Source of the DNA: Octopus sinensis
Lineage: Eukaryota
DNA length: 64,000 nt
Assembly: GCF_006345805.1 (NCBI RefSeq)
Contig: NC_043001.1
Coordinates: 68,696,001 to 68,760,000 of the forward strand
Reading direction: 5' to 3'
Part shown: positions 1 to 64,000 of the stretch, one piece after another
Position numbering within the stretch: position 1 is the stretch's first letter
How the letters are laid out: each line of letters begins with the position of its first letter
The notes under the pieces: model-generated
Told to the model about the DNA's origin: nothing
Databases searched by the model: none
The model's input: only the letters and a program-made list of their open reading frames with translations
Translations under genes and position numbers: made by a program

Positions 1-3000
1 ACAGACACCTCTTCTCCAGCCTGATTTTGATACTGAGGTGGTAACTAAAAAAGTTAATCAACCCCTGGCCGGAGACAAAGGTGCCTGTCACTATACCTTT
101 CGTACGCGTCTTCCATACTGTTTCTTTCAGTATGGCTACTACACAGAAAAAACAAGCCTTTCTTTCCCTGTTAAGGAAAGGGGGCGGCACAATCTCGATG
201 ATAGACTCAGCTGATAGCTGTACTCTTCCCATCACCGACAACAGTTGTTCAACAAAAGCTATCAGTCCCGATAACTCCGGACACTCCACGAATGCGTGCA
301 AGACGGTCTCCCTATCCTGCTCACATCGCGGGCATGTCGGCGAGACGGCACTACCGTGCCTTGACAGCTTGTCGCGAACAGGTAAAGCCGCACGGAAACA
401 CTGCCAGGCCAGGGATTTCTGGTAATTATCCAGATACCCCGGCCCGAACGTCCTCCGGAACAGGTTGACCAACTGATTTTCATCGTAGCCCAGGGTCTCC
501 CCCAAGGCGTCTTCGGACTTAATCTCCACTAACCCGCTATAGAAATCCGTGGTGGAACTCCTGTTGCCGGCGTTGCCCACCCGAGATAGTAGCTGGAGCG
601 CCTGACGGCACTCCAAATGCCATTCACTCAGTTTAGGTCTCCGCTTGATCCATGCACCGATGTCCGTTAGGGATGTTAACTGGGGAAGGTAGAACCGGAC
701 GTGCGGTGACCACACCTGCTCTCCATCCAGGTAAAGCCAGAGGTGCCTCAACCTTAACGCGAGTTTTCGCATCCTCAGCCAAGGCATCCCTAGCCCACCC
801 TTTAGCGGTTTCTGGCAGCAGACAGAGCGCTTTACAAGTGGCTTTCCTCCTTTCCACAAAAATCGGAAAAGGATTCTCTCCAACTTGTTCAGCCACAAAT
901 CGGGGCAAGGCACCACGGTCAGACGGTAGGTGATTACTGATGCTATAAACATCTGCACCACCTCCACCTTCCCTAGCAGGGATAACGCCCGCCCAGACCA
1001 GGTCTGGGTTTGAGCGGTCACCTTGCTGGCCACCTCACTCCAATTTTTCTCTATCTGGAGGTCTGGCCCGAACCAGACTCCGAGCAGCTTAACAGGACCT
1101 TCCGTCCAACGCCCTACGACGTTATTGGACGGTATCGGCTTGCCCCTCCAGGTGCCGAGTTGCAAACCGACCGACTTGTCCTTGTTCACCTTTGCTCCTG
1201 CCACCGCCTCGTAGCTTTTGATGGCCTCTTCCACCACTGGAAGCTGGCCTTCGTCTGCCACGATGATGGAGGTGTCATCCGCATACGCCGTAGCTCCTCT
1301 TCCACACCATAGATCATGCGGCGCGCCCCCTAGTGCCTCCAACTTCCGCAGCAAAGGCTCAAGAGCCAATACGTATAGGAGCGAGGACAGGGGACACCCT
1401 TGACGAACTGAATGCTCGATCCTGAACGGCTTCGAAAAGGAACCGTTCACCTTGACTACAGACTCGATGTCGCTATACAAAGCAGCGATCCAACCTCGAA
1501 AGGTCGGGCCTAGGCCAGCCTCTCCGAGGACCGCCGCCAGGTACCGATGGTCGACCCTATCAAATGCTTTGGACTGGTCTAAATGTACCAGTGCTCCCCC
1601 TGCGCCAGAAAGCTTCCCCACCCTCTCTAAGGAGTAGCGTATAAGGTGGAGATTGTCGTGGATCGTTCTGCCGGGGATAGCGCACGTTTGCGCTTCCCCG
1701 ACAAGTTTGTCCACGACCAGCGCCAACCTTTTTGCTAGCACCTTGGCCAGAATCTTTAACTCTGTGTTTAACAGAGTTATGGGCCTGAAGTTCCCTATCT
1801 CGTCCCCCTTGTTCGGGTCCTTCCTGATCAACGTCACCGCCCCCCGGCTCGCAGACTTGGGAATTCTATAAAATTGGCATACTTCTATAAAATTCATAGG
1901 GCAGACCATCGAGACCCGGCGACTTCTCCCCGGGGCACTTGCCCAACACCTCGATTACTTCCTCGGCTGTGATTGGCCCTTCACAGCACTCAGCCTCTCG
2001 TGTCGAGAGGCGCGGTCCATCAGACAGGAAGTCCCTAAGGGCCTCACCATGATCCAGCGTCCCGCACCTCCCGAACAACTCGGCGAAGTGCTTGTGAAGT
2101 GCCGCACACATCTCGTCCCGCTTCTTGATCGTGCATCCGTTTTCATCAACAAGAGACCCAATTGTGGAATAGTTTCCACGCTGTGTTTCTATCGTACGGG
2201 CCCATCCGGCAACATTAATTCCCTCACGGCCCAATGCTCGTACTTTAGCCCGGACTCTACATCCCTCATGTTTGGTTTTGAGGTGACGGTCTAATGCCGT
2301 TCTCGCCGCTAAAATGTGAGATGCAGAGCCCAACCTCAACGCCTCCTCTAACTTCTTAACTAGTTGCCCTTCTATTCTAGCCCTATCTAGTCTTAGTTGT
2401 TTACTAAATCTAATGGACTCGAATCGAATGGCTCTTTTGAGGGTGAACCACCACCGGTTATTAACCACGGCTCCGGTTAACGCCCTCTGCACTAACACCT
2501 TAATCCGGCTACGGTATGCCTCGCGTGTCAAAGTAGACTTGTTCAGCTTCCAGTAGCCGGTTCCTATCTTAAGTGTGCTATCTATGTCCAGTCTACACGT
2601 GACCATTCTGTGGTCAGTATAGGGCACCTGGACGAGCTGTGGACAACTAAAACTAGACTTATCTCTAGTTCTTATCACTATCCTGTCTAGATAAGACTTG
2701 AACCTTCCGTCGCCACTCATCCAGGTCCACTCTGGGACGTTCGGATGGTCAAGTCTGTAACGATCTGCCAGCTGAAACCGCTTAAGCAGATCCACGAGAC
2801 GTGAGTTCACTTTCCTATAGATCGAGCCAACGCTATCGATGTGTACGTCAACGATAGCATTAAAGTCCCCTAATATCACTAAAGTCTTCGACGTCACGAG
2901 AAAGCCCTCTAGGCGCCGATAAAAATCAGTTTGGAAACCTCTAGCACAAGGTGCATAGAGTCCGATCAACCTGAAGGCCTTACTGCTGTATGTCACATCA

Positions 3001-3286
3001 AGGACGCCAGCCCACCTTCTGGGTCTACATAGACTGTACTTGTCTGTAGAGCCAAGTCTTTACGGATCAGTACCACTACGCCCCCTCGCCCTCCGGTCTG
3101 GCCAGGAGACATGATTTTCTCGTAGCCATTCAGGAGAGGCGAGAAGGTTTGTAGGCTGTCCAGCTTGGTCTCTGTAGCAACCATCACATGTATATCATGT
3201 GATCTGAGGTCGTCGAGGAAACAAGCCTGCTTCCACTTCGAACTCAGACCACGCACATTTAAACAACCAAGGTTAAGCGAAGCCAT
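1..3286 (-). pseudogene. LINE ORF2 (APE endonuclease + reverse transcriptase + CCHC), frameshifts near 3000 and 1870
   Basis: EN motifs CLNVRGL, ATETK, GDFN, SYLDRI, TDH, GYWKLN and KSPGLDGLP. Manual translation gives RT motifs NFRPITLLN, LDQSKAFDRVDH, VRQGCPLS and AYADD, then CPRC..ETVLHAFVEC. The RT frame appears open to base 1. Confidence 0.92.
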
Positions 3287-3303
3287 TACAAAAAGTAAAA
3301 GTT

Positions 3304-4704
3304 CTACTTACATTTCGTTGGAGAGGTGGGGGCCGACCTCACCACACGTTTGTGGGCCCCTTCTTTCTCCTCTTTCTTCAGATAGTCCGGCAAGTTCGCG
3401 ATATGCCGGATGGCGTTTGGGTGTCTGTCTTTTAATTGTTTGAACGTTGTTTCCGCAATCCACGCGTGTCTATTTCGATCTTTGTATTTGTTGTACAGTC
3501 TTGCTGACTGAATGTGAACCACAATATCGTTTATGTATTTGTCTTGTGTGTCGAATTCAATTAATATGAGTTCATTTTCTTTTTTGTCTTCTTTTTCTGG
3601 GCCAGTTGAGCGGGATTTTTTTTCCGTGTCTGTGGTGTGTCTTTGTTTTTATTATTTTTTGTAGGGGATGTGGACGGGGATGCTGCACGAATTCTTTTAC
3701 GAACTGGTGTAAATCCCCCCTCTGATACCTCCATGGTATCGTCTGGGGTAGCAATAGTTTGTTCGGTAGGCGCCGCAGTTTTTAGGGGGGTGGGAGGTTT
3801 TAATAGTGTAGGGGTTTGTGAGTGCGAGGGCTGGGTTTTTTCTTCAGTCTGTTTTGGGGTTGGCACCGTAACAGCAGGAGTGGGATTTTTTGTTTTTGTA
3901 GGGGTAGGTGTGTTTGCAAGGGTAGGGACTTTTTTATTATCTGAGGGGCCTGGTGTCTGCGGTTTCTTTTGCTTGTCTGGACAGTCTACACGAATGTGGC
4001 CCTTTTTGCCGCAGGCGTAACAGGTGGGTTTTCGGCCTTCGACCTGTACCCTGAGGGCTACGTTCTCGCCCACGAGCACCCTCTCAGGAAGGAGCTGCAG
4101 GTCCTCCGCTGTTCCTTGAATTAATATATTAATGTTACGCCCGAGCCAAAATAGAGGGGTAGAGCATGTTACTTGTAGTATTTTTATTTTGTCCGCCCTT
4201 TTATATAACAGGGCGGCCACTACCTCTACCGGATCTACTTCCGGCGGGGCTTCTACAATCCTGACCCGGGACGTCCTGCGTCCCCTATAGCTTGGGAAAA
4301 GTACCACCTCCTTGGTTTTTAGGGGGTTCACAGAATGCCCGCGGGCCATTTCTTCCCCCGAGAAGCGGACATCCACAGTGCCATATGCCCGTCCCCTGGC
4401 GACGTACACGATGTCCTTCCAAATCGGGGACAGGCATTTCTCGATGGTGCTTTTTTCAAAGTGTTTGAACCTTCTGCTTTGTGGACAGAAAGTTTTAAAC
4501 ACTACGGTCCGCTTCTCGGTCCCACGATACTGGCGGAGGGTGATATTTTAACATCACCACCCTCCTCTTGCATTCTTTTAAATAGCTCGACGAGCTGATT
4601 ACATCGATGTCAATGTTCTCGGTAGCCACTGCGGCTACCGCAGAAAATTTTTTAACATTGCTCTCCTCAAGAGCACTACTTTCGTGAATAATTTCAACAG
4701 ACAT
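3304..4704 (-). pseudogene. LINE ORF1 (gag-like, zinc knuckle), split by about 2 frameshifts
   Basis: ORFs 4495-4728, 3561-4502 and 3304-3522 abut. Contains CYACGKKGHIRVDC (CX2CX4HX4C) followed by a Pro/Thr/Lys-rich low-complexity tract. Confidence 0.85.
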
Positions 4705-5499
4705 TATTCTGTTGAAATTAGACAACACAAAAATTACGAATATTGGTTTCCCACAAAACTGGGAAACCTATAGAAAGTTTTTCTTCCAAAGTAGTTCAAA
4801 AAAGCAGTTCAAAAATTCCAATTCCCACCCCCATTCGGGGGAGGGGCACGAAAATAGTCTGGCAGGACTATATATAGTCACGTAAATAAAAAGCCACAAT
4901 GGCTAACAGTTCAACGGTAAGAAATTATCCAATTATTCCCCGGTAAAACCGGAGAACAAGACAGTTCAGCAACGTTTAAATACAATTTTTCAGTAGTAGA
5001 AATTCAACAATTAACAACACAGCAAAATTCTTACCGGGAAGAAAACGCGTCCAAACCGTTGTACGGTAAGCAAAGTCACTCTTCAGTCAGTGAGGTTAGA
5101 CAAGCTACTTACCACACAGCCACTCCTGCACCTGAAGATTTTGTAACGAATAATAATTGTCAAGTCAAATTTTATAGAACAACAGTGCTAATGCGACACA
5201 AAAGGTTTCATGCGAAAATTTCTTACTCATTCAATTGTAGTTTGAGTGATTGCGGAAACTCAGCCAACACGACGGAGAACTGTTTTTAATCTTTTATCTT
5301 TTACATGTTTTCAAATATTAGACTGCGACCATGCTGGGGCGCCACCTTGATTTTGCTTTTTGTTAGTCGATTTATTAGACCGAGTATTATTTCTCAAGCC
5401 CGGTACATTAATCAATCCATCCATTTTGTCGAACCGCTAAGTTACGCAGACGTAATCACACCGACACTGTTTGTCGTGTTTGTGTGGACAAATACACAC

Positions 5500-5561
<62 letters not shown>

Positions 5562-5702
5562 GCAATAAAGATTCAAGTTAATTTTAAAAATTTACTTGAA
5601 TATGGTACCCAACTTAGATGCACCAAAAAAACAATACTGATTTAACAATACAGTAATGTGGGGTGATTATAAGCGAGAAAGAAGCAACAAGAATGGATAG
5701 GT

Positions 5703-5793
5703 TTTTAGTACGATCGTTTCATACAAGGACAGGTTTTATTAAAAGTTGCAAAGATTACAGCATATAAACGAGTCCCGTACTCATCAGCTAAAA
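5703..5793 (-). ncRNA. Type I hammerhead ribozyme (mirror copy of 8457-8547)
   Basis: Reverse complement of the 8457-8547 motif. Confidence 0.82.
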
Positions 5794-7210
5794 TACATGT
5801 AAGTTCTCTAGACATCCTAGTGTTTGAGGCTATACTCATGAAGTAATGTAGATAATTAAATAGATTTCTAAAGTTCATTAAAGTTCCTTAAAGATGATGT
5901 ATAGTCCTATCACAGAATTTTAAAAAAGTTTTGATAGCATCACAGAGAAGGTGACCTAATCCATATGAATTTCCATAGATATGATGAGGGATTATATACT
6001 CACAGAAGACAAATTTATCCATTGTTATTAGCATTACAGAGAGGGTGAATTAATCCTTTGTATATATGCACAGATTCCAATGGTGTAGATGTAAATTTCC
6101 AGAGAAATGGAGATGAATTTCATATTCACAGGCGATAAATTTTACAATGGTTGAACACAATGAGGTAGGTACCAATCCTTGTTATATGATTAGGTGTTTG
6201 CCATATTAATCACATTACTGCTATTCACAAGAGGCTGTAGCTATTTAACTCTTAAAGGTTGAAGGGCTTACTAGATCGGCCAAAAATAGAGAAGGGAATA
6301 GAAGAAAAGAGAGAAAAAAGAGAAAATAATGGAGGAGGGAGCAAAAAAGGGGGGAAAGGGGGACTAAAAGAGAAGAGAAAAGGAAACAGAGAATAAGAAG
6401 AAGAAAAAGAAGAAAGAGAAAAGAGAAAGAAATAGGGAAAGAAGGGAAAAAAGAAAAAGAAAAAAGAGGGTTCTAGTTATACAGAAGAGCTAGTAGACTG
6501 TAAGTCTGGTTTTAATCAACAGGCATCTAAGAACTGGAGGGGAATATTATTCTTTGACCAGTAACCGTTAATTTATTGCTGTTGAAATCAGCTATGAGTT
6601 TAAAGAGAATCTAAAGAGATAACACAGTCAGGGGTTAAGGGGTCAGATGCTAAAATCACCAGAAAATACATTAGGAAAATCTAAGTATAATCTCCTCAAA
6701 AAGTCATTAAAAATTTACTTATTTAATTTATTCATTTTATTGTCTTAAGGAGTTGTCGTTATTATTCATACATTGACCGACTACAGGTCAAATCTTATAA
6801 GATCATTTACAAGGTGTTAGGGGATTGTCTATCCTAATGAAGATAATCATATTATCACCGAGGGAATAGCCTTATTTATTTAATTATGAAATAGAATTAT
6901 GGGGCTACAGTAACTAATTATAATTTATTAGAGTTATGCTATTTAAATTAGATTAAGTTAGGAATTAAAATTAAATATTACAATTAAGATTTAAAATTAA
7001 GAATTTAAAATTGCGAGTTTGAAATTAAATAAAGCCTCAATTAAGTAGCGAATAAGTACTATTCATTTCCCTGTTCTCAAAAAACTGATGTAGATATAAG
7101 GAAAAAGATAAAGATAACTGTAATGTGAGAACTCTTAGTTATCTACTTAAAGCAGTGCTATACTAGTAGAAATCAAGTTATATCTATCTATCTAGTTATG
7201 AATATTCCAA

Positions 7211-7424
7211 TCATTTAAAATATTTTAAAGTCTTCAATTTAGCGTGGACACAAACTTGACCTAGTTCGATATGGTTATTCAATAAGTTTCTATGTTTACT
7301 ATGCTTTAGAATTTCGTACGTCTCCATGGAGCATAGTTGACAACCAACCCTACTATTTTTATACGGAATTGCTCTCCTAACTATTTCCCAATTAAGGGTA
7401 TAATTTTTGTTATTATTTTTGAGT
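7211..7424 (-). pseudogene. PLE GIY-YIG endonuclease C-terminal fragment
   Basis: LNWEIVRRAIPY..GCQLCSMETYEI..LLN..ELGQVCVH matches the PLE EN tail pattern W-x-I..A..Y..C-x-LC..E..LN..C-x-H. Confidence 0.8.
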
Positions 7425-8456
7425 TCCCCTAACACCTTGTAAATGATCTTATAAGATTTGACCTGTAGTCGGTCAATGTATGAATAATAACGACAACTCC
7501 TTAAGACAATAAAATGAATAAATTAAATAAGTAAATTTTTAATGACTTTTTGAGGAGATTATACTTAGATTTTCCTAATGTATTTTCTGGTGATTTTAGC
7601 ATCTGACCCCTTAACCCCTGACTGTGTTATCTCTTTAGATTCTCTTTAAACTCATAGCTGATTTCAACAGCAATAAATTAACGGTTTACTGGTCAAAGAA
7701 TAATATTCCCCTCCAGTTCTTAGATGCCTGTTGATTAAAACCAGACTTACAGTCTACTAGCTCTTCTGTATAACTAGAACCCTCTTTTTTCTTTTTCTTT
7801 TTTCCCTTCTTTCCCTATTTCTTTCTCTTTTCTCTTCTTCTTTTTCTTCTTCTTATTCTCTGTTTCCTTTTCTCTTCTCTTTTAGTCCCCCTTTCCCCCC
7901 CTTTTTTGCTCCCTCCTCCATTATTTTCTCTTTTTTCTCTCTTTTCTTCTATTCCCTTCTCTATTTTTGGCCGATCTAGTAAGCCCTTCAACCTTTAAGA
8001 GTTAAATAGCTACAGCCTCTTGTGAATAGCAGTAATGTGATTAATATGGCAAACACCTAATCATATAACAAGGATTGGTACCTACCTCATTGTGTTCAAC
8101 CATTGTAAAATTTATCGCCTGTGAATATGAAATTCATCTCCATTTCTCTGGAAATTTACATCTACACCATTGGAATCTGTGCATATATACAAAGGATTAA
8201 TTCACCCTCTCTGTAATGCTAATAACAATGGATAAATTTGTCTTCTGTGAGTATATAATCCCTCATCATATCTATGGAAATTCATATGGATTAGGTCACC
8301 TTCTCTGTGATGCTATCAAAACTTTTTTAAAATTCTGTGATAGGACTATACATCATCTTTAAGGAACTTTAATGAACTTTAGAAATCTGTTTAATTATCT
8401 ACATTACTTCATGAGTATAGCCTCAAACACTAGGATGTCTAGAGAACTTACATGTA

Positions 8457-8547
8457 TTTTAGCTGATGAGTACGGGACTCGTTTATATGCTGTAATCTTT
8501 GCAACTTTTAATAAAACCTGTCCTTGTATGAAACGATCGTACTAAAA
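8457..8547 (+). ncRNA. Type I hammerhead ribozyme, long stem II, palindromic loop III
   Basis: ttttag-CTGATGA-gtacgggac...gtccttgtat-GAAA-c gatc g-TA-ctaaaa. Stem I ttttag/ctaaaa; predicted cut after A8541. Confidence 0.85.
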
Positions 8548-8576
8548 ACCTATCCATTCTTGTTGCTTCTTTCTCG

Positions 8577-8615
<39 letters not shown>

Positions 8616-8837
8616 TAAAATATTAGGGAATAAAACCAAACTTACAGGGAAAAATTAGATTTGGGATTAAATCCAATTTTATAGTAAAATATTATATTAT
8701 ATTAAATTAGAGATAAAACCACCATTAGGCAAATCAAACAATGAAAAACATAAGCCAATACATAAAGTTAATTAATTTATATTATTTCAAATATATATCA
8801 AAAGTATTAAAAGTTTAATAAAAGATAAAGAGTAAAA

Positions 8838-8906
8838 CACTACGATCGTTTCATGGCTGTACAATTCGTAATAATTCGAGTTATGGTTACAGTCAATCTT
8901 CAGGCA
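8838..8906 (-). ncRNA. Type I hammerhead ribozyme motif (mirror of 10143-10211)
   Basis: CTGAAGA...GAAAC GATC GTA on the minus strand; stem I is weak. Confidence 0.65.
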
Positions 8907-10142
8907 ATTGAAATTTCTAAAATATAATCAGAAATATTTAAACAATATTTTTAAGATATAAATGATATAATAATTTTACTTATAATAAACTCTATTATCA
9001 AACTAGAAACATAAAACTTAGCAATTATGATTATAGCAAAATCGACTATAATGTTAAATATTAATTTTAATTTATAAGGTAGGAAACCCACCAATAATCT
9101 AATATCGGTATTAGTCTATATCTAATTACATAAAAATTTTAAAATGACTAATATATATAAATTATCAATGAAAATATATAAATGTATATAAATATTATAA
9201 TTAAGATCTAAAATAATCTCTATAAATAAATATATATGCACATATAATAAAAACCTAATAAATTTAATTATTCATATTTAAAGATGAAATAGCTCATTTC
9301 AAAATACAAATAAACAAACTTAAACGAACTTTCGGAAATCTTATGTAAAATACTTATAGAAATAATCAATTCGTAGTAATATAGTATCGAATAAATACTA
9401 TAAATACTATAAATATAATTATCAATGGGAATAACTAGCGAATATCAATTTAAAGAAATAACTAATTATGCTATTAAATTAGACATGGCCTGGACCAGTC
9501 TTTAGTCGAAACATATCTAAGTTTATCAAAGTTTATCTAATCTAATTATAAATTTAAAACTACAATTAATACTATTAAAACATGTATATACAAAAGCCTA
9601 ACTTAATACACCTCGTATGCTTGTTATCAAATAACAAATCTATCGCTAAGTAGTATCTTACGAATAAACTTAAATTTAATATCTAATAATATAGAAAATT
9701 ACGATAATTAGATCATTACATAAACAATGATATTTACATAAGGAAAATATTATTACTCCAAAGACTTACACAATATTAAACTTTACAATTTGAAGATCTT
9801 AAAAATATTAAATTTAAGTTTATTCGTAAGATACTACTTAGCGATAGATTTGTTATTTGATAATAAGAGGTGTATTAAGTTAGGCTTTTGTATATACATG
9901 TTTTAATAGTATTAATTGTAGTTTTAAATTTATAATTAAATTAGATAAACTTTGATAAACTTAGATATGTTTCGACTAAAGATTGGTCCAGGCCATGTCT
10001 AATTTAATAGCATAACTTAGTTATTTCTTTAAATTTATATTCGCTAGTTATTCCCATTGATAATTATATTTATAGTATTTATAGTATTTATTCGATACTA
10101 TATTACTACGAATATTTCTGATTATATTTTAGAAATTTCAAT

Positions 10143-10211
10143 TACCTGAAGATTGACTGTAACCATAACTCGAATTATTACGAATTGTACAGCCATGAAA
10201 CGATCGTAGTG
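10143..10211 (+). ncRNA. Type I hammerhead ribozyme motif
   Basis: tac-CTGAAGA-ttgactgta...tacagccat-GAAA-c gatc g-TA-gtg. Confidence 0.7.
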
Positions 10212-10342
10212 TTTTACGCTTTATCTTTTATTAAACATTTGATATATATTTGAAATAATATAAATTAATTAATTTTATGTATTGGCTTATGTTTTTCATT
10301 GTTTGATTTGCCTAATGGTGGTTTTATCTCTAATTTAATATA

Positions 10343-10397
<55 letters not shown>

Positions 10398-10413
10398 ACA
10401 CACACACACAACA

Positions 10414-10492
<79 letters not shown>

Positions 10493-10499
10493 GGAAAAA

Positions 10500-11070
10500 G
10501 TAAGAAATATATATATATAGGGGGAAAATTAAGAAAAATCAACGAAAATGCACATTGTAAATAAAAAAGAAAAGGCTTTTTATGAAAGGTAACAACAGAT
10601 ATACACAATTAGATGAATTGAGGTAGTAATAAAAGTAATAAGTCATAAAAGGCTTTATTATGAGATTATTGAAGAGATTCAAGCATACCACGGTTTTGTC
10701 AGATACTATTCATTGCTGAGTAAAAAGATTATTTGTAAGGGAGGTAAGTAGTTCTGGATTTTGTGCAGTTAGGTTAGATATAGAATTGTAATGTGAATGG
10801 TGTAAGGGATGTATGGAGGTTAGTGGTATTAATTGAATAGTTAGTAGTGTCCTGTATTATGTTATGTGTTTATATTTAGTTGGGGAAGATATTTTTTGAT
10901 GAAAATTGCCTCTTTATTCAATCTTTGTTGCATTGAGGTGTTCTGTGAACATTGATAGAAGGGAAAAATTTGGAAATTAGGATTAAGATTCCTAGCACAC
11001 CTTTCTATGTGTTCACTAACCTGTAACTGTCTGTGTTGTGGGTGGCGGATTTGTTCTTTGTGGATGGTGG
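10500..11070 (-). mobile_element. Degenerate PLE 3' end (GIY-YIG tail about 10875-11070 plus 3' UTR)
   Basis: Manual minus-strand translation: TIHKEQIRHPQHRQLQVSEHIERC..FQIFPFYQC..QRLNKEAIFIKKYLPQLN. Confidence 0.7.
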
Positions 11071-11406
11071 TTCTTCGACGGAGTAATAATCCTGAAACTG
11101 AAAGGAGCTCGTTGTATATATATAGTTCCTCACCACGCAGCTACGTCTGTGCATATAATCTTGTATACACACCATACATGTACATGCGTACTTTTATGCA
11201 TTTGTATGAGACAGTTTTGAAGAAAGAAGCAAGTCTGTACACATATACAGACACATTTTCAAGAGAGGTGTATTTGTTGATACATATACATACGTTATGA
11301 TAAAGTGATTTGCTTGATTTTGTTCTGTTTACGTTAAATTACTGTATTCTCTTTTAACTAACATTATCATTATCATTATTCAATTGAAGTTTCTTATTAT
11401 AGCGGC

Positions 11407-11856
11407 ACTACAGTAATTTTGGGAGCTGTACTTTTGTGATTCTTTCTAAGAGTTTGCGTAAGAGCCCGATAGTCTCTATCTGAAAGTTTTGGTTTTCTTC
11501 CGGAGCTTTGCTTCAACGAGGAGATTTTTCCCTCTTTCTCAAAGGCTGTAATTACTTTCGAGACAGTACTTCTTGATACATCAAACATTTCTGCTGTTTT
11601 CTTCACGCTAGCGCCTGCCATATAAGCACCAACAATTTTACCTCTTTGAAAGTCTGATAGATCTGTCATTTTAATGAATTTGAATTACCTTTTACTGATG
11701 ATATCTGAAAAGAAACAACAATTTTAGCAAAATATATTAGGCAGCACTCATAATGAATCAAAAACATAAAAATAAACAAGCTTTTGACGGTTTTATAGAT
11801 ATTTCAAAATTATGATGCTATGATGCTAGGTGTTTCCATTATTTTGTTCAACCCTG
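11407..11856 (-). mobile_element. Truncated Tc1-like transposon (5' TIR + HTH region)
   Basis: MTDLSDFQRGKIVGAYMAGASV..SGRKPKLSDRD. The TIR aggtgtttccattattttgttcaaccctg+TA matches the 52891-54138 element. Confidence 0.88.
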
Positions 11857-12251
11857 TACTAGCTTAAAAGCCACCCAGGCGACTTTTAAGCTAGTGTATA
11901 GCTTTTAAGCAACTGGCCCTGAATGGGAAGATCTGCAAACACATCTCTGACTTGTTTTGAAGAATTTGCTGCAATTGCTTCCTCCAGAGTCATATCGCAA
12001 TGACGATCATATTCGCCGCAAAACATCATGTAAAAAAATCGCCGGAAACAATGACAGTAATTAAAGCATAGGAATACAAAATTTCAGGATTGCAGGTCCA
12101 GATTCGGCTCGGAATGTTTTTAATTTACTCACGGAATCAGCCCGATTCCAAAATAGTATGATATTTTGGGCTTCGCCCTCTAGGAGTAGATTTGAAAATG
12201 TGTGACATACTGGCACACTGACATTCACATTTATTATATTATATTATATTA

Positions 12252-12465
12252 AGGTGGCGAGCTGGCATAACCGTTAGCACGCCAGTCGAAATACTCATCG
12301 GTATTTCGTCTACCGTCAGGTATGCGTTCGAATCCCACCGACTTTGATTTTCATCTTTTTCAGAGTCGATAAAATTAGTACCACTTACGTACTGGGGTCG
12401 ATGATATCGAATTAAACCCTTCCCTCAAAATTTGAGGCCTTGTGCTCCCAGGAGAAAGGATCTAT
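12252..12465 (+). mobile_element. tRNA-derived SINE (ggcggcgagctggcag family)
   Basis: Head ggtggcgagctggc..gttagcacgcc and B-box gttcgaatccc; homologous to 18250-18368 and 28854-29043. Confidence 0.8.
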
Positions 12466-13435
12466 TAAAGTTGAAAAAGTGTGACACACTGACATTCACA
12501 TTTATTATATTAGATATGTTTAATTTTGGGGATACTTTATTTCAATTAAAGGGTATTTTATGTTTGTTTGTTTGTTTCTATGTATGTATGTATTAAATAA
12601 ACCAAAAATGATAGTGTTCAGTATGTTGGCGACAGGAATTTGTGGCAAAGAGACATGGTTAAAGAAAGTTGTACATCATCTTACTCTTTCTCTCACATAC
12701 CCACTCTTTCTCTCTTGTATTATTACTGCCCCTATCAACACTACTACTTTTAAAAGATCATCAAATCTCCCTAAATTTCTTTGTCTCTTCGCTCCCTCTC
12801 TTTTCTTTCTTTCTTTCTTCTTTCTTTCTTTCTTTCTTCTTTCTTTCTTTCTTTCTTCTTTCTTTCTTTCTTTCTTCTTTCTTTCACTCTCACTCTCTTC
12901 GCTACCTCGTCACCGTTTCTATACCCCTACTATTACTATTAGTTTTTGCATTTATTATATTATATTATATAATATTATATACTATATTATATATTATATT
13001 ATATTATATATATACAGACACACACACACACACATACATATATATATTTATATATTCAGCACTACCTACTTCATATACGCCTCTATCACTCTCCGTATAC
13101 GGATTATCCCCACCACCAGTATCACTACTACCATTTTCATATAGGTATCAACATCATCATTATTTATGTCTATAAATAGTTCGCCAGTATAATAAGAAAC
13201 TGCAGTTGAATAATCAAAATGGTAACGTTAGTTAAAATAGAATATAGTATTTTAATGTAAACAGAGTGAAACCTTGCAAATAAATCTAGCAAAACGTATT
13301 TACATGTACGTATAAACAACTACGTTTCTCTTGAAGATGTGTCTGTAAATATATACAGACTTGTTTCTTTCTTCAAAACTATACCTCATCCAAATGCATA
13401 AAAGTATGCATAGGTGTGTATGGTGTATACACAAG

Positions 13436-13505
<70 letters not shown>

Positions 13506-13506
13506 C

Positions 13507-13537
<31 letters not shown>

Positions 13538-13924
13538 AAGAGAGAGAGGAGGGAGAGTGAGAAAGAGAGATAAAGCAAGAAAGAGAGAGAGCAAGAAAGA
13601 GAGAGAGCAAGAAAGAGCGAGAGCAAGAAAGAGAGAGAGCAAGAAAGAGAAAGAGAGAGAGAAAGGCTTATAATCAAAACTGTACCCGTGAACCCCATTT
13701 GCACACACTAATAAAATGTATGTATGCCGATGCTTACTTTTAAGTGAAAATTACAACATACTTCAGTGTGGAGCAGGAAGGACGAATATTTTTGAAAAAT
13801 TCACAAAAGTTTAGAAGCAAACAAATTTTATTGACATCAGTGTGTATTGAATTAGCATTTGTCAACATCAAGTGTAGAAAACAAGTGGTGTCTGTTTTCG
13901 TTGATGCCTTTTTGAAGGCGTTCA

Positions 13925-15083
13925 TCGAAATTGCCTTCTACTCTCTCCAGCATTACTCTGTCGATTTGGGCGATTCCACGCGAATAGCTTCATTCAAATC
14001 GTTCAATATAGTGGCCTTATGCACATACACACGTGCTTTGGATTTCCCCACAAGAAATAATCACACATGGACAAATCAGGGGACCAAGTGTCCAAGGAAC
14101 GTCAGCAAACCTGGAAATGAGGCGATCACCGAAGAGAGGGCAAAGAAAGTCCATTGATGCTCTGGCTGTGTGGGTCGTCGCCCCATCCAGCTGAAACTAC
14201 ACACGTTGAATAGGCATACATTTTCAAGCCCAAATTCAGGCACAAAAAATGTTTATTCTCTCGATATATCGCTCGGAGTTCACAATAACAGCATTTCATT
14301 TACCGTCTTCAGAAAAGTAAGGAGAAATGACGGCAGCTTTTCCAACAGCACACCAGAACGTCACTTTTGGGCTGTGCAGTGATTATTCGTGCAGATCTCT
14401 CGGATTTTGAAGAGTCCAATAACGACAGTTCCGTTGATTTACCATGCTGTTGAGATGAAAATGAGCCCCATCACTCATTAACAAAATGAGGTTGTTATTT
14501 GCCTCAAAAATTAGTTCTAACTGACGTGTGAAGTTAAGCCGCTGTGCTTCGTCCCATGGCTTCAACTGTACCTCAAAAAACAATTTGTACGGGTAGTAAT
14601 GCAGGTTTCCATGCAAAATACGCCTTAATGATCGATTACCGATGCTAAGTTCAGTGAAATGCCTCTGAGCAGAACAATTCGGACTCCATATCAAAGTTCG
14701 TCTGACGTGTTCCACATTTTCCGGGTCCGTACTGTTTGTAACGCCCCCACCAGTCTCCTATTCATTAGTTTACCTCGTGTACGAAGTACATTCGCCCAAC
14801 GTAAGATTGTGTCACGGGTGGGAGCAACGTGATTTCGGTGAACGTTAAAGTGGCGCCGAAACTCAAGATGCATTGCTGTGGCAGACTCGTTTATTTTTCA
14901 TATAACTGTTGTAGGCAAACACGCAATGCTCTATCGTCCAACGTGCCATGGCTTCACCCAAAAAGAAAGAAAGAAAAATGCTAAGAGAACACAGACCGAA
15001 TGATACCTGTCGGACATATATCACTGCCCTTGGAGCTGAGTTATAGCGATTTCAAAAACGTCTGTTCTCTCTACCCTACCCTG
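13925..15083 (-). mobile_element. Degenerate Tc1/mariner transposon (DUF4817-like HTH, DDD-type catalytic remnants)
   Basis: FRRHFNVHRNHVAPTRDTILRW, LMSDGAHFHLNSMVNQRNCRYW; the element end is ..ccctg+TA at 15083. Confidence 0.8.
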
Positions 15084-15605
15084 TATTTGAAAGTCCTAGT
15101 AAATAGTATTAGCAAAGTATATATCTAGACAAACACTGGAAATGTTGGTGTATTTTAAATTCTATGTTAGATGCGTTTCATTAGAGGAAAACATGTAGAG
15201 AATCTCCTGACCTGTGACTATTCAGACAAAGATTCACAAATATTATATTCGAAACTTTGTCTAAGAATTTCATTTAATACTAGCTAACCTGTGTCCTCTA
15301 AACTGTAAAATTACAAAGCAAAAGCTATTCATAGTTAATAGTTATAAATTTGTGAATGGCAAAACTTCATATACATAATGGTTATTGTTAGAAGTTGGAG
15401 TAAAAGTTAACTCATGTGTTCTAGAAACACCATGTGTATTCAATCTAACACCTTCCAAAATATCTTGGAACGCTGGTCTTAGAGATTCACAATGAATATT
15501 TATCAAATGATGAACCTAGACGATTTTTTCAGACCAAGAGGCAAAACGCTCCCTGGTTTAACCACATTAGTGGGGTTTTACTTTTAAAGTCAACAATATT
15601 CATAT

Positions 15606-15690
<85 letters not shown>

Positions 15691-18249
15691 TATAGCACAT
15701 GAATATATCGTTGTATATAAATTTATTTGCAACAAACACATTACTTGTAATTAAATTGATATACTGAAATCATGCGATTTTCTTAGGCGAAAGGGAATTT
15801 GTTTTTATTATTGTTTTAGATCTCCAGACTGGGCTTCAAGCTACATTTGTATAAATATTAATATTTCCATCTGTCGTTATTTTGCTTTACTTGTTTTGCA
15901 GATGTGTCTAGAAAAAGACGAAGAGCAGTGGCGACAGCAAATATAATTTTTCCGTCGGAATAATCTTACAGAGTTGATCTTACGTAAGAATTAAGTAAAT
16001 AGCCTCATGCCGCCTTGAGTCTTTTAGAAGTAATAGAAATGACCTTTCACTTAACTTGCTAAACAATAGAAACTTAAATAGAAATTTCACGAAAATGCAA
16101 CTGAAAACCAAGAATTTGTTCTGACATTATATATATAAATATATATTTAACATTTGCAACATTTAATCCAGACTCGCTTACTTTCTACCCGTTTTTCTCC
16201 CTCTCCATCCGTTTTCTCTGATTAATCCTTCCTGTAGATGAGCATAGGCTTGAAACGTCAAAGTTTTCTTCCACGTTAAATGAGTGTCTTGCATGCACAT
16301 GTATAAAGAACATTCACTCTGTAGGGTTATTTGCGACACTCTGCTGGGGGTTAGCTCTTCCCCTCCACTCTCACCTTCCACATCATATGATATATGAACA
16401 GGACGTTGATTAATTGACCTAAGATAAAATATACTTTTCACCGATTTCATTCTTAGCCACTATAAAGCCACATTTGACGCAGACACAGAAAGCCAGTATC
16501 ATCTACTGCTTTCGGTCTATCACATTCATATGTTGCGAAAGTTTGCTAGAATCGTGTATCAGAATTCTGTGATGGCCTGTTAAAGATGGAATTTATTTCT
16601 GTCGTCTGGTTGCTTCTCTGAATCGTGCGGTCCATCGATGGCTTTCGTTATTCGTCTCTAAGAGCACGCAGTTTTGTGCACAACACAACCTCTGTGTTAT
16701 GTGTTTCAGAATTTCTCAAGGCCAATAGTAATTCCTAAAGCGACGGTTGAGATGTCATTTCCGTAAGTGTTTCACATATTGCTCAGTATCTCTGTTTTTT
16801 TTATTTCTCCCAGTCTTAGTGACTTCATGAATATCCTAGCGATACTATTTCATTTTTATCACCACCGGTTTTTAGCAATCATCCATTTGAAAAGCTGCCT
16901 ATCTCACTTAGTCACTAGTACCATTGCTCTACGCGTTTTGACTCGAGAAAATGCATTCAGATTCGAGATGCTAAGTTTATGCCAATACAAGTCGTCTAGT
17001 TCGACCGTCTGCATTACAAATCTGTGTTCTGTTTACTTGAAATTATGGACACATTAGCCAAACTCTGATTTAAATAAACATAAAAATACAACCAAGATAA
17101 TTCGATGCATTTGTTCCAGTATTCGAGAAATCCAATCGGTATTTGTCAAATAACAGGAAACGTTAAATGTTTTCGAAACTTTTGCACCAACCTATTGTAT
17201 TGTACGTCTCGACTAGATACTGGAGAGTGATTTATATGTAGCTTAACATTCTTCCACCATCATTAAAGGGCCTCATACTTCACCAAACATCAGTAGTCTC
17301 TTGAAGAAGTCTGGCCGTCCTGTATGGAAGGTGATAATGAAAGAGGTATGCGGTTAGTGGATTGGAGATCTGCTTCATTTTGTTTTCTTACTTTTCTCCT
17401 CTTTACCCATACAGCAAGGAAAGATTGCTGTTGTGTGAAGAGGAGAAAAAACTCACCATTGCATCATGAGTGGTTGCAGTTTGGGATCCCAAGGGCCAAA
17501 GGATGAACTGTGTGTATATATGTAAGCCTATTTTTGTAATTTTTCTGGCCGAGTGGGTTGCTTCTTTTGATTAACGTGACGAGGTGAGAATTCTCTTTCA
17601 AGAGTGTGGCGTAAGTTTCCGTTGTGGTTGTCATAGTGGGGCTTTATTGGTAGGCCTATGATCAAAAACACTTTGCTCTCAATATATCGCCCTTTTCCTG
17701 TATAATTTACTCTAGTTAAGTTGAAAATAGTAAGGAATCATTTCATACAGGTCTGACTGTTATTTCTAAAAATAACAGTGTGGAGGTTTTCACATTGACA
17801 TTGCTGTGCTTCAGGGGAATCAGCAATCAGTGAGTCGTTGGTCATCTGTACTCACTTCAGGTAAATTACATTGAACTTAAAACACAAAGCAATTCTAATA
17901 CACATACATTTGTCATGCAAAATTTATTTCCAATATTCAACGCATCGTAGGTAACATATAAAAGCTTGGAATACGCTGAACACACACACTTTCAAAAAGT
18001 TTGTGGTTTAGTTTAGTATCACAAACTTCTACTTGGGTGTCTTTACCAGAGTCTACACTCTTGCAATAATTTGTTAGAAGTTTTCGATCTGAGAGTCACT
18101 CGATCTCTTGATCCCATGCAGCAACGTATGAGTCATGATTCTGCTGTTTCTTCTACTTTTTTGTACACACTCATTTCAGACGCCCTGGGATTAATCGCAT
18201 GGTCATTACTTTTCTTCTTTTAACTAAGTTATAAAAATATATATTCATC

Positions 18250-18368
18250 TAAAAGGATGAAGGGTAAAAACTGACCTCGGCGGCATTTGAACTCAGAATG
18301 TAAAGACAGACGAAATGCCACTAAACACCCCTCCCGACGTGCTAACAATTCTACCAGCTCACCACCTT
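18250..18368 (-). mobile_element. SINE 5' fragment
   Basis: The reverse complement begins ggtggtgagctggtag..gttagcacg, the same family as 12252. Confidence 0.7.
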
Positions 18369-19497
18369 ATATATATTTTTATAACTTAGCTAAAAGTATA
18401 AAAATATATAAAATATATATATATGTTAAACTGATTCTAATTCATTTCTTTAATCATTAACCAGTTAACCAGTTAACTAATCGATTATTTGATTAAGCGT
18501 TCCATCACTCAATTAGTCAGTTAGGATTGTCAAAAGACCCCTTTGTCATCATATGCAACCCCATCAATGACATTCCAATGACATTCCTCTCTACCCCAAG
18601 TCTGCACAAATTATAAAAATATAAATCCATTCCCCCTGTTTCAGACAATATTATTTGTGATAGTACATGACTTTCAAGATATGGGAAGTTGTATAGTTCA
18701 ATATGACATGTTTTCTAATATTTAGACATGAACAATTCTTCTAACAGCTAATTTGGGAAATTTCAAACTATATAATCATCCAGTATACAATATATTTTCG
18801 TATAAGGGCGTCTACTTTGCCTCTCCTTTGGATATTTAAATATATCGTAAAATAAGAACTGTATCATGAAACATTGAATGTATATTATTTAAATTATACT
18901 CTATAAATAAAGGAAAACAATACAAGAAAATTTAGAAGCAACCACAGATATCGTATGCTATTCTTATATGAAAATTTCTCATTAGAATGATGGCAGAAGC
19001 AAATTAAATGACAATGTGATTACCAGCATTATAACGTCTCGAGTGCATCAACTTCCGGCGTAGAATTAAAATTAAAACCTTCTGTATTGACAAATCATGG
19101 AAGTTGATTGAATTGACATATCGATTGAAAAGTTGTTTTTTTTCTCAACAAATCATTTCAGTGGTGCGTACTGAATACTTCGAATAAATACGACATTTAT
19201 TGCGTGCTGCAATACTTCGAATAAATACGACGTTTAAATCTATTCCGATTCTTTCGCTGGTTGTTGATTCCAAATAATTTATTAGAAAATGTACATGTGT
19301 TTTATACAACTTTCACTGAAATATTTATTCGTATTTCAGCTACGAGAGTAAACGTAACATAAAAGTATCGTTGACAAAAATCATTAAAAAATTGTATAAA
19401 CACTGAAATTATTTAGGCCACCGGTAATCTGAAGATACGTTCTAAGGCTAAACCTCCGACGAGCGAGAAACCTAGGGTTACCCCATAACCCCCCCAT

Positions 19498-19538
<41 letters not shown>

Positions 19539-19791
19539 CAGGATTAAATAAAAAGAACACAACAAACGAAAGATTATATATATATATATATATGCATATA
19601 TATATATATAAATATAGGTATATATATATATATATATACCAATTAAGGACTGAACACGAAAAGTGGACAGTCAACATGCTAGATATAGACGTCAAATCGC
19701 CATTCACCACAAAAGATTATGTTCTCAGATCAAACTCAACACAAAACCATAGCAATAAACAAGTGAAAAATATACGAAATAAAATAATTAC

Positions 19792-19856
19792 CCATGTACT
19801 AAATTAGTTTCAGCTGTTATTTTCCGCAAGGAAAACTGCAGCCATCATCAGCATGG
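19792..19856 (-). ncRNA. Canonical type I hammerhead ribozyme
   Basis: ccatg-CTGATGA-tggctg..ttttcc ttgc ggaaaa..cagct-GAAA-cta att tag-TA-catgg; all three stems pair. Confidence 0.88.
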
Positions 19857-20100
19857 TCCGTTATAAATGTAATTTGCTGGACTAGATGCAAACACGATAC
19901 CGAAATATCGCGTGCATGGAGTTCAGCCTATTACATTTGAATATATCTTTCAAATGCCTTTACTTTGGCGCGTTGGAACCCGAGAAAACTAGACTGCAGC
20001 TAATAATTAGCAGCAGTTAATTTATCGGTTAGAGAACATATTTATTTATATAAAATTAATTAAGGGTAGAAATTGATATTTATCAATTAAGACCAGTGGT

Positions 20101-20174
<74 letters not shown>

Positions 20175-20533
20175 TGTATGTATGTATATGTAGATAGTAA
20201 CCACATACGTATATACGTATGCAACACACTCATACAGGCATTATCTACTCTGGTATATCATTTTGATATTTCCTATTCTCCTTTGCTAATCAGAAGAGAC
20301 TTTCAAATAGGAATCATTTTTGTGTTAGGCCACTGGTAATAACAATTTCCTATTACCCTATTGTTATTTATTATGTTTAAATATTCTTTGATAGATTTGT
20401 TCGAAATTTTTACCGGCATCCTCTCTGTCGCCGGGTATAATCTGCGTCTGCTCAGTGGTCTGAAAAGTTAGAATATACAGGCAGTTAGTTTTACATGTGG
20501 ATCTGGCGGCATGTATATTTGAAACCTAAAGGC

Positions 20534-20605
20534 TTCCCACTGATGAAGACTGGCCTTCAGCGAATATTTTTATGCTGGAAATAGTTAGAAACCATGGTCT
20601 GGGAA
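20534..20605 (+). ncRNA. Type I hammerhead ribozyme, GUC site
   Basis: ttccca-CTGATGA-agact..ttcagc..gctgga..agtta-GAAA-c catg g-TC-tgggaa. Confidence 0.85.
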
Positions 20606-20629
20606 ATAATTGAGATGGTAAACGTTTTT

Positions 20630-21057
20630 AATTTTCATTCCCTTCGAGAATTTACCCTTATTTGGTGGTTTGAGTTTTCTACTGCTCTTTCTAGCACAAG
20701 GCTTTCCTATTTGGAAGCCTCTTATTGTATTTCTATGTGAATAATATATAGTCTAATGACTAATTCGTTTTTGTGCTAGGCCACTGGTAATAATAATTTC
20801 CATTCCTTTCGAGAATTTATCCTTATTTGGTGGTTTGACTTTTCTACTGCTCTTTCTAGCACAAGGCTTTCCTATTTGGAAGCCTCTTATTGTATTTCTA
20901 TGTGAATAATATATAGTCTAATGACTAATTCGTTTTTGTGCTAGGCCACTGGTAATAATAATTTCCATTCCTTTCGAGAATTTATCCTTATTTGGTGGTT
21001 TGACTTTTCTACTGCTCTTTCTAGCACAAGGCTTTCCTATTTGGAAGCCTCTTATTG

Positions 21058-21064
<7 letters not shown>
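20630..21064 (+). repeat. 165-bp tandem repeat, about 2.6 copies
   Basis: cattcc at 20636 and 20801; gtgctaggcc at 20773 and 20938. Confidence 0.92.
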
Positions 21065-21142
<78 letters not shown>

Positions 21143-21405
21143 GGAAGCGCTTAGCTTAGTGGTTAGTATATTGAACTCATGATCGTAAGATTGTAGTTTC
21201 GATTGCTGGACCGGGTGACGCGATGTTTTCTTGAGCAAGGCACTTCATTTCACGTTACTCCAGTACTTCCAGCTGGTAGAAAGGAGTAATCCTGCGATTG
21301 ACTGGCGTCCCGTCCAGTTGGGGAATATGTATGTCTTAACACCAGGAAACCGGGAAACCTTATGAATCGGTTTCATTCGAAGAGCTAAGTTTACATTTAC
21401 CTTTA
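21143..21405 (+). mobile_element. tRNA-derived SINE (second family)
   Basis: A-box tagcttagtggttag, B-box gtttcgattgc, body cttgagcaaggcacttc, tail (tttacn)n. Confidence 0.75.
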
Positions 21406-21426
21406 TACACACACACACACCACACA

Positions 21427-21483
<57 letters not shown>

Positions 21484-24459
21484 CACACATAAACACACAC
21501 ATACACACACATATAGTATAGAGGTTTAGTCCGCAAGTGACCTAAACGATTAGGTATGCCATGTAAGTACTCTAACGGATTACTAGGGGTCCAAGGTTGT
21601 AGCCGAGACAGTAGTTATGGAGCCATTGTAGATTTCCGATATAGTGGATTGGAAATCCAAATGTAATGAACATTATTTTAAAGCTGTTTCTACTATAAGA
21701 TGTGGTTGAATATGAAGTGCGCTTTATTTGGGTAAGTTACCTTTTCAGAACATACAGGCGTTATGATTAAGAAAGTTTAGTTATGAAAAGTTCTATCCAA
21801 GGAGAGAAAAAAAAGTATGCAAATATCCGCATGCACTTAGGCTAGAGTTAAAAGGGAAATATATGGGTAGATGCGCAAACTCATTCATATGCATATATAT
21901 AGACACACACATGTATAGACACACATATGCACACACACATACACACACATACACACACACTCACACACACACACACGCGAAGATAAATGTATTCGGAAAA
22001 ACAATCACATATACAGAGCAGAGATAGGTGATTTGCGTTTTTACCTATATAGTCATACGTGTGTGGTTTAAGTACTCATATATGTCCGCCACCACAGTTG
22101 TTGGAGAACAAGAAGGGGAGAACAAGAAGTTTGTAAGGAACAGGAAGGGAGAACAAGAAATTTGTAAGGCCATTGAGATTGTTTAGACATAAGACATGAA
22201 TCGTAGACTATTGGGGTAAGTATTGGTCACCCCAGTGCTTAGGCTTTTTATTTTTAGTTTTTGCCTTGGGATGTGCGTCCGTTCGTGTAGCTTGACATTT
22301 TATACACGAACTAAACAGAGGTCTAATCAAGGAAATCTGAATGTTTATACACATATGTACACATACGCACACGCACACACACACACAGACACAAACTCTC
22401 TCTCTCTCTCTCTCCCTCACCCCGCCAATTTAAACATACAACCGAAAGAGCTACTAATAGATTCATTTTATCATGATACTTGAACCGTATAGGTATATGT
22501 GTGTGCGTGTGTGTAAACGTATAAATATCTGTATATGTGTATGCGTGTATGTGTTCGCATATATAAATATTTGTGTGAATCTGTACACATCTTTATATTT
22601 TTTCTCTGATTCATAGCTTGAAATTAATATATAGATACCATGTTTATCTTTCCAGTTATTCCATACGTAAATGCCCTGAGACGTCTTCATAGAAACCACC
22701 TAATAAGTAATTAAGTACATGAATGAATAGTAAACTGATCCTATATAGTCTTTCCTTTTTAATGCTTATAATTGATACATACTCACATTTTACCTATTTG
22801 GGTTATGATAAATTTTATTTTTATACAACATAACAATATTGTTTATAAACAATCACCCATAGTGCCCCAAGATAAAATTTCCTCTGTATTATCATCCTAG
22901 GTTTCTTTGCGTATTGCACCTTTAACTGGTAATTAACATCATGATTTAAAGTCTTCTCCTACCCAGCCTCTCTTTATAGAGAGCTACTTTACATCCAATT
23001 GACTACTAGTATCTTCTTTCCTCCCCTAGGAAAAGGGATACATATGATAATATTTATGACAATATCTAGCCATGAGCTGTCAACTCACTCTTGCCCTTTA
23101 TTCAACAGAGATACAGTCTTCTGGTCTTAGATTTAGTAGTTGATAAAGAGATAAATGAATTAGAAATAAATTACAGTCCTTTACAATGTTATGACCCCGA
23201 TGGGCTTCATGCGATTCATGGAAGTGTAGTCTATTCTTAGCCAAAATAGCGACATGATTTTCTTCCATCTTCTTGCACAGTTAACGTATTTGAGAAAAAT
23301 CTATATTAATGTGTCCGACTGGTTAAAATTCTATTTATTTGTGCATCTGAAGATGGCGCTGCATTTAAATTCATGTAATGATTGCATTCTTCAATTAAAT
23401 GGAGCCGCGTGAAACAGTCGTACAGCATCACTGCTTGATAACCTGTTGGTTATTTTGATTATATATATATATATATGTATGTATGCATATATATTTACAT
23501 ATAAACATGCATACATGCACATATACACAACATGCATCTATACATGCATATATACATATATACATAGAAATACATTCACATATCCATATACTTACATGTA
23601 CACACACGCACACGCACACTCACACACACACACACACACGTATATATATATATATTTATACATATATGAGCGTAGACAAAGGCACACAGAACATTGTCAT
23701 TCCACGATTGCATTTTTAAAATATACATTTCCCTTCACTTTTTAACGCGATCATATGTGATTTTAGGATGGTTCTGTTGTTACTTTGAACAGTTAAGTGA
23801 TAGTGTGGATTTGTGTTCCATTGGTTAGTAAAAATAAACCTCTGTTGAAATCACATGCCATTGTTTTAGGTGACTGCGTTGAGTGAATTTTTACTCTAGT
23901 ATTTACATATTAATAACTGTGTCCTAGATTTGGGATCTTCATGGCCGTTATACTAACTTTCAAGTGATTTTAGTTCTAGCTACGTATTTTCTATGTTAGT
24001 TGATTGAAAAGTTTTCTTATAATTTTCAGTTGTGTTTTGATCTGCATTTAATAAAGTTTTGTGGTTCCATTCTCTTAAATTTTTTCTTTATAGATATGGT
24101 ATATTTTAGATATTTTTGATTTGTCATCCTAACATTGTTTGAGTCTAAGGAAAACTTTTTTGTCTTTTCGATATTCATCTGCACCCTACGTATGTATGTC
24201 ACTGTTCCGTTTTATATCAATATTTCTTGCCAATAGAGAAAGAGCCGGTTTCTAACTTAGATCCAAGACTCCGTCATTGGAATTCTAACGTCAACAGCAA
24301 CTTTTCTATGTATGTATGTAGGTAGGTAGGTATATGTATGTATGTGTGGGTATGTATGCATATGTGCAGATTTTTATGTTTTGTTTTATGTATGTATTCT
24401 CATTCATATAGTTGCATATCTAGACATGCTCATATATATTTTAAAATGATAAACGTCTG

Positions 24460-25035
24460 GAAAGTATTACAGATATTTACAGTTCCAGTGATGGATTGGG
24501 TCTTTCGACTTCGAATTTCTCGGGATTGGTAATTAGGTGGAGTGTTACATCTCCCAGAGCCCCAATAATTACAGGTATAAACCTGAACTTGTAATGTGGA
24601 TAGAGTAACTGCAGATTTCTCAGTAGTTCAGCGTAGATATTTTCTTTTTCACTGTTAACATCCGCTGGACAGCTAATTTCCACAACTGTACACAGTTTAT
24701 CTTCTCTATCCCAAATCAATATATCAGGTCTGATGTGCATACATTTTATTGAGGTCTTCTCTGGGATATTTCACTGGATATTCTACCAGTACTCCTTTTT
24801 AATATGAGTGACTATGGCTTCTATCATATTGTGGGTTCTTATTTCTTTGTCCTCGGGCTTATCCTTCCGACGAATTGCATTATAGAGTATCCTAGCTAAA
24901 ATATCATGTCTTGTCAGTAGATAATACCATGATGACATTTTTGAACAACTCCTTATAATGTGGGTAATATCTTCGGTGTTAACTCCACAAATTCTGCATC
25001 GGTTGTCACATTTTATTGCATTTCCTGCATCTCTA
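24460..25035 (-). mobile_element. R4/R2-group LINE C-terminal fragment (CCHC + restriction-like endonuclease)
   Basis: CRICGVNTEDITHIIRSC, RHD, RPDILIWD..VVEISCP, PVIIGALG. Confidence 0.85.
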
Positions 25036-25669
25036 TCCCTGCATATATAAGCATGTGCGTGTATGCGTGTACGTATGCATATATATACATAAGTATATGC
25101 ACACATGTATAGATATATACACTCACATACACGCTCACACACTCACATACACTCACACACACACACACACACACACACACGCGCGCACATGCGCACACGT
25201 ACAGATATACTGAACCGTTGTCCCAATAGAAGAATGCCAGTATTCTCTGTTTAAACGGTTCTAGGAAGAAAGATTAATGAGTTAATGAGTTAGAAATTAT
25301 GAACGAGAGTTGCGTGGATTAATAATTGTAACTGGTGACACTAACAAAATACTGTAGAACTAGAACTTTTACTGAGGAGTTATTTACTTAAGTATGGCGA
25401 TTTATACTGGGACAGTGTAGAAGCAAAAATTGTCGAATCAAATAAAGACCGAATGTTACATGCGAGTTCTCAGGAAGGAAATACTTGGAGGTAGAAGTAG
25501 AACAGGGACATTATAACTACACACACACACACACATGCACACACAGAAACACTCAAACACACACACACGCACACACACACATTCACACAAACACACACAC
25601 ACACATGCACACACACACACATGCACACACACACACGCACAAACGCACACACACACAAACACACACACA

Positions 25670-25717
<48 letters not shown>

Positions 25718-26421
25718 GAGTGTAATTTGATGAATTAAAGCGTTTGGTTCCTCCCATCGCCAAGATGCTTTTGCTTTTCAGCATATAGATGTTTAAATAT
25801 ATGATCCTTTAGTCTATGTGGTCTAATAACAGAACATCTAGTTTTTGGGAGAGCATTACATTATACTATTTCCAGGGATGCGATATTAATATATATATAA
25901 TTGTCTACATTGTTAGAAATATGCTCTAATGCTGCAGTTAACGCACATGAATGAAAACATACGTTTTAACAGTGACCTGAATCATCCGAAAAAGTCTGAT
26001 CGAGAATTCTTAATACTGACATCAGTTTTTGGCAATTTCCGTTGCTTCATTAGTTAAGTCCGTTCGATCTTCGTTATTTTCCAAACTTGCTTCACTATTG
26101 GTATATATGTTTTTGTCATCTAAATTAACGGAAAATTTAGCGATTCACTAATGTGTATACATAAAATTAATATAAACAGCAGGTTACAATGTTTTACTAA
26201 ACAGGGTGAATGATAATTGTCTCTAAATGTGACTTTTGTCTTATCCTCGCACACGTTCGTTAGCCTTTTCCTGTAGCTCCCGTTGATAATGGTGGTCTTG
26301 GTTTTAATTAGCGTGAAACTACTAAGTCGTCTCGGAAACCAACAGATGAAAAAATCCTTGTATCGTGCTTTTGTTTCGTCTAGTTTTCCTTTCTCTGTCT
26401 AACTTTCGAAATATATATATG

Positions 26422-26825
26422 TGCAGGCGTGGCTGTGTGGTAAGAAACTTGCGTTCCAACCACATGGTTCCGGGTTCAGTCCTACTGTGTAGCACCTTGG
26501 GCATGTGTCTTCTACTCTAGCCTCGGGCCGACCAAAGCCTTGTGACTGGATTTGGTAGACGAAAAATTGAAAGAAGCCCGTTGTACATACATACATACAT
26601 ATATATATGTTTATGTATTTGCGTGTTTGTGTCTGTGTTTGTTCACCCACCATCGATTAACAACCGATGTTGGTGTGTTTACGTCTCCGTAGCATAGCGG
26701 TTCGGCCAAAAGGTCCGACAGAATAAGTACTAGGCTTGCAAAGAATAAGTTCAGGGGGTCGATTTCTCCGACTAAAAAAGGCAGTACAACAATCATAATA
26801 ACTGAAGCAAGTAAAAGAATAAAAA
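26422..26825 (+). mobile_element. tRNA-derived SINE (gcaggagtggctgtgtggtaag family), full length
   Basis: Head gtggctgtgtggtaagaaacttgc..gggttcagtcc, internal microsatellite, tail actgaagcaagtaaaag; several copies in the window. Confidence 0.88.
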
Positions 26826-26899
26826 AAAACATACATATATATACGCCACCCTAAATTTTGTCTTTCTCTTCACCTCCTGTCAATCTTCTACTTTTGTTT

Positions 26900-27345
26900 T
26901 GATTCTGTAATAGACATTTCTTCAGTGCCATAAATTAGACACCACTTCAGTTTCTCTAAACGATAACTATTCTCTGCAAAGAATATTTTTTTAAAACATA
27001 AGAACGCCGGTGATAGTTCAAGAAATATTCCTCTAAAAAATTATGGCCGGACGAGTTGTCTTCCTTTGATTCATAGCTAGGTTTTCCAATGTTGAAGTAA
27101 AAATTTCCGAAAATGTGGGCAACTCCGCACGGCTTCCATCCTGGAGTTCAGGTAGCTTCCTGGCTCATGTGAGTTCATAAGGATTATATATCTTTCTGCT
27201 ACACACAATTTATACAGTATTGTTCCATTGCGATAGGGTCCATAAGTTTACAGTAATTTCCACGGACAGAGCCAAACTGTTCATGAAGGATTAGAAATGA
27301 ATGCCCAGTGGACGGCCGATGTAATACCGAGGCTACAGTGAACTA
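26900..27345 (-). mobile_element. PLE fragment, same family as 30110-30960
   Basis: 26945-27245 aligns in reverse with about 30600-30900; 27311-27340 matches 30332-30360. Confidence 0.7.
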
Positions 27346-27359
27346 CCGCCTTCTATCCT

Positions 27360-28685
27360 TCCTCACACCGATCCCCAACTGCATCCCCTTTCCACTCCTT
27401 TTCCACTCCTCCACCTTCGTCGGAAGTTCCTCCGGGCCTTCCGTCGCCACCAGCTAGATACTATCAACCTCCCTATTTTCTTCAACCTACCCTTGCACTC
27501 CTTCAGATGAATTCCTAACCTACGTGACCTACTAGTCCGTAGTTCTCTCCACACTCCATTCCAGCCCAACCCGGACCCTTCCCTTGCTCAGACCCCATTG
27601 TCATACCTGTCCTTTCATCACCAACACCATCCCTCACTGGATACACTCAGCACACACTCTACATTAGGAACTCCTTTTCCTACACTTCTTCAAGCCTCAT
27701 CTTCTGCATCAGATGCAATCTTTGAAATAAACTTTACATTGATCAGACGGGCTGCCGGCTAGCCGACCGGTTCACTGTACATCTGCGAGACATTCGTCTA
27801 CGTAAGAACTCTCCCATCTCACGTCATTTTCACTTGGTGGACCAATCCACCTCAGATCTCCATCCTCTTCGGCCTTGCCCTGCACCATGGGTCCAACTCT
27901 AGACTCCGCCTAAAAGAGCGTTACATTTCCACTCAGTGTACTCAAATTACTTCCTGACTCAACACACGCCCCTTAAAAAGAAAAACATTTTACTCTATAT
28001 TAAATTTTATTCGTTTATTTCATTATTTTTTTATTATTTTTTATAATTTCTATTTATTTCTGTTCCTGATTTATTCACATAAGCTTTTTCATATTTTTTT
28101 TATTATTACTAATTTTTATTTCTGGTTATTTATTTGTATTATGTTTGATTTTTTATATTCCTATACCACATACCACACACACACACACCCGCGCATACAC
28201 ACACACACCCGCGCATACACACACACACGTCCGCTACACCAAAGCAACAACACACCCCATCTCTCCCCCTCTCCTCTCACGCACGCACAGACATATAAAC
28301 GCACACATACCTCCACACACACAACACACAATTCACATACAAATCAACACATATTCAGGCATGTATATATATTTCCACACACACGCTCATACGCACTTAG
28401 ACACGTACATACACACATACGCACGTTACCACACACACACATACCGACTAGCTTCATACTCTCTTGTCTCAGAAATCACATTCTCCTCCTCCTTCTACTT
28501 CTGGTCACTTCAAAAATGTAACCACGCGTGGACTGTTGGCGATGTTTTTCCTCCTTTCTTCTTTCCCTTTCGACTTTCCTGTCTTTCCTGTTTCCGAAGA
28601 GGAGATGCGGTCGAAACGTAAAACAACTACTCCCTTCCTTCTCCTTATGCACACAGACACAAACACACACACACACACACAAACA
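27360..28685 (+). mobile_element. Degenerate PLE (linker CxxC + GIY-YIG, then pLTR with HHR)
   Basis: CHTCPFIT..SSSLIFCIRC..LYIDQTGCRLADRFTVHLRDIR..PISRHF. Confidence 0.8.
28590..28624 (+). ncRNA. Minimal hammerhead, U4C core variant
   Basis: gttt-CCGAAGA-ggagatgcggtc-GAAAC-GTA-aaac; a damaged mirror copy lies at 28774-28805. Confidence 0.6.
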
Positions 28686-28853
28686 TAATATGTGTGTGCG
28701 TGCGTGTGCGTATGTGTGTGTGTTTGTGTGTGTGTCTGTATCTTTGCGCATAAGGAGAAGGAAGGGAGTAGCTGTTTTACGTCTCGAGCACATCTCTTCG
28801 GAAACAGGAAAGACAGGAAAGTATAAAGGAAAAGAAGACAGAACGGAATACCT

Positions 28854-29043
28854 ATTTCTTTACTACCCACAAGGGGCTAAACACAGAGAGGACAAACAAG
28901 GACAGACAAACGGATTAAGTCGATTATATCGATCCCAGTGCGTAACTGGTACTTAATTTATCCACCCCGAGGGATGAAAGGCAGACGAAATACGGCTACG
29001 CATTTCGCCCGGCGTGCTAACGTTTCTGCCAGCTCGCCGCCTT
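28854..29043 (-). mobile_element. SINE with a 17-bp TSD, inserted in a PLE endonuclease
   Basis: gacagaacggaatacct at 28837-28853 and 29044-29060. Confidence 0.9.
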
Positions 29044-30015
29044 GACAGAACGGAATACCTCCGAGACATCTGACTTGGCAACGACACCCCGGTCTCCCGC
29101 CATTTCCGCTCTACCGGTTACTCTTTGCAACACCTGTCCGTGTTCAGATTGCCCTTCAACAGGGGCCCTCCGGACTCCCGTTTGCGCCGTGAACAGGTAT
29201 TAATCTTTTCTCTTCGCTACTTTGAGCCACATGGGCTCAACTCTCCTCCCTCACCTCTCTCTCCCCCTCACATCTACTTCCTCCCACCCACATCTCCTCT
29301 CTTGCTCCGACTCCTACTTCTTCTCTTCACTTCTACTCTCCTTCTCTTCACTCCTACCCACCTTTCCTTCATCGTCATCCCTTCATCGTAACCCCACCAT
29401 CCCTATACTTTCATTCCCACCCCACCCCACCCCATCCCTTACAATCACTGCCATATACCTCACCTCTACCCCCACTCTCATCCTAACCCACATCCACCCT
29501 TACTTTCCCCACTCTCACCTCGCCCACCTAAAAGCACCATGACACCAAACCACATACCACACCACACACGACTACACCATACACACGATACACACCATAC
29601 CACACAACACATCACATCACACCACCACGCACACACTAGCACTGACCATTTCCCAGCCCCACATCTTCACACATACACATACGCTCACGCCCACGTCAAG
29701 GTCACCAGCCCTCTTCCACACGCACATACATACTCTCTTATACAAAACGCACGTGCACCTTAGTTTTGGGATCACTACTACTTTATTATCTTCCCTTCTT
29801 CCTAGCTCTGCTTCTGTTCGGCATTCGCTATGACGGATCGCTAGCCACTACGCATTCTTTATTTTCTCTCCTTGTTTCTTTCTGTGTTCATTTCTGTGGA
29901 AGAGCGTAGGCTGGAAACGTTAAAGCCTTTTTCACTTCCTGAGAGTTAAACTAATAAATCTGTTTGTTCTCTACACCACCTTCCTGCGTATTTTTTATTT
30001 TTTGTGAATTTCCCC
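29044..30015 (+). mobile_element. 5'-truncated PLE (EN tail + 3' UTR/pLTR)
   Basis: LRDI..DTPVSRHF..HLSVF..RLRREQVLIFSL..PHGLN; HHR-like motif at 29891-29924. Confidence 0.8.
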
Positions 30016-30026
30016 TATATATATAT

Positions 30027-30091
<65 letters not shown>

Positions 30092-30109
30092 TATATATAT
30101 ATATATATA

Positions 30110-30960
30110 TATCTTCGTTACAATATCATAAGTTAAGAGCATACCCTACAAAATATAGAGTAGTTTTATTTGTGTATGAGTATAGAAAGAAACCATTGGT
30201 TTCATATCTAATGTGAACTAGACATTTCTTCAGTTTCTCTAAAGAGTAACCGTTCTCTGCAGGGAATGTTTGCTTTAAAATACAAGACAGCCGGTGAGAG
30301 TTCAAGAAATAATTCTCTTTAAAAATATAGCCGGCCGATGTAACATTGAGGCTACAGTATACCAAGCAAAGATAACCTCAAACGGAAGCAGTACAAACAT
30401 CAATAACATCAATGCCAAAACAGGGACACAAACTGAAATTTATGTCGGATCCTGTGAATCTAGATTTAAAATTCGTCTGAACAAATGCATATCTTCTTTC
30501 AGAGTCGCGCAAAGGCGCAACACAACACTTGAAGCATACGTATGGCGCCTAAAGGACGATCATATATCCCTTAACATCAAGTAGAAATTATTGAAAGCTT
30601 GTGGACCCTCTCGTAACGGAACAAGAGTGTGTAAATTGTGTTCGGTAAAAAGATCTATAATTCTCATGAATTCATATGAGCCAGGAGGCTACCTTAACTC
30701 CAGCTCGGAAGTCGTGGGGAGTTGTCCACATTTTCGGAAATTCTTACTTCAAAATTGGAAAATCTAGCCATGAATCGAAGGAAGACAACTCGACCGGTGA
30801 TATTTTTAAGGATGATTATTTCTTGAACTATCATCGGCGTTCTTGTGTTTTAAAAAAACATTCTTTGCAAAGAACGGTTACTGTTTAGAGAAACTGAAGA
30901 GATTCACGCTAGATATGAAACCAATGGGGTTTTATCTAAACTTACGTTACACATACGCAG
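30110..30960 (+). mobile_element. Compact PLE remnant: GIY-YIG (30330-30770) between inverted pLTRs (30190-30338 / 30790-30932)
   Basis: GRCNIEATVYQAKI..IYVGSCESRFKIR..VWRLK..CKLC..YLN..CPH; inverted arms; HHR-like motif at 30186-30239 (-). Confidence 0.85.
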
Positions 30961-31014
<54 letters not shown>

Positions 31015-31257
31015 GATATATATATATATATATATATATATAGATATATATATATATATATATAAATTATATAATTAGGGCTTAGTAAAATAAATTACTT
31101 TGCCACATACTGAACTTAGTAGAAATAGCAGCCAAAAAAAAAAATTTTTTAGCCATTTCTACTACTTAAAGAAAATTTCTCTCAGATAATGTGTTACTCC
31201 AGACAGCTCCGAAGGTTTGGAGGTAAATACAGAAAAATATCACAAGTACATAGATCG

Positions 31258-31319
31258 TTTGAGTACGTCAACGTTTCAAGATTAGCCAAATAAAATCAGC
31301 ATTTTTTCGTCAGCTCAAA
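31258..31319 (-). ncRNA. Type I hammerhead ribozyme (mirror of 31949-32011)
   Basis: tttgag-CTGACGA...GAAA-cgttgacg-TA-ctcaaa on the minus strand. Confidence 0.8.
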
Positions 31320-31948
31320 ATTTCTTAATTGGATTGGAAACACTAAAAAGAAGGAACTTTACCTATCGGCGAAACTTGTCGCTTCAAATGAACCAGCTCC
31401 AACTGCCAGTGCCAACAAATTCAAAATGCGCAGGCGTAAATTGCTGCACTCCTTTTCCACCCACGTGCGTCTATCTAGCAAACATTATATTTTAACCGCG
31501 AGAACCGAGGCAGTATGACAGAGAGAAATGAATATAATATCAACAATTGAGGGTAAAATTAATTAATCACTTTCACCAAGTGTTCAGTATGTAAAAGGAC
31601 CATTTAAGGCGAATTCAAAATATTACATTATATAATTAGGGCTTAGTAAAATAAATTACTTTGCCACATACTGAACTTAGTAGAAATAGCAGTCAAAAAA
31701 AATTTTTTTAGCCATTTCTACTAATTGTTGATATTATAATTCATTTCTCTCTGTCATACTGCCTCGGTTCTCGCGGTTAAAATATAATGTTTGCTAGATA
31801 GACCACGTGGGTGGAAAAGGAGTGCAGAAATTTACGCCTGCGCATTTTGAATTTGTTGGCACTGGTAGTTGGAGCTGGTTCATTTGAAGCGACAAGTTCG
31901 CCGATAGGTAAAGTCCTTCTTTTAGTGTTCCAAATCCAAATTAAGAAA

Positions 31949-32011
31949 TTTGAGCTGACGAAAGAAATGCTGATTTTATTTGGCTAATCTTGAAACGTTG
32001 ACGTACTCAAA
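31949..32011 (+). ncRNA. Type I hammerhead ribozyme
   Basis: tttgag-CTGACGA-aaga..gctga..ttggc..tctt-GAAA-cg ttga cg-TA-ctcaaa. Confidence 0.87.
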
Positions 32012-32305
32012 CGATCTATGTACTTGTGATTTTTTTCTGTATTTACCTCCAAACCTTCGTGAGCTGTCTAAGTAAACATATCTGAGAGAAATTTCTCTTT
32101 AAGTAGTAGAAATGGCTAAAAAAATTTTTGGGGCTGCTATTTCTACTAAGTTCAGTATGTAGAAAGTAATTTATTTTACTAAGCCCTAATTATATAATGT
32201 AATATTTTGAATTCGCCTTAAATGGTTCGTTTTACATACTGAACACTTGGTGAAATTGATTAATTAATTTTACCCTCAATTGTTGATATATATATTATAT
32301 ATAAT

Positions 32306-32337
<32 letters not shown>

Positions 32338-32449
32338 ATATATATATATAATATATATATATATATAATATATATATATTTATATATATATATATAATGT
32401 GATGTATATATATAATATATATAATATATATATATATAATAATATTATT

Positions 32450-32860
32450 ATATTAGAGACAAAACCACTATTATGCAAATCAAACAAAGAAAGACTTAAA
32501 TTAATTTATATTATTTAGAAATTTAACAATCATTAAAATCCACTACGATCGTTTCATGTCTTCTTTTTTCACATAAAACTCGTCAAGAATATTTTGAAAC
32601 CACCTGAAGAATGTCTACTACTCAAAGATGTGATAAAAGAAGACATGAAACGATCGAAGTGGATTTTAATAATTGTTAAATTTCTAAATAATATAAATTA
32701 ATTCATGTATTGGCTTAAGTCTTTCTTTGTTTGATTTGCATAATTGTGGTTTTGTCTCTAATATAATATAATATAATATTTTACTATAAAATTGGATTCA
32801 ATCCTAAATCTGATTTTTCCCTGAAGTTTGGATTTATTCCCTAATATTTATTTTTAATAA
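32450..32860 (+). mobile_element. Miniature fold-back element, relative of 8610-10345, with HHR at 32600-32662
   Basis: Arms about 32450-32575 / 32628-32765. Motif ccac-CTGAAGA-atgtct..agacat-GAAAc gatc gAA-gtgg has a mutated cleavage U; the other arm keeps GTA. Confidence 0.8.
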
Positions 32861-32870
32861 TTATATATAT

Positions 32871-32944
<74 letters not shown>

Positions 32945-33037
32945 GTATGGTATATGTGTCTTTGAGAGGAATTTGTCCCCCGCAGCAATTTAGTATTACT
33001 AAATTGAATTTTCCCTGTAAGTTTGGAATCATATTCC

Positions 33038-33070
<33 letters not shown>

Positions 33071-33508
33071 GTGGTTAGCCATATTTAGATGACAAAAATA
33101 CTTCACATTGTCGTGCAGTAACTGTCTATACCTCATTCCGAGATTTATTATTGCTTGTTTACACTTTTTGAAGATCAGTGACGAAAAGTCACTGGAAAAA
33201 GTATATAGGTATTTGCATTGGGAAACTTCCATCGAAAACCAGTGATTGTCGTTCGCTGATGACGGGTCAATGCCCAGAAACAGCAGTCAGTGCGTATCAC
33301 GTAGGTTGACAAGGGAAGGATGACCTCCCTTTGCAAATACCGATAGGGCACAGAAAGTGTGTCAATAGACAGCTGGAGAAGATGTTCTCCTGGGTCTACA
33401 AGCTACAGTAACATACACCCTTAGTGTTTAGCCATATTTAGATGGCAAATATACTTCACATTGTCGTGCAGTTCCTGTCTATACCTCGTTCAGAGATTTA
33501 TTATTGCT
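33071..33508 (+). mobile_element. 353-bp monomer with about 85-bp terminal redundancy and a degenerate HHR (33251-33292)
   Basis: ttagccatatttagatg..ttattgct starts at 33075 and 33428; CTGATGA cggg..ccca GAAAC agca GTC. Confidence 0.72.
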
Positions 33509-34449
33509 ATATATATATATATATATATATACGACGGGGTTCCTTCGGTTTCCATCTGCCAAATTCACTCAGTAGGCTTAGCAGAAGCCACTTGACCAAC
33601 CAAGGTGTTATGCAGTACGATTGACCCGTTCTCGTGCGGTAGGGAAGCGAACGTCTTACCACACAGCCACCCTTGTGTCTGCTGTACATGACTTGAGGAA
33701 GGGTCAGATCTATAAAGACTATTTACGTCTATTTGATGATGTTAAGATGTATGGAAACGTTTAATGTAAAGTACAAAAAAACGACTCATATTCCATTCAA
33801 TGTTGAAAATTTAGAATGCTATATATAAGCAGTTGAATTAGAAATAACTGCGAAGAAAAGATGATACCTGCTCAACACCTTAATTCAGGAGAGTTGAACA
33901 TCACTCTTTTAAAACGCTGACTAACAATCTACTGAGTTTTTAAACTGTGCTTGACAGTCAGGGACATTTGTCCGCCGCTGTATCAAACCATGAATCATCA
34001 AATTATGGAAGAGATTAATAATTGATGTGAACTACAACCATAGACAATAAATTAATACGCCACAGATATTTGCAAGGTTCATAGTTTTAATAATGACCGA
34101 CAAAATATTTTTAATTAGGGAATGAGATTGGAAAGCGGATTAACTGTCATGAAATGAGAATCGGAAAGATAATTTTGTGAAATTTCCAAGCCAAACGAGC
34201 AAAGAACATTTGCTGTGTTGGGCTTGAAGCTCATTGAGAATTGTTCACGTAGTTAATTTCAAGTTATAAAGCATGCTGAATAGAGCCCATGGGATTAATT
34301 AAATTAAAATTCAAGTTACGCGAAGAAAACTAAAGTGATTCATAGGACAATGGTAAAAGTTAGAGGAATATGAAACAAAAATAATTACAGATGTGCGTGT
34401 ATGTTTGTGAATATTTATTTATGTCGTATGTGTTCATGTATGTATGATG

Positions 34450-34522
<73 letters not shown>

Positions 34523-36170
34523 ATATACATACATACATACATACATACATACATACATACATACATACATACACAAATTCTATATATATACTTTAGGTAG
34601 ATAGAAAATCTGTGGGCACCATGTAAATTCTGAATAATTTATGCAGAAATTCTCACCCTAATCCAAACGACGGAATTTCAAGAACATAACAAATAAAAGA
34701 AAGAAAAATACTAAAAATATAAAATAAGAAATTAGACCTCATTCTTGGAATTCATATTTCAACAAACAATTACTGTGGAATAATACCATAGTTCAGGTCG
34801 TCTATTCGGAAGATTTTATCAACTATACCCTCGCGAATATGTTTGGTCATTTGCTATTGTTAAAATAATAATTAGAGTGACGTACATCTAATCAAAAGCT
34901 GCTAGTAATCAGTCAGTTTCCGGATGATAAACTGCAAAGCTTCGGACTAATTGCATAGACTTCTTTGTTTGCATTTTGTTAGTGGCTTTGAAAAGAATAC
35001 CCAAGGTGTATCGTTTGCAGAGACAGTGTCAACTCCGTTGCAAATTTCGGTCTTGATTTGACACAGTGAATAACAAATCAACATACCAAGCAAACAATGA
35101 ATGGATCGATACGATTGACCAACCTCCTTGATATAGCAACGCAATATTCCTTAGATCATGAGCTCCATCTTAAAATTATATGGAGATCTTAGATATTCTT
35201 GTCTTCTCTACGGCCCCTAAATTGACGTCGGGATTACGGACAAAATGCTGTAACCAACTCTTACGTGATTTTTAGAGGCTCGGGATACTTTTCCCAGCTA
35301 AATCAGGTCAAATCTTGGGTGAAACAACAATAATAACAAAAACAACCACCTTAGAATAATAACAACAATGATAAACACACAGCAGCATGTAATGTTAGTT
35401 CTGCTAGAAATTCAACCATCTTAAAAAAAAACTAAAGATAAGCTGGATAATGTAATAAAACATACGTTATATGAAAAACGTTCCTGACATACACAATTGA
35501 AATGCCACTCGCCTAGGATTACAGAACAACAACTAAAGCATCAACATATCAAATAAAGATGAGTAGAAAAAAGTTCTGAAATGTAATCAAAATATATATT
35601 ACATATGTTCGTTTACATTATCTATTTAGCGGAATTGAGATATTATTTGCAATATACATACCTTTTTAAAAGCTACTAAGTTTTGGAAGTTAACTGATTA
35701 TGATTAACAATAACGTGGCTACCTCAGAGGAAGCTTGCTACCTACTAAAACAAAAATAGGGTTTCATTGATGTGATACGATGTGAGGAAAAAATGTTCAG
35801 CTGAAACTGTACAGTAATTAACAGACATATATTCCTCCTTGGAGCTGTTAGAAACTTAAAGCTAAAAATCAAGATAAGTCAATTAATATCAGCTGATTGA
35901 AGTATTTTCTAAATATACACGATGTTTATGTAAATCCCAAAGGATCAAAAGGATAGACGTTTCGATATATTTAGTCTTGTCAGCGATACAATTTCTACTC
36001 AATTTTAAAGTATAAGTGTGTGTGCCTGTGTGCGTATATCATCAATGTGTGTGTTATGTATGTATGTGTGTCATGTATGTGTGCGTCTTGTATGTGTGTG
36101 TGTCTTGTATGTGTGTGTCTTGTACGTGTGTGTAATGTATGTGTATATATATATCTATCTATCTATCTAA

Positions 36171-36252
<82 letters not shown>

Positions 36253-36319
36253 GTACATGCATTCATATATATGTGCGTTTGTGCATGTGTATGTGTGTGT
36301 GTGTTAATCTTTTATTTTG

Positions 36320-36945
36320 TACTTGTTTCCTTTGTTAGACTCTGGCCATGCTGGGTACTCTCTTGAAGAGTTTAGTCAAACAAATCGACCACACTATTTA
36401 TTTCTTTTAATCTGATACTACATTCTATCGGCCACTTGTGCCGATCCCTTAAGTTACAAGAACGCAAACAAATCAACTGCGCTTTTCAAGGAGTATGGAA
36501 GACAGATTCAAACACAAAGTCATACTGACACAAATACATACATGCATATGTACATACATAATACATACATACATACATACATACACACATACATACATAC
36601 ATACATACATACATACATACATACATACATACATACATACATACATACATACATACATACATACATACATACATACATACATACATACATACATACATAC
36701 ATACATACATACATGCATACATACATACATACATACATACATACATACAGACATGCATACATACATACATAAGCATATAAGCATACGGTGGGCTTCTGCA
36801 TATTTTCCGTCTATCAAATTCACTCATAAAGAATTGGTCGACCTGAGACACAAAAGAAGGCACTTACACAAAGTACCATGCATTGTAACCGAAACTGAAA
36901 CCATGTGGCTGCAAAGTGAGCATTTTCCCTACACAGCCATGTCTG
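36320..36945 (-). mobile_element. Degenerate SINE with an expanded (TACA)n core
   Basis: The head and tail match the 26422 family in reverse. Confidence 0.7.
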
Positions 36946-37113
36946 CGACTATATTATAACAAATGTTAATAGTCTAATCTGCGTTTCACACTAGGTTTAC
37001 TCAATTTAAGCTCACATTGTCAATATTTGATATAAAAGACATAGTTATCCACTCTAACCATCGTATTATCTTCAATGTCAGATATTCAACTTTCCTGCGT
37101 TCCCTATTTTTCT

Positions 37114-37232
37114 GTGAATACTGAAGAGGTGCAATATTACCGAAACACATGCTACATTTATCAGTTAATTTCTGAAATTAACTGATAAATGTAGCATGTG
37201 TTTCGGTAATATTGCACCTCTTCAGTATTCAC
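37114..37232. repeat. Perfect palindrome, 59-bp arms with a 1-nt spacer, each arm with an HHR-like core
   Basis: gtgaatactgaagaggt...atttc T gaaat...acctcttcagtattcac. Confidence 0.92.
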
Positions 37233-37861
37233 TTTCCTGCTTTCAACCTGTGTATAATTTGAATTGAAGATTTCCTGTCGCTGGACGTATTTAGTATCTA
37301 TTTTTAGCATATAGGTATAGTAGCTTCTGTGCCCTTAAGTATAATTGTATCCTATTCAATTATATATCTCTATGAATGTATTTTACCACCAAGCTTATTT
37401 TTTTATATGCTAGATACTGATACAATTCACTAATTTCAATAATTTTATGCTTTAATTATATTTAAATGTATCCCATTTACGTCGGGACAGTTTATTTACT
37501 TCTGTACTATTCTGAGTGAATATACACCTGTTGAGTTGGACTACAAAATTCGATGCGTATATATTTGAGAATATTTGTATGTACTCGCACTTTGTGCGTG
37601 CTTTTCCGTGGATATATATAACTATTTTCATTTATTTCACTCACTATGTTCTGCTGATGAAGGAAAAGTTATTAAACTAATCCAGATATTGGTCAATCCC
37701 AAACTATCTGAATTATTTTATTAATTTGTGGTCAGTTCACTTTCCCACTTTAAATCTATGTATAATGTGAAGACTTGCAGTGACTGGACGTATTTGGCGT
37801 CTATTTTCAGCATATAGGAATGGTAGCTTCTATACCCTTCAGTATAATTTTATACTATACG

Positions 37862-37862
<1 letters not shown>
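37228..37862 (+). mobile_element. About 508-bp monomer with about 125-bp diverged terminal redundancy and a decayed HHR (37651-37697)
   Basis: ttcactttcc..ctggacgtattt..gcatatagg..cagtataatt starts at 37228 and 37736. Confidence 0.65.
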
Positions 37863-37932
<70 letters not shown>

Positions 37933-37935
37933 AAT

Positions 37936-38000
<65 letters not shown>

Positions 38001-38031
38001 TATATACATACATAATACATACATACATACA

Positions 38032-38094
<63 letters not shown>

Positions 38095-39172
38095 TCGTTT
38101 TGCAAGATTATTGATGTGAAATCGCGTGTTCAAACAGATATTATTGTATTTGGGGATCGTCAGATGGTCATGTTACCAATTTAGCCAATAAAACACACGC
38201 ACTATATATTTGGTGTTAATTTCCTTCGGCTTTATTTTATTCTATATATTCATTTATTCATTTAAAATTTTTTTTATCATTTACATTAATCGTATTTCGG
38301 TCGAAATACGATTAATGTAAAAAATGAAATAAAGCTGAAGCAAGTGAACAGCAAATATATAGTGCATGTGTTTTTATTGGCTAAACTGCCAACATGACTA
38401 TCCCCAAATACAACAATATATAAATATATATATATAATATATATACATATGTTTACATATACATGAACATATGAACGCATTCATACACATATATATAGGT
38501 GCACATGCACATATCTGTGTGTGTGTGTGTGTGTGTGTGCGTGCTTGTGAGTGCGTGCATGTATGCAAGTTTGATTCGCCTACGTGTGTGTGTATGTATG
38601 TATGTATGTATGTATATATATATATATTATATCTATCTGTCTATTTATCTCTCTATCTGTCTGACTGCCTGCCTGTCTGTCTGTCTGTATGCATGCATGT
38701 ATGTATCTGGATTGCTGAAGGAGTGGGAATATAAACGCTGTTTATATTTCTGGACAGTATCAGTTGTTCCAGCGGTACAGTAATAACATATTTCCAAAAT
38801 ATTATTCACTATTATTTTATAAATGTTTTACAATTGCAAACTTGTATTCTTTATTGTTTTCACGATAACATATTCTATAAACGCACCTCTCTCCTCAATC
38901 GTTATTAAGTAACGTCTTGCTCCTAAACTTCGAAGTTTTGCTCTGAAATCGAAACACTTTTTCGTAAAGTTTTTGGTTTTAATACTTAACTGCCTTTTCT
39001 TTTTCATTGGATATATTGGTGCTAAAACTGAATAAATGGCTTTCCTTATATAAACGGGCTGCCCGTTGCAATTTACCGAGAACCTATAATTCTTTGAAGC
39101 GTATGCTTACTCGTGGATTACATACTTACGTTTATTCAACATAGAATGATACATACATGAACCACACCCATA

Positions 39173-39209
<37 letters not shown>

Positions 39210-39312
39210 GCAAGGAAAAATTATAAAAAGGCAGTATGCTAAATTTAAGGAAAATTTTAATGAAAATGGGTGTATGGAAAAATTAGAAAAATTAATAAAA
39301 TAGATATATATT

Positions 39313-39354
39313 AATTCAAACCGGTTTTCGTCACAATGTGACTTTTCAAGAATT
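39313..39354 (-). ncRNA. Minimal hammerhead, U3-A8 core variant
   Basis: aattc-TTGAAAA-gtcac att gtgac-GAAA-a ccgg t-TT-gaatt. Confidence 0.72.
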
Positions 39355-40135
39355 GTGAGGTGAAAAGAAAAAAATTGTTTATGTTTCAGGAGGGGGAAAA
39401 AAGAAAATTACATAGCTTTTTGCAAAAAAATAATAATAAACATATACAAAAATTAAAAAATAGGTCCACCGATACTTTGTAAAGTCTTTGTGTATCTCGA
39501 GTTTAATGATAGTTCTTGAAAACATTACCTTGGAGGATTGAGATCCATGTGATTACATCCATGTGCTGTTTAATTTAATTAAGGATGTCTGTTAAGTGAA
39601 TGTTAAAACAGGAAGTAGTTGTTCAGGCAGACAACTCTGTGGGTTTTAAGACCTTCAATTTGGGTTTATCAATTTTTTGTAATAAAGGGTGTTAATAAAC
39701 CTTAAATTATAACATTATCATTTTAGCTTCATTTGCTTTATCTTTTTTTATTTTTTTATATAATTGTTTGCTAACTTAACATTCAGATTTTAACACTTTA
39801 TTTATTTTGTTTTCTAATTATATAAGTTTACATAAACCAATTTATAATTACATTTCAGATTGTTATGTCATATATAATAAAAATAATAATAATAATAATA
39901 ATAATAACATAATAATAATGATAAATAAAGAATATAAGTTTTAGCTTGAAGTGATGACTGTATGGTATCCTTATATATTTGTATTAGTCCATCCATGAAG
40001 AATGAGGTAGAAAAAAGAAGTATGATCAACATCAACGAGGAGTTTGCATATTAAGATATCATACATATATACATATATATATATGTGTGTGTGTATGTAT
40101 GTATGTATGTATGCATGCATATATATATATATATA

Positions 40136-40169
<34 letters not shown>

Positions 40170-40334
40170 GTGTGTGTGTCTGTGCGTGTGTGTGTTAAAA
40201 TATATTTGTGGCATCTTTCAACTGTTAGACAAATTCCCTGCAGATACTAACCTAAAGTTTGCTTATGCCGAAACACAGCTTGGTACTAATATATTGTTAT
40301 TTTCCTGTTGTTTATATATATATAGCAGCAGCAT

Positions 40335-41580
40335 CTTCACCATCACCTTTGTTTAACGCTCGTTTTCCGTGCTGACATGGATTGGAGAGTTTGTTTGAGG
40401 ACTGGCAGTCAGGAGGCTCCACCAGGCTCTAATCGGATCTGGCAAGGTTTTTACTGCTGATTGCCCTTCCTAACGCTAACCACTCCGAGCATGTAGCGTG
40501 TACTTTTTATGTGCCACTGGTATAGGTGCAAGTAAGGTGGTACTAGCATCGGCCACGACAACGATTTCACTTAAGTCAACATGTTTTCTCAAGCACAGTA
40601 TATTTCCCGATGATTGAAGTGTACTCTTAAACAGGCCGGTTATGCGACCCTAGCATAGGCACGGCTGCGATCTCACTTGTCTTGCTGAGTCTTCTCAAGC
40701 ACAGCATATCTCCAAAGGTCTCAGTCACTTGTCATTGTCTCTGTGAGGTCTTCCTGGGTCTACCTCTTCCACATGTTTCCTCTACTGTTAGGGTATGGAA
40801 CTTCTTCACACAGCTTTTGTCATCCATACGTAACACCCTATCTGATGCTTCTTATGTCCAGGGCACTTACACTCTGTCATGTATGCACACTGATATCACA
40901 CATCCAGCGGAGCATATTAGCTTCATTTCTTTTAAGCCTACGCATGTCCTCAGCAATTATAGCCCATGTTTCACTGCCGTGTAGCATGGCTGTTCACACA
41001 CATGCGTCATACAGTCTACCTTTCACTCTGAGCAAGAGGTCCTTTGTTACCGGCAGAAGAAGGAACTTTATTCATAATCTAGCGGCTACGCTCTCAGAGT
41101 ATCCACCACAGCTACTGACTTGGTCACCTAGGTAACGGAAACTTCAGGTTTTTTTCCCTGGCATATGATGGAAGCTGTTTTCTGCACATTTTCAGTGATT
41201 ATTACCCCTGCGCATCTGCCACACACAAAACCTGTCTTCCCAGTTAAATTTCCTTTAATATTGGCAGCACCTCTTATGTGTCCAAAGCATACACTGGGTA
41301 CATCTTATGGAATCTCTACGTACGCCTTTCTACAGAATGAGGAGGTCCATCTACCTGAAGGGATTTGTGATTTGTCAGCCCTCCCATTTACTAAGACTTT
41401 CGTTTTTGCTAGAATGACTCTAAAGCCCTTTGATTCTAAACCTTGCTTCGCCACCTGAAACTTCTCTAGTTCTGGTCGTGACTCAGCTATTAGAATAAGG
41501 TTATCAGTATAGAGGAGCTCCCAGAGGCATCCTGTTTTGAATTCCACTGTTATTGCCTGGAGAATTCTTCTGTTATTGCC
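40335..41580 (-). mobile_element. Degenerate RTE-like LINE 3' fragment
   Basis: GCLWELLYTDNLILIAES (decayed YADD), AKTKVL; 3' UTR ending near 40335. Confidence 0.72.
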
Positions 41581-41588
41581 TCTCTTTA

Positions 41589-41650
<62 letters not shown>

Positions 41651-41892
41651 TTATATGCTGACATAAATGCTGCAGAGGTCGACTTTGCCTTTCATCCTAT
41701 TCTAAAATAAGTACCAGTTGAGCACTGGAATCGATATAATCGACTTATCCGCTCTTGCGAAATTGCTGTCCTAATGCCAAAATTTGAACCAATATTATTA
41801 TGTTGACGCTCAAAGAAAGAAAAAAATTATGAAGCAAAATGATGCAGTGAAAGCTGAAGCTTTAGAACTTAGTCCCTCGTTGTACATGAGGA

Positions 41893-41929
<37 letters not shown>

Positions 41930-43994
41930 AGAGAGAGAGAGAGAAGAAGAAGAAGAAGAAGAAGAAGGAGGAGGAGGAGGAGGAGAGGAAAGGAAACACG
42001 TAAAGTTGGTAAGGAAAGAGAGAAGAGAACTAGAAACAAAAAGAAAAACTCAAGTACATTACTTCTCACGTTCTGACTAACTACAAGTGTGATTGGTAAT
42101 TGTGCTTTTTAATAGCAAGTGTCTACCACGTATGAATGTGGGCGAGTATGGAGATGAATATGCGCGTGATGCTTATGGTGTGTAGGAGTATATAATGTGT
42201 ATGTGTATATATATTTACATGTGTATGTGTCCTTCAACGTGTATATGAATGTGTAGGATCTATGCACAGTATACGTATGTTGATCGTGGGAAAGCTTAAG
42301 TGTGTTTTCGTTTGCGTGTATTTGCGTGTGTCGAACAGTGCGTGGTAGTTGAGTGTGCATGAGAGGTTGCGTGTGCTGATGTGTGCCTATAGGTACTACA
42401 GGTAAGTAGTAGTCTGCTGGTAATTTGAAGACAGTTTCAGCCGAGAGGCTAAGTGCGTTTGTCTGTGTGTGTGTGTGTGCATTCATGTGTGCGTATATGT
42501 GTGTATGCGCATGTGTGTATATGCGAAGTATGAGTAATGCGTATGCGCATATGTAAGGGAGGTAGTGTTATATTCGTAGGATAGTCAGCATATTTGTGTT
42601 GTATGAATGTATATATGTGTACACGCGCATGTGACCCCTAATATTGGGGCAAATTTTTATATCGAACTTTTATTGGTTTATAATCATAGCCAAAATTAAG
42701 AATGCTCTGTACGCCACAAAGCTACTGGAGAGGGTTTTTTTGTTTTCATGTAATTTATCTAAAAGAATAGCGCTCAGGATCTCTAACCTCTATCCAAAGT
42801 ACACAAGCGGGCATTTATCTCTGGAACGGATGATAAAAATGGCTTCCATAAATTTCACGATAACTGCTAGACCTTAGTGTATGAGGAGGAAGACAAGCGT
42901 ACTGACCTGTCGTACATTACTCTGCTGTTGAAAGGAATGGAACCCGTGACCTTGAAGTTGTTTGTGGGTATCATATCAGCAAAAAACATGCACGCATTCA
43001 ACAGAAGTTAAAGAATAAATCAAATTATCAGAAAATGAATGATAACTGAAGTGATTAGGTGAAGAATTAAAGAGTAACGAAGAGTAGAGATTGAAAAGGA
43101 GTATAAGAGAGTATTCATGAAGACATGAAGAAAGAGAGTATTTATATAACGAAGGAAATAGAAAACACAAGTTTATTATTGGCTTAGAAAAATCTTCACC
43201 GAAATATCTTTTATAATATTTTTGCGGATAATAAACATGTAAGAAATTCCACGATGATTTGATTTCTAACTGAATTTTATGTTTTTCTGCAACATATATT
43301 TTTTAAAATTACAAATGTTATTACTTGGTTTCTGATTGTATTTGATGTATAGCTATTGGATTTCTCGAAATTTGTATTTTTCTCCCATGTTTTGGTGATT
43401 CCTGATAATGTGGAGAGTTGACAATAAGTTCTCTTAGATAATATTCAAACCAATCCAACAGAATCTAGTTAAAAATAAAATACAAGGCACAACTGATTTC
43501 GCTGTACTTCACTGATACTTCGAAGGAGAACTACATGATAAACGTACATCCGCAAACAAGGAGAGATATACACGTGCACAGAAGCGCGGGCGCGCACACA
43601 CACACACAGACACACAAATAAATACATGCACACAGTCAGACGAACACACACATACACACGCACACACACATGCTTGTGCTTGCGTATAAATATGTATGTG
43701 TATTCGCTCTGTAGTTATTGAGGTTATACTTTTTATAAATGAGATTAAGGCCTTATAAAAAAGGGATTAAATAAATATCGATTATGTATACACAAAAGCT
43801 TAAACACAAGCAATAACAGTCAAATAAATACATACTTAAATACATGCGTGCATGCAAACATGCACACATACAATCCTATTAAATGCAAACTTATATGCAT
43901 ACATTATACATATATGTGTGTGCATATATTTCTGTTTGTGTGTGGGTACATAATACATATAACGTATATAAATATGTTATATATATATATATAT

Positions 43995-44028
<34 letters not shown>

Positions 44029-44055
44029 TGATAAAAATGGTATATATATATATGC

Positions 44056-44440
44056 ACTGTGTGGTAAGTAGCTTGCTTACCAACCACATGATTCCGGGTT
44101 AGGTCCCACTGCGTGGCACCTTGCACAAATATCTTCTACTGTAGCTTCGAGCCGACCAAACCCTTGTGAGTGTATTTGGAAGGAGGAAACTGAAAGAAGC
44201 CCGTCGTATACGTATATATGTGTATGTGCATATGTTTGTGTGTCTGTGTTTGTCCCCCCACCATCACTTGACAACGGATGTTGGCGTCTTTACGTACTCG
44301 TAACATAGCGGTTCGACAAAAGTGATTGATAGAATAAGTGCTAGGTTTACAAAGAATAAGTCCTGGAGTCAATTTGCTCGACAAGAGGCGGTGCTCCTGC
44401 ATGGCCGCAGTCAAATGATAGAGACAAATAAAAGAATATA
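44056..44440 (+). mobile_element. tRNA-derived SINE (26422 family) with an uninterrupted target site ggtaagtagcttgcttacc
   Basis: ctgtgtggtaagtagcttgcttaccaaccacatg...catggccgcagtcaaatga. Confidence 0.88.
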
Positions 44441-44506
44441 TATAGAGAGATAGATAGACAGATAGATGAATATAGATACAAACATATATACAGAACCATA
44501 ATGAGA

Positions 44507-44595
<89 letters not shown>

Positions 44596-44635
44596 ATATG
44601 TAGGTACACGCACACACACACACATATATATATGC

Positions 44636-44675
<40 letters not shown>

Positions 44676-46243
44676 ATATATAATATATGTATGTATATAT
44701 ATATATGCATATCTGTATATGCAGGCCCATAGAGAGGATGACCGATATCAAGACATTAATTCTTATTAACATTGTTGCTTTGTGTATATCCTTCATTTTG
44801 TTTATTACTTTTTTTTGCATTCTTTAATAATATAACACATTCAGTTTTATACAAAAATCTGAAAACGTCTTGAGATGTTTATAGTCAAAAGCAGTTGCTT
44901 GCAGAATAGCTGATAACATTTATTTCCTTCCATGTTTGTATTGATTTACTTAAAATGAAAAAAGAAAAAAATTTCTATTATTTATTGAAAATATTGTACA
45001 AAATAGTTTTTTAAGATTTAGAAACGCAACGATAAAACTAGGAGAAAAGTAAAAAAACAAAAAAGAAAAAAAAAAAAGTAGCCATTAACAAAACATGATT
45101 GTGTTTCGGTTCTGTCCTGGTTTTCTATTTCCAGTCGGTTAGGAAATTGGGTTTGTGTTTCGTGTCACATTATAAGATGTAAGGCCAGAGATAAGGAGTA
45201 ATTTATAATCAAATATGACGTGCTTTGTTTCCTTAATTAAATGAGAGAAATAAAATGTAAATCGCGCCTACGCAGACAAACTCGTGTGGACAAATGAACA
45301 GACATAGATATACATACATCCAGGGACAAGTACAAAAATAAAGGAAAAGACATTTATGATTTGTGTCTGTATATACGGTGGTCCTTACAGAAATGTTTAT
45401 ACATGTAGACATATGTGTGTATACAAGTATGCAACTACGTATGCATGTATGCAGTATGCATGCATGCATTTATATATGTATGTATATATATGTATTTAAG
45501 CTTGCATGCTTGTATACCTATATATATTTTAGTGGAGACGTATGCATGACGATATCGCTCTATAAAATAGCAATCTAAAAAAGATACGGATGTGTATGTG
45601 TATATGTGTGTATGTATGCATATATGTGTGTGTATAGGTATGTAATTATATAAGTCTATGAATGTACATATACATATACACATGCATTTATATGTATACG
45701 TGGCTGTGTGCTAAGAAGCTTGATTTCCAACCCCATGGTTCCATGTTCCGTTCCACTGCGGGGTACCTTGGCCAACTATAGCCTACGGCCGCCCAAAACC
45801 TTACGAGTTGATTTAGTAGACGGAAACTATACACACACATATGTCGAAAGACGCCTGTTTGTGACGTCCTGTTTTTGTTATTATTATTATCATTATTGTT
45901 TTTACGTATTATTATTATTGTTTTTACGTATTTTTGTATTCATATTCGTATAACATCGTCCGTTTTCCGTCTTTGTTTTGTATACATTCGAGGCTTTCTT
46001 TCCAGGAATCTAATGCGCTTAGCTTAGATTTTCCTTGGGGATGGCCAAATCGGAGCAATCTCAAGATTAATCAGCCGAAATTGCGAGGATGATCCGGTTC
46101 TTGACTGAAGATTGAAGGCTTCGAATGTCCCGTCCATGTTTTTTGTATCGTCTTCTAAATGTTTTGTGTTTTTGTCCCAGTTTGTATTTTTTTACATTAT
46201 ATATATATATATATAGCGACGTACGTACTCTTTGTCTTATATG

Positions 46244-46314
<71 letters not shown>

Positions 46315-46856
46315 TTATATACATATATATATATACATACATGTCTAAATATATATATGTATATATATATATATATATATGTATGTATATATGAGAAGTA
46401 CACGTAAGCCTATGCTATCGTAATGCAACAGTATTAAAAAAAGCCTTAGAGTGCCTTTAGAAATTAGAAGAGGTACACCAAGGGAAGATAAAAGAGGCTA
46501 AATCGGCTTAGCAGAAACGGACTTCATATAAGCAAACACGCCATATGGATATATGTTTGTGCGTGTGCATATGTGTGCATGAATGTATGCGTTTGTACTT
46601 AGGTTTGTTAAGTGCAATAGAGCAAATCCCCTTCCTTTGGCCTTGTTTTGTTAGACAAATTTAACCGGCGAAACTATATATATGTATATGAATTTGTGTT
46701 GCAAGTGCCCTGATGTGAAACCGCGTGTTGACAAATATTGTTATAGTTTGAGACGGTCATTTGTGTGTGTGTGTGCGGCAATTAAACACACACACACACT
46801 ACATATTTGTTCTTCATTCGTTTATTATTATTCTTATTTTACCTTATATCCATTGG

Positions 46857-46896
46857 CCGGAAATCTTTCGCCACACATCTGTGACCTCTTCAGTGA
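46857..46896 (-). ncRNA. Minimal hammerhead motif inside a diverged fold-back (46780-46922 / 46946-47075)
   Basis: tca-CTGAAGA-g gtcaca gatg tgtggc-GAAA gatt TC-cgg. Confidence 0.55.
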
Positions 46897-47136
46897 ACAT
46901 TTCCGTCCACGCGTATCATCCTGCTCCGCTTAGTCCATTCTTAGGAGGATACACACGAACGAAAAAGGTCGCTGAATAGGTCACAGTTGAGAAGATTTCC
47001 GCATGATGGACACAAAATAAGATAAGAACAGTAATAAACAAGAGAAGAACGAATATATTGTGCGTGTGTCAATTTGATCAAAAGAAAGAAAAAGAATGAC
47101 CATCCGGAAATACATGTATATATATATGTGTGTGTA

Positions 47137-47184
<48 letters not shown>

Positions 47185-47234
47185 TGTATGAGTGTGTGTA
47201 TACATGCATACATATATACATGCTTATCTACATA

Positions 47235-47738
47235 TCTATATATATAAAACTCTATTTGTGTGAGTGTCTGTCCCCTTCGATTTACATTCCTAACTCCTCC
47301 CACATTTTGCGGTGCAGTTTAACCAAATTCGGGTATCTTATAGTCGTGATTAATATCGAGCCCGTCTGACTATTAGCGCGCATCAACGATGAGTCTACGA
47401 TTTTAAAAATAATTTAACATCATTTTTATTCCATTTTAATGCATAAATGCATCGTGTGTCGATGGCGGTGGAGTTGGCGTCCACGCTCACAGCTGCACCT
47501 GGTTGCTTCCCCCCTTCCCTCCCTCGTGAAGCTGTGGGGAAGGGAGTGTAAAGAAATCAACGTCCGTAATGCGTTGTGAAGGAAACCAGCGTTCTTTTAG
47601 AACAAACGACTTCATGGCTTGAAGACACCAAAACAAAAATGGCTAAGAAAGCCCGATTTATAAGGGAAGTAACTCTCTAAAAATGCTTATATAGTTATTT
47701 CCCTTACAAACCCGAGCAACGCCGGGCGATACTGCTAG
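47235..47738 (+). mobile_element. Non-autonomous Helitron
   Basis: A|TCtatatatataaaa 5' end; 3' hairpin cccgagcaacgccggg followed by CTAG|T. Confidence 0.8.
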
Positions 47739-47958
47739 TATGTATATAAAATAATTAGGGTAGAAATTGATTTACGATACCAATGTTCTCTAACCGGTTA
47801 ATTAGATGCGGTAATTTATTATCTGCAGAGTTATTGACAGTCTTAGCGCGCCAAAATGAAGACGTTTGAAAATATAATTTGCAGACTTGTATGTGCGTTT
47901 TCTTTCGGGTGAACGGTTCTGTGTATAGTTATGTGAAATATGTTTGCAACGCAACAGT

Positions 47959-48029
47959 CTACGCTGAAGAGTTGCAGATATTTGCATTTTGCATTATGCA
48001 AGTGTTAGCAATGAAATCATGATACGTAG
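47959..48029 (+). ncRNA. Type I hammerhead ribozyme, long stem II
   Basis: ctacg-CTGAAGA-gttgc agatatttgcat..atgcaagtgtt agcaat-GAAA-t catg a-TA-cgtag. Confidence 0.85.
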
Positions 48030-48215
48030 GTAATCATTTTATTTTGTATATTTTCATTTGCCTGCTAATTTTTGCATTCTAGCAGTTTTATGGAGATTTT
48101 TCTTGAGAACACACTCGTCGTGGTAAGGCGTTCTGACGTCTATCTTTAGAATATTAGGAATCCACTTTGGTGGTCATTCCTCTTACTAATATCTATATCT
48201 ATCTATATCTATGTA

Positions 48216-48306
<91 letters not shown>

Positions 48307-49570
48307 AGAAATGGTGCTCCAGCAAGGCTGCAGTCAAATGACTGAAATACAAAAAGTATACATATATATGGTATATGTGTGTGTGTGTGTTGCATATATG
48401 TATGTGTGTGTGTGTATGAGAGAGAAAGAGAGAGAGAGAGAGAGAAGAAGAGAGAAGGGGATAAGAGAGAAATTATTGGTAGATAAATCGACAAATGCAT
48501 AAATAGGTGAGCGGACAGTTACATTGAGTTGGTAGAAATAGGTGCACAGCTAAGATCATCGGAGTGTAAAATTCTCTTTAATGTTACAGCTTGAATCAAT
48601 CGTTTAGTTACAAAAGAAGTAAAGCAAGACATGCAAGAACACGCTATGGAAATCCACATTGTTGTTCGTGCGCGAGAATTTCGTTCACACCGCTGCATGC
48701 ACAAATTATATTCTCATAAACACATGAACGGTCTACATTCTCACTAAGGTTAAGTGGATAATATTTAGCTTTTACATGTTACAGTAATTAGACTGCGGTC
48801 AGGCTGGAGCATCTCTTTCAACGATTTAGTAGAATAAATCCATCTCAGTAAGTTTGTATCCTTGAAGCCAGGTAGTTGCTCTATCGATGGCTTAATGCTG
48901 AACTTCTATGTTTTCGGGTTCTTAAACCATCACAGGAATTGCGGGGTTTCAAACAAAAACACAAAGAACAGTCGGGGTACAAACATAAAGATACAATTAT
49001 GTATACACACACACACATATATATATACACAGGCGCACACATTAAGAGATGGAAGGTAGCGTTTCGGGTATTCGTTATGGATGATTTCTTATATATATAT
49101 ATATATATATAGGAAGAAATATTTATTTTTTCAACGCGTAAGTACTGATAGAACAGCAAATGTAGGATATAGTCCTTACAGAGCAGAAAAATCTGTCAGC
49201 AACCAGCCATGAGACTCGAACTAACATCACTTCAATTTCCAGTCAAAGTGCTTTACTATGTAAGCTAAACTGCTTTACTGACAAATTCTTCTGCAATTTA
49301 GAAATTATAAACTCATATAAAAAAGTTAGATGGAATAGAAAATACGTCATATGTAAACAAACATAGGTTTGGTTTTGAAGCGCTGATATGTATTGTGGTA
49401 CATGTAGAAAGATATATTTTTTCAACTCGTAAGTACTGTTAGGACAGCATATATAGGTTAAAATCCTTACAGAGTAGAAAAATCTATCTGCAACCAGCAA
49501 TGAGACTCAAACTTCAATACATTTCAGCGCTTCAAAAAATAAACTTATGTTTGTTTACATATGGAGGTAA

Positions 49571-49610
<40 letters not shown>

Positions 49611-49615
49611 ATATA

Positions 49616-49647
<32 letters not shown>

Positions 49648-49982
49648 AATGGCGGTGCCCCAGTATGGCCACAGCTTGTGAGCTGAAACTAGATAAAATA
49701 AAAATAAAAATATATATACGTATGTATATATAAGATAGTTGAAAAAAGATGTTAGTTAAAAAAAATATCTGTCGCTGAATTTGGATGTCTTGCAAATCAT
49801 CCGCTTCCCAAAATCAAAGGAAACAAAACTCCAAATTTTTTCAGCTAACTCACATTTATATCAAAGTTATAAATTGAATATCATTGAACCTGGAACACAG
49901 TGGCTGGGAAGCAAACATCTTACCATAAAATCGCATATAACTACTCTTAGAAAAAAAACCCCTATATATATATATATATGTA

Positions 49983-50029
<47 letters not shown>

Positions 50030-50046
50030 TGTGTGTGTGTTTGTGT

Positions 50047-50324
50047 GGAGGCGCAATGGCCCAGTGGTTAGGGTAGCGGTTTCGATTCCCAGACCGGGCG
50101 TTGTGAGTGTTTATTGAGCGAAAACACCTAAAGCTCCACGAGGCTCCGGAAGCGGGGTGGCGATCCCTGCTGTCCATTTTCGCCATAACTTTCTTTCAGT
50201 CTTTCTTCTGTTGGCCTGCTCGCTTAGCCAGCGGGGTGGCGCCATTTGAAGGCTAAAAAACAAGCGCATTGTGACCAGCGATGTGTAGCAACATCTGATA
50301 GCCTGGTCAGTCACGGTGATCATG

Positions 50325-50325
<1 letters not shown>
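50047..50325 (+). mobile_element. tRNA-derived SINE (third family)
   Basis: ggaggcgcaatggcccagtggttagg..ggtttcgattccc head; tail ending in (ggtgat)n. Confidence 0.75.
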
Positions 50326-50362
<37 letters not shown>

Positions 50363-50462
50363 GACATACTCTTACATGCACTCATTCATTCATTCATTCA
50401 TATATACATACGTACGTACGTGCATACATACATATACATACATATATGCATACATTCATATG

Positions 50463-50582
50463 TACATACGTACGTACATGGATAAATACATATATACATA
50501 CATGTATACATACACGGGAGGGATAATGGAACACGTTCTGTGCTCTTGCAATGTATCACACATGGAGGCACAGTCAAGTATG

Positions 50583-50634
<52 letters not shown>

Positions 50635-50750
50635 CTTGACTGTGCCTCCATGTGTGATACATTGCAAGAGCACAGAACGTGTTCCATTATCCCTCCCTTG
50701 TATGTATACATGTATGTATATATGTATTTATCCATGTACGTACGTATGTA
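50463..50750. repeat. Near-perfect palindrome centred on a (TA)n tract
   Basis: gggagggataatggaacacg..cagtcaagtatg is mirrored by catacttgactg..ccattatccctccc. Confidence 0.9.
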
Positions 50751-50808
50751 TATATATATATGTATATATATATACGTATGTATATATATATACGTATGTA
50801 TATATATA

Positions 50809-50844
<36 letters not shown>

Positions 50845-50871
50845 GAATAATTACATACGAAGGATAATTTT

Positions 50872-52790
50872 TAGCTCATAGCTGTTTCTTATGTAACTTT
50901 TAATAGAAGGAAAAAATAACGCATTATAAAAGACCGTAATCATCAGATGAGAAGTAATTTTAGAAAATAAAAGAATATCCAGGAATATGTCTGTCGAGGC
51001 CAGCTATGAATTGGAAAAATAATCAGCTATGTTGGCAGTTTAGTTTAAGAATGTAGAGTGTTTAAGAATTAAGAGTGTAATTTCATATCCATAAACCTCA
51101 AGGAACGCTTATACAACCACTTTTCATCTTTTAAATTAAGACAGGGCTGGCAGAACATCTCTAGCTACAAAGATTTGAGAGCTCAAGTATGTGAAATTTG
51201 ATTCAAGCTGGTACATCAATAGGGTCGCTAAACCGTACTTAAATAGTAGATGCAGATGCAGACTTAGCTGTATGGAGCTATTTGAAATTTTAAGGAGATC
51301 TAATAGTGAAAATCTACAAAATAATGAACTAGCCCTTCGTTTTTCCTGTATACATAAGGCTTCCCGCACGTCTAAATACTTTAATGACATTAAACAACCT
51401 CTATAATAGCCCCCAATCTAGGTCCAGTCCAATTTTCTCCTTCTTTCGCTGATCCTTAGCCTGTCGATCTACCCATGCGTTTCTGAACCCTCCTAATCTC
51501 ATTTTCCCTTTACCAATATCTCCTCCATTCTTGCTATATTTAATCAGTATGCTATATTGAAGGAACTAACTATTCTATCTGTGATGTAGCCGGTATTATA
51601 CAATAGCGATGAACGTGATAAATGACGTGTTAGCCGCGTGCACACTTTAGACGGTTCGTTTCCATTTCTACTACTTGAGTGGTCCTTACACTAACATACA
51701 TTTTTCAGCAGCGCTTGCTATATAGTAGATAGAACAAGCTATTGAAACCTCGTTCCCACGACTATTATCTTGAGTTGCTTCCCTTCATTCACACTAAGTT
51801 GATAATACCATATCCAATCTCGATATCATAGACACCAGTTTAACATACCGTAGTTATTCATTAGATTATTCTCTATCGCTGGCCTTCCTGATTTCGATCT
51901 GCTATTTCCTATATCCCCCATACTAGGTGTATTTCATTATATAAAACCATCCTGTATTAATTTTTAAATTTTTAATTTTAAAATTTTAATCTTTCAACTC
52001 CTTATTGATAGGTAGCACTCTACTTTGCTATAACTTTAATTCAATAAGTTTGATCTTATTATTTAATGGCCTCCGTACTATTCCATCCCCCACTTTCAAC
52101 CAATATACACCGAGTGCTCCTAAGTTTCTGTTTCTCTATCCCCCTGCTCTGGTCATTTATCATTAACAAGAGGCTCCCATACCCCAACCGTTTACTTGAT
52201 CGGCTCGTATGCCTTTATTTCTATTTCTATTATATTTTTCTTTTTCTTTCACCCTTACGTTTGATCTATTTATCTTCTCTTTTTCCTTTATCCTTTACTA
52301 TGTTATGACCCCTCCTTCCTTACCACAAACCATAACTTACCATAATAAATTTTATCCTACAACCCAGTCCAGTCTACCCATGATCTAGTTTAGCAGACTC
52401 CTGCTCGCACGAATCACTAAACATAAATATCAAATTACACACTTTAAAAAACCACATTCTTAACCTAAACTGCCAACATAGTTGCTCATTCTTCCTTTCA
52501 TAGCTGGCCTCGACAGACATATCCTTGATGTATTCCTGGATATTCTTTTATTTTCTAAAATTATTTCTCATGTGATGATACGGTCTTTTATAATGCTGTA
52601 ATGTTCTCATTCTTCTATTAAAAGTTACGTAAGAAAGAGTTGCAATGAGCTGACAATTGAGAGTCAAAGACTATTGAAAAGGTTGCAAGACTCAACGAAA
52701 ATTTTAGGAAAATATAAATAAGAAATAAGTGGAAATTTTACCGGTGAGTGTGTTAAATTATAAAGCACAAAAAGAAAATGACTCCCCGAG
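50872..52790 (+). mobile_element. Older 5'-truncated PLE with inverted pLTR (50872-51083 / 52432-52652), EN tail 51084-51400
   Basis: LKERLYNHFSSF..SWYINRVAKPY..CRLSCMELFEI..NNEL..CIHK. Confidence 0.82.
52671..52707 (+). ncRNA. Minimal hammerhead, U3-A8 core variant
   Basis: cta-TTGAAAA-g gttg caagact caac-GAAAATTT-tag, in the expected position at the PLE 3' end. Confidence 0.6.
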
Positions 52791-52815
52791 ACACAATAGT
52801 ATACATACATACACA

Positions 52816-52882
<67 letters not shown>

Positions 52883-52890
52883 TATACATA

Positions 52891-54138
52891 TAGGTGTTGG
52901 ACAAAATGGACAATAATGGAAACACCTTATAATATATTTTAATATAGGGTAGGACCGCCTTTGGCAGTAATTACAGCTTGAATTCTACGAGTTATTGACA
53001 CGTACAAAGTTGGAATTATTTCCAAAGGAACTTTTGTCCCTTCTTCAGCTAAAACAGTCTCCAGTACTTGTAGTAATGATGGTGGTAGATATCGACTCCT
53101 TACTTGTTTTGCTGAAATGCACCATAAATGTTCAGTAATATTGATATCTGGGGGCTGTGGTGGCCAGATAAAATGTTCATCTTCACTAGAATGTTCCTTG
53201 TGCCATCCAGTAACAACTTTAGCTGTGTGAATTGGTGCTTTATCATCCTGAAAGATTGCTTTTCTCTCTGGAAACAGTTCAGCAATCATGGGATGAATTT
53301 GATTAGATAAAATGATTTGTCTTGACTATTATCTCTGCCATGACAGGAAACCATTGGGCCGGCAGATTTCCAAGATATAGCCCCCCAGATTATCACAGAT
53401 CCTCCTCCATGGTTAACAGTTGGAAGAAGACAGCCTGGGTCAAATGTTTCTCTTGACTGTCTCCACATGTATACTCGGGCGGCGGTCGGAAATAGGGTAA
53501 AGATTGACTCGTCCGAGAAAATAGCATTCTTCCACTGCTCTAGGGACCAATTCTATAGGTTATTACTCCTATAGAAAGTTTTTGAAAGTAGTGGTTTTCT
53601 GATTGCAGTCCTCCCGTGAAATCCGACTTCGTGCAGCTCCCAGGGAACAGCTTTTGTGGAAACTGAGTTCTCGAGGTGATTATTAAGCTCTGCAGTAATT
53701 TCGGGAGCTGTACAGTTGTGATCCTTTCTAACAATTCGCATAAGAGTCCGACGGTCCCTATCTGAAAGTTTTGGCTTTCTCACGGAGTTTTGCCCCGATG
53801 AGGAGGTTTTTCCCCTTTTCTCAAAGGCCGCCATTATTTTTGAGACACCACTTCTTTATACACCAAACATTTCGGTTGTTTTCATTACGCTAGCGTCTGC
53901 TATACAAGCACCAACGATTTCACTCTTTGAAAGTCCGATATATCTGTCATTTTAACGATTTTTAATTACCTTTTTCTGATGATATCTGAAAAGAAACTGC
54001 AATTTTAGCAAAACATTTTAAGCAACACTAATAATAAAACAAAACATAAAAAATAAACAAGCTTTTGGCGATTTTATAGATATTTCAAAATTATGATGCT
54101 ATGATGCTAGGTGTTTCCCTTATTTTGTCCAATTCCTG
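52891..54138 (-). mobile_element. Full-length degenerate Tc1-like transposon with TIRs and TA flanks
   Basis: HGGGSVIIWGAI, FQDDKAPIH, WPPQPPDINITEHLW, AKGGPT; TIRs at both ends. Confidence 0.92.
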
Positions 54139-54294
54139 TATATCTATCGATTTGTGTATTTGAAGTTATTTAATGGAGATTACTTACACTTGATAGAGCA
54201 TGTGACTTGTTTAAAACATATGAAAACATGTTAGCCACATTCACCTCGGAGCTGTGTTCTATACGGTCATGTATGTATATATCTATCTATCCAT

Positions 54295-54377
<83 letters not shown>

Positions 54378-54424
54378 CTATGAGTGTGAAAATATGGTTG
54401 ACTGATTAATATGGAAAACATCTT

Positions 54425-54505
<81 letters not shown>

Positions 54506-55376
54506 CGTGTGTGTGTGTGTGTTTGTGCGTATCGTGCACACGTGTAAATAGGCGCAGACTTGTGTGCGTTATGTGTACATGGCTGCAGGTCCTGATCCAC
54601 TGCCCTCACCAGCTAAATCCTTGGTAGTCGGGTGCTGAAAGAAGACTGCATATTGTAAACAACTTGGAGATACAAGCGCTACCACTTGATAGGTCCGCAT
54701 ACCGAACAGGCTTACATGACCATGAGGAGAAAATACGTCTCGTTTCGGGGCCTTCCTTTCGACGGTATTATCAACCAACAAATCCTGCGATCAGCCACGA
54801 TGTGACCAACTCTCTAGTCCCCGATCTAATCACAACAACTTTCTAGAATTCCATCACATCTATCCATATCTTCTACCAGGCATCCAGTTATGGAGGTTGA
54901 AAGAACCATTAATGGCATCTTTCTCACCAGTTGAAGAATGTCTATGAAGCGAGGGACATGCCCTTTCCTATAGATCCCACCAGTTAAAACAAATTTGTAG
55001 ATTATGTCAAAACTGTATTTCTGATGCAGTCCGTTACAGCAGTTTCGTTTCGTCAATTAATTTCTTTCATCGGCAATAATCCTATAATCAGCTTTTTTGA
55101 AATATGATTTTACATTTAACTACAGCCGAAGTAAATAAATAAGAACCGTACTGCAGCTAAACAGTCCATTATTTTCTAGAATAACTGCTATACGAGACAA
55201 ACTAATCTTATAAACTATTCCATACAAATAAACGAATCAAATTCAAAACATCCTTGATAAATCCTAAAGTTTATAATCAGTAATCTCAGTAATTGAATTT
55301 CTCTGCTGACTTCTTGTGGAACGACGACACAAAAATGAATTAAAAGAATGTTTATTATATTATCTTTATTTATATA

Positions 55377-55491
<115 letters not shown>

Positions 55492-57011
55492 AGGAATTTG
55501 ATTTAGTAAATCTTATATTTACCTGTTGTTTATTTCTTATATAATCATAGTCTACAGAGGCTGAGCGAGGAATTTTAGGAAAATAATACAAAAAATATAA
55601 AAATCTGGTGATAATGAGCAGAAGTTAAAAAAAAGTAAATAAAAAGACGTGCACATACTCTATATCCACCTCTGTTAACAAAAAACGCATAGGTGTAAAA
55701 GGCTTTTTAAAATGTGTTTTGTACGTTTTATTTTACAGCTAATGCTGATCTAAATCAGCTTGAAATGCTGTTTTATTTTCCTCCTGTTATAAGTAAAGAA
55801 ACTACCATTCATTCATCAGCTTAATGTCATTCAGACAGATTATGGAAAGTACTTTTCACCAGGTGCGTTATCGTTTTTCTAATCATGGCTGAAATTGTTA
55901 ACAGCACTAATATTGACACCAAAGCAACTACTCGATGTCCTACCAATCCCAGTATTTTTACTAAATCTGTGAGATATCTAAGAGGAAATAAAGATTATTG
56001 TATTTCCGTTTAATATTTGCGCTGATACCACATCTACCACTTCACGGGAAATAATCTCGGATTTATTAAAAACATTTTAATAAATTTCTTTTGCGGAATG
56101 ACGAATGGAGTAAGAGCTTTTGCAATTGCTACAAAATGGTATGAATATAATAATAATCTCCAGGCGTGACGTTTTCACTCACAGCTTAATTACTCAATGT
56201 CACAAAGAAAAAGAAAAGGGTGTGATAAATATCATGCATTAAACTCTGGATCCTTGAATCGCTATTGTAACTTTCTGCAAAAATCAAAAATAACATACGT
56301 ACACACTCGCGCGCGCGCATACACATACACATATGGGCAAAATAATTCATAGTAACAAGCAGCATTGATACCAAAGAGTGATCTGGATCTCCAAATTAAC
56401 GTGGAGGTTGAGCTAGAACACAAAAGGACATGTGTTGCATATAACACTCATAATGATATCGTTAACAGAAAAGAATCGTCTGCTACGGTCACCGGAACTG
56501 CCAGATCACGTGATTTCACCCTGCTATGGGTGTATATGCAATCGTAAAGCATTTGAAACACGGAAAATCGAACTCTCCATCTCCGGACGACCACTTCGTA
56601 AGCCGAACTTCACTTGTATTCTAAAATCACCTCCACGTTAAGTTAGAGATCAATATTACTTTTTGGCATTAAATACTGCTTCTGTCGCTATTAATTACCT
56701 TTTAATAAACCCACTAGCTATTTTTGCCACTAATGTTCGAATAGTTACTGAGATTCTATATATATCTTTGACGGGAGATTCGGCTCTTATCAAGCTTTTG
56801 GACATCTGTCTCTGAGAAACACATAGCAAGATGAGATCACGTGACCTGGCAGCTCCGACAGCCGTAGCAGACAGTTCTTGTCTTTCACCAATATAATTAC
56901 GAGGACTTTCCTGCACAAACATTACATTTGAGAGATCTTTTCAAGGTAGCTAACACAACAATCTATGTTCTGACACTGACTCCATTCAGGATGAAGATTA
57001 TAGTGAAGTGT

Positions 57012-57051
<40 letters not shown>

Positions 57052-57324
57052 GATTAACTGTTCTTTACACAAGAAGGCCATCTCTTGTACTAGTAAATGC
57101 CGTCGTGAGATCTCCCATAACTAGCTTTAGTCCAGCGATTGACAGACAGCCCGTACGGCAGATGTTGCAATCAGTTTCAGGTAAAAAATAAAGAAATGTC
57201 TGCGATGGAAGTTAAGTCCCATTTAAGAAGTGGTTGTCTAAAGATGGAGTGTTCGATTTTCCCTGTGTTCAGATGTTTTATAACTGCACATACATACATA
57301 CGTTCGAACGTACGGGCATGCGTG

Positions 57325-57356
<32 letters not shown>

Positions 57357-59397
57357 TTCGTGTATATATATATATATATATCGTTAAAATCAATATAAAC
57401 CGCAAGTTGCTATGCTTCTCTAAGAGAATTATAATTGTTACTAAATGTGACTAGGATGTTAAGAAACATCTAGAAATGCGAGGTAACATGCTCTAATACT
57501 ATAGTTACCACATATGAATCAAAATATATACACAAATAGGGAGCAACCTGAATCGTCCAGAACATGCATACACACACAGACACACACGCACATACACACA
57601 TATAAACACATACACACATACATATACAGGCATGACTGAATTTTTTCCGCGCGTGTGTCTGTGTATGTAAGCGTATCTTAAGGTTTATGTGCCTCTATGT
57701 GTGAATGTGCGTGTGTAAACAAGTCCCCGCCTAACTAGTTCTGTCATACTGATCACTGGTTTCAGTGACGATGACACGCTGTGAAAAAATGCTGGGTTCA
57801 TGAAATCTAGTGTAGCAAATATAGTGTAGCATGAAATTGAGTATAGCTTGATCTTGTAGCAATTCCCATGATCAAGTTTCGTAAGAGGCTTCACTAAACT
57901 ACTAACTTCGTCACAGTTAATACATTTTGGTTTCAGCCTCTGTGACTACAGGTCTCTCTTTACGCTCGAAGGGCAAATTGCACAATACAGTCATGCATAG
58001 CCCTGTACAAATCTAGTTATTTTGACCGTAACCCAGCGGGATGCTGCTCACAACGGAGAAGAGTGGAAGATACATAAGTTCGGGTCATCAACATATTACT
58101 ACCTCTTCGTACTAGTCGCCATCGCTCCTTGAACAGTCGAGAACATCGCTCAGTAGATGGGCTGTTTCTCTCTTTCTTGGTGACAACACTTTTACTCTAC
58201 TATTCATGAAGTGTAGGCGAGATAAATTATTGAATAGGAAATGTAAAAGTTGTTTATTTCAGGATTTTTGCTATCACTTCATTGCGCAACAGTTAGAAGG
58301 AAGTAGTAACTTATATTTTTAAAATTGATTTCAACCAAAAATAACTAAGTTAAACACGAATATTTGCCAAATATATTGATTATTTTTGCACCGGAAAAGA
58401 ATCATTTCTATAAGGAGCAAGAGAAATATATGTTGTTATGTTGTCATAAGATTTTAAAATCTGTATCTTTTCATATCAGATTGGACATCATTGCTGTGAA
58501 CAGAGAAGGCCGTCACATATTAGAATTGTAGTTTGATCTTATACGAAGATTAAACATTTTTATTATTTATTTGAAAGCTAAGTTGGATCAATATAAACGT
58601 CGTTTATATAAGATATATGGTTCAGTAAACTCAGAAGCAATCTGAAATCTGGATATAAATATGATATAATAGCATAAACTGTCGGAAAATTCAGGCAGTT
58701 TGGCATGTTATATAATTAAAGGGATCTCCCGTAAAACTTTATTGTCAAACAAATTTGAATATATTCCAATTTATATAATGGAGGTAGTCTTGGAGGAGAT
58801 ATATATGAGCTTATTACATACAAAGCGCAAAATCATTCTTTAACATGACTGTGACATCGACTGATTAGGTTTTAACTTGAAATGCATTGAAATATTAAAG
58901 AGAATACTTCAGCCACATACAAAAAAGTATGGATTAAGTAGCATGTCTGGTTGATCAAGGTTTTATCTGAAATTTAAAATGGCAATACTAATCTCAATGC
59001 TTTTTGCTTCAAAAACCCATTGAAGCTTCTTAATGTTAATATCAACACCAGGTAGTTTGATGTGGAAATGACACAAAAACATACTTAAGAATATGTAGAA
59101 AATTCCTGACAAGGATCGGGAACCATATATTATTCAATGTCATGTCTGTTATTGCTACAGCTATTCGTTGTTGATAATACTGTAAGTACTTGTGAATTGT
59201 TAGTGGCATTAAAGAAAAAAAAAGAAAGGCCTCTGTAGATATGATGTTGAATGTATTTCTGTGACATTCAGGCAGAAGGAGCTGGAGAGTGGTCGGGAAG
59301 CAAATAATTCGAGAGGTAAGTAGAGATAAATATCCATGGATTAGAATAGATGTAGATAGAATAGAGACCGGCTTCTATATATATATACTTTCTTTTA

Positions 59398-59750
59398 AAC
59401 TTTTACTTGTTTCAGTCATTTGACAGTGGCCATGCTAGAGCACCGCCTTTAGTCGAGCAAACGAACCCCAGAGCTTATTCTTTGTAAGTCTAGTACTTAT
59501 TCTATCGGTCTCTTTAGCCGAACCGCTTTGTTACGGGACGTAAGCACACCAGCATCCGTTGTCAAGCGATGTTGGGAGGACAAACACATACATATACGAC
59601 GGGCTTCTTCCAGTTTTCGTCTATGAAATCCACTCACAAGGCTTTGGTAGGCCCGAGGCTATAGAAGACACTTTCCCAATGTGCCACGCAGTGGGACTGA
59701 ACCGGGACCGTGTGATTGGTAAGCAAGCTACTTACCACGCAGCCTCTCCT
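59398..59750 (-). mobile_element. tRNA-derived SINE (26422 family), empty target site
   Basis: ggtaagcaagctacttaccacgcagcc is intact at about 59718-59744. Confidence 0.88.
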
Positions 59751-59779
59751 ACATATATATATAAATACATACATTCTAT

Positions 59780-60037
59780 TATTCTTTTATTTGTCCCAGT
59801 CATTCTGACTTCGGCCATGCTGGAGCCCTGCCTTTAGTCGAAGGAATCGACCCCAGGACTTATTCTTTGTAAGCCTAGTATTTATTCTATCGGTCTCTTT
59901 TGCTGAACGGCTAAGTTACGGGGACATAAACACACCAACATCGGTTGTCATGCGATGGTGTGGGGACAAACACAGATACATACATTATATATATATATAT
60001 ATATATACATATATGTATATACGACAGGCTTCTTTCA

Positions 60038-60081
<44 letters not shown>

Positions 60082-61020
60082 TATATATACGACAGGCTTC
60101 TTTCAGTTTTCGTCTACCAAATCCACTCACAAGGCTTTGATCAGCCCAAGGTGCCATGCAGCGGGACTGAACCCGGAACCATGTGGTTGGTAAGCAAGCT
60201 ACTTCATTTCATAAATTTGCCATACAGCCTTACAAAGATGTAGCTGCGGGATGGACAATGGCACAAATGATAACGCAATGAAAAAATGAAAAGATGGTTC
60301 ATGGTGGAAGCAGACAACGCCGCTGATTGCTGCTTTCCGAAAACATTGTTCTCTTTTTCTCAACAAAACAAAATGAGGTATTCAACCTCTTACCAAAGTT
60401 CCAAGAATGGACGCAATCGTCCTTAGAGGATGAGGCGCTGAATCTCTTACCCAAAAATAACAAATTCAAATTTTAAATCGAGGCATTAAGGCCTCTTACC
60501 TTTCCTCCCCGACCATGCAACTTGCCTCTCGCAGACAATCCTGCAGTTCTAAGTCGGGGCTCCAGAAAGCAAAACTGTATTGGTCCTTGGGAAAGGAATC
60601 CATCACCCTGAACATATCATTTTCCTTTATGACCTGCGCAGTTACCTGCGGAGGCCAATCCGGGTCTTCTGTCCGGCTCTCTAGCTTCTTCACAAAGCTT
60701 TGTACAGCCTTCCCTTATGAAAGAAGCTCACAAATTCATCCTCCATCATAATAGGAGGGGGCCACAGTTTCCTCCGTTGGTGGCACAAATCCCACCGACG
60801 AGGTTTCAGGACATGCCGGCAGTGTACTACAAATCGCCGGCAATGTCCCATTCTTTTGTTTTTTCTCCCTTGTGCTACGGAAGGGTGTAGTTCTTCCGCT
60901 TTATCCCTCCCGCAGCCTTGGGGTCCTTAGGTGGGCAACCATTGTTGCCCATCTTCCTTTTTTTCCTTTTTTACGAGGTGCGCGTAAGCAAGCTACTTAC
61001 CACACAGCACTTCCTGCGCA
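59780..61020 (-). mobile_element. SINE (26422 family) interrupted in its head by a 779-bp insertion
   Basis: Body at 59780-60204, head at 60984-61020. Confidence 0.88.
60205..60983 (-). mobile_element. Unclassified retro-insertion with a 15-bp TSD
   Basis: gtaagcaagctactt at 60190-60204 and 60984-60998; more GC-rich than the flanks; frameshifted ORF ending at 60496. Strand is inferred from that ORF. Confidence 0.8.
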
Positions 61021-61039
61021 TACACATATATTAATTTCA

Positions 61040-61680
61040 AGGAAGTACCAAATTCTAATCTCCTTCAAAGTAGGATCCTCTGACCTCAATGCACTTATAG
61101 CGCTCCCTGGCACTTCGAAGAGTCGGCATGGAAGTCCTTGAAAGTGAAGCTGTCCAGTACTAGGTCGCATTTTCTTTCATCTCAATGTCTTCAAAACAGA
61201 TGCCCCTGATATTATCCTTCAGCTTTGGGAATTAGCAAAAATGTCCCAGGAGGCAATGTCTGGACTGTAAAGGGTGAGAGACAGTTTTGATGTCCGTCTC
61301 TTTCAAGTAGTTTGTTACTAGGATAGAATTATGTGCTGGTGCATTGTCCTGGTAGAGGTCCCACCGACTCGAATATAGGAGCTGTGGCCTTTTGTAAAGA
61401 AAGTTCTTTCTCATATCCGTGGAAACTATCACAAAGTACTCTTTGTAGACCGTTTGGCCAGGGGAACACAATAGATGTAGATCTTCGATGAACTTGTTTT
61501 GGCTGACACTCTTTGAACATTCTGTCACTTAGTCTTTGTATCATCTTTGGACTATAAAAGTAGATCCAGTTTTCATCGAAGGTAATGAGCTCAACCATCT
61601 GTCAACATGTCAGTTGTGACAAGTAGTGATTTACAGGATGTCTTCAAAGCGCACTTACATCCGTCTCCTTAAATCCTGAA
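61040..61680 (-). mobile_element. Degenerate mariner transposase fragment
   Basis: LITFDENWIYFY, WDLYQDNAPAHNS..VSHP. Confidence 0.8.
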
Positions 61681-62694
61681 TGAAAGGTTATATATAAAAA
61701 TTATATGTGATAAATGTATAAAAAAAATTTCTATTGGTTTGGTAATAGATACGGTTCAGAAAAGATATAGACGAGTAGCGATCTCATCAATATATGTCAT
61801 ATTCAAAATCAAGCATAGATGAAAGTTTGAAAATTGACTGTTATAATATGTATCTTGTAAGACTTACGTATAAACCCTTATTCATGAACATATGGAAATA
61901 AATATTCAAATTAATGTGTTTACACGCTGGCACTTGTATATCTATACATAGTTACTCAGATGTATTTATTTGAATCGCCGTATATATACATATAGCCATG
62001 TGTATGCATATATATATATGTATATATATGTTTGTACTTACACAAATGTATGCATATATATTCGTACATATACACGTGCGTATATCAGCACAACTTATAT
62101 AGTAATAATTACATATATAGACTATGTTAAAGTTATATGTTTTTAATAAATAAATACTATTAGAAAAGATAGGTTGTTAGGGTTAGGTTTTGAGGGGTTT
62201 AATGTTTAGAATTGCTCAGTTAATATGTTAGAAAATGAAAAAAATGGACGAGTGGTGGGAAGGAAACATAAAAGTATCATATAATGAAATAAAACAGAAA
62301 CTAGTAGAATTTAAAGGAGCATGTATTAAGGGATATATTATAATGTAGTGTAATGTGCTTGTAATAATTAGTTATTAGCTATATAAATAGGTAAATTGGG
62401 GATACAGATGTGCCAAAATGTAAACTTGAATTTGAATTTCCATATATTGATGAATAACGACCTATAAGATACATATTATAACGGGCAGTTTTCAAACATT
62501 CATCTATGCTTGATTTTGAATATGAAACATATTGAAGAGATCGCTGTTCATCTATACCTTTCCTGAACTGTATCTGGTACCAAACCAATTGAAACAATTT
62601 ATTAATTTGTATGTATAACCGTTGAATAATAGTTTTATATCTTCTAACCCATCCTTTATTTATTTTATTATATAAATTTCCCCCTTGCATTTCT

Positions 62695-64000
62695 TTTTCA
62701 TCGTGACATCATCCAGTCAGGTCGATTGCCCGGGCTAGCCTGACTACCTCTCTCCTTCCCTCCCGATCTTCCATTAGTGTTTTTAGGTCTCCAACTTGGT
62801 ATCCAACATATTTTGCAAGGTGTTGTATATACGTCTTCTGTGGTCTTCCAGCCGCTGTAGTACCATGATTTGATGTCCACAGCAACACATTACAATTTCT
62901 TCGTTGCTTCTCAAGTAGTAGTCAGCAAACCTCAATCTCTGCTCTTGGATGGTTGAGGAGAGAGTCGATATGTTCCTATATAGCCGTTATTTTGTTGGAA
63001 GTGGCCTCCAAGAGATGTTGAGCAGTGCACGTAACATTCTCATGTAGGAACTGTCCAGCATGCACCTGAGTCTCTTGGTGAGAGGCCAAGTCGAAGATCC
63101 ACACACAAGCGCAGATTCAACAACTGCTCTAAAGAACTGTCTCTTCAAATCATCTGGTAGGATTGATTTCTGTATTGTTCTAAGACCGTCTATAGTTGCC
63201 CAAGCCTTAGCAACTCAAGATTTGATATCTTTTTCAGTGATCACAATATTGTTGCTTAGGTTAGTAAACCCATTTACATTTTTCAATGGTTTGTTTGATG
63301 GTCCTGATTTCACCCGTTGTGTTCAAGGTGATAAACTCTGTCTTCTTTTCATTCACATATAGTCCTATGTTAGAGGCAACATTTTCCAGGAGATGGAGTA
63401 AATGTTTAGCATCTTTTGTGTTATCTACGAAGAGCGCTATGTCATCAGCATAAGCGGCGTCAGTCAAATAGGTTGTCGGATATCTTCCGCTTCTAGACTT
63501 CTGTTAAGTGTAACCCAGATCATAATCGAGACACAAGATGAACAAGTAAGGAGCCAATTCGACACCCTGCAGTACTCCTACACGAACATCAAGAAGTCAG
63601 TATCTCCATCTGGTGACCGCACTTTCGCTCGGGTGTTTATATACAGCATCATTACTGCCTTTTATTGTTTCATCAGGTATTTCTTATACCCTAAGAATTT
63701 CTGCCATCTTATCTCTGTGTACATAATCAAAAGCCTTGCGGAAATCAACAAAGAGCAGAACTGCAGTAAGGTTTTTGGCTTGTACTCCTTCCAACGTCTT
63801 CCTAACTTTGAGAATTTGGCCAAATGTAGAGCGGCTCTTGCTAAATCCATTTTGATTTTCCCTAAGAAATCTTTCAATTTGAGGATGGATTCGATTAAGT
63901 AGCAATGCATTGTAAATCTTCGCTGCAATTGGTGTTAATGTAATTCCTCTGTAGGTTATAGCAGGGCCCAAATCCCCTTTTGTGGGAGAAAGGCAGAATA
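62695..64000 (-). mobile_element. Degenerate RTE-clade LINE RT and 3' end
   Basis: YRGITLTPIAAKIYN, NQNGF..RST, FVDFRKAFDYVHR, AYADDIAL. Confidence 0.88.

Follow-up and report, generated by a model that had tools for sequence, protein, structure and literature searches.

Does a retrotransposon lineage of Octopus sinensis use a SINE as its dedicated target? The question is raised by a 64,000-nt stretch of contig NC_043001.1 (positions 68,696,001 to 68,760,000; hereafter the window). A preliminary description had placed a Tx1-like LINE and, about 55 kb away, a different 779-bp insert at the same site in two copies of one SINE family. The 5' junction of the LINE (5091-5134), the insert with its 15-bp target-site duplication in a second SINE copy, and empty sites at about 44063 and 59718 were all present as described. 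The two elements also share one orientation, with the 3' tail of the insert, which is common to the LINE, pointing towards the SINE body. Taken by itself, the window gave six matches to the target motif with three mismatches allowed, a borderline result in that 2 of 100 shuffles reached six; the searches reported below covered the genome (2.72 Gb). The features of the window are listed in Table 1, where family A denotes the LINE family.

Table 1. Features of the two occupied SINE copies and of the empty SINE copies in the window.
Feature	Position	Strand	Remarks
Family A LINE, full-length, 5394 nt	1..5099, about 296 nt more left of the window	minus	97.9% identity to copy L119
ORF2 remnant, reverse transcriptase and zf-RVT	2..1954	minus	Pfam
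ORF2 remnant, APE-type endonuclease part	1866..3059	minus	PF03372, E 4e-5, slightly below cut-off
ORF1 remnant, CCHC zinc knuckle	3561..4547	minus	PF00098, E 1.5e-5
Target-site duplication AAGTAGCTTGT, 5' copy	5100..5110	minus	second copy at L031:5694-5704, beyond the window
SINE head upstream of family A LINE	5111..5134	minus	A-box-like TGGCTGTGTGG at 5122-5112
Empty SINE copy, diverged target	26411..26843	plus	AAGAAAC variant
Empty SINE copy, intact target	44057..44440	plus	
Partial empty SINE copy	45682..45828	plus	AAGAAGC variant
Empty SINE copy, intact target	59376..59753	minus	
15-bp duplication, 3' copy	60190..60204	minus	followed by SINE body (to about 60095)
5'-truncated ORF1-only copy, 779 nt	60205..60983	minus	member of a family of about 2.1 kb; 3' tail common to family A
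ORF1-like protein, C-terminal remnant	60496..60714	minus	53% over 34 aa to L224 ORF, E 2e-10
15-bp duplication, 5' copy, and SINE head	60984..61020	minus	duplication part 60984-60998

The left part of the LINE was recovered by extending the sequence beyond base 1, as the preliminary description had proposed. The 3' end was located at G000:C5:68695705, where the element terminates in GAAATA with no poly(A) tail. A second AAGTAGCTTGT comes next, and the SINE body after it; the LINE thus splits one SINE. On the minus strand, its own first bases, CTAACC, correspond to 5099-5094, and at this locus a T stands on both sides of the LINE where most SINE copies have C. The window copy is broken, with about 47 nt gone near 1870 and five single-base gaps; some of the gaps are possibly assembly errors. 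Among the 57 family A copies longer than 5 kb, a single copy, L133, has retained ORF2 as one open frame (about 1,130 aa). This copy contains the complete endonuclease domain (PF03372, E 3e-11), and about 25 residues of its ORF2 look frame-shifted relative to the window copy. Since the copies are about 98% alike, family A is young; given one open frame among 57 long copies, its activity at present is no more than a possibility.

The flanks of family A were then determined in a sample chosen blind to them, namely the exact matches to one internal 22-mer. Of 90 matches, 80 were analysed, and the remaining ten, on small contigs, were left out. The SINE body began downstream at the same base in 72 of the 80 copies (in one of them a base off). 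In five copies the target core was followed by the 5' end of another family, inserted in tandem at the same site; in one (L151) the target core lay outside a SINE, and two copies were elsewhere. Chance would place about 0.004 of the 80 copies at the SINE site (0.001-0.015 when 57,000 to 1,000,000 sites are assumed), and the genome-wide flanks are therefore not random. Upstream of the 63 full-length copies, a SINE head was present in 54 (53 scored by script and L099 by eye); eight copies were preceded by the 3' end of another element and one by other sequence. The 17 shorter copies comprised six with a SINE head, one of them nearly full-length, seven without a head, three off-SINE copies, and L110, which was split by a later insertion. 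In the fetched DNA, the target followed downstream although the head was missing in truncated L114, L127, L141, L152, L160, L163, and L164, and in full-length L144. The best 30 matches to the 5' end gave a SINE head upstream in 27 cases and another element's 3' end with the target core in three, and 28 of the best 30 matches to the 3' end were followed by the SINE body. The target-site duplications measured about 9-16 bp and were absent in a few truncated copies. Orientation was equally uniform: junction patterns of 27 and 24 nt detected at least 551 sense junctions at the SINE site versus one antisense junction (L264), which is a real 33-nt insertion of an element end with a 12-bp duplication. 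The near-palindrome once pointed out as a feature of the target consequently has no symmetric role. Family A and its shorter ORF1-only relatives occupy one exact base, in one orientation, of a very abundant tRNA-like SINE, and the sequence-specific insertion of both elements proposed from the window holds genome-wide. Of the two outcomes that the preliminary description had named as refuting it, a LINE 3' flank other than the SINE body and random genome-wide flanks, neither occurred.

Two further arrangements were noted. L151 has a long duplication and lies in a short repeat containing AAGTAGCTTTG. At L221, L136, L325, and on contig C20 near 22.53-22.54 Mb, different families form head-to-tail arrays within one SINE, with the target duplication separating the members.

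A shared site might also reflect descent, if one ancestral SINE-LINE composite had been copied as a unit through read-through, transduction, or duplication. The full length of 63 of the 80 copies, the nearly uniform 5' junction, and the missing head in seven truncated copies fit such an origin. The divergence of the two partners does not. Mean identity was 96.9% for the LINE 3' ends versus 88.3% for their SINE bodies, with r = 0.03 over 68 copies, and SINE bodies next to LINEs at least 99% alike were themselves only 88.6% alike (452 pairs) and fell into two subfamilies, both of them occupied (28 and 27 copies). The SINE head was kept upstream of copies truncated to 26, 27, 116, 733, and 1,634 nt (L098, L112, L150, L153, and L167), and variants private to a locus were present in both duplicates flanking the insert at L098, L099, L137, L150, and the window copy. 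The head-less copies lacked an outer duplication, and at least ten other sequence groups occupy the same base. The three common forms of the 5' junction were dispersed over the LINE tree of 46 copies (16 changes versus a shuffled mean of 17.8), a distribution that left inheritance of junction variants from master copies unsupported. Because truncated copies keep the head, duplicated variants are locus-specific, and LINE and SINE divergence are unlinked, we concluded that the insertions were independent; copying of a composite is largely refuted, and we give it hardly any weight. Weight is smaller still, practically nil, for random insertion followed by selection or assembly bias that left only the SINE copies, neither of which could place 72 of 80 copies at a single base in a single orientation.

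We next considered what the SINE offers as a target. GTAAGTAGCTTG occurred 136,012 times in the genome, as compared with 120 for a control, and its H-prefixed form, with another first base, occurred 6,129 times (control, 681). Because the SINE supplies nearly all such 11-mers, an 11-bp preference would lead to about 99% SINE sites without any further cue. Filled sites (at least 551) make up less than 1% of the approximately 136,000 available. The cut falls directly after A-box-like TGGCTGTGTGGT and so marks the 3' boundary of this box, which was assigned by alignment to genomic tRNAs together with the A-box consensus. The earlier naming of the A-box region as the target thus needs correction: the cut lies at the edge of the box, and the duplicated bases AAGTAGCTTG belong to the SINE and were found in none of 15 sampled tRNA genes (six isotypes). 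Likewise, disabling of the polymerase III promoter had been suggested. In an occupied SINE copy the A and B boxes are pushed 2-5.4 kb apart; for the SINE family as a whole the suggestion is rejected, considering the small fraction of filled sites. The SINE may serve as a safe harbour for the LINE.

The SINE head resembled sampled genomic tRNAs, with z 4-5 for Lys, Ala, Phe, and Thr among six isotypes sampled and the best matches to Lys(TTT) and Ala (z about 5). Rfam analysis of one SINE copy yielded no tRNA match up to E 5 and AT-repeat noise only. Octopus tRNA-derived SINEs named OK, OR1, and OR2 were reportedly described by Ohshima and Okada in 1994; the tRNA-like head is common to these and to the target SINE, which may be the OK SINE. 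Preference for a TAACC subfamily was not seen: 37 copies had A and 34 had T at that column, and the exact empty sites of the two forms numbered 27,325 and 30,114. Heads were tandemly repeated in 116 SINE copies, some three or four times. They are a weak sign of whole-head co-transcription: in the first 30, 28 belonged to plain SINEs and two preceded family A. In the window, ARAGORN also called a degenerate-looking tRNA-Ser(GGA) at 49199-49275 on the minus strand.

The 779-bp insert had been described as a different element, and it proved to be an ORF1-only, non-autonomous relative of the LINE. It is not a complete short element, as its relatives reach about 2.1 kb. Thirty consecutive junctions on contig 1 formed 14 groups at 80% identity, most of them without ORF2 similarity. 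In complete ORF1-only copies a single ORF encodes about 400 aa, including a CCHC knuckle that scored close to or below the Pfam cut-off. In 20 such loci, hand-picked from 150 protein matches, the SINE head was upstream in 20 of 20, and downstream we found the SINE body in 18, a tandem insertion in one, and no end in one; head and body lay 2.0-2.4 kb apart in the 13 loci measured. A family-A-type ORF2 followed ORF1 in none of the 20 loci (one weak 29% RT match lay inside a 3-kb insert). These elements make up several families, 65-92% alike, and a homologue of their protein recorded from Octopus sinensis is 59% identical. ORF1 of the ORF1-only elements is under purifying selection: dN/dS was 0.14-0.23 at dS up to 0.73 (four copies, 161 codons). 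By these values, they are lineages of long standing in which ORF1 has been retained, as opposed to recent deletion derivatives. HeT-A of Drosophila provides a parallel for a targeted ORF1-only element.

The ORF1-only protein matched family A ORF1 with 25% identity over 196 aa (E 9e-20), and because this identity is so low, family A need not be the partner; L299 and L300 represent other SINE-targeting autonomous families. A 3' tail with a hairpin is common to family A and the ORF1-only elements. The hairpin has four pairs and is 89% paired, and two pairs changed on both sides give modest support, as 30 of 500 shuffles reached that count. The family of the 779-bp insert is looser in its choice of site: 15 copies were in the SINE, eight at sites beginning with AAG only, and four elsewhere, among the 27 copies reaching the 3' end (three of 30 matches do not reach it).

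Several further features of these elements were observed. One ORF1-only family (L327, L328, and L332), which starts with CTTCC, was found only in the AAGAAGCTTGCTTCC variant of the SINE (3/3); timing or matched 5' bases may account for this restriction. A GGTAAG or GGTAGG motif lies 60-130 nt into the 5' UTR in L224, the flanks of L133 and L134, and the window (about 5030), and T-rich DNA follows it ahead of ORF1 in several families; the motif may be a splice donor. To the right of the second SINE head, window positions 61030-61700 have, by eye, the look of a decayed Tc1/mariner transposase on the minus strand. On the plus strand, a 166-aa open frame at 63402-63902 had no Pfam match.

Protein comparison was used for classification. 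ORF2 of L133 matched PF03372, PF00078, and PF13966, corresponding to an N-terminal APE endonuclease, a reverse transcriptase (RT), and a C-terminal zinc motif. Family A ORF2 aligned with human L1 ORF2p at E 3e-65 over 860 aa and with R2 at E 6e-20, in a comparison limited to clades with solved structures. By these matches, family A is classified as a non-LTR retrotransposon of the L1 group (L1 and Tx1). Membership in the Tx1 clade is likely; no named Tx1 protein, such as Tx1L, Keno, Kibi, or Koshi, was among the listed matches. Family A ORF1 matched PF00098 only, with no Transposase_22 or RRM match in Pfam; RRM/CCHC variants of ORF1 in non-mammalian animals have been tied to Tx1 (PMC5203782). 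Target preference of Tx1 elements has been defined as more than 20% of flanks in one repeat (PMC4494074), and in family A 72 of 80 flanks are in one repeat. An RT homologue with 64% identity to family A was present in Argonauta hians, and a protein-cluster atlas returned generic RT clusters only.

Relatives were examined at twenty loci with 73-86% RT identity. The 3' end of one sister family lay in (TC)n in 7/7 loci (L295-L298, L301, L302, and L314) and that of another in (ATT)n in 6/6 (L303-L305 and L310-L312). Both of these families are young; their open ORF2 reaches up to 1,145 aa, and tandem arrays of them occur. L299 and L300, two additional types that target the SINE, were each seen at one end. 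A further group, family X, had no single clear target. Its members L307 and L309 have the target CCACTATTGAAAAGAC in common; TATAAAA precedes this target by about 30 nt in L309 and is also found shortly upstream in L306 and L313; this family possibly inserts near promoters or in another repeat. In an RT tree (quick search, midpoint root, unnamed outgroups; four database proteins and two loci dropped as anchor motifs were missing), the SINE-targeting types formed one group (SH-aLRT 97) with family X as its sister, followed by the (TC)n and then the (ATT)n family. A switch of target from microsatellite to SINE would be the simplest reading of this tree. Endonuclease identity to family A was 50-58% in the sister families (one mis-cut row left out), and that of the RTs was 73-78%. 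A large protein group, P0002-P0137, with about 50% RT identity, was the sister group of the octopod families.

In our judgement it is highly probable that the single site and orientation result from nicking of the bottom strand of GGT^AAGTAGCTTG by the LINE endonuclease, and that ORF1-only elements are copied in trans via the shared 3' tail. The individual steps, namely the nick site, the 11-bp recognition, the read-through tail, the target-like 5' bases, and the microsatellite origin, are those that we infer as follows. The first strand would be nicked at 5'-CAAGCTACTT^ACC-3', a position that follows from established knowledge of APE-type elements and from the junctions, and reverse transcription would be primed there. 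About 11 bp of sequence recognition would be sufficient for SINE specificity. Transcripts of family A would extend 10-30 nt into the target, and pairing of this tail with the nicked strand could set the position of the 3' junction. Such run-on is suggested by the 3' end of the element, GAAATA with no poly(A) tail, and by the placement of AATAAA, which was within the last 60 nt in 0/80 copies and spanned the junction in 78/80; sister families have AATAAA 6-9 nt before the junction. Target-derived RNA ends pairing with the primer strand are a model from R1- and R2-type elements. At the other end, target-like bases (TG)CTAACC on the RNA would aid full-length joining. Of the 24 full-length copies with TT in their own target, 21 had CTAACC at the 5' junction; these bases therefore belong to the element. 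ORF1-only elements would be mobilised in trans by the same enzyme through the common 3' tail, and the SINE-targeting lineage would have arisen from among microsatellite-targeting relatives. No RNA run was found among the sequencing runs listed. Contigs of four runs contain the LINE. One run was guessed to be RNA, and there a contig of 756 nt contains the LINE and then 23 nt of target and stops, as either read-through or, equally, a graph break in a high-copy repeat would leave it; the contig is therefore given no weight here.

TRE5 and Ty3 find their targets via the RNA polymerase III machinery, and tethering to this machinery at the SINE promoter, instead of an endonuclease preference, would agree with a cut that is strand-specific and coincides precisely with the 3' boundary of the A box. 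However, no family A copy (0/80) ends in a real tRNA gene; off-SINE L151 and the off-SINE copies L065, L078, and L088 of the ORF1-only family share AAG(T) and have true duplications; sister families lie in microsatellites; and from the abundance of the 11-mer alone, about 1% of sites would be expected outside the SINE. We consequently regard tethering as very unlikely. Less remote, yet still improbable, is a weak TT^A preference of the endonuclease with most of the specificity provided by pairing of the read-through RNA tail, a self-perpetuating guide. The lack of a poly(A) tail, an AATAAA completed by the target in 78/80 copies, the invariant 3' junction, and an older family with AAG only at 8/27 sites are consistent with such guiding. 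The endonucleases diverge more than the RTs (50-58% vs 73-78% identity), as if the nuclease carried the change, although faster nuclease change is also common without a target switch. No RNA end in the target was observed. RNA guiding is compatible with nicking by a specific endonuclease, to which it could be a contributing step.

A broader model, which we propose tentatively and rate at rather below an even chance, is a three-tier parasite system. The SINE would be a working part of the LINE, completing its poly(A) signal and giving guiding RNA ends that favour full-length copies, and long-lived ORF1-only elements would exploit both this site and the LINE enzyme. The switch from microsatellites would have followed the flooding of the genome by the SINE, leaving paralogous endonucleases for (TC)n, (ATT)n, the SINE, and possibly promoter-proximal sites side by side.

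How APE endonucleases gain and change specificity is poorly understood, as stated for microsatellite targeters (PMC3812793). Closely related families with the SINE, (TC)n, and (ATT)n as their targets, several with open ORF2, make a natural comparison of target change, and their presence in the same genome allows endonuclease specificity to be tested directly by domain or loop swaps. A SINE as a dedicated target would widen the known list of Tx1 targets, and targeted ORF1-only elements under purifying selection pose the question of the role of ORF1 in cis. For gene insertion based on retrotransposons, precision to a single base together with about 80% full-length copies is of interest as well. 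The insertions do not matter for control of the SINE, with less than 1% of its sites filled.

Among known systems, the insertion site of Dada DNA transposons, like that of family A, is at or close to a polymerase III A box; they use a DDE transposase and hit real tRNA genes at nucleotides 8-13, and the word SINE does not occur in the main text on them (PMC8869645). A 2026 annotation of Octopus vulgaris reports 13 recently active L1-Tx1 families, with targets unmentioned in its main text (PMC13282606). In the literature covered, including PMC4640811 and PMC4758252 as far as their available text goes and excluding Repbase and most subscription journals, neither a SINE-targeting LINE nor a SINE target with ORF1-only riders was found; Repbase and the supplements of PMC4494074 and PMC3531059 may list a SINE-targeting Tx1 family. 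HAL1 (half-L1) is a non-autonomous element encoding ORF1p only (PMC5753468), derived from mammalian L1, whose site preference is weak (PMC5753468, PMC3812793). The ORF1-only octopus elements resemble it in having ORF1 and no ORF2, but with a CCHC-type ORF1, a fixed target, and no Transposase_22 they are not HAL1 proper. Kibi and Koshi are fish Tx1 elements specific for (TC)n and (TTC)n (PMC3812793, PMC4494074). The closest octopus sister families, in (TC)n and (ATT)n, are like them in the type of target, and family A, unlike them, would have left microsatellites. Tx1 elements that target other transposable elements are already known: Tx1L inserts in Tx1D, Tx1-Mar in Mariner-N4_AMi, Tx1-9_AMi in Harbinger, and Tx1-8_Crp and Tx1-4_AMi in LTR elements, other Tx1 targets being U2, 5S, and microsatellites (PMC4494074). 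What is new here, with respect to the literature searched, is a SINE target with ORF1-only riders. Family A is similar to these Tx1 elements in being an L1-group APE-RT element with a site preference in another repeat, in its tandem insertions with a duplication between them, and in having non-autonomous passengers with the same target, as SINEU is in Tx1 systems (PMC4494074). It differs in that its target is the head of a SINE, a class not named among the Tx1 targets in the available text of that report, in that 72-77 of 80 copies are at one base, and in that its passengers code for ORF1, whereas those of the Tx1 systems are snRNA-headed SINEs (PMC4494074).

What the first reader, a model, noticed from the sequence alone, without database searches (positions are those of the whole stretch)
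31066..32289. Circularly permuted about 560-nt HHR monomer: footprint of a retrozyme-like circular RNA
Seen: the minus arm is 1.17 head-to-tail monomers (period 561). The plus arm is one monomer in a different permutation, starting and ending with aattgttgatat. There is one intact HHR per monomer and no ORF. Known: animal non-LTR retrozymes are HHR-bearing tandem monomers of a few hundred nt that yield circular RNAs and are thought to borrow PLE machinery. Inference: two permutations in one insertion are what reverse transcription around a circle or multimer plus a PLE-type inversion would give. This would be a large, probably uncatalogued retrozyme family.
Basis: partly seen in the sequence, partly recalled or inferred. 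Interest (0 to 1): 0.78.

Follow-up and report, generated by a model that had tools for sequence, protein, structure and literature searches.

The report
Octopus retrozyme with Penelope insertion footprint
A 555-base non-coding repeat unit carrying a predicted self-cutting hammerhead RNA sits as two back-to-back copies in a TA repeat of a probable octopus genome and was likely pasted there by Penelope-like jumping genes; it is a probable new family of a kind known from many animals, and whether it makes RNA circles is untested.

Summary
A 661-nt minus arm (1.18 units) and a 567-nt plus arm (one unit plus 12 nt) lie head-to-head in (TA)n. Each has a type I hammerhead (1 of 5000 shuffles); there is no ORF.

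The unit is a multi-copy family. laid 336 and 782 variant contigs on it in two DNA runs, both with end-to-start joints.

The two permutations are not random circle openings. The minus arm's 3' end recurs at the same base (32198) in other copies. The plus arm adds an ~90-nt tail. Four neighbouring Penelope-like (PLE) insertions show the same short-end/tail-end, head-to-head layout, and published biochemistry ties it to two fixed reverse-transcription start sites.

So this is likely a non-autonomous PLE passenger, i.e. a non-LTR retrozyme. Its template was likely longer than one unit: a circle or an uncleaved multimer, about even odds. With one hammerhead per strand, this locus cannot release a circle itself.

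Its size lies within the published 51-972 bp range. Circular RNA and cleavage are untested. Verdict: new member of a known kind.

The parts
30961..31065 (.). left (TA)n target tract, shared with the neighbouring PLE insertion 30113-30960
   Evidence: sequence
31066..31723 (-). minus arm, 1.18 units; 5' end at the central junction, 3' end is the 'short end' (equivalent to plus position 32198) running into (TA)n
31066..31165 (-). second, partial pass of the unit (repeat of 31627-31723); differs from the first by A/T-run length and one substitution
   Evidence: (D5, D7)
31258..31319 (-). type I hammerhead of the minus arm, predicted cut 31264/31263; one-base deletion in stem II
31537..31560 (-). 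head-to-tail junction of the unit (tail end running into unit start) at 31549/31548
   Evidence: same joint in other copies in runs X3 and X5, table 5c
31718..31734 (.). head-to-head (5'-to-5') junction of the two arms, 1-nt overlap at 31723
31723..32289 (+). plus arm: one 555-nt unit (34% GC, non-coding) plus 12-nt terminal repeat
31949..32011 (+). type I hammerhead, predicted cut after GUA at 32005/32006
32096..32277 (+). structured 3' module (three hairpins, z -5.5) that holds the short end and most of the tail; shared with more diverged relatives
   Evidence: tables 2, 7
32186..32198 (+). short end (recurrent 3' terminus at 32198; likely RT start site 1)
   Evidence: loose ends at 32198 in X3 (7 contigs), X10 (1), X15 (1)
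32199..32289 (+). 'tail' of 87-91 nt between the two termini (likely RT start site 2 at its end; last 4 nt may be target-derived)
   Evidence: comparison with neighbouring insertions
32290..32440 (.). right (TA)n target tract, shared with the neighbouring insertion 32440-32856
   Evidence: sequence

Best explanation
This is a two-armed, head-to-head insertion in (TA)n of a 555-561-nt non-coding, multi-copy unit with a predicted hammerhead ribozyme, likely a non-autonomous passenger (non-LTR retrozyme) copied in trans by a Penelope-like RT/endonuclease. Shown: the anatomy, the family, the head-to-tail joint in other copies and the recurrent 3' end. Inferred steps: (1) a source locus with two or more tandem units is transcribed; (2) the PLE protein binds the structured 3' module; (3) its GIY-YIG endonuclease cuts both strands of AT-rich DNA; (4) each DNA end primes reverse transcription at one of two fixed sites on the RNA, the short end (32198) and the tail end (about 32289); (5) both cDNAs run through the hammerhead site on a more-than-unit template and are joined 5' to 5'. 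I lean slightly to an uncleaved linear multimer as template (about 55:45 against a ligated circle). This locus is likely a dead-end product: one hammerhead per strand cannot excise a monomer.
For: Anatomy. Hammerhead beyond chance: 1 of 5000 shuffles. No ORF or endonuclease remnant. Family: 20 of 24 listed runs hold part of it, 10 studies, 4 organism labels; in the 4 runs laid, 336, 115, 782 and 40 contigs, about three quarters under 99% alike, cover all 30 bins. End-to-start joints in the DNA runs X3 (2 rows) and X5 (1 row) (table 5c; side lengths not given). Loose ends at exactly 32198 into AT-rich sequence in X3 (7 contigs), X10 (1) and X15 (1), among the 24 of 120 rows shown; none shown for X5. 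One X15 contig holds a second, much shorter head-to-head copy (opposite-strand joint 32119/32230, ending at 32198). Four other two-armed insertions in the window (5556-8580, 8607-10335, 30113-30960, 32440-32856) have outward-reading hammerhead-like motifs, one short end, one tail end and (TA)n flanks; two of them carry endonuclease C-termini whose homologues match Pfam GIY-YIG (3 of 16 alignment rows) and have an upstream CxC..CxxxGxC motif. Two neighbours without ORF share a motif with this element at the short-end/tail boundary (4 matches in the window, all at such boundaries). Literature: tail, partial tandem and inverted 5'-truncated copy are the PLE footprint (PMC8557442; PMC3846280); PLE RT starts at two adjacent internal sites that define the tail, cuts and extends both strands at AT-rich DNA, and uses unprocessed RNA in vitro (PMC11167929); animal retrozymes are pLTR-related (preprint). 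Both arms carry the same base at four sites where most laid depth differs (31859, 31865, 31884, 31902), consistent with one source element.
Against: No autonomous partner was found: no ORF-bearing element in the window shares the unit's sequence, and no genome was available. No array with two complete hammerhead units was seen; contigs were short (longest laid piece about 350 nt). The tail is about 90 nt against the 30-40 bp usually quoted, although neighbours also have long tails. The boundary motif is AT-rich and was defined by eye. Folding stability is confined to the 3' module (rest z about 0) and controls reach z -4.4, so a 'highly self-paired circle' is not supported. The shared-allele argument fails if the window's species differs from those laid. 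Only 1 of 9 Xenopus retrozyme dimers cleaved in vitro, so a good-looking core does not guarantee activity.
Confidence: 0.75

Rival explanations
1. One reading: RT primes at arbitrary points on a 560-nt RNA circle, so genomic copies are random permutations.
For: Both arms cross the hammerhead site uncut; the minus arm exceeds one unit; the plus arm is one unit plus only 12 nt, as if RT stopped on meeting its own start. Coral, mussel and axolotl retrozymes do accumulate as circles (PMC7229834).
Against: The 3' end at 32198 recurs in 3 of 4 runs; the short/tail pair matches neighbouring PLEs and fixed RT start sites. A circle with FIXED start sites remains possible and is counted inside the best explanation (about 45%).
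Confidence: 0.07
2. The unit is just the long pLTR/3' UTR of an autonomous PLE; this locus is a partial tandem of 5'-truncated copies with no independent life cycle.
For: All insertion hallmarks are those of ordinary PLEs, and neighbours show long non-coding 3' regions (8607-10335 has about 1.7 kb without ORF). Diverged relatives share the 3' module (table 7). 96 loose-end rows and the letters beyond the reference ends were not shown.
Against: Truncation points of tandem copies should vary, yet the same tail-end-to-start joint occurs here and in contigs of two organisms, and the plus arm begins at that same point. Among the loose ends shown, none branches to foreign sequence within the first 400 nt of the unit.
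Confidence: 0.13
3. DNA-level satellite or an assembly fold-back artefact, with the hammerhead a passive relic.
For: The arms differ at 27 of 488 columns, mostly single-base indels, several absent from the runs laid, as expected of either decay or sequencing error in an inverted repeat.
Against: A fold-back would mirror one arm exactly; these arms have different permutations and different ends, one of which recurs in independent runs. The locus is dispersed in (TA)n among PLE insertions, not in an array.
Confidence: 0.05

Closest known systems
Metazoan non-LTR retrozymes (Cervera & de la Pena 2020, PMC7229834, parts 2-4 of 6 and passages read; Li, Clavereau & Pollet 2026 preprint 10.64898/2026.07.22.740005, parts 1-3 of 5 read)
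   Same: Non-coding, GC under 50%, type I hammerhead, head-to-tail unit, many copies, coexisting with PLEs; size within 51-972 bp; solo monomers are a described class.
   Different: Longer than the 150-450 bp of the 2020 paper; no cephalopod in the main text of either paper; this locus has under two units per strand; carries a clear PLE short-end/tail-end, head-to-head footprint, which the parts I read do not describe for retrozymes; circle not shown.
EN+ Penelope-like elements (Neptune-type neighbours in this window; Poseidon PAc of Anolis, PMC11167929, parts 1-2 of 4 read; Craig et al. 2021, PMC8557442, passages)
   Same: Partial tandem, inverted 5'-truncated arm, tail on one end only, hammerhead upstream of the ends, AT-rich/(TA)n target, termini in a stem-loop region.
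   Different: No RT or endonuclease ORF; tail about 90 nt; hammerhead has a 3-bp helix III rather than the minimal form.
Non-autonomous Chlamys PLEs such as MRC1 of Chlamydomonas (PMC8557442, passage)
   Same: ORF-less, form pLTRs and head-to-tail insertions, resemble autonomous families at the 3' end.
   Different: Green-algal Chlamys clade, mostly without hammerheads; different target repeats.

Membership tests
Non-LTR retrozyme | type I hammerhead in the repeat unit | tested here: met
   (1 of 5000 shuffles); minus copy damaged in stem II; no Rfam hit
Non-LTR retrozyme | non-coding, GC below 50% | tested here: met
   34% GC, no ORF or EN similarity
Non-LTR retrozyme | head-to-tail unit, multi-copy | tested here: met
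   junction in minus arm; end-to-start joints and hundreds of variant contigs in two DNA runs
Non-LTR retrozyme | at least one locus with two or more complete hammerhead units (source of monomers) | tested here: inconclusive
   not at this locus (1.18 and 1.02 units); contigs too short to show it elsewhere; no genome
Non-LTR retrozyme | unit size | tested here: met
   555-561 nt: above 150-450 bp, inside 51-972 bp
Non-LTR retrozyme | highly self-paired monomer | tested here: inconclusive
   circular z -5.4 (plus, 40 shuffles), -2.5 (minus, 25 shuffles); signal confined to 3' module; 5 controls ranged -4.4 to +0.6
Non-LTR retrozyme | self-cleavage and circular RNA in vivo | not testable with these tools
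   only contigs were available; they cannot show ends, strand or circularity
Non-LTR retrozyme | loop 1-loop 2 tertiary contacts of canonical hammerheads | not tested
   helix lengths (6, 4, 3 bp) are canonical-like; pair 10.1-11.1 is A-U, not the conserved G-C named in PMC4209133
Autonomous EN+ PLE | RT + GIY-YIG ORF | tested here: not met
PLE-type insertion | partial tandem plus inverted 5'-truncated arm, head to head | tested here: met
PLE-type insertion | tail at one end only, recurrent termini | tested here: met
   (32198 directly; tail end only by inference from contig lengths); tail longer than 30-40 bp
PLE-type insertion | AT-rich or (TA)n target | tested here: met
   a target-site duplication cannot be discerned in (TA)n
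Non-autonomous PLE | 3' end shared with an autonomous family | tested here: inconclusive
   diverged relatives share the 3' module but their ORF content is unknown; no ORF-bearing match in the window

The most novel reading that the evidence does not exclude
A high-copy cephalopod retrozyme whose RNA circle is the direct template of a Penelope-like enzyme, primed at the two fixed PLE start sites. The plus arm, one turn plus 12 nt, would record RT halting on its own start. This would be genomic footprint evidence that retrozyme circles are mobilised by PLEs, and a short natural substrate for testing how PLE tails and inversions form.
Probability: 0.3. Interest if true: 0.55.

Novelty: new member of a known kind. 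Interest (0 to 1): 0.33.

Why it matters
PLE mobilisation of animal retrozymes is proposed from coexistence and pLTR similarity. This element shows the mechanical footprint itself (short end, tail end, head-to-head arms, TA target) on an ORF-less hammerhead unit, beside ORF-bearing PLE ends with the same layout. It is a compact system for asking whether the template is a circle or a multimer. It also extends retrozymes to a probable octopus; my literature searches and a 2026 octopus repeat annotation (no mention of ribozyme, hammerhead or retrozyme in its main text) showed no such family, but repeat libraries and two papers' supplements could not be checked. The kind of element is known, so the gain is incremental.

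Tried and rejected
No whole genome is held, so copy ends could not be counted genome-wide.

Rfam found no hammerhead at either threshold.

Expression: no RNA holder listed; X10 and X15 are only guessed to be RNA, so they are used here for sequence content alone. Depth is not a copy number. The higher depth over 32160-32273 fits 5' truncation or shared ends, but it is confounded by this copy's private changes.

Exact-pattern scans of metagenome and prokaryote contigs found 0 matches in 4 of 4 scans. The scan's earlier findings held nothing by sequence, by place, or for two of four word queries (only near-matches).

A direct Pfam scan of four neighbouring ORF pieces gave no GIY-YIG hit, and a word-based homologue search found none. 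The identification comes from HMMER hits (24 proteins) and their alignment. Ten of those hits were looked up and had no informative names.

Rejected as evidence: whole-unit folding z-score (controls overlap). SINE reading: no tRNA in the unit and no B box (box consensus recalled). Remnant ORF: none.

Supplements: PMC7229834 was unreadable and may list further invertebrate examples; the preprint's were not available; PMC11167929's gave no hits.

Full report
Setting. The window is repeat-rich animal DNA. A LINE ORF at 1866-3056 has, as its only hit with an organism name among 21, an Octopus bimaculoides protein at 83% identity over 36% of the query, so the host is probably an octopus (inference). 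No genome was held.

Observation. The element lies between two (TA)n tracts. The minus arm spans 31063/66-31723 (661 nt, period 559-561) and the plus arm 31723-32289 (555-nt unit plus a 12-nt repeat). They are 94% identical, differing at 27 of 488 columns in the main overlap. Their 5' ends meet at 31723 and their 3' ends face outward. The plus hammerhead has a 6-bp stem I, CUGACGA, a 4-bp stem II with extension, GAAA, a 3-bp stem III with a UUGA loop and GUA at 32003-32005. The descriptor hit 1 of 5000 shuffles, and the active fold is within 0.3 kcal/mol of the local minimum. The same descriptor gave 5 hits in the whole window; two of them (47964, 19851) I did not follow up and may be chance. 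The minus copy lacks one stem II base and fails the descriptor. Rfam did not detect either copy. There is no ORF and no endonuclease remnant.

Family. Twenty of 24 listed public runs, from 10 studies and 4 organism labels, hold 26-45% of the sampled words; the window's own source may be among them. I laid 4 of the 20 on one unit at 85% likeness. The two probable DNA runs gave 336 and 782 contigs, about three quarters under 99% alike, covering all 30 bins, so the unit is a diverged multi-copy family. End-to-start joints appear in X3 (two rows) and X5 (one row); side lengths were not given. In X15, one contig extends 18 letters before the start and another 12 letters past the end. That sums to 30, the overlap expected of adjacent k=31 contigs (k recalled; letters not shown), so it is a weak further sign of the joint and of a branch at the tail end.

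Ends are recurrent. The minus arm stops matching the unit at the equivalent of 32198. Loose ends into AT-rich sequence at exactly 32198 occur in X3 (7 contigs), X10 (1) and X15 (1), among 24 of 120 rows shown; none was shown for X5. One X15 contig has an opposite-strand joint 32119/32230 and ends at 32198, which I read as a second, short head-to-head copy. The plus arm carries 87-91 nt beyond that point. Four other two-armed insertions in the window (5556-8580, 8607-10335, 30113-30960, 32440-32856) show the same plan: outward-reading hammerhead-like motif, one short end, one tail end, (TA)n flanks. Two carry endonuclease C-termini. Their homologues (24 hits) show an upstream cysteine motif and a C-terminal CxLC..C-H pattern, and 3 of 16 alignment rows match Pfam GIY-YIG. 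I read this as Neptune-type from the clade description in PMC8557442; no tree was built. The two ORF-less neighbours share an AT-rich motif with this element at the short-end/tail boundary.

Mechanism. Partial tandems, an inverted 5'-truncated arm and a one-sided tail are the standard PLE footprint (PMC8557442 and PMC3846280, passages). In the one reconstituted PLE, the enzyme cuts and extends both strands at AT-rich DNA and starts RT at two adjacent internal sites that define the tail. Hammerhead cleavage is not needed there, and unprocessed RNA is the main substrate (PMC11167929). The two 'permutations' are therefore best read as the two fixed start sites. The unit's folding stability sits entirely in 32096-32277 (z -5.5, against about 0 elsewhere), the region with the short end and tail; it is a likely protein-binding module (inference). 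Because the minus arm runs past its own start and both arms cross the hammerhead site intact, the template was longer than one unit. A circle (proposed for PLEs in PMC4209133, and shown for coral, mussel and axolotl retrozymes in PMC7229834) or an uncleaved multimer both fit. The plus arm's one-turn length hints at a circle. The in vitro data and the minus arm's 100-nt overrun fit a multimer more simply. I put it at 55:45 for the multimer. Both arms share bases at four sites where most laid depth differs, which suggests one source element, unless the species differ. Several plus-arm bases (for example 32095, 32161-62) are nearly or wholly absent from the runs, so they are decay or assembly error. 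With one hammerhead per strand this locus cannot excise a monomer; the preprint's definition of an active retrozyme needs two complete units.

Comparison and novelty. It works like a non-autonomous PLE and meets the sequence-level criteria of a non-LTR retrozyme. The multimeric source locus and the autonomous partner are unresolved, and cleavage and circle are untestable here. It is not an autonomous PLE. A 2026 preprint already argues that animal retrozymes are non-autonomous PLE derivatives, with lengths of 51-972 bp and many solo monomers; it sampled no mollusc. Non-autonomous PLEs such as MRC1 are also known. My searches returned no paper describing a cephalopod retrozyme, and an Octopus vulgaris repeat annotation (PMC13282606, part 1 of 3 read plus term search) does not mention ribozymes. 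Repeat libraries and unseen supplements may still contain the family. PMC2377424 was seen as passages only and adds that most PLEs appear to need a partial tandem for transcription.

Verdict. Real feature and probably an unlisted family, but of a known kind. Interest 0.33.

Noticed in passing
window 5556-8580: Near-perfect (99.7% over 1159 nt) head-to-head PLE insertion with hammerheads at 5787(-) and 8463(+), an endonuclease C-terminus at 7214-7522(-) and a tail of about 115 nt on the left arm; probably recent.
   Followed up: partly
window 8607-10335 and 32440-32856: A second hammerhead family with no ORF in the window, very AT-rich, short end plus ~90-nt tail; arms 80-94% alike; the larger copy has an unmatched ~430-nt block in one arm. 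Could be another non-autonomous family or a long 3' UTR. Tail-like fragment also at about 32990-33045.
   Followed up: partly
window 30113-30960 and 26880-27270: Two members (84% alike) of a Neptune-like PLE family with the endonuclease C-terminus; the first directly abuts the finding's left (TA)n tract, making three stacked PLE-type insertions in 30113-32856.
   Followed up: partly
window ~51110-51400: Further decayed GIY-YIG C-terminal remnant (profile E 2e-5).
   Followed up: no
window 32136-32256: The 3' module is an imperfect 120-nt inverted repeat (61%) centred near the short end; one search shows more diverged relatives sharing 32163-32264, candidates for the autonomous partner or sister families.
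   Followed up: partly
window 31991, 32000, 32005: A minority of laid depth (about 6-28%) differs at each of three hammerhead positions (stem II base, loop III, GUA to GUU), perhaps a subfamily; no variant row was shown for the CUGACGA or GAAA cores.
   Followed up: no
window 1560-4547 (-): LINE with a gag-like ORF (3561-4547) and an endonuclease/RT ORF in pieces; nearest named hit Octopus bimaculoides.
   Followed up: partly
window 49199-49275 (-): ARAGORN calls a tRNA-Ser(GGA) inside a 291-nt-spaced direct repeat (49115-49222/49406-49513); probably SINE-derived.
   Followed up: no
window 20629-21061: 165-nt tandem repeat, about 2.6 copies, 96-98% identical; no hammerhead motif detected in it.
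   Followed up: no
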